Virus record (IMG/VR): IMGVR_UViG_3300020045_016408 | Span: 1-37,108 of that record | Direction: 5' to 3' (one strand) | DNA length: 37,108 nucleotides | Source of the DNA: a virus | Lineage: Duplodnaviria; Caudoviricetes | In this document: positions 1 through 37,108 of the stretch, one piece after another | Position numbering within the stretch: position 1 is the stretch's first letter | Layout: each line of letters begins with the position of its first letter | Made by a program: the position numbers and the translations under genes | The notes under the pieces: generated by a model | The model's database searches: none | The model's input: the letters and a program-made list of their open reading frames with translations, nothing else | What the model was told of the DNA's origin: nothing

Positions 1-198
1 TACCTTGGGACGGAAGAGGCACAGGACAGTCTTATTCCGACTAAGTCTGTTCCGATTCGTCAGTACCGTAAAAAATTTACCATCAAGGCTCAGCGAGACA
101 TTCATGTGGGAGAGGAATTGGTGTTCATTGGATCATTCGATGTGGTCCTTGACGCCGATACACTCCCCGTCCTTGCTTCAACGAGTACAATGGGTTAA
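1..198 (+). CDS. 3' end of a gene running in from the left edge; hypothetical protein with a beta-clip-like (SET/SAF) motif
   Basis: Frame 1 is open from base 1 to TAA at 196-198 (YLGTEEAQ...FTIKAQRDIHVGEELVF...STMG*). The next gene starts 11 nt later. Not in the ORF track. Confidence 0.6.
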   Translation, partial: YLGTEEAQDSLIPTKSVPIRQYRKKFTIKAQRDIHVGEELVFIGSFDVVLDADTLPVLASTSTMG

Positions 199-209
199 GC
201 CATCTTTGT

Positions 210-788
210 ATGGAATCACCAATCGAGGCCATTCAAGCGGCCAACGAAGTGACAGAGGATTTAATCGTAAAGCGTAAAGGGCGACCCCCGAAAGCGAAAT
301 CAGAAACAGAGGGAAGCGAAGTCGTGAAAGCGATGCAGAATATTTCGGAAGCGTTGAATGTCATGTCTTCAAAGTTGAGCGACGTTACCCAGCGTATTGA
401 GCGTATTGAGCAAACGGCTGAGTATCAACCTGTTTCACGTGAAACAGATGAGCCGACTGTCCCCGCCGAACCTGGAAAGGAAGACGTAACTGTTCTCGCG
501 GTGAAGAAGATTTTGGGACAAGGGGATCCGGCAAGCTGCCAGTTCTCTATCTCAATCGAGCCAGAGGGGAACGGTCGAAACTTTGCTCTTGTCATGATTC
601 CTCCGGTACATCTTCGAGAGATTCCTGATGAGATCACGAAAGATGGCCGTAGAATCGTGATGGATCGTCGGGTAAAGGTCCTCTCATACAACGAGGGGGT
701 GTCTGGGGCAGAGCAATATGCAAAGAAGGTTTACGCAAAGTGTGTAGGGTACGCAAATCAAAACGCGATCGCATACTTCGAAAAATAG
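210..788 (+). CDS. hypothetical protein of the head morphogenesis region (192 aa)
   Basis: Clean ORF with T-ATG start, N-terminal KRKGRPPK motif and a coiled-coil stretch; lies upstream of the scaffold and capsid genes. Confidence 0.8.
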   Translation: MESPIEAIQAANEVTEDLIVKRKGRPPKAKSETEGSEVVKAMQNISEALNVMSSKLSDVTQRIERIEQTAEYQPVSRETDEPTVPAEPGKEDVTVLAVKKILGQGDPASCQFSISIEPEGNGRNFALVMIPPVHLREIPDEITKDGRRIVMDRRVKVLSYNEGVSGAEQYAKKVYAKCVGYANQNAIAYFEK

Positions 789-793
789 AAAAC

Positions 794-970
794 TGAGAGG
801 CTCCTCCGCATCGGGCGCAACGCGTCCTGCGTGTTCGGGGGTCTTCAGGGAGCCGGAGAAACCCAACATTCGGGACGCCTTGCGCCAGACAGCGCTAGGC
901 GTTCTTTCTTTCGGCCAACCTAAATCGTGGACCCAGGATTACTGGGTAACCATAACGATCATCGGAGCCT
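794..970 (+). promoter_or_regulatory. structured leader upstream of the scaffold gene
   Basis: Three consecutive stem-loops: CTGAgAGGCTCC/GGGGTCTTCAG; GGGACGCCTtGCGC/GCGCtAGGCGTTCT followed by TTCTTTC; ACCCAG/CTGGGT. Their G-U pairs work on the + strand. AGGCTCC (799-805) can also pair with GGAGCCT (964-970) next to the ATG. Confidence 0.55.
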
Positions 971-971
971 T

Positions 972-1916
972 ATGTCAGACGCAGACAAGATCATTACATC
1001 TGTGGAGGATCTTGACGACGAAGACGAAAAGGAGGTCTTTCCCCCAGAGGCGGAAGAAGCATCTCCTTCAGAGGAGGAGGAAGGAGATGCGTCTGAAGAA
1101 TCTGAGGAAGGGTCTCAAGAGAAGGAGGAAACATCGGAAGTTCCTGTCGCTGAGTCTCAACCGTCTGGTCAAGAGAACGAAGCGATAGAGATTGATGGTG
1201 TGACGTATTCAAAGGAAGATCTCGACCATATCTTCACCATCGGAAAATCGGTGAAGGAATATCAGAAGGAGCATCCGGGCTACGATCCAATTCTTCTTCA
1301 CAAAGATTATACGAAGAAGGCGCAGGAGCTGGCGGAGTTGCGTCGAGCACAAATGGCGCAGCCTCAACCAGTCGCAACAACACCGGAGAAACCAAAAATC
1401 GATCTGAGCCAGTTCAAGAAAGAAGACCTCGACTATTTCGAGAAGCTTGCCTCTGCACTTGGTTACGCGAAGTCAGATGATATTGAAAAGAGCAAGATCG
1501 AAATGCGTCGTCAGGAGTACGAACGAGTGAAACATGAGGAGATCAATAAATTTGTCACCGATCATCCGGAGTATCAGATTGGGATCGAGGCGAATGATCT
1601 TCGATGGAATTCTCTCTTGTCTGAGTTTCGGATCTATAAGCTCCCTGAAGACCCCCGTGAGTTTGGCAAGCTTCTTGAGCGAGCGCATCGCGCAATCTCT
1701 GGAACAACGTCAAGCTTCGATGCGAAGAAAGTGTCAGAGATCCTCGCGAAGAAAAAAGCCGCTGCCTCTGGACAATCGTCTGTGGGTGGTGGGGCAGGCG
1801 CGAGTCAAAAATCCTCTGCCCCAAAGTCGAAGAAAATCGAACGTCTTTCAGAGATCGCGCGGAGCGGTGGGCTTGTTGGCTTCTCCGCCGAAGAACTGGA
1901 AGAGATGTTTGGCTAA
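972..1916 (+). CDS. capsid scaffolding protein
   Basis: Very acidic low-complexity N-terminus, IEIDG...DYTKKAQELAELRR motif typical of phage scaffolds, helical middle, two genes upstream of the capsid gene. Start moved from 927 to the ATG at 972 (GGAG at 964-967). Confidence 0.8.
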   Translation: MSDADKIITSVEDLDDEDEKEVFPPEAEEASPSEEEEGDASEESEEGSQEKEETSEVPVAESQPSGQENEAIEIDGVTYSKEDLDHIFTIGKSVKEYQKEHPGYDPILLHKDYTKKAQELAELRRAQMAQPQPVATTPEKPKIDLSQFKKEDLDYFEKLASALGYAKSDDIEKSKIEMRRQEYERVKHEEINKFVTDHPEYQIGIEANDLRWNSLLSEFRIYKLPEDPREFGKLLERAHRAISGTTSSFDAKKVSEILAKKKAAASGQSSVGGGAGASQKSSAPKSKKIERLSEIARSGGLVGFSAEELEEMFG

Positions 1917-1931
1917 TTATCAATAAAACTT

Positions 1932-2384
1932 ATGGCAACTCCAGGTGGATTCCATCTCCTCACCTCCGGTACGGTAGAGGATTCGATCGAACTGCCAATC
2001 TCGTCCAATGCAGTGACTCAGGGCGATCTTATGACGCTCGCAGTTGGGGCCACGACATGGTCGGATGGCGCAGCGACGCTCGAATATTGGCAGCTGAAAG
2101 CGATTGCAACAGAAACGGTTGCTTCTACAGCCACGGTCGTAAAGGCAACACTCGTTGTTTCCCTTTCTCAACAGTGGGCGTGCGAAACCGCAAACAACTC
2201 CGCTGCTGCAGATAACGGCGATCGCATGATCTTGTCCGATGCGAATACCGTGAACAACACAGGGACTGACGACACGAGCGATGACGCTGTTGTGATTCAG
2301 CGTCTTCCAATGGGTGCGGCTTCTGATAAGCGCATCATCGGTTGGATTGTTCCTGGTTCTGGCGTGAACCCTGACGCTACCTAA
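1932..2384 (+). CDS. capsid cement/decoration-like protein (150 aa)
   Basis: Small Ala/Thr-rich beta-type protein (VTQGDLMTL) between scaffold and major capsid genes. Mainly a positional call. Confidence 0.6.
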   Translation: MATPGGFHLLTSGTVEDSIELPISSNAVTQGDLMTLAVGATTWSDGAATLEYWQLKAIATETVASTATVVKATLVVSLSQQWACETANNSAAADNGDRMILSDANTVNNTGTDDTSDDAVVIQRLPMGAASDKRIIGWIVPGSGVNPDAT

Positions 2385-2408
2385 CTCATAATCTGACATT
2401 GATTTGAT

Positions 2409-3413
2409 ATGCCAGTCCCAATGACATTGGACACGGCACGCGACCTGCTCGATGTATCGATCCAGCGCGTGTACAAGAAATCTTCCAACCTCGGTGTCCC
2501 AGGTGATGTGCTCAAGCTCTATCACGAAGAGAGCACGGAAGATTATTACGATAAGGACTCCAGCCTGAGCGGGTTCGGTGAAGCGGCGCGTCTTACCGAA
2601 AACGCTATCATCACGAGCGAAAGCCCGGTGGAAGGCTACGACAAAACGTACACACAGGTCTTTCATGGCAAGATGGCGCAGTTTACGATGCAGGAATGGA
2701 AGTTCGGGATCAAGAAGCGCAAGCTCGAGGGAGTTGTGCAGGATCTCGTGAAGACCTGTCAGCGTAAGAAGGAGCGTCTTCTTACGGAGTATCTCGAGAA
2801 CTCTATTAATAACGCGAGCTCGTACTCAGTTTCGGATGATTCCGGTAACTGGACGAAGAGCGTGCTTGGTGGGGATTCCCAAGAGTTCATCGACAGCTCG
2901 CACACCCGAGAAGATGGTGGTGCTGTGTGGAGCAACGTGGTCAGCGACGGCACGACGTCCAACATGGACTTCGAAGACGATGCTCTGAAGGCGCTCTGGC
3001 GCACAGGCTCGCTTATCCGCGATCCGAAGGGAAACCTGATGGATATCAACTACGACACGTTGGTGTTCCGCAAGGGATCTTCAATCAGCTTCCGCGCAAT
3101 GGAGATCAACGGGGCCTTGAAGAAGAATATGGTTCCGTCGAGTGCTGAGAATGATGGCGCCCCGTTTGGCGCGTTCAACACGCTTATGCTGCCGTATCTC
3201 TCCACGTCCGCCGCTGCGTACTGGTGGGGGTTTGATATGACGGCGAAGGGTCCTGAAACTGGACTCCAGGTTCGGAAGTCTCAAGAGATTGTTCTTGACA
3301 AGCCGTACTCCGATTACAAAACAAAGAACATCTATGTCTCGTCCACCTTTGCAATGGACTACGGACACAATGATGCTCGTTTTGCTGCCGGATCGCTTGG
3401 AACGAACGCCTAA
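2409..3413 (+). CDS. major capsid protein (HK97 fold, resembles Mu gpT-like family)
   Basis: 334 aa with SSLSGFGEAARLTEN...EGYDKTYT, GGDSQEFIDSSH and a C-terminal DYGHNDARFAAGSLG pattern typical of this capsid family; follows scaffold and cement genes. Confidence 0.85.
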   Translation: MPVPMTLDTARDLLDVSIQRVYKKSSNLGVPGDVLKLYHEESTEDYYDKDSSLSGFGEAARLTENAIITSESPVEGYDKTYTQVFHGKMAQFTMQEWKFGIKKRKLEGVVQDLVKTCQRKKERLLTEYLENSINNASSYSVSDDSGNWTKSVLGGDSQEFIDSSHTREDGGAVWSNVVSDGTTSNMDFEDDALKALWRTGSLIRDPKGNLMDINYDTLVFRKGSSISFRAMEINGALKKNMVPSSAENDGAPFGAFNTLMLPYLSTSAAAYWWGFDMTAKGPETGLQVRKSQEIVLDKPYSDYKTKNIYVSSTFAMDYGHNDARFAAGSLGTNA

Positions 3414-3432
3414 CCTGTAATACATAAAACTT

Positions 3433-6105
3433 ATGCCTACCCCATACGGTTCTGGGAGTAAATTCCCGCACGGGGTGCATGCGGGTCGAGCGCTGGAGTT
3501 GGAGAATTTGTCTACAGCCCCAGCGATCACGACGAACAAAGTCTATTTCCTCAACGGCGTTCTCTATGCAGATGGAGTGAGCTGTGAAGGAGGAGGTGGA
3601 GGTGGTTCGTCACTCGATGCAGCCTACAACGGTGGTTCGACGATCTCTGTCGACATCGGTTCAGTGACTCTCGCTGGAGTCAACCAGGATACCGCTGTGC
3701 TCGCGATTACGGGCGACGGTGATTCTGCGGGCGCACTCTTGAAGTTCACACACACGACCGACACACGTAACGATGTGTTGGGAACCGGCTCGACCTGGAA
3801 GGTTACCGGTCAAGGAAAGGCTACGTTCGACACGGTGTACTCCGCGACACTTGTCGCTGCTGCATCGAGTAACGTGAACCTCACAATTGATGCCGCGGGG
3901 TCTGGAACGATTGCGATCGGTGCTACATCTACGGGTGTTGTAACGATTACGCCAGCGCTTACGGCAACAGCGTCAATCACGGTTACAGGGGCTGGTGGGA
4001 GCAACGTGCTCACGGTTACAGCCGGCGATGTCGTTGTGTCCGATGGGTCACTCCTTCTGACCGATGATGATAACGCCAGCTCTCTCCGTATCACGAACAA
4101 CTCGGCAACGACGGTGGGTGCGTCAGCAAACACTGGACTTGTGGAGTTTGCTTCGACCTCACTCACGACCGGAACGTTGCTCCATCTTGAGCTTACGGAG
4201 GGGACACTGAACGGCGGTCACTATCTCAAGTGTTGGGATGTAACGGCTGGTGCAGCAGTGTTCTCGGTTGGAGAAAACGGCGATGTCTCAATTACAGGGA
4301 CCGCAGATGCAACCGCACTTGCGATCGCTTCAGGAGACTTTGTCATGTTGGATGGTAAGGTTGCCATCACAAACCAGGATAACGAAGACACGCTTGCGAT
4401 CGTGAACAATGGGCTCACGTCGGCAAGCGCGATCGATCTCTCTGGTTCCGGAACCTTCACGGGTTCTACAACTTCCTCATTCATTCATGTCTCTCCTTCT
4501 GGTCTAACGTCTGGTACGGTGGCATACATCGTGGCGGGCGCGTTGACGACTGGAAAGATGTTGCACATGAGCGCTACAGCAGCGACGGACGGTATCTTGC
4601 TCGATATTGTCGGCGGCGGAGCGAACATGTCCTCAACAGGACGTGTCGCAAAACTGTCGATGGGGGCTGGGACCGTTGGTCAGGCGCTCGAGATCGTGAC
4701 GACTGGTGCGTACACCGGAGCTGGTGTCGTGACAGTGACCGCTGACTCAGCGACTACCGCTGGTGCCTCGGCTGGTCAGGGGATTGTTGCGGTGTCCGCG
4801 GATGCGATCACGACTGGCACGCTCTTGGATGTCACTTCGACCTCCATTGTGCTCACAACGGGTCGTCTTGTAGACCTCTCACACATCTCTGGAAACATTA
4901 CTGGAACTCTTGATAAGACCGCTGATCTTATCAATATGTCTTCGGAGCGTACCGTAACGACTGGAACAGTCGCTGACGACTTCGACATGGTGTCGCTCGT
5001 CCGCACTTCCATCATTAACGGTGGCGGAACGTTCTCAGCGACGGGCTCTGTCCTGCGCATCGAGAACGCCGTGACGAATACCTCTGGAACAGTCACGGAC
5101 ACCGCCAAGGGCCTCGAGATCGTGATGGATTCTCTGGGAACTGGTGATGCACTCGAAATCACGCATGGCGCAATCGCTGGAATTTCTATTGATATCGTCG
5201 CAACGGCGATGACGACAGGAAAGGCGATCGACATCTCAGATGCGAACGCGCTTACCTCTGGTATCGTGCTGCACATTGCTTCGTCTGCTACGGCGATTGC
5301 GACCACTGGACGCTTGATCTACTCCAACCATTCTGGGGCAACGGGTAGCACAGCGATCTTGAACGAGTTTGCCTCTGCGGCGAACGACGAGACGACCATC
5401 TTTAAGGTGACTGCCTCTGATTTGCTTGCCGGTGGTGTCGCAGTAGACATCTCCGCTGTAGCAATGACGACTGGAACTGCGCTCGATCTCAGTGATCTGA
5501 ACGCGCTCACGTCGGGTAAGGGCATCAACCTTATTGCGAATAGTTCGGACACCGGTTCGTTTATCCTGCTCAACATCAAGAACGATCACGCCTCAGCAAC
5601 TGGCGCGTCCTTGATCACAGCGACGCAGGATTCGACGGGTGATTCCATCTTCATCGATCATAATGGAGTGACCGGTAAGGCCATCTTCATCGATCATGAA
5701 GGAACGACGCAGACAGGCGGTATCATCGATATCTCGCCTGCGGCTCTCACGACCGGAACCGTTATCGACATCGGCGATGCTGATGCGCTGACGACCGGGA
5801 AGATCTTGAACCTCGTGAGTAATAGTGCGGATGTTTCGGCTCGCAGCCTCGTGTACGTGAAGAACGATCACGCGTCCGCGGTCGGCGCAATCCCGCTTAC
5901 TCTCGCTCAAGACGGAGCTGTCTCGACGAACTACTTCAAGATGGCGACATTCGTCTCTTCGTCGGGAACTGTGACGCTCTGGTGTGGAAACGGGACAACC
6001 GGTAACGGGAACCTCTCTGGAACAGCTGGAGACATCCTGTTCAACGGTGGTAGCAATAAACCCGAATACTGCACTGGAACGACAAACTGGACTGCTCTTG
6101 TCTAA
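3433..6105 (+). CDS. large beta-helix-like virion fibre/spike protein (890 aa)
   Basis: Gly/Thr/Ala/Ser-rich with many (L/M)T(T/S)G turns and near-duplicated blocks (AMTTGKAIDISDANALTSG, AMTTGTALDLSDLNALTSG, ALTTGTVIDIGDADALTTG; KNDHASA twice). Directly after the capsid gene. Confidence 0.7.
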   Translation: MPTPYGSGSKFPHGVHAGRALELENLSTAPAITTNKVYFLNGVLYADGVSCEGGGGGGSSLDAAYNGGSTISVDIGSVTLAGVNQDTAVLAITGDGDSAGALLKFTHTTDTRNDVLGTGSTWKVTGQGKATFDTVYSATLVAAASSNVNLTIDAAGSGTIAIGATSTGVVTITPALTATASITVTGAGGSNVLTVTAGDVVVSDGSLLLTDDDNASSLRITNNSATTVGASANTGLVEFASTSLTTGTLLHLELTEGTLNGGHYLKCWDVTAGAAVFSVGENGDVSITGTADATALAIASGDFVMLDGKVAITNQDNEDTLAIVNNGLTSASAIDLSGSGTFTGSTTSSFIHVSPSGLTSGTVAYIVAGALTTGKMLHMSATAATDGILLDIVGGGANMSSTGRVAKLSMGAGTVGQALEIVTTGAYTGAGVVTVTADSATTAGASAGQGIVAVSADAITTGTLLDVTSTSIVLTTGRLVDLSHISGNITGTLDKTADLINMSSERTVTTGTVADDFDMVSLVRTSIINGGGTFSATGSVLRIENAVTNTSGTVTDTAKGLEIVMDSLGTGDALEITHGAIAGISIDIVATAMTTGKAIDISDANALTSGIVLHIASSATAIATTGRLIYSNHSGATGSTAILNEFASAANDETTIFKVTASDLLAGGVAVDISAVAMTTGTALDLSDLNALTSGKGINLIANSSDTGSFILLNIKNDHASATGASLITATQDSTGDSIFIDHNGVTGKAIFIDHEGTTQTGGIIDISPAALTTGTVIDIGDADALTTGKILNLVSNSADVSARSLVYVKNDHASAVGAIPLTLAQDGAVSTNYFKMATFVSSSGTVTLWCGNGTTGNGNLSGTAGDILFNGGSNKPEYCTGTTNWTALV

Positions 6106-6119
6106 TAAACTTGAAACTT

Positions 6120-6165
6120 CCACCCGCTCCTCCTTGTCACTCCCTCATAGGAGGAGGGGCGGTGG
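6120..6165 (+). promoter_or_regulatory. imperfect GC-rich intergenic hairpin
   Basis: CCACCCGCTCCTCCT pairs with AGGAGGAGGGGCGGTGG; no U-tract follows. Confidence 0.45.
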
Positions 6166-6176
6166 TTGCAAACTCT

Positions 6177-6479
6177 ATGCGACTTACAAACACAGCGAAG
6201 ATCTACACCGCGCAGAAGAACGTGGCTGTGTCAGGAACGCCAGAACAGCTTGACGCTGCCCTGATTCCTGACGGTGCGTCTGTTGTCGTGAAAGCCAAGA
6301 CGGCCAACACGGGTACGATTACTGTCGGAAACTCAAGCGCGAACGCCCTGAACTCAGGAACTGCTCACTACAAACTTACCGCTGGAATGGCGATCGGGCT
6401 TCAGGTGAAGGACGCTTCCGCTATCTGGCTCGACGCAACTGTTTCAGGAGAGGGTGTTGAAGTTATCGCCGAATACTAA
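6177..6479 (+). CDS. small virion structural protein (100 aa)
   Basis: Beta-rich ORF (VVVKAKTANTGTITVG...IWLDATVSGEGVEV) of a type common in phage head/fibre regions. Start set at ATG 6177 rather than TTG 6111. Confidence 0.7.
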   Translation: MRLTNTAKIYTAQKNVAVSGTPEQLDAALIPDGASVVVKAKTANTGTITVGNSSANALNSGTAHYKLTAGMAIGLQVKDASAIWLDATVSGEGVEVIAEY

Positions 6480-6490
6480 CCCCTTCAAAT

Positions 6491-8794
6491 ATGGCCCAAG
6501 TTGTTGACTCTTGGAGAGGTGGTGGGTTCGGAAAAGGCGCCTACACACTTGAAGCTGGATCCGCTGCACAGGTCGCGGCGACTATTCAGGGTGTTGCCGG
6601 ACAGACAGCGAACGTATTCAATGTAAAAAACAGTTCAGGCACGATTCTCTTTGGCGTCGACGCGTCAGGGAACGTCACAGTAAATGGAACCGTAACAGAA
6701 CTTGCGCAAGAGAGCGGGACCTCTCTCGTACTCTCCGCTAGTCTGCAGGTCGGAACAACTTCACTTCTTTCGGGGGATGTCACCATGTCCTCCGGTCTTT
6801 CTGTTGCGGGCGCAACTACGTTTGTTGGTGACGTCGTGGCGAACCATAACCTCACCGTGAACAACTCACTGGTCTTCAATGGCTTTGCTTACGGAAATGT
6901 TCTTTTCCTGAACGAGCAGGTGAATGCACCAACTCATACGGCAGAGAAGGGAGTCCTCTACGTAAAGGATGTCGCTGGAGTCTCTGAACTACATTACAAG
7001 GATTCTGCTGGCTCAGCGACACAGGTTACGAGCGCAGGTGCAGCCTTTGTAACCCTCACTGGAACTCAGACGCTTTCAAACAAAACTCTCACCGCCCCAA
7101 AGATTGTAAGCGGGGGTTTTATCGCAGATGCCAACGGGAATGAACTCATCATCTTCACGACGACCGCAGATGCGGTGAACGAGATCACGTTTGCAAACGG
7201 TGGTACGGGAGTGAATCCAAAGTTCACTGCTTCCGGTGAAACGAACGTCGGCATTGACTTCCAGGCGAAAGGAACGGGTGTGTACCGATTGCTCGGTACA
7301 GTAGAGCAGGCCGCTGAACTCCGCCTCTACGAGGATACGACTGATGGTACGAACTACACCGCGTTCAAGGTGGGGACACAGGCGGGTGACATCACCTATA
7401 CGCTTCCGGTGAACGATGGTGACTCAGGACAGTTCCTCACGTCTGATGGTTCAGGGGTGCTGTCTTGGACAACGGCTTCGGGGTTTGCTTGGGGAGCTTC
7501 GATTACAGACACAACTGGCGATGGAGTGACGGTTGCGTATACAGGAACAAGCAGTGGCTCGAACCATTGTATTGTCGTCACCTCTCCATCAGCCGTCTCT
7601 ATTGACGCAGTAAAAATTACCTGTGCGGGAGGCAGCTCTTTTGGCTCCCTGGCTGTCTTGACTCCTGATGTTCCCAACGGGAATAGTAATCAAATCTTTG
7701 TTGGCAAGACAGATGCTTCGACTTATTTCGTTGTTAAGGATAATGGAATCGTTGTCCTTACACCGACATCATCAGGAAATGGAGCCATCCAACTCACAGT
7801 GCCCGCAACGGGTGGATATGGTGTATTTGTTCAGATTTCCGCGAGCGTTGCGGATGCAACGGCGGCTTACTATGCACAAGCGAGCAATACTCAATCGAAT
7901 CAGTCTACGTTGTTCTCTGGTCTGCTCGGGTCGTCAGGAAACGTCATGGGGCTTCTTATCAAAGGGACAGGGAGTACCACAGCGGGAGGCGATGGAACAG
8001 GAAGCAACCACGTTACTATTTGGGGGAACACTTCAAACAACGCAAACACCGCTCTTTCCATTGGAAACAATACCTCGTATGCGGAACGGTTCACCATCTT
8101 AAACTCGGGGAAGGTTACGATTTCTTACGCTGTAAATGATTCAGTCGCGGCGTTGACGGCTTCTCGGACATCCAACAACACGGGGATGGGACCGGCCATT
8201 TTAGCGGAACTTACCGGATCCGGAGCGGCTGTTGGTGACTCTGTCGGACTGATCTACGTCACAAACCACAGCTCTTCTACCACAATGTCCACAGGACTTC
8301 GTATCGACATGAATGGAGAAGCAACGCTCGTCGCACATACATCAGCAGATGTCGCTGGGGCGTACATCAACGTAGACCGTCAGCATACGGGAGCGACAAC
8401 GATTGAAGATACGGACGGGACGCACTCGATTCGTCTTCATCGCCTGCTTCGTTCTGGTCATGCTTCGGCCAACTTCACAAACAACACTCCGAACGTGAAG
8501 ATCACACAAACAGCCACTCAAACCTCTGGGACCTTGACGTGTTCTGGTTCTGGGATTTCGTTATCACACAATACGAGTGCTGCCGCTCGAACGTGGGCGA
8601 TGGATGTTACACATAACAATATCAACGGAGGTGGTCTAGCGTGCGGGATCGACTTCTCGACGTTCTCGGTAGACGAACCGATCTTCAAGTTTGTCGCTGA
8701 CGCAATTACTGTCGCTGGGACAGCATCGCACCAATTCGCTGTAGACGTAGGGGGAACGACATTCTATCTCGTTGGTTATACTCATGGAACCTAA
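6491..8794 (+). CDS. fibre-like virion protein (767 aa)
   Basis: Fibre motifs VTLTGTQTLSNKTLTAPKI and ITYTLPVNDGDSGQFLTSDGSGVLSW, followed by a beta-rich C-terminal region. Confidence 0.75.
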   Translation: MAQVVDSWRGGGFGKGAYTLEAGSAAQVAATIQGVAGQTANVFNVKNSSGTILFGVDASGNVTVNGTVTELAQESGTSLVLSASLQVGTTSLLSGDVTMSSGLSVAGATTFVGDVVANHNLTVNNSLVFNGFAYGNVLFLNEQVNAPTHTAEKGVLYVKDVAGVSELHYKDSAGSATQVTSAGAAFVTLTGTQTLSNKTLTAPKIVSGGFIADANGNELIIFTTTADAVNEITFANGGTGVNPKFTASGETNVGIDFQAKGTGVYRLLGTVEQAAELRLYEDTTDGTNYTAFKVGTQAGDITYTLPVNDGDSGQFLTSDGSGVLSWTTASGFAWGASITDTTGDGVTVAYTGTSSGSNHCIVVTSPSAVSIDAVKITCAGGSSFGSLAVLTPDVPNGNSNQIFVGKTDASTYFVVKDNGIVVLTPTSSGNGAIQLTVPATGGYGVFVQISASVADATAAYYAQASNTQSNQSTLFSGLLGSSGNVMGLLIKGTGSTTAGGDGTGSNHVTIWGNTSNNANTALSIGNNTSYAERFTILNSGKVTISYAVNDSVAALTASRTSNNTGMGPAILAELTGSGAAVGDSVGLIYVTNHSSSTTMSTGLRIDMNGEATLVAHTSADVAGAYINVDRQHTGATTIEDTDGTHSIRLHRLLRSGHASANFTNNTPNVKITQTATQTSGTLTCSGSGISLSHNTSAAARTWAMDVTHNNINGGGLACGIDFSTFSVDEPIFKFVADAITVAGTASHQFAVDVGGTTFYLVGYTHGT

Positions 8795-8800
8795 CGCGCT

Positions 8801-9082
8801 ATGACATTCTCCGTACAAGAACTCGGACTCATCCTCTACGTCGTGAATCAGACAAAAGAAGGACAGGCTCGCAAGTTTGCTGTGGTCGAACTTGCGGCTG
8901 TCCTTGAAATCGTGAAGAAGATTCGTACTCATGCAGACGCGGAAGGAAAGATCGCGGCAGGTGAGTACGAGGTAGATTTCTCGACTGATGAGAAAGCGCG
9001 AATCTTGAAGCTTGTGGATGAAATGGAGTGGACGCCCGGAGACGCTGAAACGGTTTTGTCTCTACAAGAAAAGTTGAAGTGA
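8801..9082 (+). CDS. hypothetical protein, possibly a fibre assembly chaperone (93 aa)
   Basis: Clean helical ORF directly after the fibre gene. Function is positional only. Confidence 0.7.
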   Translation: MTFSVQELGLILYVVNQTKEGQARKFAVVELAAVLEIVKKIRTHADAEGKIAAGEYEVDFSTDEKARILKLVDEMEWTPGDAETVLSLQEKLK

Positions 9083-9085
9083 TCT

Positions 9086-9229
9086 ATGCGCTTCTCTCTC
9101 TTCCTTTCCCTGCTCACCTTCCCCGCTATCCTCATCTTCTGGGGAATCTTTGACGGGTGGAACGGAGCAAAGATGGTGGTGGGAGCAGCGGTGGCCCTCG
9201 CATTCTTCGCCTGGTATTACTTGAATTAG
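9086..9229 (+). CDS. small two-TM membrane protein (47 aa), holin-like
   Basis: Hand translation: MRFSLFLSLLTFPAILIFWGIFDGWNGAKMVVGAAVALAFFAWYYLN*. Fills the gap with a T-ATG start. Confidence 0.6.
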   Translation: MRFSLFLSLLTFPAILIFWGIFDGWNGAKMVVGAAVALAFFAWYYLN

Positions 9230-9230
9230 T

Positions 9231-9395
9231 ATGGGGAAATATTCTTCTAAGGCCCCTAGGTCAAACATTCCGACGTTCATCTACGAGGGGACACCTGGAG
9301 TGCTGCGACAGTTAGAGAGGCTTCTCAAATTCTCTGTAACAGAAAAAACACCATCCTTGTCTGTAAAGAAGAAGAAATATGGGGGACCCATGTGA
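9231..9395 (+). CDS. small basic hypothetical protein (54 aa)
   Basis: Hand translation MGKYSSKAPRSNIPTFIYEG...KKKKYGGPM*; coupled to the previous gene by TAG-T-ATG. Confidence 0.45.
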   Translation: MGKYSSKAPRSNIPTFIYEGTPGVLRQLERLLKFSVTEKTPSLSVKKKKYGGPM

Positions 9396-9603
9396 GACTC
9401 AAAAAGGCGATTTACAAGAACAGATTACTAATATCCGCGATAACCACTTGATGCATCTTGCAAAAGACGTAACTGATATCAAGGTCGCAATGGCGACACA
9501 TGCGCAGGATCTCAATTGGTTGAAGAGGTTCTTCTGGATTGTCGCAACGACAAGTGTTGGTTCACTGCTCACAGGACTTATGAATCTCGTGATCAGTCAA
9601 TAA
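9379..9603 (+). CDS. XhlA-like/holin-like protein (coiled coil plus C-terminal TM)
   Basis: IRDNHLMHLAKDV...DLNWLKRFFWIVATTSVGSLLTGL; immediately upstream of the M23 peptidase. Confidence 0.7.
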   Translation: MGDPCETQKGDLQEQITNIRDNHLMHLAKDVTDIKVAMATHAQDLNWLKRFFWIVATTSVGSLLTGLMNLVISQ

Positions 9604-9622
9604 GTCGTAACCGATCCTCTTT

Positions 9623-10255
9623 ATGCATCCCATCCAAGGAGATTACTACCAAACACAGGGATACGGTTCTACTGAGTTTGCGCGTTCTCCTGCAGGGCAA
9701 CGTTACTATAAAGCCTGGGGAGGATTGCACCTTGGCTTGGACTTTGGGACACACCGTATTAACCTCCCAGCGATTTCGACCGTCATGGGTAAGGTGGTTT
9801 TTGCGGGAGCGAATGGAGGATATGGCAATCTCGTAGAGGTACAAGGATCAGATGGTTGGCGACGTATGTACGCTCATCTTTCATCGATCTCCGTCAAGCA
9901 AGGTGATCCTGTTATCCCAGGTCAAATTCTTGGAAGGGTTGGAACGACGGGCTCTTCAAGTGCTATCCATCTTCATTTTGGACACCGTAAAGCGAAACTT
10001 CTTGGGGGGTGGGAGTATCGTGATCCATCATTTGAGGTAGGAAAGGTCTTCGAACCAGCGAAACCCACCAAGCGTCTCATCAAGGCGCACGGGGATCCGA
10101 AGGTGTATGTGTGGAATGGGCAAAAGAAATTCCACATTCCTGATATGCCGACGTTCACACTCTTATTCACCACTCCAAACGAACCCATCGAGGAGCTGGA
10201 AGCCGATGTCGTCGCCAAACTCCCAGAAGGTCCACCACTCACTTCACTCGCTTAA
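9623..10255 (+). CDS. M23 family peptidase (endolysin) with C-terminal accessory domain
   Basis: M23 motifs HLGLDFG (HxxxD), GGYGNLV, YAHLS, GTTGSSSAIHLHF (HxH). Confidence 0.92.
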   Translation: MHPIQGDYYQTQGYGSTEFARSPAGQRYYKAWGGLHLGLDFGTHRINLPAISTVMGKVVFAGANGGYGNLVEVQGSDGWRRMYAHLSSISVKQGDPVIPGQILGRVGTTGSSSAIHLHFGHRKAKLLGGWEYRDPSFEVGKVFEPAKPTKRLIKAHGDPKVYVWNGQKKFHIPDMPTFTLLFTTPNEPIEELEADVVAKLPEGPPLTSLA

Positions 10256-10272
10256 CCATTCACGCACATTGT

Positions 10273-10524
10273 ATGCCGTCTAAAGGGGGACAATCATCAT
10301 CTATGGATCGAGAAAAGCTTTGGCGTTCGCTCCTACACACCATCGAGGTCACGGTCGCAGGTGGCCTGGTCGGATTCATCGTTTACCTGTTCCGCGACGA
10401 TCAAGATGTCATGCGAGCGGTCAAAGATGCAGTCCTTGTTACGATCCCTGTCTCTGTTGGGGCGTTCGGTGCCAAGCTCTATCGCGAGGTCTCGGGGAAA
10501 GATTACATCAACGCGAAAAAATAG
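10273..10524 (+). CDS. small membrane protein, holin candidate (83 aa)
   Basis: Two hydrophobic segments (VTVAGGLVGFIVYLF; AVLVTIPVSVGAFGA); follows the endolysin. Confidence 0.6.
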   Translation: MPSKGGQSSSMDREKLWRSLLHTIEVTVAGGLVGFIVYLFRDDQDVMRAVKDAVLVTIPVSVGAFGAKLYREVSGKDYINAKK

Positions 10525-10531
10525 TATGATG

Positions 10532-10558
10532 TAGGCAGAGGAAAGCCTAATTCTTTTC
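10532..10558 (+). terminator. weak terminator-like hairpin after the lysis cassette
   Basis: TAGGC-agaggaaa-GCCTA followed by ATTCTTTTC; the stem is only 5 bp. Confidence 0.35.
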
Positions 10559-10708
10559 TAGGGATACTATGTCTCACTTCGATCCAGAGGAAGTCGTGGA
10601 GCCTGTTGCTGAACCCGTTGTTGCGGTCGTTTAGTCAGCTCTGACCATACCTGACTTTTGTTGGGTGTGGGACTGAGATGAATAAATTGAAAAGGCTCCG
10701 TGATACCT

Positions 10709-12040
10709 ATGATTCTTCGAGCTATCAACACGGAGCTACTCGTTCGAGGGAAGCCTGTCTCGAGTCTTTCGGCTGGCTCAAACGCTGGAGCAACGACGCT
10801 AACTGTTGAGAGTATCTCTGCATTCGCAACGAGCGACTTTATCCTTATCGGAGAGTTGGGAAGCGAGCGCGCGGAGATCGTTCAAATCAATGCGTCGGTG
10901 TCTCCTTCTGGTACAACAATCACTCTCGTTGTAGGAGGGACGACGCACGCTCACACGCCTGGGGACCCCATCTATAAAGTGGATTATGATCAAGTAGAGT
11001 TCTCCCGCGCCACAACGGAGTCTGGAGGAAAGTCGGTCCTTGCGACTTCCGGCGTCACGGCAGAGCTCATGGATACAATCTACGACGATACGACCAACTC
11101 AACAGGGTATGGTTTTTGGCGATTTAAAAACTCATCAACGACGACGTACTCCGGATATTCCGACGCGATTCCGTATGCAGGGTACGAAATCGATTCCGTA
11201 AACGAGATCCTTGATCGAGCGCTTTCCGTGGCAGGGACGGTTGTCAACCCGCGTTTAAAACTAGAGCATCTCTACAAATTTCTCAACGACTTCATTACTC
11301 TCGCAAACTCATACAATAAACGTTGGTCCGAGGCGAAAGTTCTTGATGAGGAGTTGGATACCCTCACGACAGGTGATTGGGAGGTTTCACTTCCGACAAC
11401 GATTGCGCAGACGTTTGATCCTTCTGCGATCATTAGTATTCGTCTACAGAACTATCCTCCACTTCGATACATCGCCAAACGTGAGTACGACACCATGACG
11501 TATGACATGATCTACTCGAAGTTGAACGGAGCGATTACCTCTGCCTCTACTTCTGTCATCCTAGACAATTCTGCGGGATTCGAGGACTCGGGCAACATTC
11601 AGTGCGAGGACGACACAATCGCTTACACAGGGAATACACGGGCGTCTGAGACACTCACTGGAGTTACGGGGATTGCGGCTGCTGGTCATGCGGACGACGC
11701 GTATGTTTTCCAGCGCCACGTCTCTGGCATCCCGACGTACTACACGCTCGCGAGCAACGGGAAGATCCGACTTTGGCCGATCGCGTCTTCGGAAGTGAAC
11801 AATAAAGTTCTCTTTATCTCTTACTACAAACGTCTTCAAAAGATTGATTCCCTCGGTGATCGGATCCTGGTTCAGGATATTTCTCCTGCGATTGAGTACG
11901 TCGCGTACCGAATCAAGAAGCACGAAGCTGGTGGAACCTTGAACATGAACGACGAAGACTATATCGAATATACAAAACGTTTCCGCCAGACGATCGAGCG
12001 GGATACTCCGGGGCAACCGCGTTACGTAAGGATCGGGTAA
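10709..12040 (+). CDS. head-tail adaptor (gatekeeper)-like protein with extra beta domains
   Basis: Adaptor-type core (VNEILDRAL...; PLRYI; SGIPTYY...KIRLWPIA...ISYY; helical C-terminus) directly before a nozzle-like gene. Confidence 0.65.
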   Translation: MILRAINTELLVRGKPVSSLSAGSNAGATTLTVESISAFATSDFILIGELGSERAEIVQINASVSPSGTTITLVVGGTTHAHTPGDPIYKVDYDQVEFSRATTESGGKSVLATSGVTAELMDTIYDDTTNSTGYGFWRFKNSSTTTYSGYSDAIPYAGYEIDSVNEILDRALSVAGTVVNPRLKLEHLYKFLNDFITLANSYNKRWSEAKVLDEELDTLTTGDWEVSLPTTIAQTFDPSAIISIRLQNYPPLRYIAKREYDTMTYDMIYSKLNGAITSASTSVILDNSAGFEDSGNIQCEDDTIAYTGNTRASETLTGVTGIAAAGHADDAYVFQRHVSGIPTYYTLASNGKIRLWPIASSEVNNKVLFISYYKRLQKIDSLGDRILVQDISPAIEYVAYRIKKHEAGGTLNMNDEDYIEYTKRFRQTIERDTPGQPRYVRIG

Positions 12041-12041
12041 T

Positions 12042-13478
12042 ATGGGCCAAAGGATCGACCCAATCGTCTATCGTGGTTTTCATCGCGGAATGGCGGATCG
12101 AACTGTGCTTGCCGATTCGCTCATGCCGACGAATCAAATGCGTCTTGTCCAGAACATGGATACAGACGCTATTGGGTTTCTGACAGGCCGAAACGGGTAC
12201 ACGCGTGTTGGGAGTGCCGTGCTGTATGCCGATGAGGGGCAGGGACTTCTTCAACATGATGGGACCAACCCTGTCTTGGTCGCGTTTGTCTACGGTGAGT
12301 CCTACTATCTCTCTGGAAGCAGTTGGCTCAGTAAAGGGCTCTCCTACGACGGAGACGCGAAGATTCGCAGCGTCTCATTTCTTGATCGTGTCATGGTTTC
12401 AAACGGCCTTCAGTCTCCGAAGTCTTGGGACGGCTCAGTGGGTGGGGCCTGGGATGGCACGAACTTTAATGGGGCTCCTACAGGAGCGTTACTTGGATCC
12501 TACAAGCAACAGCTGTTTATCGGGAACACCACAACGGATCGCGTGACATTCTCCTCCTTGCCGGACTCCTCGGGTGTGAGTATCACTTGGCCGTCAGGGA
12601 ACTATTTCATTCTGAACCCAAACGACGGAACAAACCTGACAGCCATGAATCGTTTCGGGAAAGAGTTTCTCTTCTCGAAGGTCGGTCTTTCAGGCTCGTT
12701 TATGTATCGTTTTAACGGGCGATCTGCCGACGCCGATCCCGTAATTTATTTCGGCGCAGCCTCGCAGGAAGCCACCTTTGTTTCTGGCTCGATCTTCTGG
12801 TTCTATGATCCTGTGAAGTCGGCGATTGTCGCGTATCAAGGTGGGTTCCCCCAAGTGGTGTCAAAACCCGTGCGGTCTTTTTTGAAAGCGATCCCGACAA
12901 ATAACCGTGATCTCGTGTGTCTCTGGGGAGATGAAGATCACGTCGAAGCATTCATTGGCGATGTGACGGTCGATGGGATCGCGTTTGCAAACGTAAGTCT
13001 TCGATATGTTATCTCTACGCAAACTTGGGTGATCCGGACGTACGCGCACGAATTCCGTGTGTTCGCGGATTATGATGACGGAAGCAACTTCTTTCATCTT
13101 GGATTTACATCGGAAGGAAGTGTTGTGAAGATGGATACGGGAAACGATGACCTCGGATCGAATATTATCTATGACCTTCAGACGGCGTGGATTACGATCG
13201 GCGGGAATCCGGCATTAGAACAAACCCTTGCTTCGTTGTCAGCATTTATGGATAACGGACGGGCGATGAGTGTCTTTCTAAAGACGGACGTCGACCCGAG
13301 TTGGCGTCCAATCGGTCAGGTTCGACAGGTTGTCAGTTCTTGGGCGGGGATCAATGCTCCGTTTCATCGGATCAAGCTTCGGTTTACAGGAACAAGTAAT
13401 GGAGATCCAGCAATCTTTGACGGCTTCTCTCTCACCAATGCTCTTGTTGAGGGAATAAACGAAAAGGAGAATGAGTAG
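12042..13478 (+). CDS. podovirus tail nozzle/tubular protein (P22 gp10 / T7 gp12-like beta-propeller)
   Basis: N-terminal FHRGM...LMPTNQMRLVQNMD...LTGRNGY, propeller-like blades (YKQQLFIG, VTFSS) and C-terminal IKLRFTG. Confidence 0.75.
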   Translation: MGQRIDPIVYRGFHRGMADRTVLADSLMPTNQMRLVQNMDTDAIGFLTGRNGYTRVGSAVLYADEGQGLLQHDGTNPVLVAFVYGESYYLSGSSWLSKGLSYDGDAKIRSVSFLDRVMVSNGLQSPKSWDGSVGGAWDGTNFNGAPTGALLGSYKQQLFIGNTTTDRVTFSSLPDSSGVSITWPSGNYFILNPNDGTNLTAMNRFGKEFLFSKVGLSGSFMYRFNGRSADADPVIYFGAASQEATFVSGSIFWFYDPVKSAIVAYQGGFPQVVSKPVRSFLKAIPTNNRDLVCLWGDEDHVEAFIGDVTVDGIAFANVSLRYVISTQTWVIRTYAHEFRVFADYDDGSNFFHLGFTSEGSVVKMDTGNDDLGSNIIYDLQTAWITIGGNPALEQTLASLSAFMDNGRAMSVFLKTDVDPSWRPIGQVRQVVSSWAGINAPFHRIKLRFTGTSNGDPAIFDGFSLTNALVEGINEKENE

Positions 13479-13480
13479 GT

Positions 13481-15901
13481 ATGTCCGACTCAACCGAACA
13501 GGGATACACGAATTTGCTGAGCTATGGATCTGATGGATCGATCGCTCCTCTTTCGTTAGGCGAGGTTGAAGGAGTCTCTGGGATGGGAGTGTCAACTCCC
13601 ATCGGCTCTGAATCCTCAGACATGCTCTCGAATCCGACGACGGATGAGGTCTATGCTCCACAGGTTCAGGGAGGGAACCTCATCGATTCGGTTATCATGC
13701 AGAAAGACACCTTTATTAAAAGTGAGGGTGTTGACGGATATGATGACGGGATCGGGTATTACCTTGGTTGGGATAAGACATTGGAAGAATTTGTTTTCTC
13801 TCTCGGGGATAGTTCGGGAGATCATTTGACGTGGAATGGATCGTCTCTCTCTATTACAGGGACATTGGTTGTCGATTCTGGAACGATTGGTGGGTGGACG
13901 ATCAACGCAACTTCGATCACAGATTCGACTGGAGTTGTTGGGCTCTCTTCGGCGGTTACTGGAGGAGACGACATTCGGTTTTGGGCTGGTGACGCGACCC
14001 CCGCAAGCGCAGAGTACCGTGTGTATGAGTCAGGGGCGTTTGTCGCTACCTCCGCAACAATCACCGGTGTCATTACGGCTAACACTGGATACATTGGAGG
14101 GGTGACAGGGTGGGTTATCGCCACAGGGAAGATCACCTCTTCAGGAATTGGACTCGCTACGGCAGCAGGAGACGCGACCTACGCGTTCTGGGCTGGGGAT
14201 GACACACCTGCGAGTGCAGAGTTCAATGTGTCCCACGCAGGAGCTCTGGTCGCAACATCAGCAACGATTAGTGGGACTATTACTGCAACAGGTGGTGCAA
14301 TCGGCGGGTTCTCAATCGGCTCTGATTACATTCGTGATGCCGCCAACACCTTCGGTCTTGCTTCCACCGTGTCGGGAGGTGATGACGTGCGTGGATGGGC
14401 AGGCGCTGCGTTTGCGGATCGCGCGACAGCTCCGTTCCGCTGGACGGAGGCAGGAGCCGTTACCTGCTCTTCTATTACGATTACAGGGGGGAGTATCGCT
14501 ACCTCAACCCTTTCCGGGACCATCGATCTCGGCAACCTAAACGTAGCCAACCGTGGATGGGCTCAGACCTCCGCGTTCTCGGTCACTGACGCGGATACCG
14601 TGGCATGGGGAGCAGGAACGTTTACTGCCGCAGATGGGACAGCCTACTCAATCGACGCCGGAAACACCGGCAACATGGCCGCGAAGACGTATGTATATTT
14701 GGACACAGGTGTTTCCACGACGGCCTACCAAACAACAACAACCGCAACTACTGCCGTCGGGGCCGGGAAGGTTCTTATTGCTATTGCCCAAAATGGCACG
14801 GGTGAAGCGACGTACACCGTCCTCGGAGGACAAGGCGGACAGAACATCGACGCCGCGAACATCGTAGCCGGTTCGATCACCGCAAACGAGATCGCTGCCT
14901 CGACGATCACGGCGGGCAAGCTCTCTGTCTCAACCCTTTCTTCAATTACCGCCGACGTGGGGACACTGACCGCAGGCACGATCACCGGCCTTACTCTTCA
15001 GACTGCCTCGGGCGCAACGTCTGGGATTAAAATGGACACCACTTCCCTTCGCGGGTACGACGCGGGAGGCGTGGCAACCTTCACGCTTGATCCTGCTACA
15101 GGAATCGTGACAGCCGTGAAGGTCAAGACGAACCTTGATCTTGGAATCGCCATGTTTGACTCGTCGGATGTCGGGCAGACCGTCTCCGCCTCTTTAGCGA
15201 TGACCAGCCTCGGTCGTTATCTCTTTGCAACATCTCCTTCAGCAACCGAGTTCGATGTCTACGACACCTTCGAGCAATACCGTTGGGTCTATCCGCGTGC
15301 GGAGACGTACTCTCGATCTGGCCTCACGATTACCCCCACCGTGTTCTGCCGAGTGGTGATTTCAGGTGTGGACTATGTGATCGCGTTTGCGACAACAGGG
15401 ACCACCGCGTATCGCTACGACGCTGACGGACAAAATGAAACGGCCTGTACGTTTTCTGGCACAGCCATCACGGACGGCGCACAACGCATTGGATACAACC
15501 CTGACCAGGGGTACATCTATATTCAGGATGGGGCGACCCGTGCATCGACCGTTGTGAAACGGTACACGATTGCCACGACAGTTTTGACCTACGTTGACAC
15601 GATCACTTTGTCCGTTGCCCCCGCAGCAGCAGGAGCGAGGAATATCTGGATTGGGGATACAAACATGGCAATCGTTGATGCCTATACCAACTCTTCATCT
15701 GCGACGTTCAAGCGGTACGGGCGTTCGAGTGGAACCGCTACCACTGATCTTTCTTGGGGTGGTGGGTATTCGGGTATGACATTTATGGGAATCTGCGCCC
15801 GTCCGACGGACAATTCGCTTCTCTTCTTTACCGAAGCCGATGATTCCTCGGCTCATCCGACAACCATGATTGTCTCTCTTGGTAAATCTATGGACGCTTA
15901 A
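13481..15901 (+). CDS. tail fibre / receptor-binding protein (806 aa)
   Basis: Fibre motifs SGTIGGWTI, three WAG repeats, IVAGSITANEIAASTITAGKL and a distinct C-terminal globular domain. Confidence 0.8.
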   Translation: MSDSTEQGYTNLLSYGSDGSIAPLSLGEVEGVSGMGVSTPIGSESSDMLSNPTTDEVYAPQVQGGNLIDSVIMQKDTFIKSEGVDGYDDGIGYYLGWDKTLEEFVFSLGDSSGDHLTWNGSSLSITGTLVVDSGTIGGWTINATSITDSTGVVGLSSAVTGGDDIRFWAGDATPASAEYRVYESGAFVATSATITGVITANTGYIGGVTGWVIATGKITSSGIGLATAAGDATYAFWAGDDTPASAEFNVSHAGALVATSATISGTITATGGAIGGFSIGSDYIRDAANTFGLASTVSGGDDVRGWAGAAFADRATAPFRWTEAGAVTCSSITITGGSIATSTLSGTIDLGNLNVANRGWAQTSAFSVTDADTVAWGAGTFTAADGTAYSIDAGNTGNMAAKTYVYLDTGVSTTAYQTTTTATTAVGAGKVLIAIAQNGTGEATYTVLGGQGGQNIDAANIVAGSITANEIAASTITAGKLSVSTLSSITADVGTLTAGTITGLTLQTASGATSGIKMDTTSLRGYDAGGVATFTLDPATGIVTAVKVKTNLDLGIAMFDSSDVGQTVSASLAMTSLGRYLFATSPSATEFDVYDTFEQYRWVYPRAETYSRSGLTITPTVFCRVVISGVDYVIAFATTGTTAYRYDADGQNETACTFSGTAITDGAQRIGYNPDQGYIYIQDGATRASTVVKRYTIATTVLTYVDTITLSVAPAAAGARNIWIGDTNMAIVDAYTNSSSATFKRYGRSSGTATTDLSWGGGYSGMTFMGICARPTDNSLLFFTEADDSSAHPTTMIVSLGKSMDA

Positions 15902-15902
15902 T

Positions 15903-16103
15903 ATGATTCGATACTTTCGCAGGGCAAGCAAGGACTTCAAAGACATGGACTCCTGTCTCACAACAGAGTGCATGGACGACGCGGACTGGGTGGAGGTGGA
16001 GGCCATGATGGCGAAGCTCGGATATGTAGAAGATAAGACAGACGAACAGTGGGGAAGCTGGACGATCTCGATCCAAGAGAGGACGCTTAGAATCAAGGGG
16101 TGA
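15903..16103 (+). CDS. hypothetical protein (66 aa)
   Basis: MIRYFRRASKDF..., coupled to the fibre gene by TAA-T-ATG. Confidence 0.6.
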   Translation: MIRYFRRASKDFKDMDSCLTTECMDDADWVEVEAMMAKLGYVEDKTDEQWGSWTISIQERTLRIKG

Positions 16104-16109
16104 TATACT
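16101..16109 (+). promoter_or_regulatory. possible extended -10 promoter
   Basis: TGaTATACT ends 8 nt before the ATG at 16118; no consensus -35. Confidence 0.4.
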
Positions 16110-16117
16110 GACCTTAT

Positions 16118-17638
16118 ATGGCACTCACATCTTCCGAACAATATATTGAACGGCTTGAGTCGATTAAAGCAGACATCGACCGTTATGCCGCCCAACTAGC
16201 CCGCACAGATCTTTCTAGTGTCACCCGGGCTAAGTATGAAAAGAGCTTTGGAACCCGGCTTAAAGGCCTAGAGGATACGTTTCGAGGGGCAAAACGCTAC
16301 ATGTCCGACGAGCAGCTCGCCCCTTATATGGCGATCGTCGAAGATCAGGATACATATCTCGACGAAGCCAAAACCAGGCAAGAGGCTTTGGATGCGCAGA
16401 TTGCACTTGAGAACTCCCTCACGACCACCCAGGTTACCCCGGACGCAAAGCCAACGATTTCCGCGGGAACGATCGGCGTAAAGAGTTCGAAACCAAAGAC
16501 ATCGACGATTAAGGCGGCGAGCACAACTTCTTCGGCTTCTCCTTCTGTTGCAAAGGAAAAACCAGAACCAACTATCGTGCGAGAATTACCGGGTGGTGGG
16601 TACGGGATCTATGGTTCGAAGACTGGAACTCTCTACGACAACAAAACCTATCAAACACTTCCAGAGGCCTTGGCTCGTCAGAACGTGATCATGACAGGTG
16701 GGGCTCCGACGCTTGCTGGTCGACCCGATCTTCTTGCAACAGCTCCAGGTGCCAACCAGACGGTCGAATCTTTTATTGATCCGGAAACTGGTCAGACAAT
16801 TACTCCCCGTGTCGCGACTTCTCCTGAAATGCAGGCGCATGGTGAGGGGACACTTACTTCTTACGACGTCATGAGGGGCTTACGAGCCGCCCCAGCTGGA
16901 ACGATCGGCGCTCCAGGGACGTACGGTGCCGGCGCCTCGACCGCTTCTGGATACGGCAGTTCCTCTTCTTCTAGCAGCTCTGCGGCAGAGACAACAATCA
17001 CGAGCGGGCTCGAATTCGGCGTGCAACAAAAAGAAGCTGAGGCCAAGTCAGAGAACCCGGCTTTGATCGTTACTCCTGAGATGCGTGCGCAGTGGCTTCA
17101 GGAGGCCTATGACGAGCTCCGCGGGAATCGTTTCTATCAGGAGGTTATTCGAAATGCCGAATTCGATCTCGGGACATCGATCAACCGTTTGATCGCGGAC
17201 ACTCGTCTGCGCGAGATGGCAACCGTACAGGATTACAAAGAAAATCTTCGTGCGACACAAGGTGATCTGCAAGATCGTGGAATGCTGTACGGTGGAGTGC
17301 GTCAAGGCGAGGAACGCGAACTTGCCGATAACACCAACCTTCTCTTAACCGGACAAGAGATGAATTTTCTCCGAGGTCTCCAAGACACAACCAAAACAGG
17401 AGAACGTTACTTTGGTTCCGACTATGCCGCAACGCTGATTCCTAAATTCGGCACGACACAGACGGTCGGTCGTGTGATCGAGGGGACCCCGGTGTTCTCA
17501 GCAGGATCGGATACGTTAGCCTTTACTCCTTTAGGTGGAAACTACGGGTCTCTCCCCCGCGAAATCGAAGAGGAAGCGAGGACAAGGGCTGGCGAGAAGG
17601 AGACCGCCTTCCGTGATGTAACATCGATCTACCAGTAA
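16118..17638 (+). CDS. probable internal virion (ejection) protein (506 aa)
   Basis: Helical ends with a Ser/Thr/Pro-rich middle and a LQDRGMLYGG motif; first of three large genes after the tail, as in podoviruses. Confidence 0.6.
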   Translation: MALTSSEQYIERLESIKADIDRYAAQLARTDLSSVTRAKYEKSFGTRLKGLEDTFRGAKRYMSDEQLAPYMAIVEDQDTYLDEAKTRQEALDAQIALENSLTTTQVTPDAKPTISAGTIGVKSSKPKTSTIKAASTTSSASPSVAKEKPEPTIVRELPGGGYGIYGSKTGTLYDNKTYQTLPEALARQNVIMTGGAPTLAGRPDLLATAPGANQTVESFIDPETGQTITPRVATSPEMQAHGEGTLTSYDVMRGLRAAPAGTIGAPGTYGAGASTASGYGSSSSSSSSAAETTITSGLEFGVQQKEAEAKSENPALIVTPEMRAQWLQEAYDELRGNRFYQEVIRNAEFDLGTSINRLIADTRLREMATVQDYKENLRATQGDLQDRGMLYGGVRQGEERELADNTNLLLTGQEMNFLRGLQDTTKTGERYFGSDYAATLIPKFGTTQTVGRVIEGTPVFSAGSDTLAFTPLGGNYGSLPREIEEEARTRAGEKETAFRDVTSIYQ

Positions 17639-17642
17639 TCTT

Positions 17643-18980
17643 ATGGCTTGGACAAATCGTGACCTCAGTGGCAACGCAATCACCTCTCCGCCTGTCCGAG
17701 ATCTTCCAGGCGTTCCTACGTTCTTCGATAAGCTTATCGGATCGCAGTTTAAGGTCATGGGCCCGTTTCCAAATGTTCCACAGGCACCAGATGCTCCTTC
17801 GCTTGCGGGAGCTGGCGCACAAGGACTCTCCTCTTCGATTGCGAATATCATCAAGACGGGTTCTGCGGCAGGTACGCCTCCCCCTTCCCCCACCCCACGT
17901 GTGCTCACTGAAGCGGAGAAACGAGAATTGGACATCGCCTATGCGCGTACGCAGGCGGGGACTCCCCAATCAAATGATCAGGCCAATCTTGATTTCGCTC
18001 AGCAGCAGGGGCTCTGGTCTCCAGCCTCAAGCTCGTCGTCGAGCTCATCTTCTGCTTCGGGATCTTTAACAGCTCCTGTAGGCACAGGTGCCTCAGCAAC
18101 TGGATACGACGTATCTGGACTGCGATCCAGGGCTCAGCGTCTCCGTGAAGAGGCGTTTGCCGGCGTGTACGGTTATCGTCCTGAAGAATGGCAGAACCTC
18201 GACCCACAAGCACAGCGGCGTCTCATGAACCAGCGGATCCAGGGGATCGTCGGCGAGCTTGGCAATGTAAACTCCGCGATCGAGATGATGAAGGAAGAGC
18301 GGGCGGCAGCTGACTCGACGGCTCGAGAGAACCTGAACCTCATCCTTCAGTACGGTCTCGTTGGCAGCCTTTCTGAGACCGAGCTCCAAGAGTATGCGGC
18401 AGCGACTGGTCTCTCTACAGATGTTATTACTGCACTCGGTAACCAGTCTTCTCCGCCTGAACTCCGAAGTGTCGGAGGAGATCTCTACGCCATCGCATGG
18501 AACCCGGAAACGAAACAGTACGAAACCCAGCTCGTTTTGAGCGGAGGTGGAAGTGGAGGCGGCTCTGGTGGAGGTGGGGTCGGGTCAGCTGACATCGGAC
18601 TACCCTCTTCAGAAAAAAAGTCGATCAAGATCTACGACCGAGGTTCCGGTTCCTATCTCAGAGATATGGAAGTCCCTGCTTCTTATAGCGGAGATCGAGC
18701 CTTGTACAGCAACGATGACGATCTCTACTTTGACATGGGTGGCGCAGTGGTAGATTTCAATTCTGTCACCTCGTCGACAGGAAACCTCTCGAATGCGGAC
18801 CAACTCTTCATCCAGTACGTTGAGTCTATGAGGCTCGACAACGTCACGCAAACAGAACGCGAACGCTACTTTAAACTAAAGGGAGGAGATGAACTCACGA
18901 GCGCAAAGTCCTCCTCGAGTGGTGATCCGATTACGGATCTTGCCGACCAAACCATGCTTGAACTAGGGATCACTCCATAA
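17643..18980 (+). CDS. probable internal virion (ejection) protein (445 aa)
   Basis: Low-complexity poly-Ser and poly-Gly linkers between helical segments; positional call. Confidence 0.55.
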   Translation: MAWTNRDLSGNAITSPPVRDLPGVPTFFDKLIGSQFKVMGPFPNVPQAPDAPSLAGAGAQGLSSSIANIIKTGSAAGTPPPSPTPRVLTEAEKRELDIAYARTQAGTPQSNDQANLDFAQQQGLWSPASSSSSSSSSASGSLTAPVGTGASATGYDVSGLRSRAQRLREEAFAGVYGYRPEEWQNLDPQAQRRLMNQRIQGIVGELGNVNSAIEMMKEERAAADSTARENLNLILQYGLVGSLSETELQEYAAATGLSTDVITALGNQSSPPELRSVGGDLYAIAWNPETKQYETQLVLSGGGSGGGSGGGGVGSADIGLPSSEKKSIKIYDRGSGSYLRDMEVPASYSGDRALYSNDDDLYFDMGGAVVDFNSVTSSTGNLSNADQLFIQYVESMRLDNVTQTERERYFKLKGGDELTSAKSSSSGDPITDLADQTMLELGITP

Positions 18981-18986
18981 CTCTCT

Positions 18987-21900
18987 ATGTCAAACTTCCT
19001 TGACCGAATCAAAGAAGGATTCGAGAATACCGTCAACAACGTGAAGACCGCTCTTGATCTCGACAAGAACGGTCAGGTTACGTTCACGGAAGTTCTGACA
19101 CCGATCGCGAAAGCCGTGAGTCCATGGAAGGGAATAGAAGAACAGAAAGCCTATCTCGACGAGCAGCAAAAAAAGAACGGAAAGATTACGTTAGGTGATC
19201 GGCTCCGTTCTCGAGCAGTGAACCCGCTTTCTGAGAGTCCCCTCCTCGCTCCATCTGTCCGTCTTCAAGCGAAACTCGGAGAAGAGCTTATTGCGAAACC
19301 TTTCGCAGCGGCAGCAGCATCAACCTTTCTTACAGGAAGCGCTGGACAGCAGGAGTATAAGGGCAGGATCGCTCCTTCCCCTCTTTCGAAGTCCGTCTTC
19401 GGTGGTGTTCTTGCTGGTCAATTGACCGGAGAAGAACCAGGAGAGGCCTACGGTATTCCACAAATGTTCGAACGTGCAAACAAGGGGATGGGGATTATCG
19501 GTGATGTGGCAAAGTTTACTGCTGAGAAAACAGGTCTTCCGATTGGGCTATTCTCTGCGCCGTTGATCGGACTCGGGCTTGGGCTTGACCTCACTCCTAT
19601 CGGAGGTTCGGACAACCTGGCGGCGGCATCTGTAAGGATCGCTGGTACACAGAATCCTGAAGAAGTCTTGAAGATCCTCGATCGAGTTTTCACTGGGTCC
19701 GCTGAGGCCCGACAAGTTCTTGCCAAGCTTCTTGCTCCTATTGAGGATGTGCAGGAGGTCACGAGAATTCTTCGTGAAGCAGAAGCCGCACGCTCAGCAG
19801 CCCCTGCCGTTCGAGAGCTTGTCCGAACAACGACAGGGCTTTCGGACGAAGCGATCGCAGAATCCCGTGCGCTGGCCCGTTCTGGCTTTAGCGATGAGGC
19901 AGTAGCCGTTGCTCGGGGCGCGTCTTCGGCGGATGAGGTGGTTCAAATCGCGGGGTCTCAAGCGGATATTGCGCGCCTTGCTCGCACGAACCTGGCCCGT
20001 ATTGACGCGGGAGAGGACGCTGCGGCTGTTATTCGTGAGACGACCGATCTCTTTACACGAGAGATCGCTGAACGCGCTCGCGGGGTTGTGTCGTTTCAAG
20101 ATACGCTTACAGCAGCGGCTCGGAGTAACCTTACGCCGGAAGAGCTGGCAGTGTTGCCGAAGGGGACGGTGCTTAACGCCGAACAGATGACAGCGGCTCG
20201 TGAGCTCGCAGTCGCTGCCGCTGTCGAAGTCTCTCAAGCGGGACGCCGGTTTATTGACAATCCGACGATAAAAACTCTTGAAGAATTTAAGGCCGCTAAG
20301 GTAGCGAATCTACAACTTCAAGCGGCATCTAAAGCAGCAGGATCTGAGGTTGCTCGTGCTACTGGAGCGCGTCGTATTTCAATTCGTCCATCTACCGCAG
20401 CAGAGGAACGAGTACGTCGGTTCATTGAGATGCAGGGTATTACTCAGCGAGCGACTGGCGAGAAGGGAGAATTCGAAGCTGAACTCGCTTTTGCGAAACT
20501 TCTTCAGAATGTTGGTCCAGACGCGAAGGCTATTCAGAATTTTCTCACAGAGGTTTCGAAACCCAACTGGCTCGATAAAATTGTTGAGTTCTCTGTCGCT
20601 GCAAAGCTTTGGACTCCCACAACCTGGCTTGTGAACGCCGTGAGTAACGCAATGACAGCAGGACTTCGACCGGCAGAGAAGGTGTTCGCGGCGACAGCAG
20701 ACCTCATGATGAACGGATTCACGAAGGGGGCGGAGCGTGAGCGGTTCTTCGGAGAAGCGTTTCATGACTTCTATGGAATGACTGCAGCGTTCAAACTTGG
20801 TGTGCCTGATGCGTTGAGGAAATATATCAATACGCTTTCTTTTGGCCAGTTTGTTAAAACCCTAGAGGATTCTGGTGGAGCTGTAGGAAACTTTATACAC
20901 GCAATTCGGACGGAAGAGGGTATGCAGGCGGCTGGAAAGGGGGCGGAAGTTGCTACGACTTCTGGTGGCGCAATCGGTGGACGAACCGGGAAGGTTGTCC
21001 GTACGCCTTTCCGGATTCTCCAGGCATCTGACCAGTTCTTCCGAACCATGAACCAGACCGCAGAGCTTCATTCTCTTGCGTATCGACAGGTTGTGCAGGA
21101 AGGTTTGAAGGGAGATGCCCGCATTCAGCGTATGGCTGAACTTATTAAAGCTCCATCTGATGAGATGCTGGACGCGGCACAGCTTAAAGCAAATGAGTTC
21201 CTTTTTCAGGAGGAGTTGGGAGGGATCATGAAGAGTGTTGAAGGACTACGTGCGAAACATCCCGCAACGAAGTTCATTGTTCCTTTTCTTAAAACCCCAG
21301 TGAACGTAGCAACGTTTTCGTTTCGTCGCTCCCCGATGGGACTCTTCTCTCCTAAAAACTTTCGGGACATCATGAAAGGTGGAGGGTCTCGCGCAGACGC
21401 GATCGCACGTATCTCTATCGGAACGACTCTCGCAACATACATCACTCTCCTTGCTGGTGAGGGGAAGATCACCGGACCCGCTCCTGAAGATGAGGCTGAG
21501 CGCGACAAGTTCTATCGAGAAGGTAAGCTTCCTTACGCTGTGAAGTTGGGAGATACGTGGGTGCAGTATCAACGTCTCGAACCGATCGCAAGCTTCTTTT
21601 CTCTTGCGGCGAACGTCCAAGATAAGATCTCACGCGGCGCAAAAGAGGAGGAAATTTCTAGTCTTGCTTCAGAACTTATTCTTGGTATCTCGAAACACTA
21701 CGTTGATCAAACCTTTCTTATTGGTCTTTCAGACGCAATGGACGCGGTAACAGAAGGTGGAGTGAGTGCTCAGCGTTTCATGAACGGCCTCGTCACGGGT
21801 CAAATTCCTTCAGCTATCCCATGGATTGCTCGATCTCTGGACCGCACGATTCGCCAGCCGGAGGGACTCCTTGAGACGATTCAGACGAAGATCCCTGGTC

Positions 21901-22430
21901 TCTCTCAGGGAGTACGTGCTCGTTTGGATGTGTTTGGAAACGAAGTAGAGCGCCCTGGTGGCTTCATTCGTGAGACACTTCCTATCAAATACTCCAAGGA
22001 ATCTACCGACAAGGTCGAGTCCGAACTCACACGACTGGGGATCGAGATCAGCTTCCCGAACGAAAACATTACTCGCTCGGGGCATTCGGTTTCTCTGACC
22101 GCCGACGAGCACCATGAGCTGGTCTCCATGACTGGTCGTGTGACTAAAGCGGTGCTTGATAAAGTTGTCAGCACCCCGGCGTGGGAGAAGCTCTCTGATG
22201 ACGATCGCGAGGATGCGATCAACTCTATTATCCAGAAGGTCCGTGAGCCGTTCCAAGATCAACTCTTCTCTGAGGCAGAGACCCGACGTCTCAAGCTCGA
22301 CGTTCCTGATACAGACCTTGCAAACGACATCATCGCCCGTGTGGTGACCTCTGATTCCTACTCCGAGCTCGACGATAAAACGCGCAAGGATTTAATCTTG
22401 CGCGTTCTCGAGAAGGCGAACGTTCAGTAA
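18987..22430 (+). CDS. large internal virion / DNA ejection protein (1147 aa)
   Basis: Ala-rich helical protein with PFRILQASDQFF, FIVPFLKTPVN and GKITG...PYAVKLGDTWVQYQRLEP motifs seen in large podovirus ejection proteins; last gene of the virion block. Confidence 0.75.
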   Translation: MSNFLDRIKEGFENTVNNVKTALDLDKNGQVTFTEVLTPIAKAVSPWKGIEEQKAYLDEQQKKNGKITLGDRLRSRAVNPLSESPLLAPSVRLQAKLGEELIAKPFAAAAASTFLTGSAGQQEYKGRIAPSPLSKSVFGGVLAGQLTGEEPGEAYGIPQMFERANKGMGIIGDVAKFTAEKTGLPIGLFSAPLIGLGLGLDLTPIGGSDNLAAASVRIAGTQNPEEVLKILDRVFTGSAEARQVLAKLLAPIEDVQEVTRILREAEAARSAAPAVRELVRTTTGLSDEAIAESRALARSGFSDEAVAVARGASSADEVVQIAGSQADIARLARTNLARIDAGEDAAAVIRETTDLFTREIAERARGVVSFQDTLTAAARSNLTPEELAVLPKGTVLNAEQMTAARELAVAAAVEVSQAGRRFIDNPTIKTLEEFKAAKVANLQLQAASKAAGSEVARATGARRISIRPSTAAEERVRRFIEMQGITQRATGEKGEFEAELAFAKLLQNVGPDAKAIQNFLTEVSKPNWLDKIVEFSVAAKLWTPTTWLVNAVSNAMTAGLRPAEKVFAATADLMMNGFTKGAERERFFGEAFHDFYGMTAAFKLGVPDALRKYINTLSFGQFVKTLEDSGGAVGNFIHAIRTEEGMQAAGKGAEVATTSGGAIGGRTGKVVRTPFRILQASDQFFRTMNQTAELHSLAYRQVVQEGLKGDARIQRMAELIKAPSDEMLDAAQLKANEFLFQEELGGIMKSVEGLRAKHPATKFIVPFLKTPVNVATFSFRRSPMGLFSPKNFRDIMKGGGSRADAIARISIGTTLATYITLLAGEGKITGPAPEDEAERDKFYREGKLPYAVKLGDTWVQYQRLEPIASFFSLAANVQDKISRGAKEEEISSLASELILGISKHYVDQTFLIGLSDAMDAVTEGGVSAQRFMNGLVTGQIPSAIPWIARSLDRTIRQPEGLLETIQTKIPGLSQGVRARLDVFGNEVERPGGFIRETLPIKYSKESTDKVESELTRLGIEISFPNENITRSGHSVSLTADEHHELVSMTGRVTKAVLDKVVSTPAWEKLSDDDREDAINSIIQKVREPFQDQLFSEAETRRLKLDVPDTDLANDIIARVVTSDSYSELDDKTRKDLILRVLEKANVQ

Positions 22431-22877
22431 CTACTTCGCCTCTTCGTCTGGTACTTCCAGCCGATCGGCGAGCTCGACCGCGTACTTCGCACTCTTCAGG
22501 TTGTCAGCAATCTGTTTCTTGAACGATTTGCGGAGCATGTCGATCTGATCATCACTGAACTCGATTACGCACTCCTCTTCACGGATCTCATTCATGCGGT
22601 CGACGAACGGCTTGGCTTCGGCCTCTGCCGTTTTGTTAAGCGCTTTCTTCTCCTCTTCATCTGTTATCTCCGCATAGCGAGCACGATAGGCCTTCATTGA
22701 GTCGTCGAGCTTCTGCTGCTCCTCCTTCAATCCCGCAAGCTGCTCTTCGCACTTGTCTCCGATCTTCAGGAGAATGCGCATTGTCTTCATGTCGACAACT
22801 TCCTTCGGCGCGATGGTTCCCCCTAAAATGAGAGCAATGTCCTGCGCCATTCCTCGTTTGAGTTTTGCGGTGTACAT
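22431..22877 (-). CDS. hypothetical coiled-coil protein (148 aa)
   Basis: Charged helical ORF downstream of groEL; start set at ATG 22877 to avoid overlapping groEL. Confidence 0.75.
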   Translation of the reverse strand: MYTAKLKRGMAQDIALILGGTIAPKEVVDMKTMRILLKIGDKCEEQLAGLKEEQQKLDDSMKAYRARYAEITDEEEKKALNKTAEAEAKPFVDRMNEIREEECVIEFSDDQIDMLRKSFKKQIADNLKSAKYAVELADRLEVPDEEAK

Positions 22878-22887
22878 ACCGAGTCTA

Positions 22888-24486
22888 TTACTTCTTAGTT
22901 TTCTTATCATCTTCCTTCCGCGGTTCATTCACGATCGCTACCTCGGTACAAAGCACGAGCCCTGCGATTGAGATTGCACTTTGGAGAGCTGTGCGGACGA
23001 CCTTTGTTGGATCAATAATACCCGCAGCAATCATATCATTTTGGTACGTCATCTGACGAGCGTCGAACCCATGTTTTTCCCCTCGGACCACCTCTTCAAC
23101 AACCACGTCTGGCACCCCGTTTGCGTTCTTCACAATCTGGCGCAGAGGTTCCGTGCAGGCGTCATAGACCATCTGTTGTCCCATGACCGGGCATCGTTCA
23201 AAAGGTCGCGCAGCGATGAGTGCGGTCCCGCCACCTGGAACAATCCCTTCCTCAATCGCTGCGCGAGTTGCCTGGATCGCGTCCTCGAGTCGATGATACT
23301 TCTCCTTCATTGCGATCTCTGTTTCAGCCCCGACCTTTAGGATTCCAATCCCGCCTTTCAGGGAAGCGATGCGTCCTTGTAGGCGTTCTTTGTCTGCGGG
23401 CCATGTTACCTTTTCAAGCTGGAGCTCGATCTCCCGGGCCCGCTCCGCGATCTTCTCTTCACTCCCTCCGCCTGAAACAATCGTCGTGTGTTCTGAAGTA
23501 GACGTAATACGTCCTGCGTGACCGACGACGGCGGACGTCGCTTGCTCGAGTTTGAGCCCCGCTTCCTCACTGATCAAGGTCGCCCCTGTGAGGATAGCGA
23601 TATCTTCCAGCTTCTCCTTTTTTCTGTCACCCATTTCAGGTGCCTTGATACAAAGCGCTCGGAGATTCCCTTTACTCCCGTTCAGAATAAAGGTTCCAAG
23701 AACATCCGAAGAGAAGTCGTCAGCAATGATCACGACATCTCGCTTCCCTGTCTCCTTCACAATACTCTCAATTAAAGGAAGGATCTTGTGGATAACGTTC
23801 AAAGGCTCCTCGATTACGACAACAGGAACGTCTAGGAGTTCCGAAACCATCCTCTCCGGATCCGTGACAAACTGTGGCGCGGTGTAGCCGCGGTTGAATC
23901 GCATGCCGGGGACGATCTCAACTTCTACTTCGGCGGAGTTCCCCTTCTCAAGTACAAGGATCCCTGCGTGCCCCACCTTCCCATACGCGTCAGCAACGAT
24001 ACGACCCAGCCCTTCGTCATTGGCAGAGATGCTCGCGATGCGAAACAGATCTTCTTCCGTTCCGACCGGTTGAGATAACTCCTTCAGCTCTTCGGCGATG
24101 TACTCATACGCCTGGTCCATCTCTGCACGGAGGGTCTGTGGGTCGTAACCCATCAACAGTAATTTGCGTCCTTCATGAATGAGCTTCTGTGCCAGGACCG
24201 TCGAGGTGGTGGTTCCATCACCCACGACATCAACAGTCTTCGAAGCGACAGAACGGATGAGCTTTGCGCCCATCTGCTCGAGAGCGTCGGACAGCTCGAT
24301 CGACCGTGCGACCGTGACCCCATCTTTTGTAATCACGTCGTCGCCGAATGGGCGCTCGATAAGCACGAGACGACCTCGTGGACCGAGGGTTACTTTGACG
24401 GCGTCAGCTACCTTATCGATCCCTCGGATAATTCCTGATCGTGCCTCTTCGGAAAAATGGACAAGCTTCGGTTCGAGAGCTGGCAT
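22888..24486 (-). CDS. groEL: group I chaperonin GroEL (532 aa)
   Basis: VTLGPRGR, ITKDGVTVAR, GDGTTT, GMRFNRGY, RLEDAIQATRAAIEEGIVPGGG, GIIDPTKVVRTAL; no GGM tail. Confidence 0.97.
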   Translation of the reverse strand: MPALEPKLVHFSEEARSGIIRGIDKVADAVKVTLGPRGRLVLIERPFGDDVITKDGVTVARSIELSDALEQMGAKLIRSVASKTVDVVGDGTTTSTVLAQKLIHEGRKLLLMGYDPQTLRAEMDQAYEYIAEELKELSQPVGTEEDLFRIASISANDEGLGRIVADAYGKVGHAGILVLEKGNSAEVEVEIVPGMRFNRGYTAPQFVTDPERMVSELLDVPVVVIEEPLNVIHKILPLIESIVKETGKRDVVIIADDFSSDVLGTFILNGSKGNLRALCIKAPEMGDRKKEKLEDIAILTGATLISEEAGLKLEQATSAVVGHAGRITSTSEHTTIVSGGGSEEKIAERAREIELQLEKVTWPADKERLQGRIASLKGGIGILKVGAETEIAMKEKYHRLEDAIQATRAAIEEGIVPGGGTALIAARPFERCPVMGQQMVYDACTEPLRQIVKNANGVPDVVVEEVVRGEKHGFDARQMTYQNDMIAAGIIDPTKVVRTALQSAISIAGLVLCTEVAIVNEPRKEDDKKTKK

Positions 24487-24489
24487 AGT

Positions 24490-24696
24490 TTAAAGAAAGG
24501 TTACCACCGCATTACTCTCTTCGTCGTCGTAAATAAGCCAATGCTTCCCAGAGGCTTCATCAAGTCCGATCGAATCGGGTCGTCTAGGCGCGTTAAGAAA
24601 AATGTGTGTCACTGTCGCTTCGATTTCTTTTTTCCTAAATAGAAATCGGACGACATCCCCCCTGGCAGCGGCTCTGATTTTTTCCCCGATCGTCAT
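24490..24696 (-). CDS. small protein upstream of groEL, possibly divergent GroES-like (68 aa)
   Basis: Ends 3 nt before the groEL start. GDVVRF...GKHWLIYDDEESNAVV loosely resembles the C-terminal half of GroES. The ORF is likely; the family is uncertain. Confidence 0.5.
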   Translation of the reverse strand: MTIGEKIRAAARGDVVRFLFRKKEIEATVTHIFLNAPRRPDSIGLDEASGKHWLIYDDEESNAVVTFL

Positions 24697-24764
24697 ATAT
24701 GATACCATGATCGTTACACCTGTCGCTTTATTTTTTCCACAACGTGGAAGAGAGACAGGTACGA

Positions 24765-24804
24765 GAGGGTCTGTTGGTTATGTACTGACAGGCTTCTTTT
24801 GTTT
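24765..24804 (+). terminator. terminator-like hairpin on the strand opposite to the local genes
   Basis: GGGTCTGTTGGT (24767-24778) pairs with ACTGACAGGCTT (24784-24795) using five G-U pairs that form only on the + strand, then CTTTTGTTT. Confidence 0.45.
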
Positions 24805-25265
24805 GGAACCATGGCTCCGGCTCCGAAGAGAGTGTGATGGCTGTGCCTGAAGCACTGCTTGTCAGATGGGGGAATTGAACCCTATCCATTTACCTGACCC
24901 TTCACGGCCATGCTGACTCATGCCGCTGACAGCCAGCACCATCACACCCTCAAAGAAACCACCCATTGAATGAGCCGTTAAGATAATCCCTCCGGAGAAA
25001 GACCACCTGGCTTTCGCCAACCCTTCAATGGGATAGTTCCTGGATGACAGATATCGGTGGTACTGAATCACCGGGAGCAGTATTACCCGCTCCGAACCAT
25101 ACACGCCCTTGCCGCGCTTATCTAGAAAGCGAAGGAGGAATTATGTATGGGTCGGGCAGTATTACCCGCTCCGATCTCGAATACATCAGCTCAGGATTAA
25201 AGATGGTTGTGAGCTAACCACCAGACCGTTAATGTATCCGAGATCGGAAAGGACAATCACTCCTC
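24800..25265 (-). ncRNA. candidate large structured non-coding RNA (ends approximate)
   Basis: About 600-nt gap in an otherwise tightly packed operon. Helices 25248-25232/25186-25170, 25155-25143/25104-25092, 25040-25024/24970-24955 and 24951-24939/24840-24828, GAAA and C(UCCG)G tetraloops, a T-loop and a pseudoknot. G-U pairs favour the - strand. Confidence 0.75.
25077..25174. repeat. exact 19-nt direct repeat GCAGTATTACCCGCTCCGA (25077-25095 and 25156-25174)
   Basis: Read directly. On the - strand each copy forms a GCGG-GUAAUA-CUGC hairpin. Confidence 0.9.
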
Positions 25266-25309
25266 TACCCTCCACACGCAGCGTACAAAAGCATGGCTAA
25301 AGGCGCATA

Positions 25310-25426
25310 TCATTTGTTCTTTAGAGCTTCATAGCAATCAAAACATACACTCTCTCCTTTGGTAATATATTCTGCCGGTCGACCACAACTGATACACCGA
25401 ATGAACGGCAACGGTGAAGAAGGCAT
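25310..25426 (-). CDS. small CxxC-CxxC zinc-finger protein (38 aa)
   Basis: MPSSPLPFIRCISCGRPAEYITKGESVCFDCYEALKNK; TAA-T-ATG coupling. Confidence 0.6.
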   Translation of the reverse strand: MPSSPLPFIRCISCGRPAEYITKGESVCFDCYEALKNK

Positions 25427-25427
25427 A

Positions 25428-25727
25428 TTATCTGGTGTGGCATCGACAAGTGCAAGAGGGAGCGAGAGGATTAACCGAACACTCACAGCAAATGCGGTAC
25501 TCGTTTTTCGTGTTCGAGACGGTCGGAGTGAGGATGGGGGGAAGAACCTGTCCAGGCGTCGCAATCGTCCCCTCCTCCGGCTTTGATTTCAGTAGCGCGG
25601 AGAGAAGGCCGAGGACGTAGGAGATCGCGATACTAGGTACATTTATTGTTTCGTTTTTCTCTATTAACTCTTTAAGCATATCCACCGCTTCCCCCACGAT
25701 CTCCCGTTCGGATTGAGTGAGGCTCAT
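25428..25727 (-). CDS. hypothetical protein with Cys-rich C-terminus (99 aa)
   Basis: ICCEC...CTCRCH; ATGA overlap with the upstream gene. Confidence 0.65.
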   Translation of the reverse strand: MSLTQSEREIVGEAVDMLKELIEKNETINVPSIAISYVLGLLSALLKSKPEEGTIATPGQVLPPILTPTVSNTKNEYRICCECSVNPLAPSCTCRCHTR

Positions 25728-25897
25728 ACAGACTCCAAAGTGAATGTTTCGCTCGTACCATCTGGGTACGAAACAGTGATTGACCCTTCCGTTACTACTA
25801 GGTTGACTTTTGCGGAGTTTTTTATCTTGGAGAGTACTTTTATAGCCGTATCTCGAATGGTCATCTTTATATTCTCTACTTCAGATTGAGTAGGCAT
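25724..25897 (-). CDS. hypothetical protein (57 aa)
   Basis: Hand translation MPTQSEVENIKMTIRDTAIKVLSKIK...TFTLESV*; coupled at both ends. Confidence 0.6.
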   Translation of the reverse strand: MPTQSEVENIKMTIRDTAIKVLSKIKNSAKVNLVVTEGSITVSYPDGTSETFTLESV

Positions 25898-25898
25898 A

Positions 25899-26057
25899 TC
25901 AAGAATTAAATTGAATCACCTTTAGAAAAACGACCGCCAAAGTGAATCCTAACCCTATTCCAGCCCCAGCCACAATCATGTCTACCGCTCGGTCTAATCT
26001 TTTTAGAAGGGCAATAATAATGTATGTTTCGTGTCTCTTTTTTTTCAGGGTAGGCAT
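25899..26057 (-). CDS. small membrane protein (52 aa)
   Basis: MPTLKKKR...IVAGAGIGLGFTLAVVFL; TGA-T-ATG junctions on both sides. Confidence 0.6.
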   Translation of the reverse strand: MPTLKKKRHETYIIIALLKRLDRAVDMIVAGAGIGLGFTLAVVFLKVIQFNS

Positions 26058-26058
26058 A

Positions 26059-26370
26059 TCATTCAGGCCATGATTCCAAGATCGCGTCACGTTGCGCTCG
26101 CCAGACTTTCGCTTCTGCCGAGTGAGCGCACAGGTTGCAGGTCTTGTCTTTACAGCACTCTTCCATACACCCCATCCCATCAAATCCGTCCATCCCCTTC
26201 ACCTTCTCTCGCGCTTCACGGGCGGCGGTCAGCCTATCATCCATACCGATCAGTGCCGTGATGAGAGCATAGACAACAAGGGAGTTCTTCGCTTGCTCCT
26301 CGTCCTCCGGTTCGTGCTGGACGAAGTGGTACATGAGCGCACTCCTCATTTCTGCGAATGTGTAAGGCAT
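26059..26370 (-). CDS. hypothetical protein with Cys cluster (103 aa)
   Basis: GCMEECCKDKTCNLC; fits the packed operon. Confidence 0.7.
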   Translation of the reverse strand: MPYTFAEMRSALMYHFVQHEPEDEEQAKNSLVVYALITALIGMDDRLTAAREAREKVKGMDGFDGMGCMEECCKDKTCNLCAHSAEAKVWRAQRDAILESWPE

Positions 26371-26373
26371 ACC

Positions 26374-26508
26374 CTATTCCTTTTTACTTTCAGCCTCCTC
26401 TACCACCTTCCGCTGTTCCTCGTTCGCCTTCTCTACGACCTCTCTCCACACACGTTTCTTTTCTTCAGGGGATGCCTCGCGGAAGAAGCGAGAGAAGTTT
26501 GAGTCCAT
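26374..26508 (-). CDS. small helical protein (44 aa)
   Basis: Hand translation MDSNFSRFFREASPEEKKRVWREVVEKANEEQRKVVEEAESKKE*. Confidence 0.65.
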   Translation of the reverse strand: MDSNFSRFFREASPEEKKRVWREVVEKANEEQRKVVEEAESKKE

Positions 26509-26522
26509 AGGCTATTCGATCT

Positions 26523-26729
26523 TCACGGATCAAATTGAGTAGCTCCACACTCGCAGGTAAAGAATCCCCCTGTGGATCGTACAGAGGTGAAGGTGTGGGT
26601 GTGGGAACGAGTCACAATCGTCTCTGCGCTGATCGTTCCTAGCTCAAATGGACACACAGCCTTTGGAGCAGGGATCGCCTCGTGTCCTTCCTTACCGCAC
26701 GCCTGGCAGATGGGTGGAGAGGTGGGCAT
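26523..26729 (-). CDS. small Cys/His zinc-binding protein (68 aa)
   Basis: CQACGKEGH...C and HTH...CECG; TGA-T-ATG start. Confidence 0.6.
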   Translation of the reverse strand: MPTSPPICQACGKEGHEAIPAPKAVCPFELGTISAETIVTRSHTHTFTSVRSTGGFFTCECGATQFDP

Positions 26730-26730
26730 A

Positions 26731-26940
26731 TCAAGGTTCAATCGAGATTTCTTCTACAGTGCAGCTTCCTCCGCCATGTCCGCAGAATCCGCACCCATGT
26801 TTCTTCCCAAAATTATTCGTCGCTGCAACCATGTCCGCCGATGACCGAGTGCGATAGTACCCAACGATTTCGTCAGGTTCACCACATCCGATCTTCACGA
26901 CGCGATACGCTGTCCAGCGCACGGCTGTAGAGGAATCCAT
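26731..26940 (-). CDS. hypothetical protein (69 aa)
   Basis: Coupled ORF containing CGFCG. Confidence 0.6.
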   Translation of the reverse strand: MDSSTAVRWTAYRVVKIGCGEPDEIVGYYRTRSSADMVAATNNFGKKHGCGFCGHGGGSCTVEEISIEP

Positions 26941-26941
26941 A

Positions 26942-27316
26942 TCACCTCATCACCCCCCACATGAGCAAACACCCAAGCAAGAACCCTGACACAGCGACGA
27001 ATCCGTAAGCGATGATGAAGGCGGGGTCGAGGTCGTCTTTCTTGAAGTCAGGATTGTTCTCGAATCTTATTTTCCCTTTCCACTTTTGGCCGTGCCCGCA
27101 GGACCACCCTTTTTCAGTGATAGGGCTTTCGCATTGGCTACAAACGGCCTCGTAATCCTCTGGCGGGAAAAGGTGGACTTCGTCTATAAGGTTTAGGCTC
27201 TTGTAATCCTCTGGGGTTCGATGAGAGTCGCGCATAGCACGTTCTGTTTCACGATCAAGAATCTGTCTGACTCTTGGGTCAGGAGACTCTACTTCAGGGG
27301 TTAGCCAGCGGGTCAT
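26942..27316 (-). CDS. hypothetical protein with Zn-ribbon and C-terminal TM (124 aa)
   Basis: CSQC...CGH and a hydrophobic tail AFIIAYGFVAVSGFLLGCLLMW. Confidence 0.7.
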   Translation of the reverse strand: MTRWLTPEVESPDPRVRQILDRETERAMRDSHRTPEDYKSLNLIDEVHLFPPEDYEAVCSQCESPITEKGWSCGHGQKWKGKIRFENNPDFKKDDLDPAFIIAYGFVAVSGFLLGCLLMWGVMR

Positions 27317-27317
27317 A

Positions 27318-27479
27318 TTATTCCGTCTTCACCTTCTCCTCTTCAGTGATAATCGCTTCCAACATTCCGATCGAGAAGTCGAGAGCTTGGCTCTTGATCG
27401 TTTCCCCTTGATTCTTCAATCCAATCAAGCAGTCATGCACCTTCTCCACAACGGCGAGTTCTTGTCCGTAGAGAGACAT
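27318..27479 (-). CDS. hypothetical protein (53 aa)
   Basis: Hand translation MSLYGQELAVVEKVHDCLIGLK...EEEKVKTE*; fills the gap with a TAA-T-ATG junction. Confidence 0.6.
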   Translation of the reverse strand: MSLYGQELAVVEKVHDCLIGLKNQGETIKSQALDFSIGMLEAIITEEEKVKTE

Positions 27480-27484
27480 AGGGT

Positions 27485-28477
27485 TTATTTAAGATTGTAA
27501 GCAAACTCTTTTGCCGCTGTCCATGAGCCGAAGTGATACCTGTAACTCGCTGCTGCGGGAAGGAGCTTCCGACGACAGTCAGAGGTCGAGGCTTCCCGTC
27601 CGTGGTTCAGCTTGAACTCAAGGAGCGCGTTTATGAGCATCTCTTCCGAGTATCGTTTATTCTTTTGCTGGACCTTAATCGCCACCTCGCCGTTGGTTGC
27701 CTGGAAGACAACATCGGTACGGTTGATCTTTGGTTTCTTTCCATCACAAAACGTCAGGGCGTTCAAAAGTGCGCGTGGCATTTCGGTTTTCACCTTCGGC
27801 AGCCGTCCGTTCTTGATCCAAAACTCGCGGTAGAACTTTACCGCGCTCTCGTGATTCCATTTCCAGGTCGGGTGATTTATGTTTTCCCCAGACTTGCGAA
27901 ACGGGATCCCGGCACGCTCACAGCACGCCTTCAATCCATTCTTCCCGTAGACCGCGAGGATGGTGTCGTAGAAGGTGATCTCGCTTGTGCTCGGTGTGCG
28001 TCCGAGCTTGTCGTGGAGTGCTTTGAGTCGTGCGGCGAGCTGATCGGGGCAGGTGCCGCGCTCATTCATGTTCTCCATGGTCCGCTTCTTGAGTGTTGCG
28101 CGGATCTTTTCCCGAGTACGCGAGCTGTGACTTCTAGGTGATCTAAGATTTGCTTTTCGCGCTTCCAGTCCGTTCGCAATCAGCTTGGCGCGGAACTTCT
28201 CTCCGATGAGCGCGGTCGTCTGTCGCAGCCCGGTCTTCTCCTTGTACGCCGAAGCGGTCATCGCGTGTTCACGACGCAGGTGATATCCGAGCGCTTCATG
28301 CCAGGTGCCGCACAGGTGACACTGGACCTGATCGGTCTTCCCATCGAAGACAAGCACGCCTTTGAAGCCGAAGCCGCCTTCGTATTTCATAAAGGGCTCC
28401 TTGACGCGGTACAGAAGGGCATACCCGGATGGAGCGTCTTCGTATTCGAGGACTTTTTTCTCTTCGATGGGAGCCAT
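27485..28477 (-). CDS. DNA-binding protein with MucR/Ros-like zinc finger and homing-endonuclease-associated repeats (330 aa)
   Basis: VQCHLCGTWHEALGYHLRREHAMTASAYKEKTGL; repeats LKALHDKLGRTPS, FWIKNGRLPK and YSEEMLINALLEF...HGREAS...YRYHFGSWTAAKEFA. Start set at 28477. Confidence 0.75.
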   Translation of the reverse strand: MAPIEEKKVLEYEDAPSGYALLYRVKEPFMKYEGGFGFKGVLVFDGKTDQVQCHLCGTWHEALGYHLRREHAMTASAYKEKTGLRQTTALIGEKFRAKLIANGLEARKANLRSPRSHSSRTREKIRATLKKRTMENMNERGTCPDQLAARLKALHDKLGRTPSTSEITFYDTILAVYGKNGLKACCERAGIPFRKSGENINHPTWKWNHESAVKFYREFWIKNGRLPKVKTEMPRALLNALTFCDGKKPKINRTDVVFQATNGEVAIKVQQKNKRYSEEMLINALLEFKLNHGREASTSDCRRKLLPAAASYRYHFGSWTAAKEFAYNLK

Positions 28478-28502
28478 AGAGATCATTAAAGAGACATAGA
28501 AT

Positions 28503-28775
28503 TTATTTCTCTTCTTTAATAGGAGGAGCTTCAGAGAAATTTGTTTTAAACACAATGCCGTGGAGGAGAAGGACCCGTTCGAGACAGTAATTAAGCGCAA
28601 AGATCACGTCCCGCGCAGATGCAGGTTTACCTGAAAGCTCCGTCATGAAGTCCGAGAACTCTTTTACAGGTTCCTTTAGCTTTGCGTGTGTCGTTGTGTA
28701 GAGATAGTTCATTCCTAAAGCAAACCCGATAACCCCAGACAGAGCCGCAATGAGAAGGGCAAGAATGAATTCCAT
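28503..28775 (-). CDS. membrane-anchored hypothetical protein (90 aa)
   Basis: N-terminal TM FILALLIAALSGVIGFALG. Confidence 0.7.
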   Translation of the reverse strand: MEFILALLIAALSGVIGFALGMNYLYTTTHAKLKEPVKEFSDFMTELSGKPASARDVIFALNYCLERVLLLHGIVFKTNFSEAPPIKEEK

Positions 28776-28787
28776 AATGTATATAAT

Positions 28788-30161
28788 TTACGGGATCGTA
28801 ACATCCCATTCCTGAGCTGCATAAAACTTAAGCCGTGTGCGGCCCTGCGCTTTCAAGATCGGGTTCCCGAGATCGACGAAGTCAATAATCTTTGGCGACT
28901 GCTTGCCCTCAAAGAGTCGGAGGATGCGCCCGACACTCTGCTCTTGCAGCACGTCGCTCTTTAGGTCGCCGGCAATCACCATTGTGTCGAGAGAGGGGAG
29001 ATCGATCCCTGTGCTCAGGAGACTAAAAGTACCGATAAGGACACGAGGACAGTCGCGAGAAGTACGAGCTCGATAATCCGACAAGTCTCGTACAAACGAA
29101 TGAGCGTCTGCAAAGAGGAGACAATCCTCTCTAAACTGCTCTCCTTGTCTACGCTCCAGCTCAGCGTAGAGGAGCCTCCCATGCTCGACTCGTTTGGTGA
29201 AGACGACGACGGTCCTTTGCTCATGCGCGTCTGCGAGAATCCGTTCAGCAATGATTCGATTTCTCTCGACACTTTCCGTTTGCGCTTTGATGATTTCGGC
29301 GTACTCTCCCATCCTAATTTTTTCTGTGATGTGACAGATTTCAACGGACGGCTTGTCTCGCGGGAGGTCCGCGCTGCATCGAACGGGTCCATAAATGAAT
29401 TCGAGGGCTTTGCCTTGCCCGTCCGTGCGCCGCGGCGTTGCGGTGAGGCCATAGAGATAGTGGGGTGCAAAGGATTGAATTACTTTCCTGCTTTTTTCCG
29501 GGACGGTCGTGTGGCATTCGTCAACAAGGACAAGGCCGAATGCAGTCTTGAGCTCGTCTCGAGGAGTTCTAGCGACAATCCGACTGAGGAGTTGTAGAGT
29601 GATAACAACGAGTCCTCTGCTTTCATCAAGGATTTCTTCACCTCCCGCAGCCGCTGTGCATCCGAAGTATTTTTTGATGTCTTCACAGAATTGTTCTTGA
29701 ATTTTTAGACGGGGCACGATGATGAGAGTACGAGCCTGTAAGAGTTCAGCAATCTTGAGACCGATGATCGTCTTCCCGAACCCGGTGCCTAGTCGGATGA
29801 TCCCGTTCGAGCGAGCCAAGGCCTGTTCGGGAATTCCTTCCTGGTATGGGCGCAGGACGATCGATGAGGTGAGCGGAGTTTTGAGCTTGGGGAACGCAGT
29901 CTCGTCGACAATCTCGTAATCCCTCTTCATATAGAGGCAGAACTCTTCCAGCATCCCTCGCCCAAGCGCCAGCTTCGTACGGTCCTTTGACTCCGCCCAG
30001 TACCGGAACTCCTTTGGACACCCATAGACTGCACGCGTCTTCCCCATCCGCATGAGCTTGTGCCAGAGGGGGTTCTCAAGTGTTGATAACGCCTTAAAGT
30101 GCGCCGCCACATGGAGTGGGGCGTTGTGAAGGATAAGATGGGAGCCGATCGTCGCCTTCAT
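28788..30161 (-). CDS. SF2 DExH helicase (XPB/UvsW-like)
   Basis: LRPYQ, GTGFGKT, DECH, TAT, TGIDLP and QSVGRILR motifs. Confidence 0.93.
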   Translation of the reverse strand: MKATIGSHLILHNAPLHVAAHFKALSTLENPLWHKLMRMGKTRAVYGCPKEFRYWAESKDRTKLALGRGMLEEFCLYMKRDYEIVDETAFPKLKTPLTSSIVLRPYQEGIPEQALARSNGIIRLGTGFGKTIIGLKIAELLQARTLIIVPRLKIQEQFCEDIKKYFGCTAAAGGEEILDESRGLVVITLQLLSRIVARTPRDELKTAFGLVLVDECHTTVPEKSRKVIQSFAPHYLYGLTATPRRTDGQGKALEFIYGPVRCSADLPRDKPSVEICHITEKIRMGEYAEIIKAQTESVERNRIIAERILADAHEQRTVVVFTKRVEHGRLLYAELERRQGEQFREDCLLFADAHSFVRDLSDYRARTSRDCPRVLIGTFSLLSTGIDLPSLDTMVIAGDLKSDVLQEQSVGRILRLFEGKQSPKIIDFVDLGNPILKAQGRTRLKFYAAQEWDVTIP

Positions 30162-31078
30162 ACATCCTCTGCTTCTTCACCGAACTCGTCATCCCAGGCA
30201 TCAGCGGACATCGTCTCGTCTTCCCAGCCCTTGAGTTCTTCTGCTTTGTTCCAGGTTAGAGGTTCGTCCTCCCACTTGTTTTTATCCATAGCGTCTTGAA
30301 TGGCACGAACGCCAGCGATGAATTCACGCTCTGCTTGATCGAGCACAGCGTCGGAGAGAATGAAGAGTTTCACCTGATACAGGTCGTCCTCGATCTTCGA
30401 CGCGACGATGTGGCGACAGACGATCTTTAGCTCAGCGTTTGCAAGAGGTGCGTTAATCTCGCGCAGCATCATGCGATAGGCAGCTAATTGCCTGCAATAA
30501 CCAAAGTCCTGCGCATGGAAGAACCACTTCGTCGGACTCTTCACGGCGTAGGCAGCAGAGGTCTTTATATCATCGATGTAAAAGGTTGTTGTCTCTGCAT
30601 CATAGCTCACGATGTCCGCCAGTCCGCAGATCAGAGTTTTGTCAATGTTTCCTGACAAAAGAAACTGAAACTCTGTCCTTCGGTTGCAGTATTCTTTGAA
30701 AAACTCTGCTCCCTTGATTGCATTCGCGAGTCCACGTGCTGTCTCCATCTGATCGCGAGATACAAACACGTCGTCCGGCATGTCCTTCTGCGCTTCGAAG
30801 AGGTCTGGATCGTCGCGCTTCAGGACCTTCACGTCGTATGGAATCTTCTCGCCCGTGATGCAGGAGTCGACGATCCTACCAATCTTCATGGGCACAGAGA
30901 CCTTTGGCTTCATGGTCTTTGCGATATGCTTCTTGTAGTAGTACGCACGGGACTTGAGGAAGTCAGAGACGTGAGAATTCGAAATATGGAGACGACGTGG
31001 GTCGTAGTACGTCTCGCGGGTGAGCGCGAACGCCGTGTCCGCTTTCTTTGCCCTAGGTTTTTTTGACGAGGGAGCCAT
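30158..31078 (-). CDS. PD-(D/E)XK nuclease, RecE/DUF3799-like
   Basis: YY...ISNS, GLADIV...IDDIKT and GYCRQLAAY. Confidence 0.85.
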   Translation of the reverse strand: MAPSSKKPRAKKADTAFALTRETYYDPRRLHISNSHVSDFLKSRAYYYKKHIAKTMKPKVSVPMKIGRIVDSCITGEKIPYDVKVLKRDDPDLFEAQKDMPDDVFVSRDQMETARGLANAIKGAEFFKEYCNRRTEFQFLLSGNIDKTLICGLADIVSYDAETTTFYIDDIKTSAAYAVKSPTKWFFHAQDFGYCRQLAAYRMMLREINAPLANAELKIVCRHIVASKIEDDLYQVKLFILSDAVLDQAEREFIAGVRAIQDAMDKNKWEDEPLTWNKAEELKGWEDETMSADAWDDEFGEEAEDV

Positions 31079-31092
31079 ACATTCTTTCCGTC

Positions 31093-31815
31093 TTACGACT
31101 CGAAATCAAGCTTCGCGTCTTTCTCAATACGACCTTCTCGTTCCTTCCCCAGCACGCCGACAAGTTCATCGAAGGTCAGGTCGCAGTACTCGTCCTCCCA
31201 GTCAGCGATAAAGTAGAGACGATCCGTTTCTCTGATCCATCCGAAGAGAATGGGGTCACGCATTTTTCCTCTCTCTTCGTCGCTCATCTTCTTCACGTCC
31301 TTTTGCTCCTCGTTGTAGTAATGAAAGACCACAAACCCATCGAAGACATCCTCGACGGCCTTCTTCTTTTTGAGAACGTCATCGGGAATCGCTCGCGTAT
31401 ACTGCTCGAGGCGTGTGTCGCTGATCTTCCCGTCGCGAATCTTATATCGGTGACGCATGACGTCTTCCCGTTCAACGAACTTCCGGACCCCCTTTGCGTA
31501 GATCCCGGACTCACGTGTCTCGCGGGCGACTTCGAGGAGTAGCTTCTCTCCGAGGGCGTACTGTCCTGCCTCAACGGCGTTATCGAACGCTCGTTGCAAC
31601 GTCTTCAGACGTCGCTCGATCGAACGTCCAGCGAGTAGACCGAACTTCTTCTTGAGGTAACTGAAATACAGTTGGGGCGCGATCCCCTTCTTCTCGAGAG
31701 AAATCCCTACGGTCCCCCACCCAGGAGAGATCGTCGCGTCTCCCGTAATCGTAAGAGTACCGGACGAATTCGCGGTAAAAAACCCAGCGTTTGTATCGTA
31801 ATAAGAGAAAGGCAT
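31093..31815 (-). CDS. phage hypothetical protein (240 aa)
   Basis: Clean ORF with a distinctive DPILFG...RLYFIADWEDEYCDLT C-terminus; function unknown. Confidence 0.8.
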   Translation of the reverse strand: MPFSYYDTNAGFFTANSSGTLTITGDATISPGWGTVGISLEKKGIAPQLYFSYLKKKFGLLAGRSIERRLKTLQRAFDNAVEAGQYALGEKLLLEVARETRESGIYAKGVRKFVEREDVMRHRYKIRDGKISDTRLEQYTRAIPDDVLKKKKAVEDVFDGFVVFHYYNEEQKDVKKMSDEERGKMRDPILFGWIRETDRLYFIADWEDEYCDLTFDELVGVLGKEREGRIEKDAKLDFES

Positions 31816-31816
31816 A

Positions 31817-32050
31817 TCAATCGAACGTCATTCCACACTGTTTACATTCCATCTGAAAGACACTTAGGTGCGGACATGGAGTGTTCATCTCATCCTCAAC
31901 CATTGAGACCGCGCCCGACAGGGACTTCGCGCCCGCCGAATTCACAGATAAGAAATCGGACAAGGTCGTCTGCTCTCTCCTTGTCGGTTTTGACGTGTCG
32001 CTTCCGCTTGGGTTTGACGCCGTCGAGGGCGGATTGTCGGAGTCGCTCAT
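31817..32050 (-). CDS. small hypothetical protein ending in CPH...CKQC (start uncertain; may be only 31817-31888)
   Basis: Its stop forms a TGA-T-ATG junction with the next gene; conflicts with the overlapping ORF 31896-32081. Confidence 0.35.
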   Translation of the reverse strand: MSDSDNPPSTASNPSGSDTSKPTRREQTTLSDFLSVNSAGAKSLSGAVSMVEDEMNTPCPHLSVFQMECKQCGMTFD

Positions 32051-32081
32051 ATTCTTCACTCGTCAATTGCCAGGCGGACAT
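31896..32081 (-). CDS. hypothetical protein (61 aa)
   Basis: MSAWQLTSEEYERLRQSALDG..., T-ATG start and protein-like composition. Confidence 0.45.
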   Translation of the reverse strand: MSAWQLTSEEYERLRQSALDGVKPKRKRHVKTDKERADDLVRFLICEFGGREVPVGRGLNG

Positions 32082-32116
32082 AGAACATTCTGTGTTGAGG
32101 ATGAGGGCGATCGTAA

Positions 32117-32154
32117 GCTGATTACAGGGATGCCTACGCATCCCTGAGATCAAC
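32117..32154 (-). terminator. strong hairpin downstream of the SSB-like gene (attenuator or processing site)
   Basis: CAGGGATGC/GCATCCCTG perfect 9-bp stem, 4-nt loop and 6-bp outer stem; no good U-tract. Confidence 0.5.
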
Positions 32155-32164
32155 TCACGAGTCT

Positions 32165-32626
32165 CTAAAACGGCTCACCGCTTCCCTCTGGGTCAGCGAA
32201 GCCGCCGCCTTTGTACTGCTCGACGAACTCCGGACGGAACATGTCGCGAGCAAACGCCTTGATCACTTTAATGTCATTGTAGCCGGCGGTAGAGTGCGGC
32301 TTTGATTCGATGAACTTCACCCCGACGAGCTGTCCCATTTTGCAAGACTCGAGTCCAGAGATCACCTGCGGATTGCCCGAACGTCCCGCGACATTCACTA
32401 CCGTACCGTCTTCCTGCATGAGGACATAGATTGCCTGGAGAGTCTTGCCCGACTTGTCCTTGAGTGTGTTCGGCTTCAGTTTTTTGTCGACGAGATATCC
32501 AGAGACCTTGTCTCCTGGATTCTGCGGCTTCCACCATTTGGAAGTGACGACGTTCTTATCGTCGAACAACTCTGCGTCGCTGCTTCCTGCTGCGCCTGCT
32601 GCGCCGTCCTTCGCTTCTTTCGACAT
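32165..32626 (-). CDS. single-stranded DNA-binding protein-like (OB fold)
   Basis: WWKP..PGDKVSGY, beta-rich core, acidic tail ending DPEGSGEPF similar to SSB C-termini; located among recombination genes. Confidence 0.65.
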   Translation of the reverse strand: MSKEAKDGAAGAAGSSDAELFDDKNVVTSKWWKPQNPGDKVSGYLVDKKLKPNTLKDKSGKTLQAIYVLMQEDGTVVNVAGRSGNPQVISGLESCKMGQLVGVKFIESKPHSTAGYNDIKVIKAFARDMFRPEFVEQYKGGGFADPEGSGEPF

Positions 32627-32645
32627 ACGCGTTTCGCGTTATGCG

Positions 32646-32942
32646 TTAATAAGTTTTCTCTGTATCCTTCGCGTCGCTCATGAGGATCGTGTCTGCTTCT
32701 ACCCACGCGAGGATGTCTACTCCGAGTCTGCGCTTCAGTTTGATGTGCGTGATCAGGCCGAAGTTCTGCAGCTTGTCGGGACTCTGCTTCGCGATCTTAT
32801 GGACCTGCGCCACACCCATCTTTGCACGCTCTGCGACTTCGCGCCAGGTCTGCCCTGTTACCACCTTGTACTGCAAGAGAGGATTCATTGGCCCTGTAGC
32901 CTCTGGTAATGCACTGGATTTCTGTGATGTTTGTTCTATCAT
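32646..32942 (-). CDS. HTH (Cro/XRE-like) DNA-binding protein (98 aa)
   Basis: GQTWREVAERAKMGVAQVHKIA; first gene after a sigma70-like promoter. Confidence 0.7.
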   Translation of the reverse strand: MIEQTSQKSSALPEATGPMNPLLQYKVVTGQTWREVAERAKMGVAQVHKIAKQSPDKLQNFGLITHIKLKRRLGVDILAWVEADTILMSDAKDTEKTY

Positions 32943-32952
32943 AGATAGTGCA

Positions 32953-32982
32953 AACATACCAGAAGACAGCACATTCTGTCAA
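32953..32982 (-). promoter_or_regulatory. sigma70-type promoter
   Basis: TTGACA (32982-32977), 18-nt spacer ending TGG, TATGTT (32958-32953). Confidence 0.7.
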
Positions 32983-32996
32983 GGGACAGCACCCGG

Positions 32997-33242
32997 CTAT
33001 CCGGGTGAATCCTGTGGATAAGTTCGGGAGGTGTGGAGCGTGATCTGAATCTTTGTGAGCCTAGATCCGTACCCGAATCCGCGGACGGCGCGTAAGGGTC
33101 GGTCTGTTTGAAAGGCGTGACAGCGTGAACAGAGACGAAAGAGCACGTGCGCTCCGTGGAGGTGGCCTGTGTGAAGATTGATGGGCGCATGACAACAGGC
33201 GGAGGGAAGCGTTGCGCGTGCGCGGATCGTTTTGAAGAACAT
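32997..33242 (-). CDS. small Cys/His-rich zinc-binding protein (81 aa)
   Basis: SACCHAP...CSRCH motif; starts 3 nt after the helicase stop. Confidence 0.55.
   Translation of the reverse strand: MFFKTIRARATLPSACCHAPINLHTGHLHGAHVLFRLCSRCHAFQTDRPLRAVRGFGYGSRLTKIQITLHTSRTYPQDSPG
33013..33021 (-). promoter_or_regulatory. consensus DnaA box TTATCCACA
   Basis: Exact match 30 nt upstream of the -35, with palindrome CACCCGG-N4-CCGGGTG (32990-33007) in between. Confidence 0.5.
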
Positions 33243-33245
33243 AGG

Positions 33246-34475
33246 TTAATCAATACCTCCGAGCGGTGGAGCCGCAACCTCGCCTGACGCATAGATACGC
33301 GACACCTCCTTGGATGATAGGGGCTTGGATTTTAAGGAAAAAGACTTTGTCTTCTGATCATAAATCAGTTGACCGGTATCAACCATCTTCTTCCAGGCGT
33401 CCTTGAATGCGCCGCTACGAGACGTGAGTCCTAATGCATCGACAACGTCTTTTTGTTTCGCGGTTATCATCACGGCAAGTTCCTGTTCGATGCGATCGAC
33501 AAGTGTGTCGCGCTCAAGGTCCCCGTCAGAGAATTTCTCCCGCGTAACCTTCGTGAGCACGACCTCTATCCGCGTTTTTTCTTCGTCGTCCTCCTGGGTT
33601 GTAAAGTTCCGGAACGAAATCTCTAGGTCTGGGACCTGACTCAGGTCCACCTGCCGCGACTTCAGCGCAGAGACCGTGACGGCTCGTGTTGTCTTATCGA
33701 TTGAGAACTTGAGGACATGGTCTGCTTTGCCGGTGATGTCTCCCGCCCCACGTAAAGATGACTCAGATCCGGTCTCCGATTTTGCTGGGTGGTGGATGAG
33801 GACGACGGTGCACGCGAGTTCAACGTCGTCGATGAGCGTGTTCCGCAGGAGGGTCAACACTCGTGCGACTTTTGCGTTGTCGTTCTCATCATCAACCCCG
33901 ACGATGGACGAGAACGGGTCCATGAAAATTGTCGATATCTTCTTTTCGATACAGAGCTCGCGCAGACGCCGAACGTCTTCTTCGCGATTCAGTTGCACGT
34001 TCTGCGAGAGAAGAAAGTAGAGCGAGGCTTCGTCAGGTGGCGGCGAAGACAGCCTCTTCAGACGATCATGCATGAGCACGATGTTCATCTCCTCTTCGAT
34101 GAAGAGGACGTTCCCCGTCGGAAGCGGAGCCGCATACTCAGTCGCGTCCTCCGTGCATTCGATCGCGTCAAACAAACTCTTCCCCTCACTCAAGCGACAA
34201 GCGACCTTGAGCGCGAAGAATGTTTTATAGGAACCTGGACGACCCGCGAAGAAGACAAGTGCCGCACGAGGAATGAGGTTCGGGACAATCCAGGACGGCG
34301 CGGGAATATCTTGTGCAAGCAGGTCTCGACGCTCAAGGAGGGCAAACTTCGGCTCTGTCTTCTCAACACTTTTCTTTACAGCAACATCGAGGAAGGAGGT
34401 CGCCTCGGAATTGCCCCCGTCCCCCTCGTCAGCTCCGTCCGATCTCGCGATCGAAGGAGGCACAGAGTCTGTCAT
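33246..34475 (-). CDS. RepA-like AAA_25 replicative helicase with winged-helix-like C-terminus
   Basis: PSWIVPNLIP, Walker A GRPGSYKT, VLFIEEEM, Walker B IFMDP, IHH and LRGAG. Confidence 0.88.
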   Translation of the reverse strand: MTDSVPPSIARSDGADEGDGGNSEATSFLDVAVKKSVEKTEPKFALLERRDLLAQDIPAPSWIVPNLIPRAALVFFAGRPGSYKTFFALKVACRLSEGKSLFDAIECTEDATEYAAPLPTGNVLFIEEEMNIVLMHDRLKRLSSPPPDEASLYFLLSQNVQLNREEDVRRLRELCIEKKISTIFMDPFSSIVGVDDENDNAKVARVLTLLRNTLIDDVELACTVVLIHHPAKSETGSESSLRGAGDITGKADHVLKFSIDKTTRAVTVSALKSRQVDLSQVPDLEISFRNFTTQEDDEEKTRIEVVLTKVTREKFSDGDLERDTLVDRIEQELAVMITAKQKDVVDALGLTSRSGAFKDAWKKMVDTGQLIYDQKTKSFSLKSKPLSSKEVSRIYASGEVAAPPLGGID

Positions 34476-35283
34476 ACCGAGTCTTCCCAACTGATTTAGC
34501 GATGCGGTTAATTTCCTCTTCGCCTAGCGGCGGGCGGTTGCGCGTATCCCAGTTTCTAAGGACAGCCTCAAGAAAGTGCAGATGCTCCTCCGTGATATCG
34601 TTCGGAGACACCGGCGCCATCATCGTCCAAAGATATCCCGCAAGGGATGCGGCGGTTTTGCTACGATCCCCGTCCGCGGAGCCGTTTATAAACATGGCGC
34701 GGTAGTCTTTCTTTGCTCGACGAGCAAGGGAGAACGCCTTCTGAAGTACCGCCGGAACCTGCGGAAAGGAGTCAGGTCCCCCGTTGGGATAGGATTCCCA
34801 GGTGTAGAACTTTCCCGCCTGCTCATGAAAAGATGGAGGCGCAAGCACGTATCCGTTGCCGTGTGACTTCGTGTCTACCTGCCTGTGAATCCCTCGGGTC
34901 GAACAGGGAATCGCATGCGTCGGGTCCTGAAAGTAGAGGTGGAGCCCACCTGACCCTGTCCGGCACACGACGCTCGACCCTCCGATTTGTCTCGCAATCG
35001 CGTCCGGCGATTCGCAGGCGCACACTCCCCCCTCCTCGCTCTCTCGTCCCTTGCGCGCACACCCCGGCACATGCAAATCAATGTCCACCACGCACCACCC
35101 CTCCGCCACCACGATCCCGATCCCTGTAGCTCCCGACCACTGCGATAGTTTTGAAAAGTCTTCTGTCTGCCAGCCAGTAAAGACAGGTTTCTTCAATCGT
35201 ACCGGAAAGGTCCGGATTCCGATCCCCGCATACCAGTCATGCGCGGTAAGAAGGATGGGTGGCGAAGCAGCTTTCAAATTCAT
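34429..35283 (-). CDS. bifunctional DNA primase/polymerase (Prim-Pol) with PriCT-1-like C-terminus
   Basis: FPV..KKP...WQ, VVDID, RTGSGGLHLYF, GYVLAPPSFH and NRPPLGEEEINRIAKS. Confidence 0.92.
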   Translation of the reverse strand: MNLKAASPPILLTAHDWYAGIGIRTFPVRLKKPVFTGWQTEDFSKLSQWSGATGIGIVVAEGWCVVDIDLHVPGCARKGRESEEGGVCACESPDAIARQIGGSSVVCRTGSGGLHLYFQDPTHAIPCSTRGIHRQVDTKSHGNGYVLAPPSFHEQAGKFYTWESYPNGGPDSFPQVPAVLQKAFSLARRAKKDYRAMFINGSADGDRSKTAASLAGYLWTMMAPVSPNDITEEHLHFLEAVLRNWDTRNRPPLGEEEINRIAKSVGKTRYDRLCASFDREIGRS

Positions 35284-35320
35284 AAAAACAGAGACAAAAA
35301 TAACGCCTGTTCAAAAGAGT

Positions 35321-35349
35321 TTGACGGCGTCCGGTATCTCTGTTAAGAT
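35321..35349 (+). promoter_or_regulatory. sigma70-type promoter (rightward)
   Basis: TTGACG, 17-nt spacer ending TGT, TAAGAT; embedded in an inverted repeat (35321-35360). Confidence 0.55.
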
Positions 35350-35376
35350 ACCACCGTCAATTTGTTTTCCAAAGAC

Positions 35377-35406
35377 ACAATAACGCCGTCTGGCACGAGC
35401 TGTCAA
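35377..35406 (-). promoter_or_regulatory. sigma70-type promoter (leftward, towards Prim-Pol)
   Basis: TTGACA (35406-35401), 18-nt spacer, TATTGT (35382-35377). Confidence 0.55.
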
Positions 35407-35424
35407 ACGGCGTTTTTGTTTGAG

Positions 35425-35635
35425 TTATCCCCAGGCCATGGGCTCTCCGTGGGCTGGTTTTTTGAGGGGGCCCACGACTTGAGGAGGATGGTCTAAAATT
35501 TGGCTAGGTTGCGTTGTGGGCTCTTTTTGTGGGCTTAGGACTTAGGGAGCCCAGCCCACGACGAACAAGGAACCTCTTGTGGGGGGGGGGGCCATAGTAG
35601 CGGACGCTACGCTGCTACTATGGCGCCACCCCCGC
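35425..35635. repeat. origin-like region: GTGGGC/GCCCAC repeats, G11 run and 13-bp palindrome
   Basis: GTGGGC or GCCCAC near 35449, 35470, 35516, 35529 and 35554; G11 at 35581-35591; GCCATAGTAGCGG-N8-CTGCTACTATGGC at 35591-35624; adjacent to Prim-Pol. Confidence 0.55.
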
Positions 35636-35733
35636 TCTGCGAGACGTTCCTAGTTGTTTCGGTTCTACCCGATTGTATGAAGAGACAGTATTTTTATTCA
35701 CGGAGAAAAGATAAGATGGCGTTAAATCTAAAT

Positions 35734-36240
35734 ATGAAGACCGAAGCCCAGTTTCAAACCCAATTCAACGCCTGGCTGAAGAGCCCACACGGGTACGCCT
35801 GGCGTCTGCGCACGAGGGTATGGACGGCGGCGTTTGAATTGAAGCTGGTGGTGTGCAAAACGCCCGATCGGTGTGCGAAGGTGAGCAGCTACGCACGAGG
35901 ATATGGACAGAGGGCGCAGGAAGAGTGCGCTACCCCGCTCCCGCATTCGAAGGTGTCGGAGGGTCAAGTGGAGGCCCTGGAGCGCGTGGCAAGCCGTCCA
36001 GGTGCCACAGAACCCCTTGCATACAAGATCAGCGATATGGGCATGGGGTATAAGCCGTTTGATAGCTTTGTGATGCAGGGGGTGCCAGCGTTTATCGTTG
36101 TGGCCTGGCAATGCGGACAGCATATGCCCTCACGGGCATATGGAATCCCGATATCCGAGTGGACGCGACGTTTGAAGCGGAAGGCACGGGGCTCATTGTC
36201 GGAGGCGGAGGCGCGGGAAGTGGGAGATAGGCTTTGGTGA
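35734..36240 (+). CDS. PD-(D/E)XK-like nuclease, possible RecU-like resolvase
   Basis: MKTEAQFQ (N-terminal E), AAFELK, QVEAL, YKISD...KPFD. Start is 35734 or 35716. Confidence 0.6.
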   Translation: MKTEAQFQTQFNAWLKSPHGYAWRLRTRVWTAAFELKLVVCKTPDRCAKVSSYARGYGQRAQEECATPLPHSKVSEGQVEALERVASRPGATEPLAYKISDMGMGYKPFDSFVMQGVPAFIVVAWQCGQHMPSRAYGIPISEWTRRLKRKARGSLSEAEAREVGDRLW

Positions 36241-36304
36241 GGGTGCAGTGGAACGTGTGGAGGGCGCCTGACGCACTGTGCGGGGCTAGGAGGGGTTTTG
36301 ATAG

Positions 36305-36337
36305 TGAAAACGAAAAGAGCCCCATAGGGCTCTTTCG
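36305..36337. terminator. intrinsic terminator between convergent genes
   Basis: AAAGAGCCC-cata-GGGCTCTTT (36314-36335), T-rich tail on the - strand. Confidence 0.8.
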
Positions 36338-36343
36338 TGTGGC

Positions 36344-36640
36344 TTAAATCGCGTTATAGCCCGTTGCGAGCAGGCCGAGGACAAACAGGCTGGTTAGGGT
36401 GAGGGATCGTGCGAACGTCCACTGTTCCCGGCGCCGTGCCGCCTGCTTGACGGTCTTCCAGGTTGCAAGATGGGTGAAGGTGCGCGGCGTTGCCGGGACC
36501 TTCGTGTGGAGGGGGTGTGCCCGGCGTGGGCGGATCGGTGTGGCACTTGCGGCGCCAGACGCGAGACAGATGAGCGCGGCAATGAGGGCGAGAGGGATCA
36601 GCGCATAGAATGCGACGGACCCGATGAGGTTAGATGGCAT
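36344..36640 (-). CDS. membrane protein with two hydrophobic segments (98 aa)
   Basis: LIGSVAFYALIPLALIAALICLA and LTLTSLFVLGLLATGY; start at ATG 36640. Confidence 0.65.
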   Translation of the reverse strand: MPSNLIGSVAFYALIPLALIAALICLASGAASATPIRPRRAHPLHTKVPATPRTFTHLATWKTVKQAARRREQWTFARSLTLTSLFVLGLLATGYNAI

Positions 36641-36654
36641 AGAAGGGCGCCGGG

Positions 36655-36873
36655 TTAATCGTGCCACTCGCAATCAGCGGGGTGCTCGACGTGATCGTGA
36701 TTGACAATGCAACCGGGGTTGAAGGGCTGTTGCAGGGTTTCGAGTTCATCGTTGATATCGTCTACGTCATAGATTTCGACAACATGGCCTTCAGGGACGT
36801 TGAACACGTGATCGACAACGCCGCCGCGCACGAAGACGATGATGTGCTTTTTGGTTTTGGAATGTGAGTACAT
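36655..36873 (-). CDS. hypothetical protein (72 aa)
   Basis: MYSHSKTKKHIIVFVRGGVVDHV...VEIYDVD; start at 36873, just after the upstream stop. Confidence 0.7.
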   Translation of the reverse strand: MYSHSKTKKHIIVFVRGGVVDHVFNVPEGHVVEIYDVDDINDELETLQQPFNPGCIVNHDHVEHPADCEWHD

Positions 36874-36877
36874 AGGG

Positions 36878-37099
36878 TTAGGATAGGGTTTCAAGTTCGG
36901 CGGGGACGTTGTAGACGGTCCCGTCAATTTCGGCGAAGATGTTTTCGAGTTCGTCCTTGATATTATCGAGGACGTTGCGTCGAGCGTCGAGCTTTTTCGT
37001 CTCGAAGAATGAGAGTTCTTCGTTATCAAGCTCTTCGTCAATGGTCATGATGTCGTCTTCGATTTCAGAGATCAGAAATTCGAGACGGTCGCGGCTCAT
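36878..37099 (-). CDS. acidic coiled-coil hypothetical protein (start may lie beyond the window)
   Basis: MSRDRLEFLISEIEDDIMTIDEELDNEE... Confidence 0.65.
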   Translation of the reverse strand: MSRDRLEFLISEIEDDIMTIDEELDNEELSFFETKKLDARRNVLDNIKDELENIFAEIDGTVYNVPAELETLS

Positions 37100-37108
37100 T
37101 GTGAGCTC

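Follow-up and report, generated by a model that had tools for sequence, protein, structure and literature searches.

The question raised by this locus is whether the long gap that precedes the chaperonin genes of a phage carries a functional RNA. The gap measures 613 nt on the minus strand, from a stop at 25310 to a TATG start at 24696, and the preliminary description proposed it as the site of a large, multi-domain structured RNA. The window, i.e. the whole stretch of DNA that was analysed, is an entire virus record of 37,108 bases, estimated to be 78% complete. Within the gap we delimit a candidate structured non-coding RNA of about 470 nt at 24795-25262 (minus strand; hereafter the element), distinguished by its folding rank and by having no match in Rfam, with ends that are defined by folding only.

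The phage and its chaperonin operon

The source phage is small (about 47 kb) and podovirus-like, and comes from an uncultured family. Its capsid protein has no match among 50,697 GenBank phage records; used as bait in IMG/VR, the same protein recovers 48 loci, in which near-complete relatives are 41-47 kb long. The closest capsid relative (L026, 84%) stops short of the element region, and carries a terminase and a P22-like portal 5' of where the window begins. Between these two genes (L026:1836-2102) lies an 88-aa gene that is GroES-like by eye, with no Pfam match at E<=0.1; no groES was seen adjoining groEL in the window itself.

Plus-strand structural genes extend to 22430. On the minus strand, an early operon runs from 35283 and encodes a prim-pol, an AAA helicase, an exonuclease, a helicase and many small genes, its last genes being a 68-aa gene (24490-24696), groEL (22888-24486; 532 aa, assigned by protein family match) and a 165-aa gene. 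The start context TATG is found at 25 of the 27 genes checked, often as TGATATG or TAATATG coupled to the preceding stop, and a Shine-Dalgarno-like word at only six of the 27; we infer that the host of this phage translates without Shine-Dalgarno sites. GroEL has three relatives at 63-64% identity (ENA, Logan), the other matches listed being at 50% or below, and only four of 36 capsid-related records encode a groEL, at 27-40% identity; the element occurs in none of these four. A search with the 165-aa protein returned only itself. The 68-aa gene, directly downstream of the element and starting at the TATG at 24696, belongs to no family, and searching with its product returned itself and two marginal matches. 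Its viral look-alikes are all unnamed (0.90-0.91), its weak neighbours are small beta-barrel families, and its predicted fold is poor (pLDDT 57); that it is an RNA-binding partner of the element is possible but unsupported.

Several other features were seen outside the element. A minus-strand protein at 27485-28600 carries a ROS/MucR-like domain and HNH-associated repeats. The region 35300-35620, between divergent genes, contains nested palindromes (two TTGACG-led arms) and several hairpins, and likely represents divergent promoters or an origin. On the plus strand, a G-U-rich hairpin with a U-rich tail (24767-24805), at chance level in our scan, could stop plus-strand read-through from the late operon.

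Folding and modular organisation of the element

The region was described as folding almost throughout on the minus strand, and comparison with shuffled sequences bears this out. For 24700-25310, z is -8.1 on the minus strand and -4.1 on the plus strand (20 shuffles); for 24795-25262 the values are -7.26 and -4.31, respectively (100 shuffles). Among 78 non-overlapping 470-nt windows of the genome (6 shuffles per window, pair span limit of 150), the element ranks first, with an energy below the shuffle mean by -54 (minus) and -38 (plus) kcal/mol, and -28 for the next-best window; 35300-35620 comes second in this rank. With 150-nt tiles, which cut through domains, the element is not singled out (best value -4.8, 10th in the list), and in a crude count of ungapped helices of at least 10 bp it is not first, that place going to 35300-35620. 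The four long helices reported earlier were found base by base at their given positions, and the reported bias of G-U pairs towards the minus strand also holds: pairs with a probability over 0.8 include 23 G-U of 132 on the minus strand, versus 8 of 121 on the plus strand.

No convincing open reading frame had been noticed in the gap, and none emerged here. The only in-gap frames with a TATG context are of three codons (MRL) and five codons (MVRSG). An 80-aa ORF (24862-25104) begins at GTG outside this context and has no homologue by search and no PHROG or Pfam family. Its exact sequence is absent from a collection of 15 billion proteins, which does hold that of the downstream 68-aa gene; six other candidate ORFs of the eight queried are also absent, including a likely real one of 99 aa. 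A TTG-initiated frame of 19 codons, two of them Trp (25256-25197), was rejected, as it too lies outside a TATG context.

The element is modular, with two long hairpins that have arm sequences in common and an exact 19-nt tag. Module 1 (25170-25248) is a 17-bp helix with one G-U (20 bp with flanking G-U pairs) that closes a 45-nt insert; the helix, 25248-25232 with 25186-25170, has a mean pair probability of 0.98-1.0. The insert holds a candidate H-type pseudoknot (25188-25222), in which a 7-bp stem (25222-25216 with 25208-25202) is joined by pairing of loop bases 25215-25210 with 25193-25188, giving 13 bp in total. This is equalled by 17 of 400 shuffles of the loop, and the case for a pseudoknot in module 1 is weak. 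Module 2 (25092-25155) is a 12-bp helix (25155-25143 with 25104-25092) with one G-U and one C-U mismatch, and its inner hairpin (25131-25115) presents a self-complementary UCUAGA loop (25126-25121). In their 5' arms, both module helices have the same first four and last six bases. Otherwise, one pair is doubly changed between the modules (U-A to C-G), one goes from U-A to U-G, one is broken and both arms have a 3-bp indel; the inserts, of 45 and 38 nt, are mutually unrelated. A covariance model of module 1 scores module 2 at 18.4 bits, where unrelated motif-bearing loci reach up to 21.2.

No exact direct repeat in the window is longer than the 19-nt sequence at 25174-25156 and 25095-25077. Each copy runs from within the 3' arm of a long helix into a hairpin with a GUAAUA hexaloop, a sequence that has been described as an rRNA hairpin loop (10.1101/354332). 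The two copies differ in hairpin probability. The hairpin of tag 1 (25156-25174; GCGG-GUAAUA-CUGC) has a probability of 0-0.02, Vienna favouring a competing 6-bp pairing; that of tag 2 (25074-25095; 7-bp stem, 25093-25087 with 25080-25074) has a probability of 0.95-1.0. A third, diverged tag (24805-24826) begins with TCGGAGC at 24826 and has a 7-bp stem (24824-24818 with 24811-24805) and a G-N4-A hexaloop, at the end of the element and in the register of tag 2, from which it departs by a double change and, at two further pairs, by G-C to G-U. This end of the element had been drawn with a terminal C(UUCG)G loop, which the predicted fold does not contain: the C of that loop falls on 24828, where the 13-bp helix that closes the final domain has its last base, and loop and helix consequently compete. 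Both the MFE and the centroid structures have instead the 7-bp hairpin of tag 3 (24824-24805). The general tag pattern, i.e. TCGGAGC followed by a stem with a G-N4-A hexaloop, occurs three times, always within the element, which none of 100 shuffles reached. Since the element itself supplied the pattern, this count overstates the case; what really tests the pattern is its third copy.

Between tags 2 and 3 lie two branched domains. The first is a three-way junction (24955-25040), with a closing helix of 16 bp plus a bulge and three G-U pairs (25040-25024 with 24970-24955), a GAAA hairpin, an 11-bp UCCG hairpin with G-U in five of its 11 pairs, and an 11-nt joiner. The second is a multi-way junction (24828-24951) with a closing helix of 13-14 bp (24951-24939 with 24840-24828, 13 bp, one G-U), in which the inner pairing is ambiguous and has several alternatives. 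Within it, a 3-bp stem with a 7-nt T-loop (24870-24882) is a perfect match to the T-arm motif of tRNA and tmRNA and the sole copy in the window; the motif turns up somewhere in 22 of 100 shuffled windows, which scales to well below 1% for any given 470 nt. Several loop complementarities of 6-8 bp are also present in the element, and have no ranking from this single sequence.

The stretch 24795-25262 holds no credible protein gene, is predicted to form three modules tagged by hairpins, and is likely a non-coding, minus-strand RNA. This is indicated by the folding rank, the strand bias of G-U pairs and the RNA-type loops, together with the 80-aa ORF's lack of the usual start context and the differences between internal copies, which keep the structure.

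Known RNA families and possible relatives

As anticipated in the preliminary description, the element fits no known family: none of the 4227 families of Rfam 15 reaches its gathering score, and at E<=10 there is only sub-threshold noise from snoRNA and miRNA families. The conserved 3' domain model of GOLLD (RF02032) has no match, with no hit at E<=10, under a cut-off that no control genome passed; the ROOL model (RF03087) has none in the Rfam search, a separate search being empty along with its controls; and the OLE model does not reach its gathering score. Pistol, other ribozymes and riboswitches were rejected, there being no Rfam match to them. Rfam and ARAGORN find no tRNA gene in the window, and a tRNA or tmRNA identity was set aside, since only the T-arm is present, there being no ARAGORN gene, cloverleaf, acceptor or CCA end, D-arm, anticodon arm or tag frame. 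The 13-nt T-arm aligns to positions 349-361 of the tmRNA model at 6.9 bits, against a gathering score of 47. An rRNA fragment or mimic was likewise discarded: the alignment scores to E. coli 16S, 23S and 5S rRNA are reached by 13, 49 and 33 of 60 shuffles, respectively, and that to the L11-binding region by three of 60, at an unrelated position. The candidate pseudoknot is an H-type structure of about 35 nt, the size of a ToxI monomer in the ToxI/CptI and phage pseudo-ToxI systems (PMC5086642; PMC3475682). However, the ToxI model (RF02519) gives no score, and the candidate is single, locked within the 17-bp helix, and not part of a tandem array of 34-36-nt repeats.

In its size, non-coding character and many predicted helices and junctions, the element as modelled resembles the large ornate phage RNAs. 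Like GOLLD, ROOL and OLE it is phage-borne, several hundred nucleotides long and of no known function, with many helices and junctions and a GNRA loop, and its candidate pseudoknot and palindromic loop resemble features of these RNAs (PMC12286853). In OLE and GOLLD, palindromic loops make symmetric kissing contacts, and in large ornate phage RNAs palindromic kissing loops and A-minor contacts build oligomers (PMC12286853). However, the element is smaller, at about 470 nt compared with 577-833 nt for the solved examples (PMC12286853), and no tRNA genes lie nearby, whereas GOLLD and ROOL often occur beside tRNA islands. Its organisation also differs, being that of beads on a string with a repeated internal tag and without a supported long-range closure.

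Searches of collections of viral, metagenome, genome, phage and plasmid sequences gave no homologue of the element, which is thus a singleton candidate RNA. With blastn, phages gave two chance matches of 36 nt and plasmids none, and a single-sequence model had no match in 38 capsid-related phage records. The tag motif occurs at 24 loci in viral contigs, with no likeness past the motif, and at 21 loci in GTDB genomes, none of which has the modules; many of the latter are in frame with an IGAGNT peptide, as judged from their flanks by eye. A double tag in metagenomes gave 17 loci, all simple or coding repeats with no nhmmer match. A loose double motif in two of 64 parts of the viral contigs gave 139 loci, again with no nhmmer match, of which two have both hairpins and are coding-like. 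The T-arm pattern search gave no match. The search for homologues through groEL neighbourhoods, suggested at the outset, yielded no locus in viral or genome contigs (the best GroEL match in INPHARED being at 44%), and the helicase as bait gave none either. Three single-sequence models had no match with default filters in 79 loci (941,419 bases), and with filters off in 13 of these loci the best score was 17.1 bits, to generic hairpins. Single-sequence models are weak, and distant relatives may therefore remain.

The tag motif was found in no paper and does not occur in the searched part of the PMC10690425 supplement, the rest of which may hold it. Similarly, no description of an element-like RNA was found in print, in a search that took in the smaller part of the PMC10690425 alignments, which derive from the same kind of data.

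Structured gaps recur in capsid-related phages. In one of these (G011; L093:545-935), a structured gap of about 390 nt (z -8.08) lies upstream of a distant groEL operon and behind a promoter-like sequence. It has no Rfam match, is unrelated to the element, and is not kept in the relative G006 apart from a downstream hairpin, and such regions can thus be labile. In another (G013; L101:1460-2120), a non-coding region with repeated and inverted motifs of 10-12 nt and very long hairpins is origin-like.

Possible functions of the element

Our tentative reading, to which we give somewhat less than an even chance, is that the element is a non-coding RNA from the end of the early operon that works in trans to bind protein, as a multivalent scaffold or decoy. 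Its transcription would depend on early-operon read-through; the sequence upstream shows no promoter consensus, and a candidate separate promoter, located between the element and the groEL operon, is at chance level. With this candidate promoter, and with groEL in only four of 36 capsid-related records, none of which has the element, the co-expression with GroEL proposed in the preliminary description is conjectural. The long end helices would release and protect the RNA, and the repeated tag may be the site recognised by a protein or nuclease, given that it alone is unchanged between copies that carry different inserts. Tertiary contacts or dimerisation, of the kind seen in OLE, ROOL and GOLLD, may be the role of the T-loop arm and the UCUAGA loop.

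An unlikely alternative is that the element acts in cis on the early messenger, by processing, stabilising or switching, and so controls the amount of message that extends into the 68-aa gene, groEL and the 165-aa gene. The element lies directly upstream of the groEL operon on the same strand, and it has two mutually exclusive folds; in G011, another structured gap is found upstream of a distant groEL operon. When the leader 25310-25263 is included, a long-range pairing of 25310-25299 with 25110-25099 (25099-25310, minus strand) displaces module 2, with a probability of 0.95 and an energy 7.5 kcal/mol better than that of the fold with module 2 enforced. The second helix of the preliminary description (25155-25143 with 25104-25092) is present in the element itself, and is displaced if the transcript includes 25310-25263. 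The 5' arm of the long-range fold carries the three-codon MRL frame (25308-25297) in the usual TATG coupling context, so that ribosomes coupled into this frame would open the fold and allow module 2 to form. The long fold also contains a further duplex, some 25 bp in length, that joins 25791-25764 to 25270-25245 on the minus strand (-36.4 kcal/mol). It encloses two small genes and could be a processing stem, but among 4838 background windows it reaches no more than about the top 1%. A separate hairpin was seen at 25775-25745 within a 57-aa gene. Against a cis role, there is no minus-strand terminator past the element except a chance-level GAAA hairpin, the next start is about 110 nt past the last hairpin, and a phage with a Shine-Dalgarno motif at only six of 27 genes has no such site to hide. 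A switch would also leave the three tags and the T-arm unexplained.

Less likely again is a role at the level of DNA, in which hairpins on one exposed strand would signal priming or an origin to the prim-pol and helicase, with the 19-nt repeats as iterons, or would be targeted by recombination or nucleases. In its favour, the element has long imperfect inverted repeats and a pair of exact direct repeats, the phage encodes a prim-pol and helicases, both strands fold (plus-strand z -4.3), and single-stranded DNA tolerates G-T pairs. However, loops of the UNCG and GNRA types are characteristic of RNA, as are a T-arm and multi-way junctions, and the strands differ by 35 kcal/mol as RNA but by only 4.5 with DNA parameters, under which they are nearly equal (-84.0 versus -79.5). 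In addition, the palindromic region at 35300-35620, between divergent genes, is more origin-like than the element.

That there is no functional RNA here at all is improbable. The region would then be a decayed gene or the 80-aa ORF a coding one, with hairpins left by recent local duplications, which would agree with the singleton status of the element and with a SERVIL peptide that opens a reading frame in both modules. The codon score of the ORF (-0.07 per codon) lies between an off-frame null (-0.30) and the training genes (+0.28), and is above that of some small genes that look real. However, the 19-nt repeat is identical between copies at all third codon positions, the first place among 78 windows is held by a wide margin and with four independent long helices, and the ORF has neither the TATG start nor a homologue.

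The element resembles the UG27 arrays in layout only, both being phage-borne, with tandem units that have a central hairpin, short common motifs, variable content and a pseudoknot in some units (10.64898/2026.09.22.753630). That it is itself such an array of template or guide RNAs, with a constant scaffold and variable inserts, served by an enzyme from the missing fifth of this 78% complete record or from the host, is very doubtful: no reverse transcriptase (PF00078) occurs in the window or in 23 family records (eight near-complete), no recombinase, Tas, Cas or accessory gene among the 40 ORFs scanned, the units, two clear ones with a third tag, are of 79-93 nt and not 135-167 (10.64898/2026.09.22.753630), and the inserts have complements elsewhere in the window of at most 11 nt.

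A further reading, which we regard as a long shot, is a display array, in which the constant tag hairpins would mark cut or binding sites between exchangeable folded inserts and so release small RNA decoys. The inserts on display would be a pseudoknot, a self-dimerising hairpin and a tRNA-elbow-like junction, and the decoys would be aimed at RNA-binding defence or translation proteins of the host; the phage family concerned is one in which gene starts lack Shine-Dalgarno sites. To our knowledge, large phage RNAs have no known function, and most of the known ones lie in tRNA islands of larger phages. The element is short enough for direct synthesis, probing and imaging, and in its internal repeat has something rare for a singleton, a pointer to the bases that most likely form a functional handle. 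Should the tags prove to be cut or binding sites, the element would represent a new way of packing several RNA modules in one gene.
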